A DNA stretch of 64,000 bases from Alphaproteobacteria bacterium (lineage in GTDB: Bacteria; Pseudomonadota; Alphaproteobacteria; CALKHQ01): positions 1,184,001 to 1,248,000 of the forward strand of contig CBDDFZ010000001.1 in NCBI GenBank assembly GCA_965227515.1, read 5' to 3'. A program made the position numbers and the translations under genes. This document shows positions 1-64,000 of the stretch, one piece after another (positions within the stretch are counted from its first letter, which is position 1; the number at the start of each line of letters is the position of its first letter). The notes under the pieces are model-generated. The model was not told the DNA's origin. It ran no database searches and was given only the letters and a program-made list of their open reading frames with translations.

Positions 1-2
1 CC

Positions 3-2234
3 GTCGATGCGTTGACGGTCGACGGCCCGGCGCAGACGATCTGGCTGGCCGATGGCGTGCGCAACGACGACGGCGACATGATCGAGGAGATCCTGGAGCA
101 GGCGCAGCGCTGGGGCCGTGTCACCGTGGTGCGCGACGACCCGCGCGACAGTGCGCGCATGGTCGGCGAGGTGCGGCTGGACGGCGACAGCCTGATAGTG
201 CCGGTGCACCGCCTGCCGGACGCCGCCCCGGATGTGCTGACCGTCGTCGCCTATGCCAGCGACGGCCGGGTGCTGGCCCGCGTCGACACCACGTTCGGCG
301 AGGCCGAGGACACCGCCGAGGCCGTGCTGAGCCTGCCGAGCGAGGTGCGTAACGAGCTCGGCCGGGTCGATATCGAAGGCGAGGCCAGCGCCGGTGCGGT
401 CGCGCTGATCGACAGCCGCTGGCAGCGCCGCCCGGTCGGCCTGATCACCGATCAGGTTGACGACAGCGCGCAACCGCTGCTCGGCGAGCTCTATTATGTC
501 GAACGCGCGCTCGACCCCTTTGCCGAACTGGTGCGCGGCCCGCTGGACGAGATCGCGACCGACAGCGTCTCGGTGCTGGCGCTGACCGACAGCCGCGCGC
601 TGAGCGACGACGAGATCCAGGACCTGACGACCTGGATCAGCAATGGTGGCGTGCTGGTCCGCTTCGCCGGGCCGCGCCTGGCCGAGGAGGATGACGGGCT
701 GGTGCCGGTGCCGTTGCGCTTCGGCGACCGCCAGACCGGCGGCGCGATGTCCTGGAGCGAGCCGGTCAGCCTGGCGTCGTTCGATGACAACAGCCCGTTC
801 CGTGGCCTGGTGGTGCCGCCCGACGTGCTGATCGAGCGCCAGGTGCTGGCCCAGCCGACCGTTGACCTGGGCTCGCGCACATGGGCGCGGCTCGACGACG
901 GCACCCCGCTGGTCACCGCGCAGCAGATCGGCGACGGCTGGCTGGTGCTGTTCCACGTCACCGCCAACACCAACTGGTCGACCCTGCCGCTGTCCGGCCT
1001 GTTCGTGGACATGCTGCGCCGGCTGGTCGACATCAGCGCCGGTGTCATCGCCGGCGAGGGCGAGAGCGGCGGCCCGCTGCAACCGGTAGAGCTGCTGAAC
1101 GGCTTCGGCCAGCTGGTCGACTCCAGCCCGATCGCGGCGGCCATCGACCCCGCGACGTTCCAGGAGGTCGCCATCGGCCCGCGCAACCCGCCTGGCTTCT
1201 ATGGCCTGGACGCGGCGCGCACCGCGCTGAACATCGGCGAGCGTACGGCGTCGCTGGAGGCTTGGCCCGCGCTGCCGGCCGGCGTGGTGGAAATGGACTA
1301 CGCCACCGAGACCGAGATCGAGCTCGGCCACTGGCTACTCCTCGCCGCCTTCGTGCTGCTGCTGGTCGACATGCTGATCGGGCTCGCCCTGCGCGGCCTA
1401 CTGTCGCCGATGGCGCGCTCGCCGGCCGCGATCCTGATCATGGCCCTGGTGTGCGCCGCCGCGGCGCCGCCCAATGGCTATGCGCAGTCGGCTGGCGTGG
1501 CGGGCGACGATCTGGCGATCCTGGAGGCGGTCAGCTCGTTCCGCCTCGCCTATGTCGAGACCGGCATTCCCGAGATCGACGAGGTCAGCCGCGCCGGCTT
1601 GCAAGGGCTTTCCATCGTGCTGACCCAGCGCACCTCGGTGGAGCCGGGTGAGCCGGTGGGCGTCGACCCGAACACCGACGAGCTGGCCTTCTTCCCGCTG
1701 ATCTACTGGCCGGTGGTGCCGGAAGCCGCACCCCCGACGGCGGAGGGCACCCAGCGCCTGAACGACTATCTGCGCTTCGGCGGCGTGATCCTGTTCGACA
1801 CCCGCGACGCCGCCCCCGGGTCCGGCGGTGCGCTGGGCGGCGCCAGCGATGCCACCCTGGCGCTGCGCGGCATCGCCGAGGGGCTGGACATCCCGCCGCT
1901 GACCCCGACCCCGCCGAACCACGTGCTGGCGAAGGCGTTCTATCTGCTGGACGAGTTCCCCGGCCGCTTCGTCGGCGGCGATGTGTGGGTGGAGCAGGGC
2001 GAGGCACAGGTGAACGACGGCGTGTCGTCGGTGATCATCGGCGGCCACGACTGGGCCGGCGCCTGGGCGATCGATATGTATGGGCGCGGCGTGCTGCCGG
2101 TGCAGCCCGGCGGCGAGCGCCAGCGCGAGATGGCGTTCCGCTTCGGCGTCAATCTGGTGATGTACGCGCTGACCGGCAACTACAAGGCCGACCAGGTGCA
2201 CATTCCCGCCATTCTGGAACGGTTGGGGCAGTGA
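3..2234 (+). CDS. DUF4159 domain-containing membrane protein (BatA/DUF4159 type), 5'-partial
   Basis: Frame is open from the window edge. C-terminal 'DELAFFPLIYWP...YLRFGGVILFDTRD...HDWAGAWA...QREMAFRFGVNLVMYALTGNYKADQVH' is typical of DUF4159. Confidence 0.85.
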   Translation, partial: VDALTVDGPAQTIWLADGVRNDDGDMIEEILEQAQRWGRVTVVRDDPRDSARMVGEVRLDGDSLIVPVHRLPDAAPDVLTVVAYASDGRVLARVDTTFGEAEDTAEAVLSLPSEVRNELGRVDIEGEASAGAVALIDSRWQRRPVGLITDQVDDSAQPLLGELYYVERALDPFAELVRGPLDEIATDSVSVLALTDSRALSDDEIQDLTTWISNGGVLVRFAGPRLAEEDDGLVPVPLRFGDRQTGGAMSWSEPVSLASFDDNSPFRGLVVPPDVLIERQVLAQPTVDLGSRTWARLDDGTPLVTAQQIGDGWLVLFHVTANTNWSTLPLSGLFVDMLRRLVDISAGVIAGEGESGGPLQPVELLNGFGQLVDSSPIAAAIDPATFQEVAIGPRNPPGFYGLDAARTALNIGERTASLEAWPALPAGVVEMDYATETEIELGHWLLLAAFVLLLVDMLIGLALRGLLSPMARSPAAILIMALVCAAAAPPNGYAQSAGVAGDDLAILEAVSSFRLAYVETGIPEIDEVSRAGLQGLSIVLTQRTSVEPGEPVGVDPNTDELAFFPLIYWPVVPEAAPPTAEGTQRLNDYLRFGGVILFDTRDAAPGSGGALGGASDATLALRGIAEGLDIPPLTPTPPNHVLAKAFYLLDEFPGRFVGGDVWVEQGEAQVNDGVSSVIIGGHDWAGAWAIDMYGRGVLPVQPGGERQREMAFRFGVNLVMYALTGNYKADQVHIPAILERLGQ

Positions 2235-2252
2235 TGGCGCGCCTCCTTCAAA

Positions 2253-2395
2253 CACCATCGTCGCCCTCGCCCTTGTGGCGAGGGCCCATGGCTGTGCCAT
2301 GCGTGGTGACTGCCAGGCCAATCGGAGTTCGTCCGCGCGTTGTTTCGCGTATGGGACAGGAATGGGTCCTCGCCACAAGGGCGAGGACGACGGTG
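2253..2395. repeat. REPIN-like palindromic element, family A
   Basis: Arms CCATCGTCGCCCTCGCCCTTGTGGCGAGGGCCCAT and ATGGGTCCTCGCCACAAGGGCGAGGACGACGG are near-perfect inverted repeats. Related copies at 23325 and 50151. Confidence 0.85.
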
Positions 2396-2410
2396 AATGG
2401 TGGTAGGCAA

Positions 2411-2444
2411 GACGTGGATGCCCGCAACAAGTGCGGGCATGACG
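2411..2444. repeat. REP-like palindrome (GTGGATGCCCGCAACAAGTGCGGGCATGAC)
   Basis: Self-complementary ATGCCCGCA/TGCGGGCAT; resembles common alphaproteobacterial GTCATG-type repeats. Confidence 0.65.
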
Positions 2445-2466
2445 GCGAGGAAATTGGACCGGCCGC

Positions 2467-4614
2467 ATGACCGAAGCGATTTCCATCCACTTCGCCCCGG
2501 CGTTCGACTGGCCGTTCCTGATGGTGATGGCGGTCGGCATCGTGCTGGTGTCGGCCATCGGCATCTGGCGCGCTGCGCGCGGCGTGTGGTGGCGCCTGCT
2601 GGTCGGCCTGCTGGTGATCCTGGCGCTGGCCAACCCCTCGCTGATCGAGGAGCAGCGCGCGCCGCTGGACGACATCGCCATCGTGGTGGTGGACGAGAGC
2701 GCCAGCCAGCGCATCGGCGATCGCGAGGCGCAGACCGACGCGGCGCTGGCCGAGGTGATGGCGCAACTGGAGCAATTCGAGACCCTGAACGTGCGAGTCG
2801 TCAACGTGGAGGGCGGGGCCGCCGGCGCCGCCGACCAGGGCACGCTGATGTTCGAGGCGCTGGAGCGCGCGCTGACCGATGTGCCGCGCGACCGGCTGGC
2901 CGGCATCATCGCGCTGAGCGACGGCCAGATCCACGACGCCCCCGCCGCCGAGGGCCTGGCGCCGCAATCCGACGCCGCCGACGAGGACCCCGAGGCGGGC
3001 GACAACCCCCTTGTCGGCACCGGTGGGCTGCCGTTCGCCGCTCCCTTCCACACGCTCCTGACCGGCTCGCCGGACGACCGCGACCGCCGCCTGCAGATCG
3101 TGGAGGCGCCCTCGTTCGGGCTGGTCGGCCGCGACCAGATCGCCACCATCGTGGTCGAGGACACCGCCGGCAACGGGTCCATCGCCGACGTCACCGTGCG
3201 CCAGAACGGCGAGGTGACCGCGACCCTGCCCGTCATCATCGGCGAGGAGACCGAGATCACGCTCCCCATCGAGCATGCCGGCTCCAACGTGTTCGAGTTC
3301 GAGGTGGCGCCCGGCGAGGACGAGCTGACCATCGTCAACAACCGCGCCGTCGTCGACGTGAACGGCGTGCGCGACCGGCTGCGCGTGCTGCTGGTCTCCG
3401 GCGAGCCGCACGCGGGCGAGCGCTCGTGGCGCGACCTCCTCAAGTCCGACCCGTCGGTCGACCTGATCCACTTCACCATTCTCCGCCCGCCGGAGAAGAA
3501 CGACAACACGCCGGTGACCGAGCTGTCGCTGATCAGCTTCCCGGTGCGCGAGCTGTTCGAGATCCAGATCGACGAGTTCGACCTGATCATCTTCGACCGC
3601 TATCGCCGCCGTGGCGTGCTGCCGCCGGTCTACCTCGACAACATCGCACGCTACGTCGAGAACGGCGGCGCGTTCCTGGAGGCGGTCGGCCCCACGTTCG
3701 CCACGCCTCTGAGCCTGTTCTACACCCCGCTGGGCGACGTGCTGCCCGGCACGCCGAACGGCGAGGTCTATGAGGAAGGCTTCCTGCCCGAGATCACCGA
3801 GATCGGGCTGAGGCACCCGGTGACCGACCCGCTGACCAGCTTCATCGGCGAGGACGGGTTGCCGACCTGGGGCCGCTGGTTCCGCCAGATCGGCAACCGG
3901 CCGACCAGCGGGGCGACGGTGATGACCGGCGTTGCCGGCGAGCCGCTGCTGATCCTGGACCGGGTCGGCGAGGGGCGGGTCGCCCAGCTGATGAGCGACC
4001 AGATCTGGCTGTGGGCGCGCGGGTTCGAGGGCGGCGGGCCGCAGCAGGAGTTGCTGCGCCGCGTCGCCCACTGGCTGATGCGCGAGCCGGCGCTGGAAGA
4101 GGACGTGCTGCGCGCCGACGTGGAGGGCGACCAGATCGTCGTCGAGCGGCGCACGCTGGAGGATACCGACGCGCCGGTCGAGGTGACGTTCCCCGATGGC
4201 GAGACCGTGACCATCGAGCTTGGCCCGGCCGACGAGCATGGCGTGGCGCGCGGCGCGCTGGCGGTGGGCGACGCGGGCTTATACCGGCTGGACGACGGCA
4301 CCCGGGTGGCGCTGGCCGCGGTCGGCGGCCTCAACCCGGTCGAGTATGCCGACGTGCGCGCGACCCCGGCGCTCTTGTCCCCGGTCGCAGCGGCCACCGG
4401 CGGCGGCATCTCATGGCTCAGCGAGGACGGGGTGCCCGACATCCGCATGGTCCGCCCCGACCGCCCGGCCTCCGGCACCGACTGGATCGGGCTCCGCGCA
4501 AACGGCGACTACGTCGTCACCGGCGTCCGCGACATCCCCCTGCTGCCCCCGCTCGCCGTGCTGATCCTGGTGCTGGGCGCACTTTTGGTTGCGTGGCGGC
4601 GAGAGGGTCGATAG
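2467..4614 (+). CDS. Membrane protein with GATase1-like domain (partner of DUF4159 in MoxR/DUF58/BatA operons)
   Basis: N- and C-terminal TM helices; 'RLRVLLVSGEPHAGERSWRDLLKSDPSVDLIHFTILRPPEK' conserved motif. Confidence 0.8.
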   Translation: MTEAISIHFAPAFDWPFLMVMAVGIVLVSAIGIWRAARGVWWRLLVGLLVILALANPSLIEEQRAPLDDIAIVVVDESASQRIGDREAQTDAALAEVMAQLEQFETLNVRVVNVEGGAAGAADQGTLMFEALERALTDVPRDRLAGIIALSDGQIHDAPAAEGLAPQSDAADEDPEAGDNPLVGTGGLPFAAPFHTLLTGSPDDRDRRLQIVEAPSFGLVGRDQIATIVVEDTAGNGSIADVTVRQNGEVTATLPVIIGEETEITLPIEHAGSNVFEFEVAPGEDELTIVNNRAVVDVNGVRDRLRVLLVSGEPHAGERSWRDLLKSDPSVDLIHFTILRPPEKNDNTPVTELSLISFPVRELFEIQIDEFDLIIFDRYRRRGVLPPVYLDNIARYVENGGAFLEAVGPTFATPLSLFYTPLGDVLPGTPNGEVYEEGFLPEITEIGLRHPVTDPLTSFIGEDGLPTWGRWFRQIGNRPTSGATVMTGVAGEPLLILDRVGEGRVAQLMSDQIWLWARGFEGGGPQQELLRRVAHWLMREPALEEDVLRADVEGDQIVVERRTLEDTDAPVEVTFPDGETVTIELGPADEHGVARGALAVGDAGLYRLDDGTRVALAAVGGLNPVEYADVRATPALLSPVAAATGGGISWLSEDGVPDIRMVRPDRPASGTDWIGLRANGDYVVTGVRDIPLLPPLAVLILVLGALLVAWRREGR

Positions 4615-4688
4615 ACTTACCCGTTATCAGTAGATAGGTTTTTGAGGACGGCAATAGGTACAAGTCTAAAATTCCAGGGGACCATTAG

Positions 4689-5636
4689 ATGAGATGGCTT
4701 GCATATTCCTTGGCAATTCAAATTGTGATTCTGGCGATAATTGTGGCGTGCCAAGTCTTAGAAGTCTATAATTTGGATAAGGAGCCATTGTTTCTTCTGC
4801 TTATATCTGTATCTTTAGCATTACTCGTTGTCACGCTTACGGGCGCGTTGAGCGATAAGTCTAAAGGCGCCTCGCCGATTGACACAGAGCCAGCTGTCAA
4901 TTCGACTAACACGAACAACGAAACAATGGAGGACGCGCAATCTTCAAAGAGAGATAATCTGACGCGACCACGGGCGACCGCTGTATTATCCGAAATCCAG
5001 ATAGGTTTTCTTAAGATTCGGGAAATTGTCTTATCCAGTGCCATTGTCGAGGTAATTGCTTTTGCAATTTTCACTTGGGGAATTTTGTACTTCACTTCCG
5101 ATCATGTGCAGCAGATTCAAGAAAGAAATGAGAACGAGATTGCGCGCCTGGAGGGTTTGTATCATCAACTTGCAATGGGTACAAATGACTATCCCATAGA
5201 GTTTCGACTCTCTGTAGATTGTGGACAAAATATCAAGCCTTACTATGCTTACATCCCACAGAATTGGCTGAACTCACCTGAGGCGATCAATACAAAAGAC
5301 TTCAACCCTGACTATGGAATTCTTCTCTCAGAAGATGATTCGGACCGCTTTGTTCTTGTCTCTCAGCGCCTGGTTGACCGGGACTTCCTGAGCCAAATGG
5401 ATAGGTTCTTCGTGAATTCGAGGATGGAAACGCATGAGTTGCAGCCTGTGCCACTGCAAGATGTGTTCGCAGAACGAAAGGGCGGATTGGAGTTTGAGAT
5501 CAATGTTGAGACCTACAGAAATGATTCAAGTACCAACGAATCGTTGGAGTTCCGGAAGCGCATTGTCCTAGCGCTTAGTATGAACAGCGAACTTTCCACG
5601 GACACCATTCAAATTTGTGGAGAGGAGGGCGGTTAA
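4689..5636 (+). CDS. Hypothetical membrane protein, AT-rich
   Basis: 315-aa ORF with about 3 hydrophobic segments. GGGGA RBS. Codon usage is unlike the flanking genes. Confidence 0.7.
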   Translation: MRWLAYSLAIQIVILAIIVACQVLEVYNLDKEPLFLLLISVSLALLVVTLTGALSDKSKGASPIDTEPAVNSTNTNNETMEDAQSSKRDNLTRPRATAVLSEIQIGFLKIREIVLSSAIVEVIAFAIFTWGILYFTSDHVQQIQERNENEIARLEGLYHQLAMGTNDYPIEFRLSVDCGQNIKPYYAYIPQNWLNSPEAINTKDFNPDYGILLSEDDSDRFVLVSQRLVDRDFLSQMDRFFVNSRMETHELQPVPLQDVFAERKGGLEFEINVETYRNDSSTNESLEFRKRIVLALSMNSELSTDTIQICGEEGG

Positions 5637-7111
5637 TGTGCTTAGATTTGACAATATTGTGCTTTAAAAAATTTGTTCAAATACAAATAGGCCAATTTAT
5701 TCTATTTTCAGTACTGATAGCCATGTCTAATCAACAATCTTTTGGGCAGGGTGTTGTTGAGATACCAGCGGCTGACTTATATTTGCGACTGGCCGAGGAA
5801 TATCACGCAGACGGCCCAACATTTTTGGGTAAATTTGACGCGTTATTTCAGACAGAGACAGAGGATCACGCCAAAAGGTTTACAGAATTTGTTCTTAGTC
5901 GATTAATAGATGACAGTTCAGGATCTGAAAATATTGGATATAGGCAAGCAGATTTTCTCATATCTGCATTGTCAGAGGAATACTGGAGTGGAATTTGGAA
6001 TATACACGCAAGTCAGGAGGAGTTCTTCATTGATAAAATTTATGAACTGTACTTAAGTGAATCAAATCAACGCGATCGCGCAGCGCTAGATAATATACTT
6101 GCTCGTTCGCCAGGACTTTTCTTCTCGGCTCAGGCGATTAAACTGAGCCCGGGTGACTTAGATTCTTATGAATTGAAGCTATTGTTGCTCATCGAGATGG
6201 CAAAGTTTACAGACAGTCGATTTGCACTGGCGGCTGCAATTGAATACTCGGATGTGCTAGTAGAGAGATGGGTAAATGAAAATGAAGGTGTGGAGTCACT
6301 GTTCGAGTCTGAGGCAATTCTCTGTTCAATAATGGCGGATAGAAGCTGCTTCTGCGAGAACGGCGATGTCGAGAATTGCCCCGCTCCACAGCCGGGTTGG
6401 CTGGCACCGACTCGATACTTCATTTCCTCGCAGAACTTGGAGACATTTAACTCAGACTTGCGAAGGCGCGCAAGGGAAGGGTGGCGACTGGCAAATGACA
6501 TTGTTTTCCGACTTTATTTGCTCCGAACCATGCAAAATCAGTTTGTTAGGAATGTCTATCCGGAAGCGGCGGTAATCTATCTGGAGAGTTGGGACCCTGT
6601 AGAAGAAAATGGACAGCTTCAAGGCTTCGAGTCGGCGCCGACCGATGGAAATTTCATAGATGGTGTGTTTATGGGAAACATGTGGGATGGATTTGTATAT
6701 GAAGGTCTTTCGGAGTACGTAAATACTACATCGTTGGGGGATCAGCTCAGGGAATTGGGTGAGCCAGAGATCGAAGCCGCAAGCAATGGAGAGATGGTGG
6801 CTGAGTTGGGGCGAATAATTAGTGCTTTTGATTTCTTGAGTTGGACGGTTTTTGCACAGTCTTTTTTGCGAGAGGATGAGGCGCAGGCGGCTTTATCTGC
6901 AATATACTCTTGTTTTTTGGAGGAAATTGGAGGTTCGGATGACCAGTGGAGTTCCTTTGATCCGAGAGTAACAACACCGAATTCAAGTGGGTATATTGGT
7001 GTAGCATTTGGGCAATTTGATCTGACAGATTCAGAACGAGAGTTAATTGAGTCGTTTTTACTGACGTGTGGATATGATTCGTTTTGGTCGACTCGTGGCG
7101 TAATTCATTAG
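5636..7111 (+). CDS. Hypothetical exported acidic protein, AT-rich
   Basis: TAATG overlap with the upstream stop, GGAGGG RBS, signal-peptide-like N-terminus, Cys cluster 'CSIMADRSCFCENGDVENC'. Confidence 0.7.
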   Translation: MCLDLTILCFKKFVQIQIGQFILFSVLIAMSNQQSFGQGVVEIPAADLYLRLAEEYHADGPTFLGKFDALFQTETEDHAKRFTEFVLSRLIDDSSGSENIGYRQADFLISALSEEYWSGIWNIHASQEEFFIDKIYELYLSESNQRDRAALDNILARSPGLFFSAQAIKLSPGDLDSYELKLLLLIEMAKFTDSRFALAAAIEYSDVLVERWVNENEGVESLFESEAILCSIMADRSCFCENGDVENCPAPQPGWLAPTRYFISSQNLETFNSDLRRRAREGWRLANDIVFRLYLLRTMQNQFVRNVYPEAAVIYLESWDPVEENGQLQGFESAPTDGNFIDGVFMGNMWDGFVYEGLSEYVNTTSLGDQLRELGEPEIEAASNGEMVAELGRIISAFDFLSWTVFAQSFLREDEAQAALSAIYSCFLEEIGGSDDQWSSFDPRVTTPNSSGYIGVAFGQFDLTDSERELIESFLLTCGYDSFWSTRGVIH

Positions 7112-7134
7112 CACAGGCAGCTAATGGCTCACTT

Positions 7135-7300
7135 CGCGCTGTCGATTTCAGCCGGTCGGGCGCGCGGTCGTAGCCATAGGCATAGACCGTCTCCTCGCCC
7201 TCGCCGATTTCCCGCGCGCCATTGACCGCCACTGCGGACTGTTGGGCGGAGGCCAGTGCGTTGTCGTCCTCTTGCTCAAGCTCCTGCGTTGCCCTGCCCG
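7135..7300 (-). pseudogene. Remnant resembling a T5orf172/GIY-YIG-family protein
   Basis: 'REIGEGEETVYAYGYDRAPDRLK' resembles the start of a T5orf172-type domain. The similarity stops where the AT-rich island begins. Confidence 0.4.
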
Positions 7301-7550
7301 TGCAATAGGTGACGTGCGTGTTGCTTACCTCGGGCCGAACTTGGCGCGCTGCCCTGCGAGCTTGTTGGCCATGGCGTTGTCCTCCGTGCGGGCAGGCTAC
7401 GTGTTGCCCCAACTGCTTGTCACGATTGGCCGACAGTCCGAGGGTCAGTATCGGTCGTGGCGCGAGCGGTGGAATTCATCACCGGCGCTCGGCCGGGCTT
7501 TCTTTGTCGGCACTTGATCCAGGATGACGGCGATCGTGCCACCCCTCCAT

Positions 7551-8093
7551 TCAAAACAGATACCCCAGCATGTCGATGGGGCCTGCGGGCCAGGCGGCGG
7601 CGCCGACCGGCTTGACCTGGAAGACACCGCCCAGGTCCTCGTGTTTCAGGCCGACGCTGCGGCCCTGGTGCAGCGCCAGCCACGTCGTATCGGCCTCGGC
7701 CAGGGTGCGATAGCCGTTGCTGAGATAGAGCGACGGGTCGTCGGCCATCAGGATGAGGAAGTCGACACCACCTGAGCCGCTGACATGGCCCTCCAGCGCA
7801 CCCAGCATCCCCGAGCCGAGGCCGCGCCTGCGCCGGTCCGGATGCACGCAAAGGTCGATGACGCCGGCCACCTTCAGGATGGTGCCGCCGACGTTGATGT
7901 TGCGCACGTCGAGGCCCGCTTGGCCGACAATGGCACCACCGTCCCGCGCGATCACCCGCATGTGCGGCAGCTGCTTGAAATAGCTGCGGCCCTGGAACGC
8001 GCCGTCGAAGCAGAGGTCGAGCAGGCCAGCCAGCGCGGCATGGGTCTCCGCGTCGATCCGGTGCTCGTTCATGACATTGAGGTCGATGCCCAT
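7551..8093 (-). CDS. GNAT family N-acetyltransferase
   Basis: 'LCVHPDRRRRGLGS' acetyl-CoA motif A; GGAGG RBS. Confidence 0.85.
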   Translation of the reverse strand: MGIDLNVMNEHRIDAETHAALAGLLDLCFDGAFQGRSYFKQLPHMRVIARDGGAIVGQAGLDVRNINVGGTILKVAGVIDLCVHPDRRRRGLGSGMLGALEGHVSGSGGVDFLILMADDPSLYLSNGYRTLAEADTTWLALHQGRSVGLKHEDLGGVFQVKPVGAAAWPAGPIDMLGYLF

Positions 8094-8189
8094 GGCGGGG
8101 CCTCCATGGCGGGGGTGAGCCGCGGGGCGAACGGCAATGATGGGGACCGGTCATCCGCGAAGCCGTTCCGTACGTATCATGAGTTGTTA

Positions 8190-8290
8190 TCAGCTTACGC
8201 TGAAGTCTGCGCCAGCCCTCTCCCCCACCCGACCACCCACGAGAGTATCCTGTGATGGGTGGCCGGGTGGGGGAGAGGGCCGGTGCAGAC
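8190..8290 (+). repeat. ~100 bp hairpin element, family B
   Basis: TCAGCTTACGCTGA, then arms GTCTGCGCCAGCCCTCTCCCCCACCCG / CGGGTGGGGGAGAGGGCCGGTGCAGAC, with loop ACGAGAGTAT. Confidence 0.9.
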
Positions 8291-8310
8291 GTGAACGATG
8301 TTGGAGCTTC

Positions 8311-8802
8311 ATGACCGATACCGCCCACCCCGGACTGCGCCGCGACCTGATCGGGCTCGCCGCCTGGGTCGTGCTGTGCCTGGCGGTCTCGGCGGTCGGC
8401 GGGCTGATCACCGCCGGCAGCGTGGAGAGCTGGTACCCGACGCTGGAGAAACCCTCGTTCAACCCGCCGAGCTGGGTGTTCGCGCCGGTCTGGACCGTGC
8501 TCTACGTCGCCATGGGCGTGGCCGCGTGGCGGGTGTGGCGCCGGCGCCATGCCGGGTCTGCCAGGGCGTTGGTGGTCTTCGGCGTGCAACTGGCGTTGAA
8601 TCTGTTGTGGTCGGCGCTGTTCTTCGGCCTGCAAAACCCCGGCCTGGCGCTGATCGAGATCGTGGTGCTGCTGATCGCCATGGTCGTCTGCGGGCTGATG
8701 TTCTGGCGCATCGACCGCTGGGCCGGCCTGCTGTTCGTGCCCTATGCCGGCTGGGTGGCGTTCGCCACGGTCCTCAACGCCGCGATCTGGTCGCTCAACT
8801 GA
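8311..8802 (+). CDS. tspO: TspO/MBR family tryptophan-rich sensory protein
   Basis: 'WYPTLEKPSFNPPSWVFAPVWTVLY...QLALNLLWSALFFG...PYAGWVAFATVLN'. Confidence 0.92.
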   Translation: MTDTAHPGLRRDLIGLAAWVVLCLAVSAVGGLITAGSVESWYPTLEKPSFNPPSWVFAPVWTVLYVAMGVAAWRVWRRRHAGSARALVVFGVQLALNLLWSALFFGLQNPGLALIEIVVLLIAMVVCGLMFWRIDRWAGLLFVPYAGWVAFATVLNAAIWSLN

Positions 8803-8864
8803 GCACATCCGCGTAAGCTTGCCCCGACACAGGATCACGCATCCGTCGCGGGGAACATCGGGTC

Positions 8865-10205
8865 ATGTCGCAGGAAGAACAGCGCCTCGTCCGCTCGGCA
8901 CGTGCGCGGCTGTCGTTCCGCGACGAGGAGGTGGCGGCCCAGCGCGCCGCGTTCAGGGCGCGGGCCTTCGCGCTGATCGGCGTTGCCGCCCTCATCACCA
9001 TGCTGACGCCGTGGCCCGGCCCGGTGTTCTATTGGGGCCTGCTGGTCCTGTTCTTCGTCATCGGCTATCTCGGCTATCTGGTGTCGAAGTCGCCATGGGG
9101 CCGCCCGGCCCATCACTACGCGGTGGTGTTCGTCGACTTCGCGCTGCTCGCGTTCACGCTCACCTTCCCCAACCCGCTGGCGCCGTTCGACCTGCCGCCG
9201 CAGGCCTCGCTCCGCTTCGGCAACTTCATCTATTTCTTCTTCCTGCTGGCGAGCCTGGCCTACGTCTACCGCCCGCGCCTGGTGCTGTGGGGCGGGTTCA
9301 GCGGCGCGGTGTGCTGGACCGTGGCCGTCACCTGGCTGGCGACCCTGCCCGACACCGTGTTGGACGCGCCGGGCGACAACGTCGCCGAGGTTTTCCTGCG
9401 CCTGATGGCCGACCCGTACTTCGTCTACATCAACGTGCGGGTGCAGGAAGTCGGCGTGCTGATGCTGACGGCGGCGCTGTTGGCGTTGGCGGTGAAGCGG
9501 ATGCGGCTGATCGCGATCCGCAAGGTGGAAGCGGCCGAGCAGCGCGCCAACCTCGCCCGCTACTTCCCGTCCCAGACCGCCGATCTTCTGGCCGACAAGG
9601 AGAACCCGTTCACCACCCCGCGCGAGCAACAGGCGGCGGTGCTGTTCGCCGATGTGGTCGGCTTCACGACGTGGTCGGAGACGCAGCCGCCGGCCCGCAC
9701 CATCGCCTATCTGCGCGAGATGCACGGCCTGCTGGCCGAGACCATCTTCCAGCGGCACGGCACGCTGGACAAGTTCATCGGCGACGGGCTGATGGCGACC
9801 TTCGGCACGCCGGCACCGGGCGAGCGCGACGCCACCAACGCGCTGCATGCGGCCCTGGACATGGCCGACCGGTTCGAGGCGTGGCGCGCCACCCTGTCCG
9901 AGGCCGACGGCGGTGGGCTCAGCCTCGCCATCGGCGTGCAATTCGGCCCCGTGGTGGTGGGCGATGTCGGCGCGGAAAGCCGGCTCGAATTCGCCACCCT
10001 GGGCGACGTGGTCAACGTGGCAAGCCGGCTGGAGGCGGCGACCCGGCAGCACGGTTGCCGCGTGCTGGTCGGCCGGGCGCTTGTCGAACGCGTGCGCCGC
10101 GAGGCACCCGACGATGCGGAGGTGCTGCTCGGCCGGTTGGAGGAGATCGGCGACATCGCGATCCGGGGCCGCGCCGCGCCGGAGTTCGTCTACGCGCTGC
10201 GCTGA
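8865..10205 (+). CDS. Membrane-bound class III adenylate/guanylate cyclase
   Basis: TM N-terminus; 'VLFADVVGFT', 'DKFIGDGLMATFG', 'LGDVVNVASRLE'. Confidence 0.92.
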   Translation: MSQEEQRLVRSARARLSFRDEEVAAQRAAFRARAFALIGVAALITMLTPWPGPVFYWGLLVLFFVIGYLGYLVSKSPWGRPAHHYAVVFVDFALLAFTLTFPNPLAPFDLPPQASLRFGNFIYFFFLLASLAYVYRPRLVLWGGFSGAVCWTVAVTWLATLPDTVLDAPGDNVAEVFLRLMADPYFVYINVRVQEVGVLMLTAALLALAVKRMRLIAIRKVEAAEQRANLARYFPSQTADLLADKENPFTTPREQQAAVLFADVVGFTTWSETQPPARTIAYLREMHGLLAETIFQRHGTLDKFIGDGLMATFGTPAPGERDATNALHAALDMADRFEAWRATLSEADGGGLSLAIGVQFGPVVVGDVGAESRLEFATLGDVVNVASRLEAATRQHGCRVLVGRALVERVRREAPDDAEVLLGRLEEIGDIAIRGRAAPEFVYALR

Positions 10206-10209
10206 ACGT

Positions 10210-11025
10210 TCATTCGTACTCCTGCTCGCGCTCGATCATGTCAAAAACGAGATTTACGAGGGGGATTGGCCATTCGACACCGTAGTACTCCATATTGCTC
10301 CACAGGATCTCGGCTTCCTCCGGCGTCTGGAACGCCGGCCCAAAGTGCCGAGGATAGAGCGCTTCCATCATGTTGATGGTCTCCAAGCCAAGCTTTCGTC
10401 TCTCGTCAGTTTGTCGGCGGGCCGGTTCATGAAGGAGTAGGAAATAGAAACAGACAACTATTCCAATTATCAAGTACAAGATCACCAAGAATCTCATGTT
10501 GTTGATAGCAACTATTCCTAAAAACCAAGCTGAAAAGTGCAAGACAAAAGGTGATGAAACGAGGATAAAGAGCTTGATGAATGTTGGAAAAGATTCCTTG
10601 AAGTCTAGGCGCCAGCGCGTTTTGTGTCGGCTCGCCATCAAGCCTAGCTCGCGCATAGTCTCGTAGTATGTGATGCCGTACCTATACATCGCGGCCGCGA
10701 ACAATTCCGCGGCAAGGAGTTTGCCCACTTCCAGGGAGCGGAACGGCAGATCGAGAAACGTCTCGGTCGCCCGCTCCAGGGCCGCCACGTCGACATGCGG
10801 CGGCCGATTGGCGCGCATGCGCGCTTTCGGGTCCGGGTCGGGCGCCCAGAACACCTCCGGCGGCTTCAGCAAACGGTTGATCCGGCGGCCATCTGGCGCA
10901 GCGAATGCCCCGCGGGCCGTGTCGACGATATCGGTGGCTTGCTTCAGCAGCCTAGCGAACGCGTCATCGGACAGCGCGTTGCGTGCGGCATGGCGCAGGG
11001 CGGTGTCCGTGATCTCGCGTAGCAA
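10210..11025 (-). CDS. Hypothetical membrane protein (start uncertain)
   Basis: Two TM helices encoded in an AT-rich patch. The frame stays open upstream to about 11229 without an ATG. Confidence 0.55.
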   Translation of the reverse strand: MLREITDTALRHAARNALSDDAFARLLKQATDIVDTARGAFAAPDGRRINRLLKPPEVFWAPDPDPKARMRANRPPHVDVAALERATETFLDLPFRSLEVGKLLAAELFAAAMYRYGITYYETMRELGLMASRHKTRWRLDFKESFPTFIKLFILVSSPFVLHFSAWFLGIVAINNMRFLVILYLIIGIVVCFYFLLLHEPARRQTDERRKLGLETINMMEALYPRHFGPAFQTPEEAEILWSNMEYYGVEWPIPLVNLVFDMIEREQEYE

Positions 11026-11369
11026 GTGCGCGTAGACCGACGCTGCAATCCCGTCGGAGTCCGCGGTGGTGAACGCGCTGCAAGCGCTCAGGCAGGCGGC
11101 AATGGCTTCGTCACGCTGGGCTTGCCAAAGCGCTGGTATCGGTAGCGGCGGGTCTTCGAAATTGTCCGACAGAAGTGAAATCCGCTCGTTGTGCCAGCCC
11201 GATCGCCCGGCAAATATCGAGGCGTGCCATTACGAGAATATAGTAACAAATATTCTATCATAATGATGCGCGAGGTTGGGCGAGCCGGGGTGACTGATTG
11301 CTGCGCAGTTTGACACAGATTGCACGCGACGGCCCAAGGGTCGCCCCCACGATTGCCCTGGGCGTGGAT

Positions 11370-12239
11370 ATGCCCGAGACTGCGCGCCCGAACCCGTCCG
11401 CCACTCATCCGGAGCACCGTGCCTTGTCCGACACTGCCGCCAACCCTCGTTTCCCGTTCCCCGCCAAGCCCGTGGTGGCGATGGCGCATTTCCCGCCGCT
11501 GCCGGGCGCGCCCGGCTATGACCGCGACGGCGGGCTCGCCAAGATCATGGACTGGGTGGCCGCCGACCTGGATGCGCTGCAGGCGGGCGGCGTCGACGCG
11601 GTGATGTTCGGCAACGAGGGCGACCGGCCCTACACGTTCAAGGTGCCGGCCGAGGGTGTCGCCACCATGGCGGCGATCATCGGCGAGCTGAAGCCGGCGC
11701 TGAAGGTGCCGTTCGGCGTTAACGTGCTGTGGGACCCGTCGGCTTCCGTCGCTCTGGCCGCCGCCACTGGCGCCACCTTCGTGCGCGAGATCTTCACCGG
11801 GGTCTATGCCGCCGACATGGGAGTGTGGGCGCCCGACGCCTATGCCGCCATGAAGCTGCGTTCCGACCTGGGCCGCGCGGACGATCTGGCGCTGATCTTC
11901 AACATCAATGCCGAGTTCGCCGCTCCCCTCGACACCCGCGCGATCGCAAAGCGCGCGCAGAGTGCGGTGTTCTCAGCCCAGGCCGACATCATCGCCGTCT
12001 CCGGCCCGATGACCGGCGAGGCGGCCGAGCAGTCCGACCTGCGCACGGTCAAGCAGGCGGTGGGCGACACGCCCGTGTTCGCCAACACCGGCGTGCGGGC
12101 GGAGACGGTGGCCGACGTGCTCTCCATCGCCGATGGGTGCGTCGTCGGTACCGCCCTCAAGCACGGCGGCGACACCTGGGCCAAGGTCGATCCCGACCGG
12201 GTGCGGCGGTTCATGGACGCGGCCAGCGGCGCGCGCTGA
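11370..12239 (+). CDS. BtpA/SgcQ family TIM-barrel protein
   Basis: 'MAHFPPLPGAP...GGVDAVMFGNEGDRPY...PFGVNVLWD...ANTGV...DGCVVGTALK'. Confidence 0.9.
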   Translation: MPETARPNPSATHPEHRALSDTAANPRFPFPAKPVVAMAHFPPLPGAPGYDRDGGLAKIMDWVAADLDALQAGGVDAVMFGNEGDRPYTFKVPAEGVATMAAIIGELKPALKVPFGVNVLWDPSASVALAAATGATFVREIFTGVYAADMGVWAPDAYAAMKLRSDLGRADDLALIFNINAEFAAPLDTRAIAKRAQSAVFSAQADIIAVSGPMTGEAAEQSDLRTVKQAVGDTPVFANTGVRAETVADVLSIADGCVVGTALKHGGDTWAKVDPDRVRRFMDAASGAR

Positions 12240-12241
12240 GC

Positions 12242-13744
12242 ATGGCGGACCATGGGAAGGGCGACCGTCGCCTGGCCATCGGGCTTGACATCGGCACCAC
12301 GTCGACGGTCGGCATCCTGATCGACACGGATGGCGGCACGCTGGCCAAGGCGACGCGGGAGAGCGATCTCTCCTCGCCCCATGCCGGCTGGGCCGAGGCC
12401 GACCCGGCGCAGTGGCGGCGCAACGCGATGGCGGTGCTGGGCGAACTGGCGGCGGCCGCGCGGGCGCCAATCGGCGCGGTCGGCGTCACCGGCATGCTGC
12501 CGGCGCTGGTGCTGCTCGACGCCGAGGGGCGGCCGCTGCGCCCCAGCATCCAGCAGAACGATGCCCGCACCGAGCGCGAGATCGCAGAGATGGCGGGCGA
12601 CACCGACGTCGACGCCTTCTTCGCCATGACCGGCCAGGGCATCACCCAGCAGCTCGTCGGCCCGCGCCTGCGCTGGCTGGAGCGCCACGAGCCGGACGTG
12701 TTCGGCCGCATCGACACGGTGCTCGGCGCCTACGACTACATCAACTTCGAGCTCACCGGCGTGCGCTCGGTGGAGCGCAACTGGGCGCTGGAGGCGGGCC
12801 TGCTGGATGCCGCCACCGGCGCGCCCGACCCGGCATTGCTGGCGCTGGCGCATTGCCAGCCGGACTGGCTGCCGGCACCGCGCGACGGGCACGAGGTGAT
12901 CGGCGCGATTACTGATGCGGTGGCGGCGGAGACCGGGCTTGCCGCCGGCACGCCGGTGGTGGCCGGCGTCGCCGACCACGTGACCTCGGCGTTCGTGGCC
13001 GGTGTCATCGACGAGGGCGACATCCTGATCAAGTTCGGTGGCGCCGGCGACATCCTGCTCGCCACCGACCGGCCTCGCCCGGACCCGAGGCTGTTCCTGG
13101 ACCTGCACAACCGGCCCGGCCTGTGGCTGACCAATGGCTGCATGGCGGCCAGCGGCAGCGTGCTGAAGTGGATCGCGCGCGAGATTGCCGGCGGGCGCTA
13201 TTCCTATGCCGAGCTGGACGAGATGGCGGCGGCGGTGCCGCCGGGGGCCGGCGGGCTGGTGCTGCTGCCCTATTTCCTCGGTGAGAAGACGCCGCTGCAC
13301 GACCCGAACGCGCGCGGCACGCTGGTCGGCCTCGGCCTCCACCACAAGCTGGGCCACATCTGGCGCGCGGCGCTGGAGGCGGTGGTGTTCGGCTTCCGCC
13401 ACCATATCGAGGTGTTTACCGAGATGGGGCTGGAGGTGCGGCGGGTCCGCTCGTCCAACGGCGGGTCGGAGAGCGCGGTCTGGCTGCAGATCGCCGCTGA
13501 CGTGCTGCAGATGCCGGTGACCCACGTGGCGGGCCATCCCGGCTCGTGCCTGGGTGCCGCCTACACCGCCGCGGTCGGCACCGGCATGATCGAGGGCTGG
13601 GACAGGATCGGCGACTATGTCAGCGAGGGCCGCACCTATGCGCCCGATGCGGACGCGAAGGCGGCCTACGACCACGCCTATGGCCTCTACCGCGAGGTCT
13701 ACGAGCGGCTGAGGGACCTCTACCCGCGCCTGGCGGGGCCGTAG
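12242..13744 (+). CDS. FGGY-family carbohydrate kinase (xylulokinase-like)
   Basis: 'IGLDIGTTS', 'QQNDAR', 'LPYFLGEKTP', 'WLQIAADVL'. Starts 2 bp after the BtpA stop. Confidence 0.9.
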   Translation: MADHGKGDRRLAIGLDIGTTSTVGILIDTDGGTLAKATRESDLSSPHAGWAEADPAQWRRNAMAVLGELAAAARAPIGAVGVTGMLPALVLLDAEGRPLRPSIQQNDARTEREIAEMAGDTDVDAFFAMTGQGITQQLVGPRLRWLERHEPDVFGRIDTVLGAYDYINFELTGVRSVERNWALEAGLLDAATGAPDPALLALAHCQPDWLPAPRDGHEVIGAITDAVAAETGLAAGTPVVAGVADHVTSAFVAGVIDEGDILIKFGGAGDILLATDRPRPDPRLFLDLHNRPGLWLTNGCMAASGSVLKWIAREIAGGRYSYAELDEMAAAVPPGAGGLVLLPYFLGEKTPLHDPNARGTLVGLGLHHKLGHIWRAALEAVVFGFRHHIEVFTEMGLEVRRVRSSNGGSESAVWLQIAADVLQMPVTHVAGHPGSCLGAAYTAAVGTGMIEGWDRIGDYVSEGRTYAPDADAKAAYDHAYGLYREVYERLRDLYPRLAGP

Positions 13745-13755
13745 CACCCACCAAT

Positions 13756-13868
13756 TGTCATCCTTGACCGACGCACCCAGAACTTGTTCGGGGCGCCGGG
13801 TCGAGGATCCATGGCCGGTTTCGCGCGATGCCTGGAATGGACCCTCGGCGCTGCGGCCGAGGGTGACA
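13756..13868. repeat. Composite REP/REPIN-like palindrome between convergent genes
   Basis: TGTCATCCTTGACC...GGTCGAGGATCCA / TGGACCCTCGGC...GCCGAGGGTGACA, with a nested CCAGAACTTGTTCGGG. Confidence 0.65.
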
Positions 13869-13887
13869 TTATTGGGGACCGGCGCGC

Positions 13888-14139
13888 CTATCCCTTGGCA
13901 GCCGGCGGCTGTATGACGATCCGCGACAGGATGCGGCGCACCATTGGCGCCACTACAAGCACGGTGGGGAAGGCGAACGCCCACGACGAGACCCATGAGC
14001 TCATCCAGGTGCCGAAGAACGCCGGCGTCAGGCCTAGCGCGATCAGCGTCGCGACGCCGGAGACCATGAACGACATCAGCGCCGACAGCAAAAAGCCGAA
14101 CGCATAGGGCTCCAGCCGCTTGGGAATGAAGGGACGCAC
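13888..14139 (-). CDS. DUF2798 domain-containing small membrane protein
   Basis: 'FGFLLSALMSFMVSGVATL...WMSSWVSSWAFAFPTVLVVAPMVRRI'. Confidence 0.85.
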   Translation of the reverse strand: MRPFIPKRLEPYAFGFLLSALMSFMVSGVATLIALGLTPAFFGTWMSSWVSSWAFAFPTVLVVAPMVRRILSRIVIQPPAAKG

Positions 14140-14176
14140 TGTGTGCTCCGTTATTGTGACCGCGCGCCCGGATCTT

Positions 14177-14605
14177 TCATCGCACCGCGGCGTCGGCGGT
14201 TCCGTCAGCGGCAAAGCGCCTTCTCATGCGCGCCGACTTGAACAGGAAGACGGATATGCCGATGTAGGCGGCAATCTCGACCACATAGGCGATGTCGTAA
14301 GCGAGCCCATCCAGGTAGTCGAACGTCTCGACCGTGCAGATCGACCCCAGGACGGTGTAGGCGATGGCCATGGCGAACGGCGTGTGGCGCCAGCGCGATT
14401 TCCAGCCGATCAGAAACAGCGGTCCGGCGACCAGAATCACAGCGAAATGCAGGAACTGCAGCCCGGGCGGAAAAGCCGGGTTTTGCAGCGGGATCAGGAC
14501 GGTCTGGCCGGTAACATATTCGAACAGCCCCAACGCGCCCCACAGCGCCAGGAACGTCGAAACCAAGAGCAAGAAGACCTCGAACAACCAGGCCGCGGTC
14601 GCCAT
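14177..14605 (-). CDS. Hypothetical 4-TM membrane protein
   Basis: 142-aa hydrophobic ORF with host-like codon usage, downstream of the SDR gene. Confidence 0.75.
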   Translation of the reverse strand: MATAAWLFEVFLLLVSTFLALWGALGLFEYVTGQTVLIPLQNPAFPPGLQFLHFAVILVAGPLFLIGWKSRWRHTPFAMAIAYTVLGSICTVETFDYLDGLAYDIAYVVEIAAYIGISVFLFKSARMRRRFAADGTADAAVR

Positions 14606-14653
14606 CTGGAAACCTTGAAGCCGTCACTTCCGCCGCCGCGCCGGGGGCTGCCG

Positions 14654-15424
14654 CTACACCCAACCCCCATCCACGATGTAGCTCTGGTTGGTCATCGCGC
14701 TCGAATCGTCGGACGCCATGAACAGCACCACGCGGGCCATGTCCTCCGGCACCAGCTTGCGTTTCAGGCACTGGCGGTTCATCAGCTCGACCTCGCCCTC
14801 GGGCGTCAGCCACAGGTTCTTCTGGCGCTCGGTCATGATCCAGCCCGGCGCGATCGAGTTGACCCGGATGTTGAACTCGCCCAGGTCGCGGGCGAGGCTG
14901 CGGGTGAGACCAAGATTGCCGGACTTGGCGGCGGTGTAGGCGGCCATGCCGCCCTGGCCGATCATCCAGCTGGTCGAGCCGAAATTGACGATGACGCCGC
15001 CGCCGGCCTGCTTCATGCCAGGCGCCACCGCCTGCGCCGCGAAGAACTGGTGGCGCAAATTCACCTCGAACCGCTCGTCCCAGTACTCGACCGTCACGTC
15101 TTCCAGCTTGTGGCGCTCGTCGTGGGCCGCGTTGTTGACCAGCACGGTGATGGTGCCGAGTTCGTCGGCCACCTGCTTGATGCAGGCGCGCAGCGCGTCG
15201 ATGTCGCGCAACTGGCAGGGCAGAAACATCGGCGCCGGGTGGCCGGACGCGGCGATATCGTCGACCAGCGCCTTCGACGCATCTTCGGCGATGTCGACGA
15301 ACGCGACCTTGGAGCCCTGCTCGCAGAACCCGCGCACGATGGCGGCCCCGATGCCCATGCCGCCGCCGGTGATGAAGACGACCTTGTCCTTCAGGCTGGT
15401 GTAGACGGTGCTGCTGGTGGTCAT
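14654..15424 (-). CDS. SDR oxidoreductase, D-xylose 1-dehydrogenase-like
   Basis: 'VVFITGGGMGIG', 'NNAAHDERH', 'YTAAK', 'IAPGWIMTERQ' resemble Caulobacter XylB. Confidence 0.8.
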   Translation of the reverse strand: MTTSSTVYTSLKDKVVFITGGGMGIGAAIVRGFCEQGSKVAFVDIAEDASKALVDDIAASGHPAPMFLPCQLRDIDALRACIKQVADELGTITVLVNNAAHDERHKLEDVTVEYWDERFEVNLRHQFFAAQAVAPGMKQAGGGVIVNFGSTSWMIGQGGMAAYTAAKSGNLGLTRSLARDLGEFNIRVNSIAPGWIMTERQKNLWLTPEGEVELMNRQCLKRKLVPEDMARVVLFMASDDSSAMTNQSYIVDGGWV

Positions 15425-15450
15425 TTGTTCTTGCCCTCGCTGGCGCTCGG

Positions 15451-15533
15451 AAGTCGGCGCCGGCCCGCTCCCCCACCCAACCGCCCCAATGATACTGTCG
15501 TCGGGGGGCTGGGTGGGGGAGCGGGCTGGAGCC
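15451..15533 (-). repeat. Family B hairpin, divergent copy
   Basis: Arms CCCGCTCCCCCACCC / GGGTGGGGGAGCGGG show a compensatory change. Loop ACGACAGTAT on the - strand. Confidence 0.8.
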
Positions 15534-15573
15534 ACGAGATGAGCCATCCGGCTCATCTACTCGAACGGCTTCG

Positions 15574-17517
<1,944 letters not shown>

Positions 17518-17648
17518 CTGCCCCTCCCCGTTCGCTTGGCGTGACAAGCGATTGTTGGGCTTTGATTAGCGCGCGGGCCGAGGCGGTGGCAAGTGCGCAC
17601 AAGGGCGCGGGCCTTGCGGCGAACGCATCGCCATGCCAGATCACGCCA

Positions 17649-18071
17649 ATGATTCGCATCACCGACAACCTGGCCATCGACGAGGCCCTGATCGAGGAGA
17701 CGTTCGTGCGCGCCGGCGGGCCCGGCGGCCAGAACGTCAACAAGGTCTCCACGGCCGTGCAACTGCGCTTCGACCTTGCCGCCTGCGACAGCCTGCCGGC
17801 GGAGGTGAAGGCGCGCGCGGTGCGGCTGGCCGGCCAGCGTCTGACCAAGGAAGGCGTAATCGTGATCAGCGCCGAGCGCTTCCGGACCCAGGAGCGCAAC
17901 CGCCAGGATGCGCTCGACCGGCTGGTCGAGCTGCTGCGCGAGGCGGCCTGCCGCCCGCCGAAGCGGATCGCCACCCGGCCGACCCGGGCCTCGAAGAAGC
18001 GCCGGATGGACAGCAAGACGCGGCGGAGCCGCACGAAGCAGTTCCGGCAAAAACCAAACCCGCGAGACTGA
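17649..18071 (+). CDS. arfB: Alternative ribosome rescue factor B
   Basis: 'GPGGQNVNKVSTAVQLRF', 'RTQERNR', basic C-terminal tail. Confidence 0.95.
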   Translation: MIRITDNLAIDEALIEETFVRAGGPGGQNVNKVSTAVQLRFDLAACDSLPAEVKARAVRLAGQRLTKEGVIVISAERFRTQERNRQDALDRLVELLREAACRPPKRIATRPTRASKKRRMDSKTRRSRTKQFRQKPNPRD

Positions 18072-18363
18072 CAACACACTGCCTTTTCTCAGGTACCGCC
18101 CCACCCGCATCGGCGACAATGCCATTTGTTCGATGGCGCACGACGGGGTGACCCAGGCATGGCCAACACACCCCGGTCCATGCGTGCGGTTGCAGGCCAA
18201 TCGCCTATTCTCCTGTTTAGGTTGACATCTCACTTCCGAGAGTCTCCAATTTCAATTGGCAAGGGCGAATGCACAATTCAGTGCACTCCAAGCCAGTGCT
18301 ACAGAACGAATATTTGGATATATTGTCGAATCTACCCAAATAAACAGGAAAGATAGTACAGAC

Positions 18364-19320
18364 ATGGCAAATAATTACGCAACGCTGCGGAAGTACAAAC
18401 CCACCATTATCTCGGTCTTCGTGGGATTTGCGGTCGCTTTGGCGATTTTGGTTTTTGGGCCAGAGCTTATGCTAGGAGCAGAGACTTCCAATATAGCGAG
18501 CATTTTTTTGTTTGTTCTTGGTATCGTTTTGTTAATTTTGATTATTGGCGGCCTGGCTCTATTATTTCGTGCTCACAATCTTTCGTTTCATCCCTATGCA
18601 TTTGCATTGCCAAGTGGATCGATAAGGGCATGCATTGCATTGGGGTTACTTGTTGCATTCGTTGGGGGAAGTTTTATTTTGCATTCCGGTATCGGTAATA
18701 TTTCATATGAGTTGATTAAAGAAGATATTACAGAAGATCCAAAGATTAACACCGAAGAATTATTTTCCGTCAAGGTTGGCGCAACATATTCGATCTACGC
18801 TCGAATCGATAGCGCAGGGAAAAATGAATTCGCGCAGCAAATTTTGACCACACTTGCGACGGCGCTTGCGGCTGTCATTGGCTTCTATTTTGGCAACAGG
18901 GCGACCATTACGCCTGCCGATGAGGATGAAGACAGTGACACCGGCGAGTTGGCCCAACAATACGTAGCCAGAGCAGTTGCGGCCGTATTGCGGGTCGACC
19001 AAAACAGGGCGCGTCGCGACGACATCGCAGCCCAGGTGGAGGCGGCCACTGGAGCCGATGTCAATCCAGACCAAAGGGACGCCGACCTCAAGGCGCTCGA
19101 GGACATCAAGGCTAACCTGGAAGTCAAGCGTCAAACTGCCGTCGCCCAGGAAACGGTCGCCCGGGCAAAATCCGTGGAGATCAGCAGCGCGGCGTCGGAG
19201 CAGGCGCGGCAAGTCCTACTGAGCGAATGCCAGGAAGCGGCCACTCTCGGCGAAAAGGCGGCTACTGAGGCCAGCACGCACACCGCAAGGCTGGACGAAA
19301 TCGAAAAGCGGTACCCCTAG
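18364..19320 (+). CDS. Hypothetical 4-TM protein with C-terminal coiled coil
   Basis: 'ALPSGSIRACIALGL', 'ALAAVIGFYFG'. AT-rich 5' half, GC-rich 3' half. Confidence 0.7.
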   Translation: MANNYATLRKYKPTIISVFVGFAVALAILVFGPELMLGAETSNIASIFLFVLGIVLLILIIGGLALLFRAHNLSFHPYAFALPSGSIRACIALGLLVAFVGGSFILHSGIGNISYELIKEDITEDPKINTEELFSVKVGATYSIYARIDSAGKNEFAQQILTTLATALAAVIGFYFGNRATITPADEDEDSDTGELAQQYVARAVAAVLRVDQNRARRDDIAAQVEAATGADVNPDQRDADLKALEDIKANLEVKRQTAVAQETVARAKSVEISSAASEQARQVLLSECQEAATLGEKAATEASTHTARLDEIEKRYP

Positions 19321-19404
19321 TCCGCGCCGGCCACACCCTTCCCTGTCACCCCGACAAGATCATTTCGTTGGGCGACTTGGAAGGGTGTGAGCCGGTGTGG
19401 ACTA
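19318..19404. repeat. Family B-related hairpin spanning two convergent stop codons
   Basis: TAGTCCGCGCCGGCCACACCCTTCC / GGAAGGGTGTGAGCCGGTGTGGACTA; loop contains TTTCGTTGGG, as in the 38876 copy. Confidence 0.7.
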
Positions 19405-20238
19405 GGGCGATCCATGCACCGGCTTGCGGGCCGTCGCGTAGATGACGTTGGTCTCGACCGCGGTAGTGCCGGCCTGGCACAGCGCCGCAATGTTGTCGGC
19501 GCGCACACGCGCGGCGGTCTCTGGGTCCATCTGGTCGACAGTCCAGCGAAAACCCGAGCCGAGCACGATGGTCCACCAGTCTTCGGGCGTCGACATCGCC
19601 TGCGTGCCGGCTTCGGCGTCCGCAGCCGGCCGATGGACACCGCCATCGCGCAACAGAGCCTCGACGGCGGGCGGGTGGATCAGGTCATCCCAGGGCCGAT
19701 ATGCGCCGTCGAGCGTGGGGCAATGGCGCCCGACCGCGGACCAGAACAGTGTACTGCCGGGCGCCAGGAAGTTCGGCCCCCAGGTAGTGATGGCCAGCAC
19801 GCCACCCGGCTTCACCATGCGCCACAACTCGGCCACCTGGGCGGCCATGTCGGGCACGAAGAACAGGGCGAACACACAGATCACCGCGTCGAAACGCCCG
19901 TCGGCATAGGGCAGCGCCTGCATGTCGGCACGGATGAAGGTGGTGTTGTCCAGGCCTGCGTGGCGCGTCTTGGCCTGGGCAAGATTCAGCAGCCCTTCCG
20001 ACAAGTCGGCGCCGATCACGCGCCCGCTGGTGCCGACCGCCTTGGCCGCCGGTATGGCCGAGGCGCCGCTGCCGCAACCGACATCGAGCACGGTCGCACC
20101 CGGTTGCAGGTTCAGGCGGTCGACGGTCCGGCAGCCATAGCGGTCCCAGAACGACAGCGCCGGATGGTCGAAGTGGTCGGCCGCCGCATCATATGTCGCC
20201 GCCGCGCGAGCCTCCGGAGTCAATTGGGTCATCAACAT
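19402..20238 (-). CDS. Class I SAM-dependent methyltransferase (UbiE-like)
   Basis: 'VLDVGCGSG', 'GADLSEGLL', 'FDAVICVFALFF', 'VKPGG'. Confidence 0.9.
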   Translation of the reverse strand: MLMTQLTPEARAAATYDAAADHFDHPALSFWDRYGCRTVDRLNLQPGATVLDVGCGSGASAIPAAKAVGTSGRVIGADLSEGLLNLAQAKTRHAGLDNTTFIRADMQALPYADGRFDAVICVFALFFVPDMAAQVAELWRMVKPGGVLAITTWGPNFLAPGSTLFWSAVGRHCPTLDGAYRPWDDLIHPPAVEALLRDGGVHRPAADAEAGTQAMSTPEDWWTIVLGSGFRWTVDQMDPETAARVRADNIAALCQAGTTAVETNVIYATARKPVHGSP

Positions 20239-20315
20239 CGTTCGAATTCCTCATGGCGGGACGGGAGGGGGCGCTGCGTTGGCGCCCGCCTCCTCATCTC
20301 GGGTTGCGGCAAGAG

Positions 20316-21206
20316 CTAACTTCCGGCGGCCACCGGCAGGTCGCCGGCGCTGCCCCATTCGGCCCACGAGCGGTCGTAGACGCGGACCTGCGGGAAGCCG
20401 AGCAGCCTGAGCACGAAGTAGCTGTGGGCGGCGGCCTTGCCGTTCTGGCAGTGCACTGCGATGTTGCTGTCCGGCGTGACGCCGTGAGCCGCGAAGTGGG
20501 CGCGCAAGTCGTCCAACGGGCGCATCGTGTCGTCGTCGTCCAGGTTCTCGACCCAGGGGATGTTGGCCGCCCAGGGAATGTGCCCGGCGGCGTAGGCATC
20601 CGCGCCACGCACGTCGATGACAACCAGTCCGTCGTCGTTCCGGTGCTCCAGTAGCCAGTCGGCCGACGCCATGCGCCGTGGGGAGAGGCTGGGCGAGAAG
20701 TCCGACGGATAGACGAACGGATTCACGGTCGAGGTGTCGTGCCCGGCCGCCTGCCATGCCGGGAACCCGCCGTCCAGGATGCTGACGTGGCGGTGGCCGA
20801 AATACTCCAGCAGCCAGAACAGGCGCGCGGCATGGAAGCCGCCACGGTCGTCGTAGATGACCACGTGGTCGTCGGCCCAGATGCCACGGGTGCGGATCAG
20901 GTTGACCAGCACCTCTTCTGACCATAAGTCGCCTTCGACCGGGGTGTTCGGGTCGATCAGGTCGTCGGCGGCGAGATGTACGGCGCCTGGGATGTGACTG
21001 TCGTCATATGCAGCGCGCGGCCGCACGTCTACGATCACCAGGCTGGGCGTCATGTCGGGCGCGGCCACCATGTCATAAAGGCCGTCCGCTGAGACCAGTA
21101 TCGCGGGATAATCAGGGTCTGCCGCATAGGATGGTGTGGCCGCAAGCAATGATATTGTCAGCCCGGCAATGACGGCCGGGCGCGACATCAAACGTTGAAA
21201 AGTCAT
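20316..21206 (-). CDS. Tandem-domain rhodanese/sulfurtransferase with signal peptide
   Basis: 'HIPGAV', 'AARLFWLL', 'LDGG', active-site loop 'HCQNGKAA', 'YDRSWAEW'; N-terminus ends 'PSYA-AD'. Confidence 0.9.
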   Translation of the reverse strand: MTFQRLMSRPAVIAGLTISLLAATPSYAADPDYPAILVSADGLYDMVAAPDMTPSLVIVDVRPRAAYDDSHIPGAVHLAADDLIDPNTPVEGDLWSEEVLVNLIRTRGIWADDHVVIYDDRGGFHAARLFWLLEYFGHRHVSILDGGFPAWQAAGHDTSTVNPFVYPSDFSPSLSPRRMASADWLLEHRNDDGLVVIDVRGADAYAAGHIPWAANIPWVENLDDDDTMRPLDDLRAHFAAHGVTPDSNIAVHCQNGKAAAHSYFVLRLLGFPQVRVYDRSWAEWGSAGDLPVAAGS

Positions 21207-21270
21207 GGCTCATGTCTCCTGTGCGGCCCCGACTGTTGCCGGAGCCGCACGGTGGTTCCATTGTCGAAGG

Positions 21271-21930
21271 TCAGGCCGGCTGCGGCACGATCCGCAGATA
21301 GGGCTTCGGCGCGTCCCAGCCGTTCGGGAACAGGCCCTTGGCCTGGTCGTCCGTCACCGCCGGCACGATGATCACGTCCTCGCCCGCCTTCCAGTCGGCC
21401 GGCGTCGCCACCTTGTGGTTGGCGGTGAGCTGCAAGGAATCGATGCAGCGCAACAGCTCCATGAAATTGCGCCCGGTGCTCATCGGGTAGGTCAGCATCA
21501 GCTTGACCCGGCGGTCCGGCCCGATCACGAACACCGACCGCACGGTCGCGTTATCGACGGCGGTGCGGCCGTTGGCGCTGGTGCCCGCATCGCCCGGCAG
21601 CATGCCGTAGAGCTTGGCGACGCTGAGGTCGGTGTCGGCGATGATCGGATAGTTGGGCGCGATGCCCTGGGTCTCTTCGATATCGGTGGCCCAGCTCGCG
21701 TGGTCCTCGGCGCAGTCGACGCTGAGACCGATGACCTTGACGTCGCGGCGGTCGAACTCAGGCTTCAGGCGAGCGACAGCACCAAGCTCGGTGGTGCAGA
21801 CCGGGGTGAAGTCCTTCGGGTGGGAAAACAGGACCACCCAGCCGTCGCCGGCATAGTCGTACAGATTCAGCGGCCCCTCGGTTGACTGCTGGGTGAAGTT
21901 GGGGGCGATGTCATTGATCTTCAAAGTCAT
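21271..21930 (-). CDS. 1-Cys peroxiredoxin (Prx6)
   Basis: 'FSHPKDFTPVCTTE', 'YPMSTGRNF', 'VATPADW'. Confidence 0.95.
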   Translation of the reverse strand: MTLKINDIAPNFTQQSTEGPLNLYDYAGDGWVVLFSHPKDFTPVCTTELGAVARLKPEFDRRDVKVIGLSVDCAEDHASWATDIEETQGIAPNYPIIADTDLSVAKLYGMLPGDAGTSANGRTAVDNATVRSVFVIGPDRRVKLMLTYPMSTGRNFMELLRCIDSLQLTANHKVATPADWKAGEDVIIVPAVTDDQAKGLFPNGWDAPKPYLRIVPQPA

Positions 21931-22113
21931 GCGAATGCTCCATCGTGACAGTTTGGCGTGCGGCGGCGCTGGTCTTGCGCTGCCGGCGCGGGTTCATCGC
22001 CGGTGTTCTTCAAATCCCTGCGATTATTCTGTGTGTCCCGGCGTGTCGCCCCATATGGAGATGCGCGGCGATCGAATCCTGAAGCTTTCCGACTGAAATT
22101 ATGAAGGTTTGAA

Positions 22114-23301
22114 ATGTTCGTTTTGAATGATTGGCTGATTGATCCCGCATCCCGCCGCGCCACCCGCGGGGCGCAGACCGTACGACTTTCACCGAAAGCG
22201 ATGGCGGTTCTGGAAACCTTGCGCGCGGCCTCGGGCGCCGTGTTGTCCCGCCAGGAACTGCTCGGACAGGTATGGCCGGGCGTGACGGTGGGCGAAGAGG
22301 TGCTGACCCATGCCATCGCAGAGCTGCGGCGCGCGCTGGGCGATGACAGGCGCCGGCCGCGCTATATCGAGACCGTGCACAAGTCGGGCTACCGCCTGAT
22401 TGGCGACGAAGCGTCGCCGGTCGCCGGGGCCGCTGTGCGCGATATCGCCACCTACGCAACCTACCTGCAGGGCAGCGAGCTGTTCTTCCGCGGCGGCCAG
22501 CACAACGTGGAGCTGGCGGTCAGGACCTTCGGCGAGATGGTGGCCGCCGAGCCGACCAACGTGCTGGGCCATGTCGGCATGGTTCGCGCGCTCTTCCTGA
22601 AGAGCCGCTATTTCGGCGGTGGGATGCTGGACCAGGAGCTGTTGGACCGGCACGCCCACCAGGCCATGGTGCTGGCGCCCGCGCGGGCCGAGGCCCATGC
22701 AAGCATGGGCGTGGCGCACGCGGCCGTCGGCCGCCACCAGGATGCGTTGGCGAGCTTCGCCACATCGGTGCGGTTGGACCCGCACGGCTGGGAGGCCCAC
22801 TACCTGATGGGCCGGATTTGCCTCAGCCAGGGCGACTACCGGCTTGCGGCACTGATGCTGGAGCGGGCGGCGACCCTCAGGGCCGACGACTTCCACTCGC
22901 AGATGCTGGCGGCGAAGGCGCGGCGGTTCCTGGAGGACGAGGTCCAGTACCGGCGCAATCTGGTGCTGTCGCGACAGCGCATCGAAGCCCATGTCCAGGC
23001 CGCGCCCGACGATTTGCGGGCGTTGACGGACCTGGCCTTCTGCGCCATCGAGCTTGGCGACACCTCGGCCGGCATGGGTATGACCGAGCAGCTACTGGCA
23101 GGGCCCGACGACGGCCATTTCTTCTATCTCGTGTGCGCGCTCGCCCGCGTCGGTGAAAAGGCGCTGGCGCTCGATACGTTCGAGAAGATCATCGAGCACG
23201 GTTGGAAGGACCATGCCTGGCTCGCCCACGACCGCGACATCGACAGCCTGCGCCAGGAACCACGGTTCGGGCGCCTGCAATCGGAGTTGCAGGCGGCGTG
23301 A
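22114..23301 (+). CDS. Winged-helix (CadC/Trans_reg_C) plus TPR transcriptional regulator
   Basis: 'LSRQELLGQVW...LTHAIAELRRALGD...YIETVHKSGYRL' followed by TPR-like helices. Confidence 0.88.
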   Translation: MFVLNDWLIDPASRRATRGAQTVRLSPKAMAVLETLRAASGAVLSRQELLGQVWPGVTVGEEVLTHAIAELRRALGDDRRRPRYIETVHKSGYRLIGDEASPVAGAAVRDIATYATYLQGSELFFRGGQHNVELAVRTFGEMVAAEPTNVLGHVGMVRALFLKSRYFGGGMLDQELLDRHAHQAMVLAPARAEAHASMGVAHAAVGRHQDALASFATSVRLDPHGWEAHYLMGRICLSQGDYRLAALMLERAATLRADDFHSQMLAAKARRFLEDEVQYRRNLVLSRQRIEAHVQAAPDDLRALTDLAFCAIELGDTSAGMGMTEQLLAGPDDGHFFYLVCALARVGEKALALDTFEKIIEHGWKDHAWLAHDRDIDSLRQEPRFGRLQSELQAA

Positions 23302-23324
23302 GGCTGCCGCCAATCCCCTCACTT

Positions 23325-23356
23325 ATCGTCGCCCTCGCCCTTGTGGCGAGGACGAC
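23325..23356. repeat. Collapsed family A element
   Basis: ATCGTCGCCCTCGCCCTTGTGGCGAGGACGAC is the left arm fused to the tip of the right arm. Confidence 0.75.
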
Positions 23357-23457
23357 AAAGAAAAAGTGCCAAAGTTGGTGCGGCTCTGGGCGAACCAAGA
23401 GGCACGGAGGCCGAGCGCGTCACTAACCTGGTCGTTCCAGCGTAAGCCGAGCCTGAC

Positions 23458-25245
23458 CTAGTGACTCTCGCGCGGTACCGGGGCGCCGGACTTGCCGACC
23501 AGGAAGTCGAGGTCGGCGCCGGTGTTGGCCTGCTGCACGTGGTCGACATAGAGCTTGTAGTAGCCGCGCTGCCAGCCGACATCAGGCGCTGTCCATTCGG
23601 CGCGGCGGCGCTCCAGCTCCTCGTCGCTGACGTCCAGGTGCAGGCGCCGGCCCTTGACGTCGAGCTCGATCATGTCGCCATTGCGCACCAGCGCCAGCGG
23701 GCCGCCGACGGCCGCCTCCGGTGCCGTATGCAGCACCACGGTGCCATAGGCGGTGCCTGACATGCGCGCGTCGGACACGCGGACCATGTCCTCCACGCCC
23801 TGCTTCAGGATCTTCTGGGGCAGCGCCATGTTGCCGACCTCTGCCATGCCGGGGTAGCCCTTCGGGCCGCAGTTCTTCAGCACCATGATGCAGGTGGGGT
23901 CGATGTCGAGGTCGGGGTCGTCGACCCGCGCCTTGTAGTCGTCGATATCCTCGAACACCACCGCGCGGCCCTTGTGCTGCATCAGCGCCGGCGTCGCCGC
24001 CGATGGCTTGATGATCGCCCCGTCCGGCGCCAGGTTGCCGCGCAGCACGGCGCAGCCGGCGTTGGCCATCAAGGGCTTGTCGAACGGCATGATGACGTCT
24101 TCGTTCCAGTTCTTCGCGTCGGCGATGTTCTCGCCGATGGTCTGGCCGTTGATGGTCAGCGCGTCCTCGTGCAGCAGGCCCTTCTCGGCGAGCTGCTTGA
24201 GGACCACCGGCAGGCCGCCGGCATAATAGAAGTCCTCCATCAGGTACTTGCCCGACGGCATCAGGTTCACCATGCACGGCACGTCGTGGCCGAGCTCATC
24301 CCAGTCGTCGAGCGAGATGTCGACGCCGACGCGCCCGGCGATCGCCAGCAGGTGGATGACCGCGTTGGTCGAGCCGCCGATGGCGCCGTTGGTGCGGATC
24401 GCGTTCTCGAACGCCTTGCGGGTGAGGATGCGCGACATGCGCATGTCCTCGTGCACCAGTTCCACCGCGCGCTTGCCGACCATGTGCGCGAGCACCGAGC
24501 GGCGGCTGTCGGCGGCCGGGATCGCGGCGTTGGTCGGCAGGCCCATGCCCAGGCTCTCGACCATCGAGGCCATGGTGGAGGCGGTACCCATGGTCATGCA
24601 GTGGCCGACACTGCGCGACATGGCGGCTTCGGCCTCCATGAACTGCTCGGTCGACATCTCGCCGGCCTTGACCATGGCGTCGTACTTCCAGACGTGGGTG
24701 CCGGAGCCGACGAGGTCGTGGCCGTAGCGGCCGTTCAGCATCGGGCCGCCGGAGAGCGTGATGGTCGGCAGGTCGCAGCTCGCCGCCCCCATCATCAGCG
24801 CCGGGGTGGTCTTGTCGCAGCCGACCATCAGCACCACGCCATCCAGCGGGTTGGCACGGATCGACTCTTCCACGTCCATGGCGGCCAGGTTGCGGAACAG
24901 CATGGCGGTCGGGCGCATCACCACTTCGCCGGTGGAGGTGACCGGGAATTCGAGCGGGAAGCCGCCGGCTTCGAAGATGCCGCGCTTCACCTTCTCCGCG
25001 AGGTCGCGGAAGTGGGCGTTGCAGGGGTTGGTCTCGGACCAGGTGTTGCAGATGCCGATGACCGGCCGGCCGTCGAACAGATGGCTCGGCAGGCCCTGGT
25101 TGCGCATCCACGAGCGGTGGGCGAAGCCGTCCTTGTCCTTCTTGCCGAACCATTCGGTCGAGCGCAGCGCGCCGCTGGGCGCATGGGTCTCGACCTCTCC
25201 GTTCGAGGTGCCGTTCGATTTCTTCTTGTCGCCGCCGTCGGCCAT
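23458..25245 (-). CDS. IlvD/Edd family sugar-acid dehydratase (L-arabinonate dehydratase-like)
   Basis: 'ICNTWSETNPCN', 'GCDKTTP', 'GHCMTMGTASTM', 'GGSTNA', 'SDARMSGTAYG'. Confidence 0.92.
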   Translation of the reverse strand: MADGGDKKKSNGTSNGEVETHAPSGALRSTEWFGKKDKDGFAHRSWMRNQGLPSHLFDGRPVIGICNTWSETNPCNAHFRDLAEKVKRGIFEAGGFPLEFPVTSTGEVVMRPTAMLFRNLAAMDVEESIRANPLDGVVLMVGCDKTTPALMMGAASCDLPTITLSGGPMLNGRYGHDLVGSGTHVWKYDAMVKAGEMSTEQFMEAEAAMSRSVGHCMTMGTASTMASMVESLGMGLPTNAAIPAADSRRSVLAHMVGKRAVELVHEDMRMSRILTRKAFENAIRTNGAIGGSTNAVIHLLAIAGRVGVDISLDDWDELGHDVPCMVNLMPSGKYLMEDFYYAGGLPVVLKQLAEKGLLHEDALTINGQTIGENIADAKNWNEDVIMPFDKPLMANAGCAVLRGNLAPDGAIIKPSAATPALMQHKGRAVVFEDIDDYKARVDDPDLDIDPTCIMVLKNCGPKGYPGMAEVGNMALPQKILKQGVEDMVRVSDARMSGTAYGTVVLHTAPEAAVGGPLALVRNGDMIELDVKGRRLHLDVSDEELERRRAEWTAPDVGWQRGYYKLYVDHVQQANTGADLDFLVGKSGAPVPRESH

Positions 25246-25357
25246 CGTATTTCCCTCCCGAAAATCTCCGGCCTTGCGACCGTGTGCGGCGCGATCATAG
25301 AACCCGCCGCCGCATTGCGCGATACTCATCCACGCATTGCGGCATTGTATCTAACGC

Positions 25358-25447
25358 AGTCTGCGCCGGCCCTCTCCCCCACCCGGCCGCCCAACGACAG
25401 TATGCTAGATTGGGTGGCCGGGTGGGGGAGAGGGCTGGTGCCGATTT
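25358..25447 (+). repeat. Family B hairpin
   Basis: Same arms as the 8190 copy; loop ACGACAGTAT. Confidence 0.88.
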
Positions 25448-25468
25448 AGCAGAAGAAGAGAGTCTTGC

Positions 25469-26197
25469 ATGGCTGGTAGGCCCATCATCGGCGTGACGCT
25501 GGACAGCGAGCAGGCCGACGCGCCCGACCGCGCGCGCTATTCGAAGTTCCCGTGGTACGCGGTACGGCAGAACTATTGCGCAGCGATTGCCGCGGCCGGC
25601 GGGCTGCCGGTGGCGTTGCCGCACGAGCCCGACCGCGCCGGCGACTATCTGGACCTGATCGACGGGTTGCTGGTCACCGGCGGCGCGTTCGATGTCGACC
25701 CGGCGATGTTCGGCGCCGGCGAGCGCCACGCGACCGTGGTGACCAAGGACCGGCGCACCGCGTTCGAGCTGGCGGTGACGCGCGGTGCGCTCGACCGCGA
25801 GATGCCGGTGCTTGGCATCTGCGGCGGCCAGCAATTGCTGCACGTGGTGCTGGGCGGGACCCTGATCCAGCACATCCCCGACGCGGTGCCGAACGCGCTG
25901 GCCCACGAGCAGCCGAACCCGCGCGACGAGGCCGGCCATTCGGTCGCGGTCGCCGCCGGCACGCTGCTGCATCGCATCGCCCAGGCCGACGAGTTGCAGG
26001 TCAATTCGGCCCATCACCAGGCCGCTGCCGACGCGCCCGACGGCGTGGTGATCAATGCCCGCGCGCCGGACGGGGTGATCGAGGGCATGGAGGCCCCCGC
26101 CCACCGCTTCTGCCTGGGCGTGCAGTGGCACCCGGAGTTCCACATCTCCACCGCCGACGCCGCCATCTTCCAGGCGTTTGTCGGGGCGAGCAGGTAG
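25469..26197 (+). CDS. Gamma-glutamyl-gamma-aminobutyrate hydrolase family (peptidase C26, PuuD-like)
   Basis: 'PVLGICGGQQ', 'VNSAHHQA', 'GVQWHPE'. Confidence 0.92.
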   Translation: MAGRPIIGVTLDSEQADAPDRARYSKFPWYAVRQNYCAAIAAAGGLPVALPHEPDRAGDYLDLIDGLLVTGGAFDVDPAMFGAGERHATVVTKDRRTAFELAVTRGALDREMPVLGICGGQQLLHVVLGGTLIQHIPDAVPNALAHEQPNPRDEAGHSVAVAAGTLLHRIAQADELQVNSAHHQAAADAPDGVVINARAPDGVIEGMEAPAHRFCLGVQWHPEFHISTADAAIFQAFVGASR

Positions 26198-26240
26198 GGT
26201 GCCTACGCTGCCACGGCTCGCTCACACCATCCGCTAACCG

Positions 26241-26897
26241 ATGACCGATCACATCAAACGGATGGCCGACAATCTCGGCCGCCTGCTCGCCAACCGGTCC
26301 ACCGTGGCCCGGGTGCATGCCGCCGCGTCCCGCGCCGAACCGGAGGTGAGGATCGCCATCGCCAGCCTGCTGTCCGTCATCCAGGGCGCGCGGGTCGTGG
26401 GCCTCGATCACGAGATGAAAAGCCTGGGCTCGATCGACGAGAAGCTCGCCCGTATCGACAGCCTGAGCCAGCTCCGCGACACGCTGCGCTACACCCTGGT
26501 GCTCGGCGGTATGAACTTCGCCAATCAGGTGCTGGCCGCGGCGGATCATCTGCTCAAGCGCGGCCTGCGCTGCACCCGGCTGGAGGCGACAGAGGGCCAG
26601 AAGGGGTGGGCGCGTGGCTATATGGGCGTCAACAGTAACTGGCTGACCGGCGACCGGACGGTGTTCGAAATCCAGTTCCACACCGAACTGACCTGGTACG
26701 CCAAGACCGAGAGCCACGGCGCGTACGAGGTGTGGCGCCAGGACCCGAGCAACATCGCCAAGCGCGAGGCCAACACGCAGCGCTACCGCGAGTGCTTCCA
26801 GGTCGGCGCGGGCAAGCTGGGCGTCGAGCAGTGGAAGCTCGACGGCACCCGCGAGGTGCTGAACCGGTGGTTTGCGCAGAACGGTAGCAAAGCCTGA
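26241..26897 (+). CDS. Stand-alone RelA/SpoT-like nucleotidyltransferase (Apk2/XopAD-type small alarmone synthetase-like)
   Basis: 'MKSLGSIDEK', 'DTLRYT', 'GYMGVN', 'FEIQFHT...K...HGAYE..R' match SYNTH-domain motifs in the right order. Confidence 0.7.
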   Translation: MTDHIKRMADNLGRLLANRSTVARVHAAASRAEPEVRIAIASLLSVIQGARVVGLDHEMKSLGSIDEKLARIDSLSQLRDTLRYTLVLGGMNFANQVLAAADHLLKRGLRCTRLEATEGQKGWARGYMGVNSNWLTGDRTVFEIQFHTELTWYAKTESHGAYEVWRQDPSNIAKREANTQRYRECFQVGAGKLGVEQWKLDGTREVLNRWFAQNGSKA

Positions 26898-26919
26898 CCC
26901 GAGGAGGGCCTGGGCGGGG

Positions 26920-28266
26920 TCACACCAGGTTCTTTACGTCGGACGAGAACGTGGGGAAGGCGAACACCTGCGCCTTGAGCTGCCCGGCGGTGATGCCATG
27001 CTTCATGGCCAGCGCGAACAGGTGGATCAGCTCTTCGCCCTGGTGGCCGACGAGATGCGCGCCGAGGATGCGGTCGGTGCCGTCCTCGACCAGCGTCTTC
27101 GCCCAGGCGACCGTCTCGCCATAGCTCTTGCCGGAGAACCAGCCGGTCATGTCGTTCACCGAGGTCTTGAACTTGAGCCCGCGTTCGCTCGCCTCCGCTT
27201 CGGTCAGACCGACCGCGCTGAGCGCCGGTACCGTGTAGACGCTTGAGGGGATGGCCGCGTAGTCCGGCGTGTGCGTTCCAACGTCGACGATGTTGCGGCC
27301 GACGATCTGGCCCTCGTAGGTCGCGATCGGCGATAGCTGGGCCGAGGTCGACAGCACGTCGCCGGCGACCCACACGGCGGGGTTGGTGGTGGAACGCAGA
27401 TGGTCGTCGGTAACGATGCGCAGGCCGTCGTGCGCGACATTGGCGGCGTCGAGGTCTAGGCCCTCGATATTTGCGATGCGGCCGGTGCCATTCACCACGC
27501 GGTCGGCAACGATGGCACGGCTGTCGCCGTCCACCGTGTAGCGGACCTCGAGCTGGTCGCCGTGGGGCGCGATGGCCTCGATCTTCACGCCGGTCTGGAC
27601 CTGGATGCCGATGCGCTCGCTTTCGGCCCGGATCCGGTCGACCGCGTCGGCGTCCATGCGCGGCAACAGCCGGGGCAACGCCTCCAGGATCGTCACCTGC
27701 GCACCGGCCCGCGCATAGACGTGGCTGAACTCCATCGCGATGACGCCGCCGCCGACAAAGACCACCGAGCCCGGCAGCGTACGCTCCGACAGGACGTCGT
27801 CGGATGTGATCATCAGGTCCGCGCCGGGGATCGGCAGCGGCCTGGTTCTGGATCCGGTCGCGATGACGATGTTGTCGGCGGTGAGCGCGTCGTCTCCGAC
27901 CTGTACCGAATTCGGGCCGGTGAACCGTGCCCGGCCGCGAAACACGGTACCGCGCTTGGCCGCAAGGTCGGCCATGGCATCGGGAATGTGGCCGATCATG
28001 TCCTTCTCGCGGTCGATCAGCTTCGCCCAGTCCAAGGTCGGCTTGCCGACCGAGATGCCGTGAACGGGGGCGCGTTCGATCTCGTCGAGCGCGTGGGCGG
28101 CCGCCACCAGCACCTTCTTAGGCGTGCAGCCGCGATTAGGGCAGGTGCCGCCGAAGTCGCGTTCCTCGATGAACGCGATCGACTTGCCCGCATCATGCAG
28201 GATGGCCGAGGCGCCGAACCCGGCGTTGCCGCCGCCTATGATGATGACATCGAAATGCTGGCTCAT
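26920..28266 (-). CDS. Class I pyridine nucleotide-disulfide oxidoreductase (glutathione reductase-like)
   Basis: 'IIGGGNAG', 'GGTCPNRGCTPKK', 'VGGGVIAMEF', C-terminal 'FPTFSSD'. Confidence 0.9.
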   Translation of the reverse strand: MSQHFDVIIIGGGNAGFGASAILHDAGKSIAFIEERDFGGTCPNRGCTPKKVLVAAAHALDEIERAPVHGISVGKPTLDWAKLIDREKDMIGHIPDAMADLAAKRGTVFRGRARFTGPNSVQVGDDALTADNIVIATGSRTRPLPIPGADLMITSDDVLSERTLPGSVVFVGGGVIAMEFSHVYARAGAQVTILEALPRLLPRMDADAVDRIRAESERIGIQVQTGVKIEAIAPHGDQLEVRYTVDGDSRAIVADRVVNGTGRIANIEGLDLDAANVAHDGLRIVTDDHLRSTTNPAVWVAGDVLSTSAQLSPIATYEGQIVGRNIVDVGTHTPDYAAIPSSVYTVPALSAVGLTEAEASERGLKFKTSVNDMTGWFSGKSYGETVAWAKTLVEDGTDRILGAHLVGHQGEELIHLFALAMKHGITAGQLKAQVFAFPTFSSDVKNLV

Positions 28267-28299
28267 GGCTGAGAGCTCCCATTGCTGCAACGGTCGCCG

Positions 28300-28956
28300 T
28301 TAATTCGCGGCGCCGTTGGTCTGGTGGTCCTGAAGCTCCTCCAGTTGTTCCCTCAGTGATGCGTTCTCCGCCTTCAGGCGCGAAATCTCATGGCGCAGGT
28401 CCGACAGGTGCGGCTCCAATTCGTCGAGCGTCAGGCGCTGTGGGATGTGCTGCGGGCAATTCCAGTCGAACGCGGCTATTTCGATGATCACCGCGCGCTC
28501 CGGCCGCGCCTTGTAGCCGTCGACGAAGAGCTGCTCGATCAGGGCGGGATCGTCGGCGATGTCGACCAGCCGGGCATGGCCCCAGATCTTCAGCCGGGCG
28601 CGGTTGGGATAGTCCATCAGGATCAGCGCGACCCGGCCGTCGGACGCCAGATTGCCGGTGCTGATGTACTGCCGGTTGCCGCGGAAGTCGGCGTAGCCGA
28701 TGGTGTTGGCGTCGATCACGCGCAGGAAGCCCGGCGGGCCGCCCCGAAACTGCACATAGGGCCATCCCGTCTCCGACACCGTGGCCTGGTAGAAGCCGTC
28801 GCGGGCCTCGATGAACGCGGCCTCGTTGATGGTCAGCGTGGCGTTCGGCTCGACCTCGGGCGCTGTGAACCGGGCATAGGACTGCGCGGAGCCCTGGCGG
28901 GTCTGCTCATCGAGCACGGCCGGCGTGAAGGCGATTTCTGCAAAGGCGCGGGCCAT
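28300..28956 (-). CDS. Pyridoxamine 5'-phosphate oxidase family protein
   Basis: 'GWPYVQFRGGPPGF', 'ADFRGNRQYIS', 'AFDWNCPQHI'. Confidence 0.9.
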   Translation of the reverse strand: MARAFAEIAFTPAVLDEQTRQGSAQSYARFTAPEVEPNATLTINEAAFIEARDGFYQATVSETGWPYVQFRGGPPGFLRVIDANTIGYADFRGNRQYISTGNLASDGRVALILMDYPNRARLKIWGHARLVDIADDPALIEQLFVDGYKARPERAVIIEIAAFDWNCPQHIPQRLTLDELEPHLSDLRHEISRLKAENASLREQLEELQDHQTNGAAN

Positions 28957-29017
28957 GGGCTCCTCCGACACGCGGTGCGGGGGATGCGCGCCCAACGGCA
29001 GGGCGGCCCATCATAAA

Positions 29018-29073
29018 TGCACCGATCAGTTCACTTACTGTCGAGAGATGGTGCGCCCAGCGGGCTCTGTCAA
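29018..29073 (-). promoter_or_regulatory. Putative sigma70 promoter with TetR-like operator
   Basis: TTGACA on the - strand at 29073-29068; imperfect palindrome TGCACCGATCAGTTCA at 29018-29033. Confidence 0.5.
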
Positions 29074-29109
29074 CCGCAATCGAGACCCAAGATAGGATGA
29101 ACCTCGGTT

Positions 29110-29496
29110 CTAGCCCGCGCGATAGAAGGCGTTCACGGCCGGCACGAACTCGATGCCGGGGATGCGCGCGCGCCACTCGTCCTTCCGCGCCTCGGTCCAG
29201 TCGGCATAGAGCTTCACGTCCGACGGGCGGGTCAGCACGCCGCCGGACAGATAGGCGTGGTGTTCCTTCACATGGGCGCCGAGCAGGTGCGCCTCCAGCC
29301 CCTCGTAGCGCCGAAACACTTCCATCCAGCGATAGGTCACTTCGTCCGCGGTCTCGGCCACCCGCATCTGCAGGTGCACCAGCATGTCGGGCTCGATCTC
29401 CTTCACCTGCGCCTGCACGCCGGCGGACCGGCGCTCGTATTCCGATGCGTGGTCGGGATGGACATATTCGAATGCTTCCAGGACGAAGTAGCTCAT
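29110..29496 (-). CDS. ABM-family (putative quinol monooxygenase) protein
   Basis: 'EPDMLVH...YRWMEVFRRYEGLEAHL' ferredoxin-like ABM pattern. Confidence 0.7.
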   Translation of the reverse strand: MSYFVLEAFEYVHPDHASEYERRSAGVQAQVKEIEPDMLVHLQMRVAETADEVTYRWMEVFRRYEGLEAHLLGAHVKEHHAYLSGGVLTRPSDVKLYADWTEARKDEWRARIPGIEFVPAVNAFYRAG

Positions 29497-29606
29497 GTGG
29501 ATTCCGTGCCGATTCCGATGATCAAGTGACGCAGGCATGTTGCCCTAACTGCCACCAGCGGGCCAAGCTACCGCTCACGTGATTTCAAAAAAGGGGAGCG
29601 AAACGC

Positions 29607-30152
29607 ATGGCCGACATGCCCACCGTGATCGACGAGAACACCATGTCCAACAGCTTCGTGGGCGACACGAAGCAGGTTTGTTTGGTGACGCGGGACTTCT
29701 ATCGCACGATGGAGGGCATGGTGCGCGCCGGCATCGGCCCGTGGCGCGTGTACACCTTCGGCCCCGAAACGATGACCGATATCACCTATCGCGGCAAGCC
29801 GTCCCAGCACGCCATGAAGCTGGGCCTCGCGTTCTCCGGCGACATGTGCTGGGAGATCGTGCAGTCGCTGGCCGGCCCGAACATCTACGAGGAGTTCCTG
29901 GAGAAGCACGGCGAGGGCATCCACCACATCGCGTTCACCTGCAACGACATCCCGTGGGAAGAGCAGATCAGGTCGTTCGAGGACCGCGGCTACACGATGA
30001 TCCAGTCAGGTCTGTGGCAGGGCAAGTTCCCGCATGCCTATTTCGAGACCGAGGGCGAGACCACGACGACCTTCGAGATCTATGCCAACCCGAAGGACTT
30101 CTCCTGGCCGGAGCCGGAGGAGTGGTACCCGGCCCCGCCGCCGGGCGCCTGA
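29607..30152 (+). CDS. VOC/glyoxalase family protein (Glyoxalase_4)
   Basis: 'QVCLVTRD', 'WEIVQSLAGPNIYEEFLEKHGEGIHHIAF'. Confidence 0.88.
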   Translation: MADMPTVIDENTMSNSFVGDTKQVCLVTRDFYRTMEGMVRAGIGPWRVYTFGPETMTDITYRGKPSQHAMKLGLAFSGDMCWEIVQSLAGPNIYEEFLEKHGEGIHHIAFTCNDIPWEEQIRSFEDRGYTMIQSGLWQGKFPHAYFETEGETTTTFEIYANPKDFSWPEPEEWYPAPPPGA

Positions 30153-30182
30153 CGGCGGGGATGTGACGGCGCATCACACGCG

Positions 30183-31076
30183 TCAGCACGGCTCCATCTG
30201 CAACACGGGACTGCCATTCAGGAAGTTGACGTTCAGCCGGCGGCCAACGGCGGTGTCGAAGAAATCGACCTGCATGGTCGAATGCCACGTCTCGCCCTCG
30301 CCGCCGCATGACGACTGGATGATCCAGGACAGAGCCGGGTTGCCCTGCGGCTCGATCGACAGGAAGTCGCAATAGGACTCGTAGAAGCCAACGCCGGTGC
30401 CGCTGAAGTTGGCGAACGGCGCGTCGCCGCTGTCGACGCAGTTGGCGCCGACGGAGCCCCAATAGCCCTCGAACAGCCAGCGGCCGTTCACGAAACCCTG
30501 CGCGGGCCCGGGCGCGGCCGGACTTGGCTCGGCCTCCGCCGCGATATTGCCACTCCACCCACTGGGCAATGTGAAGAACTGCCATTCCTGGTCGGGGTGC
30601 GTCTCGCATGCCCAGACATTGGGCTGCCCGCCGTCGTACGCACCGTGTTGCTGTAGGTTCAGGCACATATTGTGCGCGCGGTTTCGGATCTTGAACCAGC
30701 CGCCACCGATGTCCTCCACGCGCCACTCCTGATCAGGGTGCGGCTCACACGCCCACACATTCGGCCGTCCACCGTTGTAGGCCTCATGCGGCTGCAAGTT
30801 CAGGCACATATTCCAGGACCGGTTGCGGATCTTGTACCACCCGCCGCCAATGTCCTCGATCCACCACTCCTGATCCGGGTGCTCGACGCAGCCGAAGACG
30901 TCAGGGAAGCCGCCGTTAAAAGCGCCCTGGTCGCGCAGGTTCAGGCACATGCTCCAGCCGCGATTGGCGATCTTGAGCCATTGATCGTCCCAGGCCTGGG
31001 ACGCGCCGGCAAACAGGCCGAGGTTGAAAAACACGACGCATATGCAAACGAATATTTTCCCCACAGCGCTGATCAT
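30183..31076 (-). CDS. Secreted ricin-B (beta-trefoil) lectin domain protein
   Basis: Signal peptide; three 47-aa repeats 'KIxNR..MCLNL...C..HPDQEW' with QxW motifs; unknown C-terminal domain. Confidence 0.85.
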   Translation of the reverse strand: MISAVGKIFVCICVVFFNLGLFAGASQAWDDQWLKIANRGWSMCLNLRDQGAFNGGFPDVFGCVEHPDQEWWIEDIGGGWYKIRNRSWNMCLNLQPHEAYNGGRPNVWACEPHPDQEWRVEDIGGGWFKIRNRAHNMCLNLQQHGAYDGGQPNVWACETHPDQEWQFFTLPSGWSGNIAAEAEPSPAAPGPAQGFVNGRWLFEGYWGSVGANCVDSGDAPFANFSGTGVGFYESYCDFLSIEPQGNPALSWIIQSSCGGEGETWHSTMQVDFFDTAVGRRLNVNFLNGSPVLQMEPC

Positions 31077-31163
31077 TTTGTGTTCCTTTTTTGGCAAGCG
31101 GGAACGGACGTCGCTGCCAACTTAAGACGGGCGCCGCTGTAAGAACAGGTATTTTGAATATTG

Positions 31164-32504
31164 CTAGAACGAGATCGCGCCGGACAGCGAGATGATGTCG
31201 ACACTGTTCTCGTAGGTCGTCATCAGATTGCCGCGGACCCGGTCGGCGCCGGTGGCGGTCAGGTTGATGTCGCCATCGTCGACGAAGATGTGGGTGTAGG
31301 CAATGTCGAGGCTAACACCCTCCACAGGCTCGTATCCGATGCCGGTGGAAATCCACAGGCGGTCGTTGCCAGGCACCCGCGGCGTGCGCTTGTTGTCCGG
31401 TATCGGCGTCTGGTCGTAGGCGACGCCGAGGCGGAAGTCGAAGTCGCCCGGCGAATAGGTCACGCCCAATGCGGCGAACCAGGTGTCCTCCCAGTTCTCG
31501 GGCGTCACGCTGGCGGCCTGGGCCGGATTGGCGAAGACGATCTCGATGGTCTCGAACGAGCTCCAGTTGGTCCAGGCCAACTCGCCCATCACCGCCCATT
31601 CGTCGTCGAACTCATGGTAGGCGCCGGCCGAGACCACGTGGGGCGTGGACAGGCGGGCCGTCACTTCGGTGTTGACGAACGCGCCGCCCGAACCGGCCGC
31701 GACTGTCGGTCCGATGCCGTTGCCAAGGTCGAACGTCGCATCGCCGTGCAGCTTATGGTTGACCTGCGAGCGGTAGGCGAAGCCGAACCGGGTGCCGTCC
31801 CACGGCTCGAACAGCACGCCCGCGTTCACGCCGAAGCCGATGTCGTCGCCTTCCACCTGGGTGGCGCCGTCGTTGATCAGCGTGCCCGACAATGCGCCGA
31901 CGCCGGCCAGCGTGCCGAAGTCGATGGCCGATTCCAGCTTGGCATAGGCGTACTGGATCTGGGCGCCGACACCGAACGAGAACCAGTCGTTGACCTTGAA
32001 CGCGGCCACCGGGTTGACGTTGACCGTCGCCAGTTCCGAGTAGGTGCCGTGGTAGCGGCCGACGAAGGTGGGGTCGTTCTCGGTCTTCAGGCCATAGGGC
32101 GCCGTCACGCCGATGCCGAGCCGCGCCACCGGGTGCGGCGACCACATGGCGTAGAGTGCGGGGATCGGCACGCCGGACCCGATCTCGCCGGAGCTTGTCG
32201 AGCCCTGGATGGTGGAGCCCAGGGCCGTGGTGGCGGTGGCGGAGTCGGCCCGCGCGCTGGGCAGGATGTAGCTGACGGTGGCGACCAGCTGGTTGCCCTC
32301 GAACCGCGTCAGCCCGGCCGGGTTGAAGAACATGTAGCTGATGTCTTCGGCACCGGCGGTGGCGCCCGCGAACGCGTTGCCCTGGGCCGTGCCGCTCTGT
32401 TCGCGAATGGCGAAACCCGAGGCTTCCGCGACGCCGCACGCCAGGGTCAGCATGGTGCCGCCAAGCAGGACGGCGCGGGACAGCGAGGAAGCGGACTTCG
32501 GCAT
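31164..32504 (-). CDS. OmpP1/FadL outer-membrane long-chain fatty acid transporter
   Basis: 'ASGFAIREQS...GNAFAG...FNPAGL', 'APYGL', terminal Phe. Confidence 0.93.
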   Translation of the reverse strand: MPKSASSLSRAVLLGGTMLTLACGVAEASGFAIREQSGTAQGNAFAGATAGAEDISYMFFNPAGLTRFEGNQLVATVSYILPSARADSATATTALGSTIQGSTSSGEIGSGVPIPALYAMWSPHPVARLGIGVTAPYGLKTENDPTFVGRYHGTYSELATVNVNPVAAFKVNDWFSFGVGAQIQYAYAKLESAIDFGTLAGVGALSGTLINDGATQVEGDDIGFGVNAGVLFEPWDGTRFGFAYRSQVNHKLHGDATFDLGNGIGPTVAAGSGGAFVNTEVTARLSTPHVVSAGAYHEFDDEWAVMGELAWTNWSSFETIEIVFANPAQAASVTPENWEDTWFAALGVTYSPGDFDFRLGVAYDQTPIPDNKRTPRVPGNDRLWISTGIGYEPVEGVSLDIAYTHIFVDDGDINLTATGADRVRGNLMTTYENSVDIISLSGAISF

Positions 32505-32815
32505 GGGGGACCCTCCGAGAAGGCCGTGGCGCCGAAGTATAAGACCGGCCCCCGCGCAAAGGGGCGAAAGGATTAGGCGCCAGCGGCCCGGATTTTCTTG
32601 TTAAGCGCTAGCCTATAGTCGGGCTTCCGCAACACCGCCGTCCAGCCTTTTCGAGGCGATACTGCCCAAAAAGTGTGCGTGTGCGGGCGCCCAGCCACAC
32701 CCGCGCCCGGCTATACCCGCGCCCGGCGAAACGTGGCATGCCGGCACCTGTGCGAACGACGGGTGAGGAATGGCGGAGACGCCGCGCGCCCGGCTGGCGC
32801 GCGAGCCGCGCGGGG

Positions 32816-33223
32816 TCAGTGGGTGATCTTCGGACCCAGCGCCTTGGCCTGATCGACCCAGGACGTGACCTGGCTTGCCGACGGCACCTGGCGCACCAGC
32901 TTCTTGGCCTCGTTCACCTCCACCATCTTGGCGGCCAGGTTCTCGGGCTTGCGGTTGCGCAGTTCCTTGACCGTATCGACGCCGGCGGCCTCAAGCAGTT
33001 CGGAGTATTCCTCGCCAACGCCCTTGATGCGCATGAGGTCGGCCATGTTGGCCCACTTGAGCAACTGAGACTCGGAAAAGCCGGTGGTGCCCGCGGTTTG
33101 CTTGCGCCCCTTCGCCGACGCGCATGCCTCAAGAAGCTTGTCCGTGGTGGTCAGTCCCGCCTCGCTCAGCTTGGCGGTATATTTGGGTCCGATGCCTTCG
33201 ATTTCGCTGATTCTGTAACCCAT
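32816..33223 (-). CDS. DUF4332 helix-hairpin-helix protein
   Basis: 'IEGIGP...KWANMADLMRIKGVGEEYSELLEAAGVDTVKEL'. Confidence 0.9.
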   Translation of the reverse strand: MGYRISEIEGIGPKYTAKLSEAGLTTTDKLLEACASAKGRKQTAGTTGFSESQLLKWANMADLMRIKGVGEEYSELLEAAGVDTVKELRNRKPENLAAKMVEVNEAKKLVRQVPSASQVTSWVDQAKALGPKITH

Positions 33224-33441
33224 GGCGGCGTTTCCTCTCTGATTGGGGGGAATCCACGCGGAATTGCGACGCTACTCTACCTAGCCGGATTCCCCAGCAC
33301 GGACCAGCCCGTTTTCCTTGCATATGCGACAGTTTGCGGACATCGCGATAATGCTAGGATGCACAAGCAGTGTCATTCGGCCTGACGTTGGCGCCCACGC
33401 GGCCCGCCGACCGACCAGGCCATCTACCGCGAGAGGGCCGC

Positions 33442-35046
33442 ATGGGCGAGGGCAACGGAACCCATCCGAACGGGCTATTCATCGGCAAGGGCGACGAGGC
33501 GCAGTACCTCGATCTCGCCTATGCCAACCGGCACGGTTTGATCACCGGCGCCACCGGCACCGGCAAGACCGTGACCCTGCAGATCCTGGCCCAGGGTTTC
33601 TCGGACGCCGGCGTGCCGGTCTTCGCGCCGGATATCAAGGGCGACCTCGCCGGCATCTCGCAGGCCGGCGAGATGAAGGATTTTCTCACCAAGCGCGCCA
33701 ACACCATCGGTCTCGACCCCTACGTCATGGGTGGCGCGCCGGTGGCGTTCTGGGACCTGTTCGGCGAGGACGGCCATCCGGTGCGCACAACCGTTTCGGA
33801 GATGGGCCCGCTGCTGCTGTCGCGGCTGATGGGGCTGAACGACGTGCAGTCCGGCGTGCTCGACATCGCGTTCCGCATCGCCGACGAGCAGGGCCTGCTG
33901 GTGCTCGACCTGAAGGACCTGCGCGCCCTGCTGGTCCATGTCGCAGAGCAGGCGAAGGACATCTCGATCACCTATGGCCAGGTCAGCCGGACCTCGGTCG
34001 GCGCAATCCAGCGCCGTTTGCTGTCGCTAGAGGAACAGGGCGGCGACAAGTTCTTCGGCGAGCCTGCGCTGGCGCTTTCGGACCTGATGCGCAAGGACAG
34101 CGCCGGGCGGGGCGTGGTCAACATCCTCTCCGCCTCCGCGCTGATGACCGAGCCGAAGCTCTACGCCACCTTCCTGATGTGGCTGCTGGCCGAACTGTTC
34201 GAGCAATTGCCGGAAGTGGGCGACCCGGACAAGCCGAAGCTGGTGTTCTTCTTCGACGAGGCGCACATGCTGTTCCGCGACGCGCCGCCGGCACTGGTGG
34301 AGAAGATCGAGCAACTGGTGCGGCTGATCCGGTCCAAGGGCGTCGGCGTGTTTTTCGTGACCCAGAGCCCGCTCGATATTCCGGACCGGGTGCTGGGCCA
34401 GCTCGCCTGCCGTATCCAGCACGCGCTACGCGCCTTTACCCCGCGCGACCGCAAGGCGATCGCCGCGGTCGGCGACACCTTCCGCCAGAACCCGAAGTTC
34501 GACGCCTCGGCGGTGATCCCCGAACTCGGCATCGGCGAGGCGCTGGTCTCCACGCTGCAGGCCAAGGGCGTGCCCTCGATGGTGGATCGCACGCTGATCA
34601 GGCCGCCGGCCTCGCGCATGGGCCCGATCAGCGAGCAGGAACGGGCGGCGATACTGGGCGAGAGCCCATTGCGGGCGATCTATGGAAAGGCGATCGACCG
34701 CAAGTCGGCCTACGAGATGCTGCAGGGACGGGCCGACGAACGGCCGATGGACCGCGCCGGCGACGGCGATTACGAAGGCTGGGGCCGCCCGGCCAGGACA
34801 GGCGGCGGCTGGGGTGCCGCCGGGTCGACCGAACGCGCCGAGGTGCAGCGCGACGAGCAGCCGCGCGCGCGGTATTCCCGCGACCGCACCTCCGGCGACG
34901 ATGGATGGGGCAAATCGAAGTCCCGGTCGTCCAGCCGGCAGACCGCAGGCGAGGCATTCATCAAGTCATTGTCGCGCAGCGCCGGCACCCAGATCGGCCG
35001 CCAGCTCACCCGGGGCCTGCTCGGCTCGCTGTTCGGCGGGCGTTAG
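33442..35046 (+). CDS. DUF853 / HerA-like ATPase (YjgR family)
   Basis: '[15 protein letters not shown]', '[12 protein letters not shown]', '[14 protein letters not shown]', 'QHALRAFTP'. Confidence 0.93.
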
Positions 35047-35182
35047 AGCGCCGCGAAACTCATTCCGCGTAGATGGGCTAACGGCCCTTGTTTGGTGGCG
35101 TGCATGAGTGGTCGTCCCTCAAGATGTCGGTGTCATACACGGAGTCGGGTTTGCCGCTCCAAGACATCGAGGAGAGACGACC

Positions 35183-36226
35183 ATGAACTACTATGCCGGG
35201 ATTGACGTTTCTTTGGAATGGTCATCGGTATGCGTTGTTGACGGCGCGGGCGGGATTGTCTGCGAGGCTCGTATTGCGAGCACGCCGGCGGGTTTGTTGT
35301 TGTGGTTTGGGTCTTTGGGGATTTCGGTTGAGCGGATTGGTCTTGAGGCGGGGCCGTTGTCGCAATGGCTTGTGCGGGAGTGCGCGCAGGGCGGTCTTTC
35401 GGTTGAGTTGCTGGAGACGCGTCATGTTGCGCGGGCCCTTTCGACGATGCCGGTGAAGTCGGACCGCTCGGACGCACGCGGGATTGCTCAGCTGATGCGT
35501 GTGGGCTGGTTTCGTCCGGTTCACTGCAAGTCTTTGGCGGCCCAGGAGATGCGGGCCCTTTTGAAGGGTCGCGACCAGCTCCGCGCGAAGCTGCACGATC
35601 TTGAGATGCACCTTCGTGGTCAGCTGCGGAACTTCGGGCTGAAGGTAGGGCACACCACCAGGCGCAGCTTTTCGACACGTATTTCGGAGCTTGTGGCGGG
35701 GCATCCGGTACTGGAGGCGGTGGCGGGGGCGCTGCTGTCGGCACGCGATGGCCTGTTGCTATCGTTCACGGCGCTGGACCGGCAGGTCCGGGCGGCGGCG
35801 CAGGCCGACGATCGCGCTCGCCTGCTGATGACGGTGCCGGGCGTGGGGAGCATTGTCGGACTGACCTACTTGTCGGGAGTGGACGACCCCGGGCGGTTTG
35901 CCTCGTCGCGCCTGGTGGGTGCGCACTTCGGCCTGACGCCGACCAAGCGCCAGTCGGGCGAGAGCGAGGTGATGGGGCGGATATCGAAGGTAGGGGACGC
36001 CGATGTGCGCTCGGCCCTCTATGAGGCGGCACACGTGGTTCTGACCCGGCCGATCGAGGGCGGCTGGCTGAAGAGCTGGGCGATGAAGCTGGCCAGGCGT
36101 GCGGGCATGAGGAAGGCGAAGGTCGCGCTGGCGCGCCGGCTCGCCGTGATCATGCACCGGATGTGGGTTGACGGCACACCGTTCAACCATGCCGGACCGG
36201 TGCGCCCGGCGATGGCGACAGCATGA
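35183..36226 (+). CDS. IS110-family recombinase/transposase
   Basis: DEDD residues in 'AGIDVS', 'GLEAG', 'KSDRSDA'; Tnp-domain 'GLTPTKRQSG' with catalytic Ser; GAGGAG RBS. Confidence 0.96.
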   Translation: MNYYAGIDVSLEWSSVCVVDGAGGIVCEARIASTPAGLLLWFGSLGISVERIGLEAGPLSQWLVRECAQGGLSVELLETRHVARALSTMPVKSDRSDARGIAQLMRVGWFRPVHCKSLAAQEMRALLKGRDQLRAKLHDLEMHLRGQLRNFGLKVGHTTRRSFSTRISELVAGHPVLEAVAGALLSARDGLLLSFTALDRQVRAAAQADDRARLLMTVPGVGSIVGLTYLSGVDDPGRFASSRLVGAHFGLTPTKRQSGESEVMGRISKVGDADVRSALYEAAHVVLTRPIEGGWLKSWAMKLARRAGMRKAKVALARRLAVIMHRMWVDGTPFNHAGPVRPAMATA

Positions 36227-36254
36227 TGGCCGCGGCATAAGGAGAACCGACACA

Positions 36255-36460
36255 CGAGCTTCGACGGGCACCGACACCGGCCCGTCGAGCGCCGTCCCGC
36301 GCCGGGACGATGGATCAGGTCAGGCCGCCATCCGGGATGTCGCCTCGCATGAGAGCACGCTTCCGTAGATTGGACCGACCGATCCTCGCATATCCATCTT
36401 GGCGGCGGCCCTGCGCCGACCCCGTACAGAAGCATGACCCAGGCGCCGGGACGACGAAAA
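36255..36460 (+). ncRNA. Putative bridge RNA/seekRNA
   Basis: Stem-loops flank CATCCGGG and CGTAG (target matches) and CCATCTT and TACAGAAG (donor-junction matches). Ends are approximate. Confidence 0.75.
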
Positions 36461-36490
36461 AGGGATTGACCAACAATGGCCCGTTACAGA

Positions 36491-36590
36491 AGCCCGGATG
36501 CAGCGGCGCGCAATCCGGGGCCTTTAGTGCTGGAAGGCTGGGCGATGGAAGGTATGTCCCCGGGTTTCGCTGCGCTCCACCCGGGCTACG
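36491..36590. repeat. GTAG-type REP doublet (IS target), with its first bases left at 35068-35072
   Basis: CGTAG|CCCGGATGCAGCGGCGCGCAATCCGGGG ... CCCCGGGTTTCGCTGCGCTCCACCCGGGCTACG. Confidence 0.85.
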
Positions 36591-36623
36591 ATTGTTGGTG
36601 CCTTCCGATCGCAACGGTCATGC

Positions 36624-36653
36624 AAAAGGCCGCGCCCAAAGAAGGACGCGGCC
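36624..36653 (-). terminator. Rho-independent terminator candidate for the TelA gene
   Basis: - strand GGCCGCGTCC-TTCTTT-GGGCGCGGCC followed by TTTT. Confidence 0.6.
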
Positions 36654-36680
36654 CTTGGCAGTTCGATTCTGAAGTGAGCG

Positions 36681-37835
36681 TCAGGCGGTGGCCTGGGCGG
36701 CGCGCTGCAGCGATTCCTTCAGCTTGTTCTCGGCGTCGATCAGGTCCTGTTCCGCCGCGCGGCGCTTGGTGCGCCCTTCCTCGGCGATGCGGATCGAATC
36801 CTCGATGGTGCCGATCAGGTTCTCGTTCGCCGCCTTCACGACCTCGATGTCGTAGATGCCGCGCTCCATCTGCTCGCGGATCTGCGCGTTGGACTGGCGC
36901 AGATTTGCGGCGTTGGCGCTCAGCAGCTCGTTGTTCAGGTCGTGGACCGCCTTCACCGTCTCGCCGGCCTCCGCCGCGCGATACATGGTCACCGCCTGGG
37001 CGAGCTGGGTCTTCCACAGCGGGACGGTGTTCAGGAGGGCGGACTGGATCTTGTTGACCAGCATCTTGTCGTTTTCCTGCACCAGCCGGATGGAGGGCAG
37101 GGACTGCATGACGACGGTGCGGGTCAGCTTCAGGTCGTGGACCCGGCGCTCCAGCTCGTCGCGCGCCGAACTCAGGTCGCGCAGCGCCTGGGCATCGGCC
37201 ATGTCGCCGGTTTCCTCGGCCTTCTTCGCCAGCGCCGGGATGTCGGTCTCGTCCAGCCGGCGCAGCTTCTCCTCGCCGGCGGCGATGTAGTCGGCCAGCT
37301 CGTGGAAATACTCCAGCGTCGACTCATACAGCCGGTCGAGCATCAGGATGTCCTTCAGGAGCTGCTGCTTGTGCTTGTCCAGCGTGTTGGTCAGGCTGTC
37401 GATCTGGTTGCCGACGGTCTCGTACTGCTGGATGAAGCGGGCCACCGGCGAGATGGCACCGAACATGCGCGCGATGAAGCCCGGCTTCTTGCCGTCCTTC
37501 AGGTCGTCGATCTCCAGGCCGCGTACCTGGAGCATCATGTTGTTGAGCGCTTCGCCGGCCGGGCCGGTGTCCTTGTTGCGCACGCCTTCCAGCATGGTTT
37601 CCGACACTTCGGTCACCTGGCGCTGGGCCTGTACGCCAAAGGCGATGATCGAGTGCGAATCGCTCATGTCGATCTGCTCGATCAGACTCTCTATCTTCTG
37701 CTTCTCTTCCGCCGACGCCTCGTTGTAGACGACGATGTTGGCGGCAGGTTCGGTCAGCGTCTTCAGCGCCTCGTCAGGCACTTCGGTTGCGGTCACGGTG
37801 GGTGCGGCAACCGTCTGGGTCTGGGTCTCGCTCAT
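36681..37835 (-). CDS. Toxic anion resistance protein (TelA family)
   Basis: 'AFGVQAQ', 'LERRVHDLKLTR...QSLPSIRLVQEND', 'TVPLWKTQLAQA'. Confidence 0.9.
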   Translation of the reverse strand: MSETQTQTVAAPTVTATEVPDEALKTLTEPAANIVVYNEASAEEKQKIESLIEQIDMSDSHSIIAFGVQAQRQVTEVSETMLEGVRNKDTGPAGEALNNMMLQVRGLEIDDLKDGKKPGFIARMFGAISPVARFIQQYETVGNQIDSLTNTLDKHKQQLLKDILMLDRLYESTLEYFHELADYIAAGEEKLRRLDETDIPALAKKAEETGDMADAQALRDLSSARDELERRVHDLKLTRTVVMQSLPSIRLVQENDKMLVNKIQSALLNTVPLWKTQLAQAVTMYRAAEAGETVKAVHDLNNELLSANAANLRQSNAQIREQMERGIYDIEVVKAANENLIGTIEDSIRIAEEGRTKRRAAEQDLIDAENKLKESLQRAAQATA

Positions 37836-38068
37836 ATTGGTTTCCCCGCTGGAGGCAGCTTGGCGAACAGATCAGCCCTTATAGCCCAATTGCCGATAAC
37901 CACCAACGGCCCGCATCGCCGCCGAAAATGCCGGGTCGCGTGTGGGGGCGCGGGCACATCGCGGCCGTTTGGACATGGCCACATTGTCTCACGGCAGGCC
38001 GGGTGCTATGTGCTGCCCGTCCGTCGGCGACGCGCCGACCCGAAATTGCCGGAGCGCCGTTTGCCGCC

Positions 38069-38863
38069 ATGACGCATCAAGCGTCCACCCCCCAAGCGTC
38101 GACCAATGACTCCGCCGATTCCGCTACCGCTGTCGAGGTTTCCGTCGTCGTGCCGGTGAAGGACGAGGCCGACAACATCCTGCCGCTGATCGCGGAGATC
38201 GACGCCGCACTGACCGGCCGCCACGCTCATGAGATCGTCTATGTCGACGATGGCAGCGGCGACGCCACGCCGGCGCGCCTGCAGGAGGCGAAGGCGCGCT
38301 TCGGCCAGGTGCGGGTGCTGCGCCACGCCAATTCCTGCGGCCAGAGCCGGGCGGTGCGGACCGGCGTGCTGCATGCCCACGGCCGGCTGGTCGCGACCCT
38401 GGACGGCGACGGCCAGAACGACCCGGCCGACATCCCGGCGCTGCTGGCGAAGTTCGCGGCGGAGGAGAACACTGGCGGCGGGCAGCCCTTGGGCATGGTC
38501 GCCGGCCAACGCGCCAAGCGCCAGGACAGCTGGGTCAAGCGCCGCTCGTCGCGGATCGCCAACGGCATCCGCCAGCGCCTGCTGAACGACGACTGCCGCG
38601 ACACCGGCTGCGGGCTGAAGGTGTTCTCGCGCGAATGCTTCCTTGCGCTGCCGTATTTCGACCATGTACACCGATTCCTGCCTGCCCTGGCCAAGCGCGA
38701 GGGCTATCGAGTCGCCTTCGTCGATGTGAACCACCGCCCGCGCACCCGCGGCCAGTCGAAATACGGCGTCATGAACCGGCTGTGGGTCGGCATTGTCGAT
38801 TTGCGCGGGGTGATGTGGTTGAACCGGCGCAGCCGCCGGCCCGACAACATCGAAGAGGTCTAG
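38069..38863 (+). CDS. Glycosyltransferase family 2 (polyprenol-phosphate/ArnC-like)
   Basis: 'VVVPVKDE', 'YVDDGSGD', 'TLDGDGQNDP', 'DTGCGLKVF', 'HRFLP'. Confidence 0.92.
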   Translation: MTHQASTPQASTNDSADSATAVEVSVVVPVKDEADNILPLIAEIDAALTGRHAHEIVYVDDGSGDATPARLQEAKARFGQVRVLRHANSCGQSRAVRTGVLHAHGRLVATLDGDGQNDPADIPALLAKFAAEENTGGGQPLGMVAGQRAKRQDSWVKRRSSRIANGIRQRLLNDDCRDTGCGLKVFSRECFLALPYFDHVHRFLPALAKREGYRVAFVDVNHRPRTRGQSKYGVMNRLWVGIVDLRGVMWLNRRSRRPDNIEEV

Positions 38864-38875
38864 GCTTGACCAACT

Positions 38876-38978
38876 AAGTCGGTACCGGCCCTCTCCCCCA
38901 CCCGGCCACCCAGGCACTATACTTTCGTTGGGCGGCCGGGTGGGGGAGAGGGCTGGCGCAGACTTCAGCGTAAGCTGA
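38876..38978 (-). repeat. Family B hairpin
   Basis: Reverse complement of the 8190 copy, including TCAGCGTAAGCTGA. Loop ACGAAAGTAT on the - strand. Confidence 0.9.
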
Positions 38979-39030
38979 CCACGATACGGCTTGACCTACC
39001 GACCGTGCACCAGACGAGAGAAGTGACCGC

Positions 39031-39378
39031 GTGCTGGACGACATTCTCGAATATTTCCAACTGACGGACCTGAGCGCCGGCGACATCATCTGGTACGCCG
39101 TCGGCTTCTTCGGCCAGTTCCTGTTCTTCCTGCGCTGGGTGGTGCAGTGGCTGATGAGCGAGCGCCGCCGCCGCAGCGTCATCCCGCTGGTGTTCTGGTA
39201 CTTCAGCGTCGTCGGCGGCCTGACGTCGCTGGTCTATGCCGTCTACATCCAGGACCCGGTGATCACGCTGGCCAACCTGTTCAACTCCATCGTCTATATC
39301 CGCAACCTGATCCTGATCTACCGCGAGAAGACCGAAACGCGCGCGGCGGCCGACGATGCCGCGCCCGCGGCGCGGTAG
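39031..39378 (+). CDS. Lipid-A-disaccharide synthase N-terminal domain (LAB_N) protein
   Basis: 'GFFGQFLFFLRWVVQWLMSERRRRSVIPLVFWYFS...YIRNL'. Confidence 0.9.
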   Translation: MLDDILEYFQLTDLSAGDIIWYAVGFFGQFLFFLRWVVQWLMSERRRRSVIPLVFWYFSVVGGLTSLVYAVYIQDPVITLANLFNSIVYIRNLILIYREKTETRAAADDAAPAAR

Positions 39379-39396
39379 CGGCCAGCCATTGCCGCA

Positions 39397-39846
39397 ATGA
39401 CCGAACTTGCCGGCCCGGTTCCGAAGCCCGGCGCGGGCGTGGTGGTGGTTCGCGGCGACGAGGTTCTGCTGATCAAGCGCGGCAAGCCGCCGAGAATGGG
39501 CGATTGGAGCATTCCCGGCGGCCGTCAGGAGCCGGGTGAGACCATCCGCGAGTGCGCGTTGCGCGAGGTGAAGGAGGAGACCGGCCTCGACGTCGAGCTG
39601 GCCGGCCTGGTCGATGCCGTCGACATCATCGTGCGCGACGACGATGGCGTCATCACCATGCAGTACATGCTGGCTGACTTCGCCGCGCGCTGGGCCGGCG
39701 GCGAGGCCGTGGCCGGCGGCGACGCCGCGTCGGTGCATTGGGTGGCGCATGCCGACGTGCCGTCGCTCGGGCTGTGGTCGGAGACCGTGCGGGTGATCGA
39801 CGAAGCGGTCGCGCTGGTGAAGGAAAAGGCTGCCCGGGCCGGCTGA
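39397..39846 (+). CDS. NUDIX hydrolase
   Basis: Nudix box 'GGRQEPGETIRECALREVKEETGL'. Confidence 0.93.
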   Translation: MTELAGPVPKPGAGVVVVRGDEVLLIKRGKPPRMGDWSIPGGRQEPGETIRECALREVKEETGLDVELAGLVDAVDIIVRDDDGVITMQYMLADFAARWAGGEAVAGGDAASVHWVAHADVPSLGLWSETVRVIDEAVALVKEKAARAG

Positions 39847-39935
39847 GGTTGGTGGGGGGACAGGCCGGCCCGGGCCAGTTTTGGCGCCGTTGGTGCGTGC
39901 GAACAGGAGACGGCGCCAAAGTCGTCGATGGGGTG

Positions 39936-41636
39936 CTAGAGCACGAGAAAATCCGAAATCAGGATGTCGGCCGGATCGACCAGATGAACCGGCTGTAGGT
40001 TGGAGTCGTAGTTCAGCACCACCAGCACGGTCTGGCCCTGGTAGGTGACGTGGGTGTCGGCGCCGCTCTGGAAGAACCCGGTTCCGCCCAGCTCGTCGCC
40101 TTGCCAGCCCTTGTAGTCGAACACGAAGTCGAAGCCCGTGCCGGCGCCGAAGTCGAACAGCTGTGCGCCTGTGCCTTGGGTCATGCCGCGCACGAACAGG
40201 TCGTCGCCCTGGCCGCCGTGCAGCTCGTCGCCGTCGCCGCCGCCGACCACGATGTCATCGCCGTCGCCGGCCCAGATCTCGTCGAAGCCCGCGCCGCCGT
40301 ACAGCAGGTCGTTGCCGCCGACGCCTGATAGGAAATCGTCGTCGCTGGCGTCGTCGCCGAACATGATCGCGTCGCTCGGGTTGCCTTCGCCGAACAGCTC
40401 GATGCCGTTGCCGAGGATCAGGTCGTTGCCGGTGCCGCCATAGGCCTCGTCGTTGCCGGTGCCGCCGATCAGCCAGTCATCGCCCTCCTGGCCGGCCACG
40501 AAATCGTCGCCCTGGCCGCCCAGCACGGTGTCGTCGCCTTGCTCGCCCAGCAGGTAGTCGCTGCCGCGGTCGCCGACGATCATGTCGTCGCCTTCGCCGC
40601 CATAGGCCGAGTCGGGGCTGTCGCTGTCGAACGGGCCGGCTTCGATGAAGGGGGCATGGCCGCCCCAGATCGAGTCGTTGCCAGCGCCGCCAATCAGGGT
40701 GTCCCAGCCATTGCCGCCGGAGACCAGGTCGTTGCCCTCGCCGCCGTCCAAATAGTCGCTGCCGTCGCCGCCGAACAGGTAGTCGCTGTCATCGTGGCCG
40801 AACATCACGTCGGCGCCGGCCTCGCCAAACATGCGATCCTGGCCGGTGCCGCCGCCCAAATAATCGTTGCCGCCGCCGCCCAGCATCGTGTCGTTGCCGG
40901 CCTGGCCATAGACGTGGTCGTTGCCCTCGCCGCCGAAGGCCCAGTCGTTTCCGTTTCCGCCCTCGACGGTGTCGCTGCCGTTCTCGCCGGCCAGCACGTC
41001 GTCGCCATCGTTGCCCAGCACGGTGTCGTCGCCATCGCCGGCCCAGGCCCAGTCGTTGCCGAGGCCGGCGTCGATGAAGTCGTCGTCGTCGTAGGTCCAG
41101 ACCTGGTCGTCGCCTTCGCCGGCGAAGACCCAGTCGGCGTCCGCGAACTGGCCGCCCAGCGCCATGCCGGCCACGATCACGTCGTTGCCGCTCTGCGCGA
41201 AGATCGCGTCGTTGCCCAGATAGGTGACGATCTCGTCCACCCAGTTGGTGCCGACGATGATGTCGTCGCCGAAGGTGCCTTCGAAGTGGCTCGGCGGGGG
41301 CGCGAATTCTGGCAGCTCGCCGAGCGCGGGGAAGCGCTGATCGATATCGTCGCCAGAAAAGACGAAGTCGTTCAGGCGGGAGTCCGTTGTACCGTCGCCG
41401 AAGGCGATGCCCTTGGGTGTCGATGCCTTGCTGTCCGATCCGGCAAGCGCGTCGCGGCCGGTGCTCGCCCACAGCGTGTCGTTGCCGCCGGCTTCGGAAA
41501 GAACGTCACGGCCAATGCTCGCCCACAGCGTGTCGTTGCCGCCGGCCGCGGACAGTGGATCGAACAAGCCGTCGATGTGGGCATCGGCGTCGATCTCAAG
41601 CCCGTTGATGGCCCAGAAGGATTTGCCGTCTGTCAT
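39936..41636 (-). CDS. RTX-type calcium-binding protein
   Basis: Dozens of GGxGxDxUx nonapeptides; exact 31-bp duplication at 41462 and 41516. Confidence 0.9.
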   Translation of the reverse strand: MTDGKSFWAINGLEIDADAHIDGLFDPLSAAGGNDTLWASIGRDVLSEAGGNDTLWASTGRDALAGSDSKASTPKGIAFGDGTTDSRLNDFVFSGDDIDQRFPALGELPEFAPPPSHFEGTFGDDIIVGTNWVDEIVTYLGNDAIFAQSGNDVIVAGMALGGQFADADWVFAGEGDDQVWTYDDDDFIDAGLGNDWAWAGDGDDTVLGNDGDDVLAGENGSDTVEGGNGNDWAFGGEGNDHVYGQAGNDTMLGGGGNDYLGGGTGQDRMFGEAGADVMFGHDDSDYLFGGDGSDYLDGGEGNDLVSGGNGWDTLIGGAGNDSIWGGHAPFIEAGPFDSDSPDSAYGGEGDDMIVGDRGSDYLLGEQGDDTVLGGQGDDFVAGQEGDDWLIGGTGNDEAYGGTGNDLILGNGIELFGEGNPSDAIMFGDDASDDDFLSGVGGNDLLYGGAGFDEIWAGDGDDIVVGGGDGDELHGGQGDDLFVRGMTQGTGAQLFDFGAGTGFDFVFDYKGWQGDELGGTGFFQSGADTHVTYQGQTVLVVLNYDSNLQPVHLVDPADILISDFLVL

Positions 41637-41988
41637 CGATCCTCTCCGTCACGCCCACGACTGCGGTGGGTTCTGTCAGGAGAGGTCGCGGCGTGCGGTC
41701 GCCGGGTTCAAAGAAATTGGCAAAAAAGTGTCGGCAGGGCGGCGCAACGGTGTCCCGACGGTCGCTCCAGGGATGACGGCACTTAATGAATTGTTAGTCG
41801 GCTAAAGCCAATTCTGTTGGAGTCCGACCCATGTGTACGGCCGCAGGTGGTCCCCGCAGGAGCCGATGCCACCAGCCCACGCAGCGATGCGGTCCACACG
41901 AAAGCAAACGGGTCGGTTTGGGGTCCCGGATGAGCCGGTTTCGGCCCATCGGTGGATCGACACAGCGTCACCAGGCAGGAGACGGGCA

Positions 41989-43053
41989 GTGATCGAACAA
42001 TTTGCAGGACGACCGGCGGCCGGTGCGATCGCTGGAGCACGCCTTCGGTGCGCCGCCGCCATCGCGGCTGCGGTGTGCCTTGCGGCCGGCACAGCCACGG
42101 CCGAGGTCGACTCCGTCGAACTGACCGACTACTGGACCGTACTGGTGGTCGATGGCACGGCTTATCGGCGCGAGGGCGTCAATGCCTGGAACGACCGGGC
42201 GCCCATCGCGGCCGGCGACCTGATCGGTCCATATCAGTCCATCGAGACGGGAGCCGGCAGCGAAGTGCTGCTGCTCCGCGACGACGACATCATTCGTGTC
42301 CAGGCCAATACCGTGATCCAGTTGCCCGCGCCGGAGGTGGGCGGACCCGAGACCACGGTCGTCCAGCCGGGCGGCGATGCATCCTACGCCGTCGGCTCGC
42401 GCGACGAGCCATCGTTCGAGGTGGTGACCCCCTACCTGGTGGCGGGCATCAAGGGCACGCGGTTTGCGATTACCGAGAACGCGAGCCGCCTGTCGGTGAC
42501 CGAAGGCCTGATTGGATTGTCGAGCGCGGGCGGCTGCGGGTCGGTCGATGTCGGCGCGTCGTCGTCGGTCAGCGTTTCCGACCCGTGTACGGCCATCTTC
42601 GTCCTGGAGCCGCTGACCGAACTTGAGATCGAGGCCATCGACGAGGGCCTGGAGCTCGCCCTGAACGACGACGTGACCGGCGGAATTGGCCTGCCGCTGG
42701 GCGGAGGCGGCGGTCCCTTGAACGACCTGACCGAGACCCTGAATGGCGCGGCCGGGGGCCTGGGCGGCGCGGTTGGCGGTGCGGTTGGCGCGGTCGGCGA
42801 CACCTTGGGCGGTGCGGCTGAGTCGCTCGGTGGCGCCGCGGAGTCGCTGGGCGGTGCAGCCGGAGGTGCGGTCGGCGGTGCAGCGGATTCAGTTGGCGGT
42901 ACGGCCGGAAACGCGGCGGGCGCAGCCGGCGATGCGGTTGGTGGTGCGGCAGATTCGGTCGGCGGCGCGGCCGGTGACGCGGCGGGTGCGGCCGGCGATG
43001 CGGTGGGCGGCGCTGTCGACTCAGTTGGCGGTGCCGTGGGCGGCCTCCTGTGA
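41989..43053 (+). CDS. FecR-domain protein with Gly/Ala-rich repeat tail
   Basis: 'IETGAGS...FEVVTPYLVAGIKGTRF...VTEGLI' FecR motif; tail of GGAA repeats. GTG start after AGGAGA. Confidence 0.8.
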   Translation: MIEQFAGRPAAGAIAGARLRCAAAIAAAVCLAAGTATAEVDSVELTDYWTVLVVDGTAYRREGVNAWNDRAPIAAGDLIGPYQSIETGAGSEVLLLRDDDIIRVQANTVIQLPAPEVGGPETTVVQPGGDASYAVGSRDEPSFEVVTPYLVAGIKGTRFAITENASRLSVTEGLIGLSSAGGCGSVDVGASSSVSVSDPCTAIFVLEPLTELEIEAIDEGLELALNDDVTGGIGLPLGGGGGPLNDLTETLNGAAGGLGGAVGGAVGAVGDTLGGAAESLGGAAESLGGAAGGAVGGAADSVGGTAGNAAGAAGDAVGGAADSVGGAAGDAAGAAGDAVGGAVDSVGGAVGGLL

Positions 43054-43095
43054 GCAAGAGCCCGCACACCCGCCATCGCCTGACGAGCTAGCGCG

Positions 43096-43491
43096 GTGGC
43101 GATGTTCCTGAACCGCCGGTTGGGGGCGGCGCTTGCTGTCTGTGGCGTGTTGGGCGCGTGCGGCCATGCGACGTCAACGGCCACCACTGCAACTGATGTC
43201 GCACCGGCAGCTCCAACGGCGGCCGAACTGGCCGTGCAACTGGCATTGGAGAACCTGCCCGACGGCCAGACGCTGGAATGGAGCGACGCCGATACGGCCG
43301 CGGGCCAGGTCGCGATCGAGCGGACGTTCATGTCGCCGGATGGACGCCACTGCCGCGACTACGCCGTCGCCCAAGCGGCGGCTTCCGGCGAGACCACGGT
43401 CGCGTCGCACAGTGCCTGCCGCGACACCGGCGGTGTGTGGCGCGTGACGGCCGTGCCTGCGGGATCGCCGCCGGTTGACGGTACGTCGTAG
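43096..43491 (+). CDS. RT0821/17-kDa surface antigen-like lipoprotein
   Basis: Lipobox 'LGAC'; 'ALENLPDGQTLEW...CRDY...ACRDTGGVW'. Confidence 0.82.
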   Translation: MAMFLNRRLGAALAVCGVLGACGHATSTATTATDVAPAAPTAAELAVQLALENLPDGQTLEWSDADTAAGQVAIERTFMSPDGRHCRDYAVAQAAASGETTVASHSACRDTGGVWRVTAVPAGSPPVDGTS

Positions 43492-43518
43492 GGCCGGTTC
43501 CGGCCTGACGAATGCGGA

Positions 43519-44538
43519 TCAGCCGTTGCGGTACGTGTAGCCGTAGCCGTTGATGGCCGGCACGCCGCCGAGGTGGGCGTAGAGCACTTTCGACCCCGCC
43601 GGGAAATATCCCTTGCGCACCAGGTCGATCAGGCCCTGCATCGATTTCCCCTCGTAGACCGGGTCGGTCATCATGCCTTCCAGCCGGGCGGCCATGCGGA
43701 TGGCATCATTGGTCTCCGCCGAGGGCACGCCATAGGCCGGATAGGCATAATCCGGCAGCAGCGTCAGGTCGTCGTCGGTGACGTCGCGGCCCAGGCCCAC
43801 AAGGTCGGCTGTGTTGCGGGCAATGTCCATCACCTGGGCGCGGGTCTGGTCGTAGGTGCCGGAGGCGTCGATGCCGACCACGTTGGCGGCGCGGCCGTCG
43901 GCGGCGAAGCCGACCGCCATGCCGGCATGGGTCGACCCCGTCACCGTGCACACCACAATGTAGTCAAATCGCAAGCCGCGTTCGGCCTCTTGCGCGCGCA
44001 CCTCCTCGGCGAACCCGACATAGCCCAGCCCGCCCAGCGGATGCACCGAGGCGCCGGCCGGAATGGCGTAGGGCGTGCCGCCCCTGGCCTTCACGTCCTC
44101 CAGCGCGCGCTCCCAGCTGTCGCGGATGCCGATGTCGAAGCCCTCGTCGACCAGTTCGATCTCCGCACCCATCACCCGGCTGAGCAGGATGTTGCCGACC
44201 CGGTCGTAGACCGCGTCCTCGTGCGGCACCCAGCTTTCCTGCACCAGCCGGCATTTCAGCCCCAGCTTGGCGGCGACGGCGGCGACCTGGCGGGTGTGGT
44301 TCGACTGCACGCCGCCGATGGTGACCAGCGTGTCGGCGCCCGACTTCAGGGCGTCGGGCACGATGTATTCCAGCTTGCGCAACTTGTTGCCGCCGAACGC
44401 GAGGCCGGAGTTGCAGTCGTCGCGCTTGGCGTAGATGTCGACCGCGCCGCCCAGGTGCGCGCTCAGTCGTTCCAGCTTCTCGATCGGGGTCGGCCCGAAG
44501 GTGAGGGGGTAGCGTTCGAACTGATCGAGCATTGGCAT
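43519..44538 (-). CDS. acdS: 1-aminocyclopropane-1-carboxylate deaminase
   Basis: '[21 protein letters not shown]'; '[12 protein letters not shown]' and 'YAHLGG' carry the E295/L322 residues that distinguish AcdS from D-cysteine desulfhydrase. Confidence 0.93.
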
Positions 44539-44644
44539 GGTTCGTGCGGCACCGATTCTTGTCATGGCGGGCGATGGGTCGACATTAGGATGGCGCGGTG
44601 TGGCATTCCAGGGCCGCGTTGCTAGGGACCGATAAGCTGAGCGC

Positions 44645-46564
44645 ATGACCGATACCCTGCTACTGGTGTTCATCTTCCTCGCCGCCGGCGTTATCGCGGT
44701 GCCGATCGCGAGCCGGCTCGGCCTCGGCTCGGTGCTCGGCTACCTGATCGCCGGCATCGCGCTCAGCCCGTTGCTCAGCGCCATCGACGTCAACGTCACC
44801 TCGATCCAGCACGTCGCCGAGTTCGGCGTGGTGATGATGCTGTTCCTGGTCGGGCTGGAACTGGAGCCGAAGCTACTGTGGCAGATGCGCATGCGGCTGC
44901 TCGGGCTCGGCGGGCTGCAGGTCGCGGCGACCACGGCGGCGGTGACGGGCATCGCGCTGGCGCTCGACCAGCCGTGGACGGTGGCGCTGGTCATCGGCCT
45001 GGTGTTCGCGCTGTCGTCGACCGCGATCGTGCTGCAGACCCTGAACGAGAAGGGGCTGACCAAGAGCGACGGCGGCCAGGCGAGCTTCTCGGTGCTGCTG
45101 TTCCAGGATATCGCCGTCATCCCGATGCTGGCGCTGATCCCGCTGCTGGCGATGCCGGAGCTGATGGACCTTGTCGGCGATGCTTCTCACGGTGATGGCG
45201 GACATGGCGCAGAAGGTGGGGAAGCCCACGGCAGCGGCCTCAGCCTGGTCGACGGGCTGAACGGTTGGCAGACCGCGCTGGTCACCCTGGGCGCGATTGC
45301 CGCCGTCGTGGTCGGCGGCAGCTACCTGACCGCGCCGATCTTCCGCTTCATCGCCATGGCGCGGCTGCGCGAGCTGTTCACCGCCACCGCGCTGATGATC
45401 GTGGTCGGCATCGCAGTGCTGATGTCGCTGGTCAACCTGTCGCCGGCGCTGGGCACGTTCCTGGCCGGCGTGGTGCTGGCCAACAGCCAGTACCGCCACG
45501 AGCTGGAATCCGACATCGACCCGTTTCGCGGCCTGCTGCTGGGCCTGTTCTTCATCACCGTCGGCGCCAACATCAGGTTCGACCTGCTGGCCGACAACAT
45601 CGGGACGGTCGTCGGCCTGACCTTCGGCCTGATCGCGCTGAAGGCAGCGGTCCTCGTCGTTCTCGGCCTGGTCTTCAAGATACGCGGCGCCGACCGCTGG
45701 CTGTTCGCGCTCGGCCTCGCCCAGGCCGGCGAGTTCGGGTTCGTGCTGTTGACCTTCACCGTCGACCAGGCGGTGATCCCCACCGATATTGCCGACCTGC
45801 TGGCGCTGGTGGTGGCGATCTCGATGCTGCTGACGCCGTTGCTGTTCATCGCCCATGACCGGCTGATCTCGCCGCGCTTCACCGGCGACGGCGAGCGCGA
45901 GGCCGACGACATCGAGCCGGAAGGCAGCGTCATCATCGCCGGCCATGGCCGGTTCGGCGGCATCGTCAACCGCATGCTGCGCGCCCATGGCTACGAGACC
46001 ACCGTCGTCGACTACAGCGCCGCACAGCTCGAAATGCTGCGCACCTTCGGCATCAAGGTCCACTATGGCGACGCCACCCGGCCCGACCTGCTGCAGGCCG
46101 CTGGCATCGACAAGGCGAAGCTGCTGGTGGTGGCGATCGACGGGCAGGAGCGGATCACCGCCCTGGTCGAGCACGTGTTCAAGCACCATCCCCATGTCCA
46201 CGTGATCGCGCGGGCGGTGAGCCGCCATCATGTCTACGATCTGTGGGCGGTCGGCTGCCGCGACGTCATCCGCGAGACCTATGACAGCTCGCTGCGCGCC
46301 GGACGCTCGTCGTTGGAGGCGCTGGGCAAGTCGCACGCCGAGGCTGCGCGCATGACCCGCGAGTTCGAGGACATGGACCGCGAGTCGATGGTGGAGCTGG
46401 CCGAGCTCTATCGCCGCGACGTGCCGGCCCACCAGAACCCGGCCTACATCGCCAAGGTGCGCGAGCGCAGCGCGCGGTGGGCACAGCAGCTCAGCGGCGG
46501 CCGCGCAGTCGAGACGCCTGATGACGCCGACGTAGACACGGACTTGGACAGAGACAGCGGGTAG
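44645..46564 (+). CDS. CPA2 monovalent cation/H+ antiporter with TrkA-N domain (KefB/KefC-like)
   Basis: 'LGSVLGYL', '[10 protein letters not shown]', 'LLFQD', 'AQAGEFGFV', 'AGHGRFG', 'YGDATR'. Confidence 0.92.
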
Positions 46565-46584
46565 CCGAACGGAACCGACCCGGA

Positions 46585-48138
46585 TCAGGGCGCAGCGTTT
46601 GTCATGAACGCGTCTCGGTAGATCGCCTCGATACGCTGCGCCTCATCGTCCGTCAGGGCTTTGAATTCGCGCTCGCGGGCCCGGCCGGACAGCTCGCCAT
46701 CGTTCTGGCGGAGAAACCGGAACAGCAGGTCGATCATGCGCTCGGGCATTTCCAGGAAGGCTTCGATCTGCCGGCGAAACCCGTCATAGCGACGCAGGAA
46801 GTCGGTCTCCGCCGGTAGGTCGTGCTCGATCGTGCGCTGAACGCAGGCGTAAAGGAACTCGGCATGCGGCGTCGCGTCGAAGAACCGATAATAATCCGCA
46901 GTCTCGTTCAGCACGTGGATATTGGATCGCTCTGTCGGCTCCCACTCGATCAGCGGCAACATGCGCCGTGAATAGGTTTCCAGTACCACGCGATAGTCGT
47001 CGATCTGTTCCAGGATCGCCGCCGAGATGGGAAAGACCACGCCCGGCGGGTTGAAGCCGCGCTGGGCCAGGACGTGGTGGATCAGATAGCGATGGATGCG
47101 GCCGTTGCCGTCTTCGAACGGGTGGATATAGACAAAGCCGAACGCCAACACGGCGGCGGCGATGACAGGGTCGAGCGCGCGCGCGGGACCACTATTGAAC
47201 GCAATCATGCCCTCTATGAGTGCTGCCAGGTCCTCGGGCTTTGCGCTGACATGATCAGGCAAGGGCATGCTCGTTTCACGGTCATGGTCGCCAATGAATC
47301 CGCCTTCGTCGCGGAAGCCAAGCCGGACAAATCGGGCGTCGCCGACCACGATCTTCTGCAACCGCCGCAGTTCATCGCCGTCAAGGATCTGTCTTCCGGC
47401 CTCGCCCAATGCGCGCGCCCAGCGCTGGATGCGGTCCTGCGGTGGACGTTCGCCCTCAATGGTGTAGCTTGCCCGCGAGTCTTTCAGCAGTAGAAAGGCA
47501 GCCGTGCGCGCAAGCAGGTCCTTTGGCACCCGCGCGACGATATCCTGCGCTTTGGCAGGCAGGTCCATGGCCACGAATTGCTGTAGTGCCTCGGTCCGAA
47601 AGACCATGGGGCAGAAATCGGGCGTTCCCGGCAGATTGTTGCGCACCCGGTAGCGCGATTGGTTTGGGCCTTCCGCGGCCCATTGCAGGCTTGGGTCGGC
47701 AGCGGGTACATAACGACCGCCGGTAGCGTCGGGCAAATTCAGACGCTCGCCAAGCGTCCACTCGTAAAGAAACCAGATGCGCCGCGCATAGCTCCCCGTT
47801 GGCGTGTTGCGGACCAGCGATTCTATTGGGCCGGGACCCGTCGCCAGGAACAGCCGCTTCAGCACGGCAAGATCGACGCCCTCGTATTTCAAGGCGAAGG
47901 TCAGGTGACCTTCGAGTGTCGCCGCAGGGGCGTGACGCGGCGTCATCAGGCGCCAGCCTTCTGTCTCCCTTATGCGGTGATGTTCGCCGATGGCCGAGAG
48001 TGTGCGGGGCAGAGGGACTTCTAGCTCCAGAGCCCCGATAAGGGCGCCATAGCCTACAGGAGTCGCTTTCTCAGGAAGTCGTCGTTCCTGAAATACCGTC
48101 ACGGGGCCTGAAAACTTGTCCCTAAGAATTCCATCCAT
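46585..48138 (-). CDS. Fic family protein (class II, self-inhibited)
   Basis: Canonical 'HPFEDGNGRIHR'; upstream inhibitory motif 'SYTIEG' fits (S/T)xxxE(G/N). Confidence 0.92.
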   Translation of the reverse strand: MDGILRDKFSGPVTVFQERRLPEKATPVGYGALIGALELEVPLPRTLSAIGEHHRIRETEGWRLMTPRHAPAATLEGHLTFALKYEGVDLAVLKRLFLATGPGPIESLVRNTPTGSYARRIWFLYEWTLGERLNLPDATGGRYVPAADPSLQWAAEGPNQSRYRVRNNLPGTPDFCPMVFRTEALQQFVAMDLPAKAQDIVARVPKDLLARTAAFLLLKDSRASYTIEGERPPQDRIQRWARALGEAGRQILDGDELRRLQKIVVGDARFVRLGFRDEGGFIGDHDRETSMPLPDHVSAKPEDLAALIEGMIAFNSGPARALDPVIAAAVLAFGFVYIHPFEDGNGRIHRYLIHHVLAQRGFNPPGVVFPISAAILEQIDDYRVVLETYSRRMLPLIEWEPTERSNIHVLNETADYYRFFDATPHAEFLYACVQRTIEHDLPAETDFLRRYDGFRRQIEAFLEMPERMIDLLFRFLRQNDGELSGRAREREFKALTDDEAQRIEAIYRDAFMTNAAP

Positions 48139-48412
48139 GAAAATTGTAACCCAGGTCCTTATCTGTGTTCCTGATCCTGTTATCTCTATGATAAATGATC
48201 CTAAAGCATGAAAAATGATCCTGACAACCGAAATGCGTGAAAATTGAAAATTAGGTCGACCCGCTGCGATCCCCCGCATGACCAACGCAATAGCCCGGCG
48301 GCTATGACGAAGATGCAAGCGGCTAGCAGGAGCGGTACCGATTGCGGCGGCGGCCTGGGTCCGCTACAACCCGGCGCGCATCCTCCTCCCCACCGATAAA
48401 CCAAGAGCGGTT

Positions 48413-50092
<1,680 letters not shown>

Positions 50093-50150
50093 GGAATCTC
50101 GATTGGACCATATGGCGTCCAAACTGTCGAGAGAAGTTGCGGTCAATTAA

Positions 50151-50327
50151 ACCATCGTCGCCCTCGCGCCTGTCGCGAGGGCCCATTTGCGGGGCAGCCC
50201 TGGGCGGGGCCGATAGAGGCTGGTGCGGTTGGCCCATCGAACCCGGCCGCCACCACGGATAGCAAACTGCCGCGCCCCATCGACGCTGGGGACAACAATG
50301 GGTCCTCGCCACAAGGGCGAGGACGAC
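50151..50327. repeat. REPIN-like element, family A
   Basis: Near-identical arms to 2253-2395 with an unrelated, longer spacer. Confidence 0.85.
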
Positions 50328-50400
50328 AATTTCTTTGCTGGCAAGGATTGTGCCCTGCATCGCGGCACATGGACGTCGCATAGGCCCGGATCGCCGCGCC

Positions 50401-51452
50401 TAGAGCGGGGTCTTTTTTGGAAGAATCGAAAGGGGATTCCCGACTCGGGTGGCAATCTGATTCAACGTGTTGGTCTTGAGAGGAGGCTGGCGCGATGGGT
50501 CGACCCTATTCGAATGATCTTCGTGAGCGTGCTGTTGCCCGGGTGATGGCCGGTGAGACGGTTCGCTCTGTGGCATCCGCGTTCGATGTGAGCGTGTCTG
50601 CGGTTGTGAAGTGGTCGCAGCGATATCGGCGCACCGGGAGCGTTGCGCCGGGCAAGGTCGGTGGCCACAAGCGGATCATATTGGCGCCGCATCGCGACTT
50701 CGTGCAGGCTCGTTTGGCTGCCGAGCCGCACCTTCCCTTGCGCTCCTTGCAGCGCGAGTTGGCCGATCGCGGCATCCGGGTGAGCTACGGCGCGATCTGG
50801 CGCTTTGTGCATGCCGAGGGATTGAGCTTCAAAAAAAACCGCGTTCGCCAGCGAGCAGGATCGTCCCGACGTGGCGCGGCGCCGCGCGCGCTGGAAGCGT
50901 CATCAGGCGAAACTTGATCCCGCCCGCCTGGTCTTCATTGACGAGACCTGGGCCAAGACCAACATGGCGCCGTTGCGGGGCTGGAGCCGGCGCGGCCGGC
51001 GCCTCGTCGGCAAGGCACCGCACGGCCGCTGGCGCACCCTGACCTTCCTCGCTGCTCTGCGCTGCGACCAGCTCACCGCACCGTGCGTCTTCGACGGCCC
51101 GATTAACGGTCAGGCCTTCCTCGCCTATGTCGAGCAAATCCTGGTGCCGACGCTCAAACCCGGCGACATCGTCATCATGGACAACCTGGGCAGCCACAAG
51201 GGCAAGGCCGTACGGGCCGCCCTGCGCCAAGCCGGCGCAAGGCTGCTCTTCCTGCCGCCCTACAGCCCCGACCTCAATCCCATCGAGCAGGTGTTCGCCA
51301 AGCTCAAGCACCTGCTCAGGCGCGCCGCAGAGCGCACCATCGACGACACATGGCGGCGTATCGGAAAACTACTCGACGCGTTCCAGCCACACGAATGCAA
51401 CAACTACATCGTCAATGCAGGATACGCTTCCGCATAAAACGATCCCGCTCTA
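50401..51452 (+). mobile_element. Complete IS630-family insertion sequence
   Basis: CTAG at both ends (TA duplication); terminal IRs TAGAGCGGGGTC / GATCCCGCTCTA. Confidence 0.92.
50495..51437 (+). CDS. IS630 transposase split at an A8 run (50831-50838)
   Basis: OrfA HTH 'YSNDLRERAV'; OrfB DDE 'FIDETW', 'MDNL', 'SPDLNPIE'; frames join as 'LSFKK-TAFASEQDRPDV'. Confidence 0.92.
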
Positions 51453-51460
51453 GATCGGGA

Positions 51461-51560
51461 TCAGCTTACGCTGAATCTGCGCCAGCCCTCTCCCCCACCC
51501 GGCCACCCAGCAGGATACTTTCGTGGGCGGTCGGGTGGGGGAGAGGGCCGGTGCCGACTT
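51461..51560 (+). repeat. Family B hairpin with inverted core
   Basis: Outer arms as at 8190, but the loop reads CAGGATACTTTCG (reverse complement of CGAAAGTATCCTG). Confidence 0.9.
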
Positions 51561-51573
51561 AAATGATCATGCT

Positions 51574-52122
51574 CTAGTCGTCGAAATAGGCGCAGTCCAG
51601 GCTGTCCGGCGCGACCCGCTCGAACGTGCGGCTGGCCGCATCGTAGGTCCACGCCTCGCTGGGCGGGGCGCCCGGCGACCACACGGCATAGATCGGCTCG
51701 TAGGCCCCGTCGAGCGCGTAGCAGGTGTCCGAGCCCACCAGATTGCGGCCACCCAGGTCCAGCAGCAGCGACGTGACGACCCGCCACTCGGTGATGCCGC
51801 CATCGTCCTGCCGCGCATTGGGCACCGCGATCATCACCGTGCCCTGGTCGCCACGGGTGTAGGACGTGGCCCACAAGCTGTCGTCAGCCCCCGGGTCGCC
51901 GCCGACCAGCCCGCCACCGTGGTCGCGCCAGCCATTGGCCAGCACCTCGCCATGGCTGTTGGGGACGATGTCGCCGGCAAAGAAGTCCAGGCTGGTCGGC
52001 CAGCCCTGCTGGTCGGCTTCCGCCAGCTCTGGCGGCCCCGGCATGCACGCCGCCAAGGCGAAGACGGCAGACACGGCCGCCACGGTGGCGGCCACGTTCC
52101 TGATGCCGATCGACATGGACAT
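51574..52122 (-). CDS. Hypothetical lipoprotein
   Basis: Lipobox 'LAAC'; directly downstream of the mlaC-like gene. Confidence 0.7.
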   Translation of the reverse strand: MSMSIGIRNVAATVAAVSAVFALAACMPGPPELAEADQQGWPTSLDFFAGDIVPNSHGEVLANGWRDHGGGLVGGDPGADDSLWATSYTRGDQGTVMIAVPNARQDDGGITEWRVVTSLLLDLGGRNLVGSDTCYALDGAYEPIYAVWSPGAPPSEAWTYDAASRTFERVAPDSLDCAYFDD

Positions 52123-52161
52123 GGAATGGATTGCCGGAATGCCGCCGCGGCGGCTGCCTGC

Positions 52162-52761
52162 TTAGCCCAGGCGGTCGCGCAGCGCCTGGATAAGGCCGGA
52201 GACCTGGCCGCCGTTTTGCTGCAGCACCGAGGCGTATTCCTCGCGGAGGGTCTGGGCAATGCTGACACCTTCGACCGCCACGTCGATCACCACGTGGGAG
52301 CCGTTGCGCATGCTGATGCGCCAGTCGACCCGGGCGCTCTCGCCGTTCGGGCTCTCCACGTAGGAGGTCACGATGGCGCCGGTATCGCCGTCGGGCGAAA
52401 CCCGCTGCACGTTGAAGCCCTCGCCGCTGTATTCGCCGAAGCGGCCGGCATAGGTGTTCACCAGCATGTCTTCCAGCACGCCGTAGAACTCGGACAGCTC
52501 GGTGTCGGTCGCCTCGCGGCGATAGCGGCCGAGCACGAAGTTGCCGATTCGCGGAATGTCGAAATTGGCCACCAGCAGGCTGCGGAACTGCGCCTCGCGC
52601 TGGGAATCGGACATCGACGCGTTTGTCAGCGTGGCAATGGCCTCGTCGCCCAGCGTCGAGACGAAAGTGTCGGCGCCTTCAACCGCTGAATCTGCGCGCG
52701 CGCTCCATGCCGGCACCGCCATGATCACGGCGAGGACAAAACAGCGGAAGAACGGGACCAT
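52162..52761 (-). CDS. mlaC: MlaC/Ttg2D phospholipid-binding protein
   Basis: 'FDIPRIGNFVLGRY', 'VIDVAVEGVSIAQTLREEY'; signal peptide. Confidence 0.9.
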   Translation of the reverse strand: MVPFFRCFVLAVIMAVPAWSARADSAVEGADTFVSTLGDEAIATLTNASMSDSQREAQFRSLLVANFDIPRIGNFVLGRYRREATDTELSEFYGVLEDMLVNTYAGRFGEYSGEGFNVQRVSPDGDTGAIVTSYVESPNGESARVDWRISMRNGSHVVIDVAVEGVSIAQTLREEYASVLQQNGGQVSGLIQALRDRLG

Positions 52762-53059
52762 CACTTGCTCCAAGATCTGTTGGTGCGACGCATGTACCAA
52801 GACTCCTACGCGGCAATTGGGCCCAAAAAGGGGCGAGTCACCGCCAGTCGGCATCGCCGCGGCATCTTGCCTTACGGACGCAAGGATATATTGCGGTCCC
52901 GTAACCTGCGCCAGTGATATTTCGGTCAGATGGGCTTGAAGCCCCATTCGCCATCGCCGCAGGCGTGACCGCCCGGCAACCGTTCCGTTTGCCCCATAGC
53001 CGCAGGCAGGCGGCCGGCCACAGGCGGGCCATCACAGACAGGCGGCTACAGGCAAGGGG

Positions 53060-53899
53060 TCAGGGGCTGTCGACGTCCTCGAAGGGATTGTCGAAGTCGT
53101 CGAACGGCTCCGGCCCGAACGGCGAATCCTGGTCGCCCAGGTTCTCGATCTGGGCGTCGCGCCGCTGGCGATAGGCCGAGCGCAGCCGGGCGTAGAAATC
53201 GACCGCGTCCTCTTCCAGGGCATCGAGGGTGTCGATGCTGCGCACCCGCGAATCCACCGCGGTGCCGACCGAGCGGTAGAAGCGCAATTCGGACTGACCG
53301 GCGCGCAACGACCAGATGTTGAACGGGTCGGTAAAGAAGTCGACCACCAGGCCGCCGACGTCGCGCGCATTGGACGGGCCCAGGATCGGCAGCACCAGAT
53401 ACGGCCCCTCGCCGACGCCCCAGACCGCCAGGGTCTGGCCGAAATCCTCGCGCTCGCCGGGCTGGTCGTCGATGTCGACGATGACGAAGATGCCGCCCAG
53501 CCCCAGGGTGGAGTTGGTCATGAACCGGCCCATGGTGTGGCCGGCGGCATCGATGTCGCCCTGCAGCACCTGGTTGATCAGGGTGACCGGCTCGGTCAGG
53601 TTGGTCAGGAAGTTGTGCACCGCGTCCTGCACCGGATAGGGCACCAGATCGCGATAGGCGACGGCGACCGGCCGCAGGATGATGGTGTCCACGCCATCGT
53701 TGAGGTTCAGTATGTATCGGTTCAGCGGCTCAAGCGGATCGTTGACGTCCGTGCCGGGCCCGGCGTTGGAGCTGCACCCGGCCATGGTCGCCAGTGCGCC
53801 TGCCAATGCGGCGGCGCCGCCAAGATTGCGCAGGCGTTGCTTGACCAGACTCTGATTGCCCAGACGTTGGCTGCCGCGATCGAACTGGGATTCGATCAA
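53060..53899 (-). CDS. mlaA: MlaA/VacJ lipoprotein (start uncertain)
   Basis: 'DPLEPLNR', 'RFMTNSTLGLGG', 'EDFGQTLAVWGVGEGPYLVLPILGPS'. Confidence 0.93.
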   Translation of the reverse strand: MIESQFDRGSQRLGNQSLVKQRLRNLGGAAALAGALATMAGCSSNAGPGTDVNDPLEPLNRYILNLNDGVDTIILRPVAVAYRDLVPYPVQDAVHNFLTNLTEPVTLINQVLQGDIDAAGHTMGRFMTNSTLGLGGIFVIVDIDDQPGEREDFGQTLAVWGVGEGPYLVLPILGPSNARDVGGLVVDFFTDPFNIWSLRAGQSELRFYRSVGTAVDSRVRSIDTLDALEEDAVDFYARLRSAYRQRRDAQIENLGDQDSPFGPEPFDDFDNPFEDVDSP

Positions 53900-54517
53900 C
53901 AATTCTCGTTCCTTCCCCACAACGCGCCCAAGTCGGCTGCACATTGTTCCAACTCGTCCGCATTAAAAAGATGCCGTGCCGCCGAGTGTGGCATTGGCAC
54001 AGCCGTTGTTGCAGATTTGCAACATATGCGCATCACCGGTCAACGAATGCCGTGACCGGCCGCAATATTGTTGCGGGTGGCTAAGAATGTCTGAACGGAA
54101 ATGACTTGTCTGCACGATGCCGAAGGGGAGGTCAGGCAACCGACGGGGCCCGTCGGCAAGAGCGCTGACTCACCTGACTTTTCTTTTGGGTTCTCCGCGT
54201 TGCGACAAGGGAAGCCTCTAGTAGGGGCAAGGGAAACCAAACCTGCATTTTCTGCACGCATACTGAGCGGCAATACCAATGCAAGCTGGGTTGGAGGATT
54301 GAGTGTGGGCACCATTGGTGTCGAGCACGACATTTTCTTGCCGGTGGCATGTTCGTCGTTCGAAAGTCATGCGAATGGTTAATTTCCGTGAGGTGCGGGC
54401 GACGCCTTTAGGGAATCATTTAGAGGTCTGGTGTAGCTTCAGCGGTGCTTCGTTGCTGCGCCAATGCCAGCAGAATCTTCAGGCAGGCGTTCGAATTGCG
54501 TTGGGGAAAAGCAAGAA

Positions 54518-55573
54518 ATGTCAAATAGCCGAGATTACGAGACAACGGCGCAATGTGCGGAGTCGGCCATCGCACGGATGCGCGACTCGCACAATCTCCC
54601 GACACCAGAGCATTTCGAACTGTGGTTCAGTTATTTCCAAGGTTCGCGCCCCGAGTTGAATGATGTGATCGACCAGGCGGTCGAGGGCGGCGAGGACATC
54701 ACCGACGAAATGCTGGATGAGCTGTATCACCGCTTCTTCATCCAGGACTCCTCGGACTTCGTCATCAACAGCACGACCGAGGAGATCGAGGCGACCATCG
54801 AGCAGGTCATCAATCTTGTCGGCCGGGCGGGCAGGGACACCCGCGATTTCGGCAATGAGTTGGACGGGGCATCCGGCCGGTTGGACGGCACCGTGGACCC
54901 CGAGGTGCTGCGCGAGATCGCCGTCGGCCTGCAAGAGAGCACGCGCCAGATGCTGGAGCGCAGCCGGCGCATGGAAGTCCAGCTCTCCAAGTCCAACCAG
55001 CAGATCATGGAATTGCGCACGCACCTGGTCTCGGTGCGCGAAGAGGTGATGACCGACGGCCTGACCGGTGTTTCCAACCGGCGCCATTTCGACTCCGTGT
55101 TGCGCGAATTCGCCGGCCGGGCGTCGCGGGACGGCCAGCCGCTGACCCTGTGCATGATCGACATCGACTACTTCAAGCGCTTCAACGATACCCATGGCCA
55201 CCAGCTCGGCGACGAAGTGCTGAAGCTGGTTGCGAAGATGTTGAAGGACTCGACCAAGGGCAGCGATATCGTCGCGCGCTATGGCGGCGAGGAGTTCGCC
55301 TTGCTGCTGCCCAGCACCACTCTGCGCGATGCAACCCAGCTCGCCGACAAGATCCGCACGGTGGTGGCCAAGAACAATCTGAAGAAGCGCACGACCGGCG
55401 AGTACATCGGTTCCATCAACCTGTCGGCCGGGGTCAGCCTGTACCGGGCGCACGAGGCTCTGGAGAGTTTTGTCGAACGCGCCGACTTGGGCCTATACTT
55501 GGCCAAGAACAGTGGTCGGAATCGCGTATGCAATGAGCTCATGCTCGCCAGCGACGTCAAGGAAGCGAGCTGA
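54518..55573 (+). CDS. Diguanylate cyclase (DgcB-like)
   Basis: 'TDGLTGVSNRR', 'DIDYFKRFNDTHGHQLGD', 'ARYGGEEF'. Confidence 0.93.
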   Translation: MSNSRDYETTAQCAESAIARMRDSHNLPTPEHFELWFSYFQGSRPELNDVIDQAVEGGEDITDEMLDELYHRFFIQDSSDFVINSTTEEIEATIEQVINLVGRAGRDTRDFGNELDGASGRLDGTVDPEVLREIAVGLQESTRQMLERSRRMEVQLSKSNQQIMELRTHLVSVREEVMTDGLTGVSNRRHFDSVLREFAGRASRDGQPLTLCMIDIDYFKRFNDTHGHQLGDEVLKLVAKMLKDSTKGSDIVARYGGEEFALLLPSTTLRDATQLADKIRTVVAKNNLKKRTTGEYIGSINLSAGVSLYRAHEALESFVERADLGLYLAKNSGRNRVCNELMLASDVKEAS

Positions 55574-55698
55574 CGGCACTGCCGGGGCGCCGCTGCTGAC
55601 AGCGGTTGCCCACTGCGCCGGCCACGGCGCGCCCTCCGAAAGAAGAACCAGCCCCCATTTTCGACCGTTGCCCGGCCGGGCACGACGATGACCGCCGG

Positions 55699-57474
55699 AT
55701 GATGACCGCGGGACGGTGGCAGCGTGTGTGGGACCGCATCCGGCATGGCCCGGCGCGGCTGCGCAATGCCGACCAGGTCATGCTGCTCGTGCTGGCGGTG
55801 GGGCTGGGGGTCGCATCCGGCTATGCCGCCCTCGGCTTTCGCCTGCTGATCGAACTGATCGACGACCTGCTCCTGGACACCGGCCGCGCCGGCACGCTGT
55901 TGCTGGCCGACATCCCGTGGTGGCAACGCCTGCTGGTGCCCGCCGCCGGCGGCTTGGTGATCGGGATCGCGATCCGCTATCTCACGCGCGACCGGCGGCC
56001 GGAGGGGGTGGCCGATGTCATCGAGGTCTACACCCGGGGATCCTACCGGCTGAGCCTGCGCAGCGGGCTGACCCAGGCACTGATCAGCGCGTCGTCGATT
56101 GGGGTCGGCGCGTCGGTGGGCCGCGAGGGGCCGGTGGTGCACATAGGGGCCGCGGTCGCCAACTGGCTCGGCGGGCGGGTTCGGCTGCGCCGCGATCTGG
56201 TCAGGGTTCTGATCGGCTGTGGCGTTGCCGCCGCGGTCGCGGCATCGTTCAACGCGCCCATTGCCGGTGTGTTCTTCGCGCTGGAAGTGGTGATCGGCCA
56301 CTACGCGCTGACCGCGTTCGCGCCGATCGTTATCGCTTCGGTTGCCGGCACCATGATCTCGCGCGCCCATTTCGGCGACTTTCCCGCCTTCATCGTGCCG
56401 GCGCACGAGCTGGTCTCGCTGTGGGAGTTCCCGGCATTCGCGCTGCTGGGCGCGGGCGGGGCCCTGGTCGCGATCGCCTTCGTTCGGGCCACGGCCCTGG
56501 TTCAGACGGCGGCGAACCTGACCGGGCTGCCGACGACATTCCGCCCGGCGGTCGCCGGCCTGTTGACCGGCCTGATCGCGCTGGCGGCCCCCCAGGTGCT
56601 CGGCGTCGGCTATCCGTCCACCGATGCCGCGCTCAACGCGGCGCTGCCCATCGGCATGCTGCTCACACTGCTGGTCGCCAAGTTCGCCGCAACCGCTATC
56701 TGCCTGGGATGCGGCTTCGGCGGCGGCGTGTTTTCGCCGTCGCTGTTCATGGGCGCCATGTTCGGCGGCGCCTTCGGGCTGACCGCGGCGACCGTGTTCC
56801 CGGACCTGGCATCGTCGCACAGCGTGTACGCCATGGTCGGCATGGGCGCCTTGGCCGGGGCGGTGCTCGGCGCGCCGATCTCCACCATCCTGATGGTGTT
56901 CGAGCTGACCGGCGACTATCCGCTGACGGTCGCGCTGATGATTGCCACCGTCGTCGCCAGCGTGGTGATGCGCGAGGCGCGCGGCGAATCGTTCTTCACC
57001 TCCCAACTGCGCCGGCGCGGCCGCGATGTCGCGGTCGATCGCGCCGCACTGATCCTGGATGGACGCACGGTCGGCGAGATCGTGCGGGCCAATCCTTCGA
57101 CGATCGCGGCCACCGCGCTGTTCGACGAGGTGCGCGAGCGCCTGCCGTTCGCCGGCGAGGGCGAGTTCCAGGTCGTGGACGAGGACGGGCAATGGCACGG
57201 GGTGATCACGGTGCAGACGGTCCAGGATCTGTTGAACGACGGGCCGGACGACACCCATGACCTGACGGCGGCCGATATCGCGCGCGCCGATCGGCCGGTG
57301 CTGGCGCGCGGCGACAGCCTGGAAACCGCGCGCGCGCACCTCGACGCTTCCGAAGCGGTGCGCCTGCCGGTGGTGGAGACCGTGGAATCGAAGCGGTTCG
57401 TCGGCGTGCTGGACGCGCGCGACGTGCTGCGCGCCGTGCATCGCGCCCTCGGCGACGCCAGCCGTGCCACCTGA
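55699..57474 (+). CDS. CLC chloride channel/antiporter with CBS domains
   Basis: 'SVGREGP', 'FNAPIAG', 'GGVFSP', 'FELTGDY'. Confidence 0.92.
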   Translation: MMTAGRWQRVWDRIRHGPARLRNADQVMLLVLAVGLGVASGYAALGFRLLIELIDDLLLDTGRAGTLLLADIPWWQRLLVPAAGGLVIGIAIRYLTRDRRPEGVADVIEVYTRGSYRLSLRSGLTQALISASSIGVGASVGREGPVVHIGAAVANWLGGRVRLRRDLVRVLIGCGVAAAVAASFNAPIAGVFFALEVVIGHYALTAFAPIVIASVAGTMISRAHFGDFPAFIVPAHELVSLWEFPAFALLGAGGALVAIAFVRATALVQTAANLTGLPTTFRPAVAGLLTGLIALAAPQVLGVGYPSTDAALNAALPIGMLLTLLVAKFAATAICLGCGFGGGVFSPSLFMGAMFGGAFGLTAATVFPDLASSHSVYAMVGMGALAGAVLGAPISTILMVFELTGDYPLTVALMIATVVASVVMREARGESFFTSQLRRRGRDVAVDRAALILDGRTVGEIVRANPSTIAATALFDEVRERLPFAGEGEFQVVDEDGQWHGVITVQTVQDLLNDGPDDTHDLTAADIARADRPVLARGDSLETARAHLDASEAVRLPVVETVESKRFVGVLDARDVLRAVHRALGDASRAT

Positions 57475-57521
57475 CCAACCGCCCGACGGATGAGGCGGCG
57501 GACGGGTCTTGCCGCCATAAT

Positions 57522-58127
57522 TTGGTCACGACTTCATGGCCGGATGGTCGCGCGGGTGCCGAACAAACGGGCCGAATCGTGAATTTTGGACAGATTTCCG
57601 ACAGGTTTGCGGGTCCTTCCACGCCGGCAGCGCTACGACGTGGCGTGCTGGCGCGATTGAGAAGCTGCCTGCGCACGCGCGCCGGGGTGCCGCTGGCTCT
57701 GGCGGTTGCCGCCGCCGCGCCGACCGCGGCGGAGGATCGGACTGAGCGCGAAGGCGAGGTCATACCTGCCGAGCTGACCCAATCGCTGCTGGGCATATGG
57801 CACGCCGAACTGCGCGACGAGCACGGCGCACCGATCTCCTGGCAGATCGATCTGAGGCTTGACGGCTCGTTCGAACGGGTCATCACCGATCGCAGTGGCA
57901 ATGAGGTCAGCCGGGCCGGATCGTACGAAGTCGATCAGCAGACGATCCGGCTGTTCTACCTCGGCACGGATGCCGACGAGCAACCGAACGCGACCGCATT
58001 GAACTTTGCCGACGCGGTCAGCCTGGAGACCTATTTCTACCGGATCATCAGCGAGGCGGAGTTGGCCCTGCGTCCGACCTTGTGCCGTGCCGATCCCTGC
58101 CAGTGGACCGCCAGCCGCGAGAACTAG
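57522..58127 (+). CDS. Hypothetical exported protein (start probably near 57645)
   Basis: Ala-rich signal-like segment, then 'LLGIW...LRLDGSF...GSYEV' beta-barrel-like pattern. Confidence 0.6.
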   Translation: MVTTSWPDGRAGAEQTGRIVNFGQISDRFAGPSTPAALRRGVLARLRSCLRTRAGVPLALAVAAAAPTAAEDRTEREGEVIPAELTQSLLGIWHAELRDEHGAPISWQIDLRLDGSFERVITDRSGNEVSRAGSYEVDQQTIRLFYLGTDADEQPNATALNFADAVSLETYFYRIISEAELALRPTLCRADPCQWTASREN

Positions 58128-58693
58128 GACTCGTTCTTGGCAGGCGCCGTAAGGTCCAGTACGTAAGCCTCCATCGGGTCCTCGGTGGCATCTGGGGCGT
58201 CCGGTGCCGCGGCGGTGAAGCCGTTGCGTTGCAGCACGCGGGCGGAGGCCGGGTTGGTCCGAGCCACCACGCCGACCAGCCGTCGGACCCCGCCTGCCCC
58301 GCGACACCAATTCACCAGTCCGGCGATCATCTCGGTGGCAAGGCCGCGCCCCCACCATTCGTGCGCCAGCAGATAGCCGATCCTGACCTCGCCGGTTGCA
58401 TCGTCCTCGTGCAGCAACATCAGGCCGACGACGTCGTTGCTTTCGATTTGGTCCTGTGGCTGGGCAACCAGCACGGCGCCTTCGGCCAGGCGGTCGGCCA
58501 GCCATTCCGTCGCCGCCGCGATGGAGTCGACGTGTTGCCAACCGGGCGGCAGTGCCGCTGTGACGGCCGGGCTCAGGATGTCGACCAGGCGCGCCGGCAA
58601 CGACGGCATGCCGGCGTCGCCCAACCGGGTCACTGTCAGTCGCGCCGTCGAGAAACGGCATTCGCGAGAGATTCTTGCGCCGTCGTTCACCAT
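58124..58693 (-). CDS. GNAT N-acetyltransferase (RimJ/RimL type)
   Basis: 'IGYLLAHEWWGRGLATE', 'NPASARVLQRNGF'. Confidence 0.88.
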   Translation of the reverse strand: MVNDGARISRECRFSTARLTVTRLGDAGMPSLPARLVDILSPAVTAALPPGWQHVDSIAAATEWLADRLAEGAVLVAQPQDQIESNDVVGLMLLHEDDATGEVRIGYLLAHEWWGRGLATEMIAGLVNWCRGAGGVRRLVGVVARTNPASARVLQRNGFTAAAPDAPDATEDPMEAYVLDLTAPAKNES

Positions 58694-58837
58694 CCACCCA
58701 GGATTCGGCCATTCCGGCAGCTAAGCAAGAGCCACGATCCCTTGCGGCGTGAGAGTTGACGTGGCCGCCGCGCGCTGATTCTGATGAACGCCGGTTGGGC
58801 GACTCGCAGCCCGGCAGGCGACAACAGGTGCGAACCG

Positions 58838-59341
58838 ATGACGGGATTGAGCAGGCTGCGGCGCGCGGTGGCGATGATGGCGGTTGCGCTGGCCGCGTTT
58901 CTGGTGCCGGCCGCGCAGGCGGACGAGCAATTGCCGCTGCCGCGTTTCGTGTCGCTGAAGTCCAACGAGGTCAATGTGCGCCGCGGCCCCAGCCGCGACC
59001 ATCAGATCCTGTGGACCTATCAGGTGCGCGGCCTGCCGGTGGAGATCATCGCCGAGCACGATGTGTGGCGGCAGATCCGCGATTGGGAGGGCGGCCAGGG
59101 CTGGGTCTATGGCGGGCTGCTCTCGGGCGAGCGCACCGTAATGGTGCTCGGCGAGTTGTCGACCATGTACCTGCAGCCGGTCGCCGACACCCGCCGGGTG
59201 GCCGAACTGGAGCCCGGCGTCGTTGCCGAACTGGTCGCCTGCGAGACCGATTGGTGCCAGGTCTCGGTGGAAGGCTATACCGGTTGGGTGGACCGCAACC
59301 GCCTCTGGGGCGTCTATCCGGACGAGATCGTCTCGCCCTGA
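58838..59341 (+). CDS. Bacterial SH3 (SH3_4) domain protein
   Basis: 'LPLPRFVSLKSNEVNVRRGP...GLPVEII...WRQIRD...GWV...LWGVYP'. Confidence 0.92.
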   Translation: MTGLSRLRRAVAMMAVALAAFLVPAAQADEQLPLPRFVSLKSNEVNVRRGPSRDHQILWTYQVRGLPVEIIAEHDVWRQIRDWEGGQGWVYGGLLSGERTVMVLGELSTMYLQPVADTRRVAELEPGVVAELVACETDWCQVSVEGYTGWVDRNRLWGVYPDEIVSP

Positions 59342-59383
59342 CGCGGCGGTCAGGGCGCAGACTTCAGCAACAGCGGAACCGGA

Positions 59384-60232
59384 TCAACCGGCGGCGCGCA
59401 GCTTGTTGTCGCCGGCAAGCGAGCGTCCGTGCACGCCGCGCATGCCGGAGACCGGCGCGAACGCGGACGACACGCCAAGCACGGTTTCGGCACCGCCAAG
59501 GAACAGATAGCCGTCCTCTTCCAGGATCGACGAGACCCGGCCCAGAACTGTCGACTTGGTCTCCTGGTCGAAATAGATCAGCACGTTGCGGCAGAAGATG
59601 ACGTCGAATCGCCCCAGCATGGTGAGCTCGTCGAGCAGGTTGTATTCCCGGTAGTTGACCATGGCGCGCAGTTCCGGCGCGATCGTCCACTTGTCGCCAT
59701 CCTGCTGGAAATACTTGACCAGCATGCGCACGGGCAGGCCCCGCTGCACCTCGAACTGGGAATAGACGCCGGCACGCGCCTTGGCCAGCATCTCGCGCGA
59801 CAGGTCGGTCGCCACGATTTCAACCTTCCAGCCGCGGAGCTGCTCGGCGGCCTCGGCCAAGATCATCGCCAGCGAGTACGGCTCCTGACCGCTGGAGCAT
59901 GCAGCGCTCCAGATCCTGATCTTGCGGCAGGCACGACGGGCGTCCAGCAGTGCGGGCAGCACGTTTTCGCGGAACTGGTCGAAGGGCCGGATGTCGCGGA
60001 AGAAGAACGACTCGTTGGTCGTCATCGACTCAACGACATCGTCGACCAGGCGCATGTTGGTGCCGCGCCGTACCTCGCCCACCAGCGCTTCCAGGTTCGC
60101 CAGCCGATACCGCCGCGCGACCGGGTTGAGCCGGCTTTCCAGCAAGTACATCTTGTCGCGGCTGAGCACCAGGCCCGACCGCTTTTTGAGCATTGCCGAA
60201 ATGAAGTCGAAATCGTCGATGGAGATTGTCAT
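59384..60232 (-). CDS. cheR: Chemotaxis methyltransferase
   Basis: 'TTNESFFFRD', 'IWSAACSSGQEPYS', 'IFCRNVLIYF'. Confidence 0.96.
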   Translation of the reverse strand: MTISIDDFDFISAMLKKRSGLVLSRDKMYLLESRLNPVARRYRLANLEALVGEVRRGTNMRLVDDVVESMTTNESFFFRDIRPFDQFRENVLPALLDARRACRKIRIWSAACSSGQEPYSLAMILAEAAEQLRGWKVEIVATDLSREMLAKARAGVYSQFEVQRGLPVRMLVKYFQQDGDKWTIAPELRAMVNYREYNLLDELTMLGRFDVIFCRNVLIYFDQETKSTVLGRVSSILEEDGYLFLGGAETVLGVSSAFAPVSGMRGVHGRSLAGDNKLRAAG

Positions 60233-61527
60233 GCCGCATGCCTCATGGCGTGATCGCGGAGATACCGTGGAATGTCGACCAACGGCAGGATCGCACTGCA
60301 AAGACCGGTTGCCGCCGCGGCCCGGGGCATGCCCCACACCACGCTCGACTCCTCATCCTGGGCGATCGCCAGACCGCCGGCGCCGACAATGTCGGTAAGG
60401 CCGGTGGCGCCGTCTTGGCCCATTCCAGTCAGCACGACCGCGAGGGCCCAGTCGCCGTATGCCTTGGCGACCGAACGAAACATTGGATTGACCGACGGCT
60501 TGCAGAAGTTTTCCGGCGGTCCGTCGTCGATGTGAACAACGTGTGCGCTGCCTTCGCGCCGCACTGTCAGGTGGTGGGCGCCGGGCGCGACATAGATGCA
60601 GCCGTCCTCGACGGGCATGCCTTCAGTGGCCTCGACCGCGCGCATCTTGGAGCACCGCTCGAGGTGCTGGGCCAAGATCTTGGTGAAGGTCGGCGGCATG
60701 TGCTGGGTGATGACCACCGGCGCGGTGAGCTGGCCATTGAGGGCGGTGAACACATCGATCAGTGCGCGGGGCCCGCCGGTCGAACTGCCGATTGCCACGA
60801 TTTTCGGGGTTCGGCCGACCCACTGCGAGGGCGTCGGCCGCAACGGATACGCTTCCCCGCCCTGACCCGCAGCCTTCGCGCTGGTGGCCGCGACCTGCGG
60901 CCGGGCGACGGCAACCGCCGCAGCGACCTGGCGCGGCGCGGTGCCGGATGAGCCAGCCACCGGTGCGGCGACGCTCTTGCTCGCGGGCATCGTGCCGGGC
61001 CGGGTGGTGCCGGTCTGGGTCGTGCCGGGCCGGGTGGTGCCCAGGCGCGACTCGCGTCGGGCGAGGGACGAGGTCCGGCGTTGCTGGCGCGCGGTGTGCA
61101 GCGCCCTGATCTTCGTCAACAGCTCCTCGCCGAACGTCGCCGTCGGGTCTCTGCTGTCCAGCGTCGACGGCTTGGTCACGTAGTCGGCGGCACCCATGGA
61201 GAGCGCGCGCAAGGAGATATCGGCATTCCTCTGGGTCAGGGTCGAGGCCATGATGACCGGCACGCCGGGGGCCGCGGCCAGTATCTCCGGCAATGCGGTC
61301 AGCCCGTCCATGATGGGCATCTCGATGTCCAGGACGACGACGTCGACCGGGTTGTCGCGCACGTACTCGATCGCGCGCCGCCCGTTGCCGACCGAGGCCG
61401 CGACGGCGAGATCGTCGGTCGCGGTCAGGATGCGGCGCACGATCGTGCGGTAGACGGTGTTGTCGTCGACCAACAGGACCCGTCCGCGCCCGTCCGCCGG
61501 ATCGCGCGTTATGGGGGTCATGCTCAT
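60229..61527 (-). CDS. cheB: Chemotaxis methylesterase (REC plus CheB)
   Basis: 'LDIEMP', 'IGSSTGGP', 'QHMP', 'VLTGMGQDG', 'VVWGMP'. Confidence 0.96.
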   Translation of the reverse strand: MSMTPITRDPADGRGRVLLVDDNTVYRTIVRRILTATDDLAVAASVGNGRRAIEYVRDNPVDVVVLDIEMPIMDGLTALPEILAAAPGVPVIMASTLTQRNADISLRALSMGAADYVTKPSTLDSRDPTATFGEELLTKIRALHTARQQRRTSSLARRESRLGTTRPGTTQTGTTRPGTMPASKSVAAPVAGSSGTAPRQVAAAVAVARPQVAATSAKAAGQGGEAYPLRPTPSQWVGRTPKIVAIGSSTGGPRALIDVFTALNGQLTAPVVITQHMPPTFTKILAQHLERCSKMRAVEATEGMPVEDGCIYVAPGAHHLTVRREGSAHVVHIDDGPPENFCKPSVNPMFRSVAKAYGDWALAVVLTGMGQDGATGLTDIVGAGGLAIAQDEESSVVWGMPRAAAATGLCSAILPLVDIPRYLRDHAMRHAA

Positions 61528-61889
61528 ACAGGCGTTCCGATCTGGGCCAGCTTGGAGCGAATGATTTCGCTGTCGAACGGTTTCATGATGTAGTCGTCGG
61601 CGCCGGCGGCCAGCGCGTCGACGATGCGGTCCTGCACGTTCTCGACCGAGCAGATCACCACTCGCGGCTGCTCCGTGTCGGACATCGCCCGCAGCGACCG
61701 CAGCACTTCGATCCCGTTCATATTGGGCATGTGCCAGTCCAGCAGCAGGCCGTCCGGCATCTCGCGCCGGCAAAACTCCAGCGCTTCATCGCCGTCTGCG
61801 GCCTCCGCGGTGCGGAAGCCCAGTTCGGTCAGGATCTTGCGCGTGACGATACGGATCACTTTGGAGTCGTCGACGATAAGCCAGAGCAT
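61524..61889 (-). CDS. cheY: Chemotaxis response regulator
   Basis: Single REC domain 'IVDDS', 'LLDWHMP', 'YIMKPF' within the che operon. Confidence 0.9.
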   Translation of the reverse strand: MLWLIVDDSKVIRIVTRKILTELGFRTAEAADGDEALEFCRREMPDGLLLDWHMPNMNGIEVLRSLRAMSDTEQPRVVICSVENVQDRIVDALAAGADDYIMKPFDSEIIRSKLAQIGTPV

Positions 61890-61942
61890 GGCGGTCGCAT
61901 CTCTTCGTGGTTGGTTGCTGCGTCTACGGCGAGGAGGTCTTG

Positions 61943-62443
61943 TCAGGCCGCCATCTGGCGCCCGATGGTGAGCAGTCGGTCCACATCCAGCACCACCATC
62001 AGGCCTTCCTTCAGGCGGTACATGCCGACCGAGATTTCCCGCCAGGTCTCGTCCAGCGTCATCGGATTGCGCTCATAGGCCGAGGACGGGAGGCTCAGCA
62101 CCTCGCCGACGGAATCGATCAGCAGGCTGTAGAGTTCCTTGTCGTGCTCCACCACCACGGCCATGCCTTCCTCACCCTCGGGGCGGGACGGCAGGCCCAA
62201 CCGGCGGCGCACGTCGATGGCGGTGACGATGCGCCCGCGCAGGTTCAGCGCGCCGGCCACTTCCGGCGGGGACAGCGGAATGCGCGTGATGCGCTGCGGA
62301 CCCAGGATGTCCTGGACGCTGAGCACTGGGATGCCGAACAGCTGGCCATGCAGGGTCAGGGTCACGAAGTCGGCATGGTCGCGCTTGGCGAGGTCGGCGA
62401 CTTGCGACCCTTCATGGGTCTTGATGTCAGACGGGTTGGTCAT
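61943..62443 (-). CDS. cheW: Chemotaxis coupling protein
   Basis: 'VAGALNLRGRIVTAID', 'LLIDSVGEV'. Confidence 0.95.
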   Translation of the reverse strand: MTNPSDIKTHEGSQVADLAKRDHADFVTLTLHGQLFGIPVLSVQDILGPQRITRIPLSPPEVAGALNLRGRIVTAIDVRRRLGLPSRPEGEEGMAVVVEHDKELYSLLIDSVGEVLSLPSSAYERNPMTLDETWREISVGMYRLKEGLMVVLDVDRLLTIGRQMAA

Positions 62444-64000
62444 GCCGCACCTCGTTCACTCGTAATGGTTTCGCTGAGCGTCATCAGCAGGCCGTCGCGG
62501 TCGGTCTTGGAGACATAGTCGTCGAAGCCGACAGCGCGGCCGCGTTCCAGATCGCGCGGCGTGCTGTGCGACGACAGCGCGATGATCGGGGTCGACTTCC
62601 ACAGCAGGGAGTCGCGTACCGCCTCGGCAAGCTCGAAGCCGTTCATGTCCGGCATCTCGATGTCGCTGACGATGACATCGAAGACCTTGCCGCTCTCGCA
62701 CAGCGCCAGGGCTTCCTGGCCGCTTTCCACCGCGGTGACGGAGTAGCCGGCCGCATTGAGCAGCGGGTTCAGCATGTTGCGGAAGAACGGGCTGTCGTCG
62801 ACCAGCAGGATCTCGCGCTTGTGGCGGTCGTCCTCGGTGTCGGCGGAATCGACCGCACGGAACCAGTCGGCGTGGGCCTGGTCGAGATAGTAGCCAGCGT
62901 CGAGGATGTCGGTTGCCTTGCCCTCGATCACCGCGCTGCCGATGTAGCCTGGCTTGTCGCCCGACAGCTCGACCTTCAGGTGGTCTTCGACGATATCGAT
63001 GATCTCGTCGACGATCAGGCCCATCGACAGCTCGTCGTCGGCGAACACCAGGATCGGCTGCTGGCCCTCGGTCTTGGGCTCGTGATCCTCGCTGATCGAG
63101 ATCAGCGGCATCAGCCCGCCACGGTACTGCACCATGGGACGGCCGCCGGACCACTCGATCTTGTCGATGTCGATCTCCTCCAGGCGCGCAATCAGCGCCA
63201 GCGGCACCGCCTTCGGGCAGTTGTCGCCGGCCTTGAACACCAGCATGGCGATCTGGTCGTCGCTGGACTTGGCCCGCGCCGCCTTCGCCTCCAGGCGTTC
63301 CTTCTCGATCACGCTCTCGCCGGTGGAGGCGGCAATGCCATTGGGATCCAGGATCATGATCACGCTGCCGTCGCCCAGGATGGTGTTGCCGGAGAACATG
63401 GTGATGTTGCGCAGGATCGGCGCCACCGGCTTGACCACGATCTCCTCGGTGTCGAACACGCGGTCGACCACGATGCCGAACACGTTTGCGCCGACGCGGG
63501 TGACCACGATGAAGTGGTCGGAGCTGCCGTGCAGGGTCTTTTCGCCTTTGCCGCCGCCGTTCGCGGCGCCTTTGAGCGATTTGACGGAGTCGGCATCGTC
63601 CGCATTGGCGTCGTCGTCTTCCAGGCCCAGTTCGCGGGCCGGGGTATCGCCGCCGAGACCCAGGATGTCGCGCAGCGAGACCAGCGGCAGAATGCGGTCG
63701 CGCAGGCGCAGGACGGGGGCCTGGTTGATCATTTCGATGCGGTGCTCGGAATTTGCGGACACGCGCACCAGTTCCACGACGCTGAGCTGCGGCATGGCAA
63801 ACCGCTCGCCGCCGCACTCGACGATCAGCGCCGAGACGATGGCCAGGGTCAGCGGGATCTTGATGATGAACTGGCTGCCGTTGCCCTCGGTCGAGTTCAG
63901 TTCGATGGTGCCGCCGATCTGCTCGATGTTCGTGCGCACCACGTCCATGCCGACGCCGCGGCCGGACACGCTGGTCACGCTCTGGGCAGTGGAGAAGCCG
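62440..64000 (-). CDS. cheA: Hybrid chemotaxis kinase CheA (two CheW domains plus REC), 5'-partial
   Basis: 'GFSTAQSVTSVSGRGVGMDVV', 'KIPLTLAI', C-terminal 'LLVDDSPFFR...SDIEMP'. Confidence 0.96.
   Translation of the reverse strand, partial: GFSTAQSVTSVSGRGVGMDVVRTNIEQIGGTIELNSTEGNGSQFIIKIPLTLAIVSALIVECGGERFAMPQLSVVELVRVSANSEHRIEMINQAPVLRLRDRILPLVSLRDILGLGGDTPARELGLEDDDANADDADSVKSLKGAANGGGKGEKTLHGSSDHFIVVTRVGANVFGIVVDRVFDTEEIVVKPVAPILRNITMFSGNTILGDGSVIMILDPNGIAASTGESVIEKERLEAKAARAKSSDDQIAMLVFKAGDNCPKAVPLALIARLEEIDIDKIEWSGGRPMVQYRGGLMPLISISEDHEPKTEGQQPILVFADDELSMGLIVDEIIDIVEDHLKVELSGDKPGYIGSAVIEGKATDILDAGYYLDQAHADWFRAVDSADTEDDRHKREILLVDDSPFFRNMLNPLLNAAGYSVTAVESGQEALALCESGKVFDVIVSDIEMPDMNGFELAEAVRDSLLWKSTPIIALSSHSTPRDLERGRAVGFDDYVSKTDRDGLLMTLSETITSERGAA

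What the first reader, a model, noticed from the sequence alone, without database searches (positions are those of the whole stretch)
35068..36590. IS1111-type element whose 3' end encodes a fully readable bridge/seek RNA aimed at a host REP
Seen: the left junction is CCGCGT-AG-ATGGGC and the right junction is TACAGA-AG-CCCGGATG. Excision gives target CGT-AG-CCCGGATG and circle (donor) junction TACAGA-AG-ATGG. The 3' non-coding end holds four matches in order: CATCCGGG (36329-36, reverse complement of the right target flank), CGTAG (36364-68, left target plus core), CCATCTT (36394-400, reverse complement of AAGATGG) and TACAGAAG (36425-32, left donor plus core). The target pair is enclosed by stem GGATCAGGTC/GACCGATCC; the donor pair flanks hairpin GGCGGCG..CGCCGACC. 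Known: IS110/IS1111 recombinases use such bispecific RNAs. Inference: this is an intact RNA-guided recombinase with an AG core and a decodable specificity, possibly an uncharacterised member.
Basis: partly seen in the sequence, partly recalled or inferred. Interest (0 to 1): 0.88.

Follow-up and report, generated by a model that had tools for sequence, protein, structure and literature searches.

The report
REP-targeting IS1111 element with bridge RNA
This is an intact, multi-copy insertion sequence of the IS1111 group whose 3' end encodes a guide RNA that matches both the repeated host palindrome it inserts into and its own joined ends: a clear new example of a mechanism already described in 2024.

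Summary
Window 35073-36492 is a 1420-bp IS1111-group element. It carries a 347-aa IS110-family RNA-guided transposase, subterminal inverted repeats, a 110-nt left end and a 266-nt right non-coding end. The genome holds 20 full copies and one deleted copy, all at GTAG|CCYGGRTG of a REP with 114 further uninterrupted copies.

Seventeen homologous 3' ends share four helices: 92% of cells are paired against 36-50% when slid, and 21 of 35 pairs have compensatory changes. The variable loops track the flanks. The right-target guide matches its own flank over at least 7 nt in 11 of 15 distinct RNAs, against 3 of 204 cross pairings. The left-donor guide equals the element's last 7-8 nt in 17 of 17.

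Inside this genome, two subfamilies differ by one guide base (G or A) and occupy REP variants accordingly (Fisher p = 4.6e-4).

The kind is known: seekRNA and bridge RNA were published in 2024, and REP targeting and an AG core are already described. No RNA data exist for this organism, so expression is inferred. I rate it a new member of a known kind, of moderate interest.

The parts
35065..35072 (+). Left target flank plus core (CCGCGT-AG); the GTAG is the 5' edge of the REP
   Evidence: GTAG precedes all 21 of 21 copies and CGTAG precedes 16 of 21.
35073..36492 (+). IS1111-group insertion sequence, 1420 bp (the AG core is counted at the right end)
   Evidence: There are 20 full copies at 89-100% identity and 1 internally deleted copy in the genome, all with identical ends.
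35079..35087 (+). Left subterminal inverted repeat TAACGGCCC, starting 7 nt from the end
   Evidence: it matches the reverse complement of 36478-36486 at 8 of 9 positions. The repeat covaries between the two ends in 15 homologues (TAACGGGCC, TAATCGGCC, TATCGGGGC, TAATGGGCC, CTAATCGGGGTGATTGG).
35088..35182 (+). 5' untranslated leader with a conserved hairpin; its outer stem appears to cover the ribosome-binding site (GAGGAG) just before the ATG
   Evidence: RNAalifold on 11 homologues gives 17 pairs, 7 with compensatory changes. The outer stem was read by eye only.
35183..36226 (+). Transposase gene, 347 aa: DEDD RuvC-like domain (D8, E55, D94, D97) and C-terminal domain with S258 in GLTPTKRQSG
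   Evidence: (IS621 structure 8wt6, E = 2.6e-11, aligned over the serine motif). The frame is open in 20 of 21 copies.
36295..36450 (+). Predicted bridge/seekRNA core, 156 nt, closed by helix P1 (36295-36306 with 36439-36450)
   Evidence: P1 has 10 pairs, 6 with compensatory changes, and 89.9% of cells are paired.
36312..36385 (+). Target-binding arm: helix P2 (36312-36327 with 36371-36385) enclosing the two target guides and the small hairpin P3 (36342-36356)
   Evidence: P2 has 12 pairs, 95.1% paired, 5 compensatory. P3 has 6 pairs, all 6 compensatory.
36328..36336 (+). Right-target guide CCATCCGGG, complementary to the top strand CCCGGATG(G) right of the core. Base 36334 is G in subfamily A and A in subfamily B.
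36363..36368 (+). Left-target guide CCGTAG, the same sense as the left flank plus the AG core, so it would pair with the bottom strand. It is followed by an AGAT that is invariant in the 17 aligned RNAs, part of an AGATTG that reads AGATCG in two of them.
36394..36400 (+). Right-donor guide CCATCTT, complementary to A-AG-ATGG of the joined ends
   Evidence: 5-8 nt complementary in 12 of 12 homologues with a known left end. GGCAT pairs with ATGCC in L041 and L065, where the left end reads ATGCCG.
36402..36423 (+). Helix P4, the hairpin between the two donor guides
   Evidence: 7 pairs, 95.8% paired, 4 compensatory.
36425..36432 (+). Left-donor guide TACAGAAG, identical to the last 8 nt of the element (36485-36492)
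   Evidence: identical over 7-8 nt in 17 of 17, in two forms (ACAGAAG in 6, AGAGAAG in 11). A third form, AGCGAAG, occurs in L035.
36466..36471 (+). Outward-facing TTGACC, a candidate -35 box. 17 nt later, GAAG (36489-36492) would join AT of the left end in a circle, giving GAAGAT as a -10.
   Evidence: TTGAC is invariant in 17 of 17. The spacing was read off the alignment: 17 nt in 14 and 18 nt in 3. Junction promoters are described for ISEc11, IS621 and ISPpu10 (passages of PMC12288879). This is inference only.
36478..36486 (+). Right subterminal inverted repeat GGCCCGTTA
36493..36590 (+). Right target flank: the REP unit CCCGGATG..ATCCGGGG (36493-36520), then a second, inverted REP unit whose minus strand reads GTAGCCCGGGTG (36590 back to 36579), an unoccupied target
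   Evidence: 114 uninterrupted GTAGCCYGGRTG sites in the genome against about 6 expected from composition.

Best explanation
Window 35073-36492 is an active or recently active IS1111-group insertion sequence that finds its insertion site with an RNA made from its own 3' non-coding end.

The RNA (about 36295-36450) folds into a closing helix P1 that holds two arms.
- In the target arm (helix P2), CCAUCCGGG pairs with the top strand of the REP arm CCCGGATGG. CCGUAG pairs with the bottom strand of the left flank plus the AG core.
- In the donor part, CCAUCUU and UACAGAAG lie on either side of hairpin P4. They pair in the same two-strand manner with the joined ends (TACAGA-AG-ATGG) of the excised circle.

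The DEDD/serine transposase then exchanges strands at the AG dinucleotide. The element ends up between GTAG and CCYGGRTG with AG on both sides.

What is shown here: the anatomy, the copies and their sites, the conserved RNA fold, and the covariation of all four guides.

What is inferred from relatives studied at the bench (ISEc11, ISPa11, ISKpn4, IS621): that the RNA is made, binds the protein and directs the reaction, and that a circle is the donor. The proposal that the circle junction completes a promoter (TTGACC, 17 nt, GAAG|AT) is also an inference.
For: 1. Protein. NF033542 'IS110 family RNA-guided transposase' scores 239 bits against a cut-off of 140. PF01548 and PF02371 are present. 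The IS621 structure 8wt6 matches at E = 2.6e-11 over the serine motif. D8, E55, D94, D97 and S258 are present in 20 of 21 copies.

2. Copies. There are 20 full copies and 1 deleted copy. All 21 lie at GTAG|CCYGGRTG and all have different left flanks. 20 of 21 frames are open.

3. Target. The REP family has 114 uninterrupted sites against about 6 expected.

4. RNA fold in 17 homologues. 92.0% of cells are paired against 36-50% with partners slid. 21 of 35 pairs have compensatory changes, and 0 of 500 shuffles reach the observed covariation score.

5. Right-target guide. At least 7 contiguous Watson-Crick pairs with the element's own flank occur in 11 of 15 distinct RNAs, against 3 of 204 cross pairings. 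Those 3 are between loci with related targets. In addition, 4 of 4 plasmid copies read by eye match over 7-9 nt.

6. Left-target guide. The mean is 2.9 matches beyond the core with the element's own flank (13 loci), against 0.70 in 148 cross pairs.

7. Donor guides. The left-donor guide equals the element's end in 17 of 17, in two co-varying forms. The right-donor guide matches the junction over 5-8 nt in 12 of 12.

8. Natural experiment in this genome. Subfamily A (guide G at 36334) sits at CCC sites in 11 cases and CCT sites in 2. Subfamily B (guide A) sits at CCC sites in 0 cases and CCT sites in 7 (Fisher p = 4.6e-4). A occupies 9 of 27 perfectly matching CCCGGATG sites against 4 of 107 other sites (p = 6.6e-5).

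9. Order of matches. The top-strand match lies 5' of the bottom-strand match, as reported for IS1111 seekRNAs (PMC11187229, section 9).
Against: - Single-sequence folding is not better than shuffles (z = -1.58 and -0.31), and the minimum-energy fold buries the guides.
- 4 of 15 distinct RNAs lack a 7-nt Watson-Crick match to their own right flank. L025, L032 and L048 reach 3-4 nt. The subfamily B copy L015 reaches 5, or 9 with G-U pairs.
- The left-target match in the window copy is only CGTAG, a word found in 22% of shuffles. In 5 of 21 copies the base before GTAG does not match the guide.
- C at the position before GTAG is no commoner at occupied sites (16 of 21) than at empty sites (81 of 114).
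- The right-target guide of this element does not pair with the G of the core.
- 2 of 13 subfamily A copies sit at sites that need two G-T wobble pairs.
- No sigma-70-like promoter was found in 34900-36700, so the source of the transcript is unknown.
- The 5' strand of P1 can instead form a local hairpin (GTCCC..GGGAC, present in all 17 rows), which excludes part of P1.
- Rfam has no family for this RNA, so there is no independent family call.
Confidence: 0.9

Rival explanations
1. The internal words are DNA-level features and not RNA guides: duplicated or alternative element ends and a captured REP fragment. On this view the protein itself recognises the REP.
For: The left-donor word and its surroundings (CCCGTACAGAAGC) resemble the true right end (CCCGTTACAGAAGC). 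ISPpu9 uses alternative end boxes to form several circles (abstract and passages of PMC12288879). The REP is a palindrome, so a REP-like word inside the element could be a relic.
Against: The words lie in unpaired loops of a fold supported by compensatory changes in 21 of 35 pairs. The target words change with the target in homologues whose scaffold is conserved. A one-base guide difference goes with a one-base target difference within one genome. Relatives were shown at the bench to need the RNA (PMC11187229, sections 9 and 10).
Confidence: 0.03
2. The RNA guides target choice, but the copy in the window, or the whole family in this genome, is now immobile. The copies would then be the trace of a past burst.
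For: No circle junction or empty site at this locus was seen in public contigs (contigs cannot show rare forms). No promoter was predicted. One copy is internally deleted.
Against: 20 of 21 copies keep an open frame with all catalytic motifs. Thirteen copies are 99-100% identical and their RNA regions are almost identical: one substitution in c12 outside the guides, and c11 is 6 nt shorter. The window copy encodes the same protein as three other copies.
Confidence: 0.06
3. The split of REP variants between the two subfamilies reflects history and not base pairing: for example, bursts at different times, when different REP variants were free.
For: There are only 20 insertions. The subfamilies also differ elsewhere (95-96% identity, a 9-bp insertion after the stop codon, changes in P4).
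Against: The direction of the difference is exactly what pairing predicts (G with C, A with T). No subfamily B copy lies at any of 89 CCC sites, which would need an A-C mismatch (p = 3.5e-4). Subfamily A prefers the only variant it matches perfectly, although that variant is a minority of sites: 27 of 134.
Confidence: 0.15

Closest known systems
IS1111-family seekRNA elements ISEc11, ISPa11, ISKpn4, ISPst6 (Siddiquee et al. 2024, PMC11187229; abstract and sections 6, 9, 10, 13 read)
   Same: The non-coding region lies downstream of the gene. Subterminal inverted repeats are present. The transposase falls in the 330-350 aa range and carries GL-P----S(t)G. The RNA carries one word complementary to the top strand 5' of one complementary to the bottom strand. 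The predicted core (156 nt) is close in length to the 154-nt long seekRNA of ISEc11. ISPa11 also targets a REP.
   Different: The sequence relation to those elements was not measured, because no ISfinder sequences were at hand. The sections of that paper I read describe the target matches. Here, donor-matching words and a closing helix P1 are also supported by covariation. No bench data exist for this element.
IS621 bridge RNA and recombinase (Durrant et al. 2024, PMC11208160, passages; structure 8wt6)
   Same: The protein is a DEDD plus serine recombinase (E = 2.6e-11 to 8wt6). The RNA is bispecific, with a target loop and a donor loop, each reading both strands around a dinucleotide core. 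That paper predicts a bridge RNA in the right end of 93% of IS1111 elements.
   Different: In IS621 the RNA lies in the left end, upstream of the gene, the order of strand matches is reversed, the inverted repeats are very short and the core is CT (recalled). Here the core is AG. Only the C-terminal half aligns significantly.
REP-targeting elements ISPpu9, ISPpu10, ISPa11, ISRm19, ISRm22, ISPsy8 (Tobes and Pareja 2006, PMC1525189, abstract; PMC12288879, abstract and passages)
   Same: They insert specifically into REP sequences. ISPpu9 has AG dinucleotides on both sides of the element. ISPpu10 has a junction promoter with the -35 box from the right end and the -10 box from the left end.
   Different: The hosts and REP families are different. 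Sinorhizobium plasmids hold relatives at about 65% DNA identity, which may or may not be ISRm19/22; this was not checked. No separate small-RNA module like ssr9 was seen here: a profile search found 20 full RNA copies and 1 partial copy, all inside IS copies.

Membership tests
IS110 family (RNA-guided DEDD transposases) | The protein matches the curated family model above its cut-off | tested here: met
   NF033542 at 239.4 bits against a cut-off of 140, covering 4-333 of 347 aa. PF01548 at 47.9 bits (cut-off 29) and PF02371 at 73.2 bits (cut-off 21.3).
IS110 family (RNA-guided DEDD transposases) | DEDD catalytic residues and a conserved serine in G--P----SG | tested here: met
   D8, E55, D94, D97 and S258 in GLTPTKRQSG. 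The serine motif aligns with GLTPRRYESG of IS621. The N-terminal alignment to IS621 is weak, so the DEDD assignment rests on motif position.
IS110 family (RNA-guided DEDD transposases) | No long target duplication; a short shared core at both junctions | tested here: met
   AG is shared at both junctions in 21 of 21 copies, and nothing longer is shared.
IS1111 group | Subterminal inverted repeats of about 7-17 bp, set in from the ends | tested here: met
   TAACGGCCC and GGCCCGTTA match at 8 of 9 positions, starting 7 nt from each end. They extend with gaps to about 18 bp and covary in 15 homologues.
IS1111 group | The longer non-coding region lies downstream of the transposase gene | tested here: met
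   110 nt upstream against 266 nt downstream.
IS1111 group | Transposase of 330-350 aa with GL-P----S(t)G | tested here: met
   347 aa with GLTPTKRQSG at 250-259. The criterion is taken from PMC11187229 section 6.
IS1111 group | The transposase groups with IS1111 and not IS110 in a tree of ISfinder entries | not testable with these tools
   No ISfinder sequences were available.
Bridge RNA / seekRNA | Two words in one loop that match opposite strands of the target on either side of the core | tested here: met
   The own-flank match is at least 7 nt in 11 of 15 against 3 of 204 cross pairs, and there is a within-genome association (p = 4.6e-4).
Bridge RNA / seekRNA | Two words that match the joined ends of the element (the donor) | tested here: met
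   The left-donor guide matches in 17 of 17 and the right-donor guide in 12 of 12. There is little variation to test: two or three forms of each.
Bridge RNA / seekRNA | A conserved secondary structure that presents the words in loops | tested here: met
Bridge RNA / seekRNA | The RNA is made and binds the transposase; guide changes retarget the element | not testable with these tools
   No RNA run is listed for this organism. This needs bench work.
Rfam RNA family | A match to a curated covariance model | tested here: not met
   The only matches in 34800-36900 are two chance-level ones outside the RNA (E = 1.6 and 8.1). Rfam 15 seems to hold no model for this RNA.

The most novel reading that the evidence does not exclude
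Two guide alleles of one IS, differing by a single base in the right-target guide (G or A at 36334), coexist in one genome and have divided the variants of the host REP between them according to pairing strength. Perfect Watson-Crick sites are preferred, G-T wobble sites are tolerated, and A-C mismatch sites are never used. This would be natural retargeting caught in the act. It would also give a ready-made in-vivo measure of single-base discrimination by an IS1111 bridge RNA. A further open point is that the 5' strand of the closing helix P1 can instead form a conserved local hairpin, which could act as a folding switch.
Probability: 0.55. Interest if true: 0.45.

Novelty: new member of a known kind. 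Interest (0 to 1): 0.35.

Why it matters
It gives no new principle. RNA-guided IS110/IS1111 recombination, REP targeting and AG cores are all in print.

Its value is as a clean, fully decodable natural example.
- There are 21 independent insertions and 114 free target sites in one genome.
- Two guide alleles differ by one base.
- The set of alphaproteobacterial homologues has guides that retarget while the scaffold stays fixed.

Together these give base-pairing rules (mismatch and wobble tolerance, guide lengths, register shifts) for the less-studied IS1111 type of bridge RNA. They also yield a covariation-supported fold with a closing helix, which could help in designing compact recombinase/RNA pairs.

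For genome annotation, it shows that about 28 kb of this genome is one IS that marks REP sites.

Tried and rejected
**Rfam.** A search of 34800-36900 at E up to 10 gave only two chance-level matches (rli61, MIR5534) outside the RNA. There is no family to file it under.

**Single-sequence folds**. The z-scores are -1.58 and -0.31, and the guides are buried in the minimum-energy fold. I discarded these in favour of the comparative fold.

**Promoter scan**. There are no sigma-70-like sites. The three 'terminator-like' sites are the subterminal repeats themselves.

**Public runs**. No RNA holder is listed, so nothing can be said on expression.

**Reads laid on 34600-36950 from four DNA contig runs**.
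- No contig joins 35072 to 36493 (an empty site).
- No contig joins 36492 to 35073 (a circle). Contigs cannot show rare forms.
- One contig of run X1 'goes back' from 36590 to 35068. It fits the left end with 7 other letters and 2 gaps. I read it as a REP unit lying before another, diverged IS copy, not as a circle junction. This was not resolved.

**Relatives searched with the right flank**. The neighbouring gene is only about 83% identical in the three genomes of the same family, and the intergenic REP region is not conserved. No orthologous empty site could be read.

**A 'handshake' reading.** I looked at the bases after the core in the left-donor guide (AGAAG-C) and the left-target guide (AG-AT). 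The base after the left-donor guide agrees with the first target base in some loci only, by eye. I dropped this as a claim.

**Regex attempts to find ends** were partly wrong and were replaced.

**Rows left out of the counts.**
- L023: truncated, no right end.
- L029, L043, L049, L050, L051: partial protein matches, not examined.
- L034: no recognisable RNA after the gene.
- L036, L039, L046: distant; ends not located by my patterns.
- L035: read by eye only. It shows a 9-nt right-target match and the AGCGAAG donor form.
- L027, L031, L037, L038, L040: left out of the 15 as repeats of the guides of L026 and L030. Each matches its own flank over 8-12 nt.
- c21 (the deleted copy) is left out of the subfamily table.

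**ISfinder** could not be queried, and supplementary files of the papers were closed. The lists of predicted bridge RNAs and targets in the supplements of PMC11208160 and PMC11187229 may already include this element or a close relative.
Full report
**What is there.** The region holds one open frame of 347 aa on the + strand (35183-36226).
- It matches Pfam DEDD_Tnp_IS110 and Transposase_20.
- It matches the NCBIfam equivalog NF033542, 'IS110 family RNA-guided transposase', at 239 bits against a cut-off of 140.
- Its C-terminal half aligns with the solved IS621 and ISCro4 transposases (E about 3e-11) across the serine motif.
- The motifs holding D8, E55, D94, D97 and S258 (GLTPTKRQSG) are present.

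**Boundaries and copies.** A search of the window's own genome (5.5 Mb, two contigs) with 35073-36492 found 20 full-length copies at 89-100% identity, plus one copy with an internal deletion.
- All 21 begin with ATGGGCTAACGG. Twenty end in TTACAGAAG; the internally deleted copy (c21) ends in TTATAGAAG.
- All 21 are preceded by GTAG and followed by CCYGGRTG.
- The 30 nt further to the left differ in every copy, so these are separate insertions.
- AG is the only sequence shared by the two junctions, so the core is AG and the element is 1420 bp.
- The frame is open in 20 of 21 copies, and those 20 keep all catalytic motifs.
- The ends carry subterminal inverted repeats that start 7 nt in (TAACGGCCC and GGCCCGTTA). 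In 15 homologues the two repeats change together.
- With a 110-nt left end and a 266-nt right end, the element meets every IS1111 feature listed by Siddiquee et al. (PMC11187229, section 6).

**The target is a REP.** GTAGCCYGGRTG occurs uninterrupted 114 times in the genome, against about 6 expected from base composition. It is followed by the rest of a roughly 35-bp imperfect palindrome. The window copy lies between the convergent genes for a HerA-like helicase and a TelA protein. A second, inverted and unoccupied REP unit follows at 36559-36590.

All four are at the stated places. In 200,000 shuffles of the non-coding end, the three long words each occur in 0.2-0.9% of shuffles and CGTAG in 22%. 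All four together occur in none.

**A conserved RNA fold.** A scan of one genome per species found 29 loci encoding relatives at 43-69% identity, mostly alphaproteobacterial. Their 3' non-coding ends share a scaffold. I aligned 17 of them, including one copy of each subfamily of this genome. RNAalifold gave four helices.
- P1 closes the RNA (window 36295-36306 with 36439-36450).
- P3 is a small hairpin between the two target words.

Counted on the alignment, 92.0% of cells pair, against 36-50% when the partners are slid by 1-3 columns. 21 of 35 pairs show compensatory changes, and no shuffle of 500 reaches the observed covariation. The four words lie in the unpaired stretches. The single-sequence fold is not informative.

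**Covariation of guides with flanks across genomes.**
- *Right-target guide.* The loop 5' of P3 is complementary to the element's own right flank over at least 7 contiguous bases in 11 of 15 distinct RNAs (median 8, up to 11-12 in the L030 group). That compares with 3 of 204 pairings with other elements' flanks, and those three are between elements with related targets. Examples are AATCCGCC with GGCGGATT (L024), CATGCGGG with CCCGCATG (L026), CATGTCCG with CGGACATG (L030) and CAATGGGTCC with GGACCCATTG (L045). Between L028 and L044, a one-base insertion in the guide matches a one-base shift in the target.
- *Named plasmid copies.* Four copies (Acidiphilium, Methylocystis, Sinorhizobium, Microvirga) each match over 7-9 bases, read by eye.
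- *Misfits.* L025, L032 and L048 reach only 3-4 bases. The flank of L025 fits the guide of the Methylocystis element instead, which hints at mobilisation in trans or later guide change.
- *Left-target guide.* The loop 3' of P3 ends in an AGAT that is invariant in the 17 aligned RNAs (AGATTG in 15 of them, AGATCG in L024 and L042). It repeats the left flank for a mean of 2.9 bases beyond the core (13 loci), against 0.70 in 148 cross pairs.
- *Left-donor guide.* It equals the last 7-8 bases of the element in 17 of 17, in the forms ACAGAAG (6) and AGAGAAG (11), with AGCGAAG in L035.
- *Right-donor guide.* It is complementary to the joined ends over 5-8 bases in 12 of 12. It changes from CCCAT to GGCAT where the left end changes from ATGGG to ATGCC.

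**A natural experiment inside the genome.** The copies form two subfamilies. Thirteen copies carry CCATCCGGG. Seven copies (95-96% identical, with a 9-bp insertion after the stop codon) carry CCATCCAGG.

| Site | Free | Occupied by A | Occupied by B |
|---|---|---|---|
| CCCGGATG | 18 | 9 | 0 |
| CCCGGGTG | 60 | 2 | 0 |
| CCTGGGTG | 33 | 2 | 6 |
| CCTGGATG | 3 | 0 | 1 |

- The guide base goes with the target base at the third position (11:2 against 0:7, Fisher p = 4.6e-4).
- Subfamily A occupies 9 of 27 sites that it matches perfectly, against 4 of 107 other sites (p = 6.6e-5).
- Subfamily B occupies none of the 89 CCC sites (p = 3.5e-4).
- The U opposite the A/G position tolerates G.
- The left guide cannot be tested this way. 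GTAG was part of the site definition, and C before GTAG is as common at free sites (81 of 114) as at occupied ones (16 of 21).

**Mechanism.** The geometry is the same in both loops. The 5' word pairs with the top strand to the right of the core, and the 3' word, which includes the core, pairs with the bottom strand to the left.
- This is the order reported for IS1111 seekRNAs, the reverse of IS110-type elements (PMC11187229, abstract and section 9).
- It agrees with the prediction that IS1111 elements carry the bridge RNA in the right end (PMC11208160, passages).
- That the RNA is made, binds the protein and directs strand exchange at AG through a circular donor is taken from those bench studies and was not tested here.
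- No RNA run is listed for this organism. Public contigs show neither a circle junction nor an empty site.
- An outward TTGAC is invariant in all 17 right ends. It stands 17 nt (18 in three loci) before the terminal GAAG, so in a circle GAAG|AT would sit at the -10 position. Such junction promoters are described for ISEc11, IS621 and ISPpu10 but not ISPpu9 (PMC12288879, passages). This is an inference.

**Comparison and novelty.**
- REP-specific insertion of IS110/IS1111 elements is known (ISPa11, ISPpu9, ISPpu10, ISRm19, ISRm22, ISPsy8; abstract of PMC1525189).
- AG dinucleotides flank ISPpu9.
- Rfam has no model for the RNA.
- The nearest relatives in the collections at hand are about 68% identical in DNA (plasmids) and at most 69% in protein. 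The element is therefore a distinct IS by the usual naming threshold (recalled). ISfinder and the papers' supplements could not be consulted.
- A profile of the RNA core finds 20 full copies and one partial copy in the genome, all inside IS copies, and no orphans.
- I rate it a new member of a known kind. Its main merit is the within-genome pair of guide alleles and the fully decodable set of homologues.

**Open points.**
- The 5' strand of P1 can alternatively form a local hairpin, GTCCC..GGGAC, which is present but invariant in all 17 rows. The two pairings exclude each other.
- The source of the transcript is unknown.

Noticed in passing
window 35088-35182, with L024-L041 left ends: The 5' leader of the transposase gene has a conserved hairpin (17 predicted pairs, 7 compensatory, in 11 homologues). 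By eye, an outer stem (GGTCGTCCCTC with GAGGAGAGACGACC) would cover the ribosome-binding site just before the ATG. It changes to GCTGCGCTTC with GAAGCGCAGC in the L030 group. This suggests translational control, as described for ISPpu9.
   Followed up: partly
window 36295-36310: GTCCCGCGCCGGGAC can form a local hairpin, conserved but invariant in all 17 homologues. That hairpin competes with the covariation-supported long-range helix P1. It may be an alternative fold.
   Followed up: partly
L025 (2603-2815) and L063: The right-target guide of L025 does not match its own flank (AGCGGTTT). The guide of a related Methylocystis plasmid element (AAACCGC) does. This points to possible mobilisation in trans, or guide change after insertion. 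L032 and L048 are similar misfits.
   Followed up: no
G000:C1:998357-999181 (copy c21): One copy is internally deleted (825 bp). It keeps the left 717 bp and the last 122 bp, so it lacks the target-binding arm of the RNA and has a truncated frame of 236 aa.
   Followed up: partly
G000:C1:694774-696202 (copy c20): The most diverged full copy (89% identity) carries the subfamily B guide and sits at CCTGGATG, the only variant that guide matches perfectly. Its right flank is a half REP followed directly by another GTAGCCTGGGTG site.
   Followed up: no
G000, genome-wide: The genome holds 27 matches to DEDD_Tnp_IS110: the 21 copies of this IS, four copies of a second IS110-family element (open frames of 373-378 aa) and two single genes. 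Their RNAs and targets were not examined.
   Followed up: no
window 36559-36590 and run X1: One public contig joins 36590 to 35068. It reads as a REP unit directly before a diverged IS left end. I take it to be another insertion next to an inverted REP in a related strain, not a circle. This was not resolved.
   Followed up: no
L030, L031, L032, L033, L037, L038, L040 flanks: The relatives in several alphaproteobacterial metagenome-assembled genomes insert at ..AG|CGGACATG. Inverted copies of that word lie nearby in the flanks, so this clade seems to target REP-like palindromes in general.
   Followed up: no
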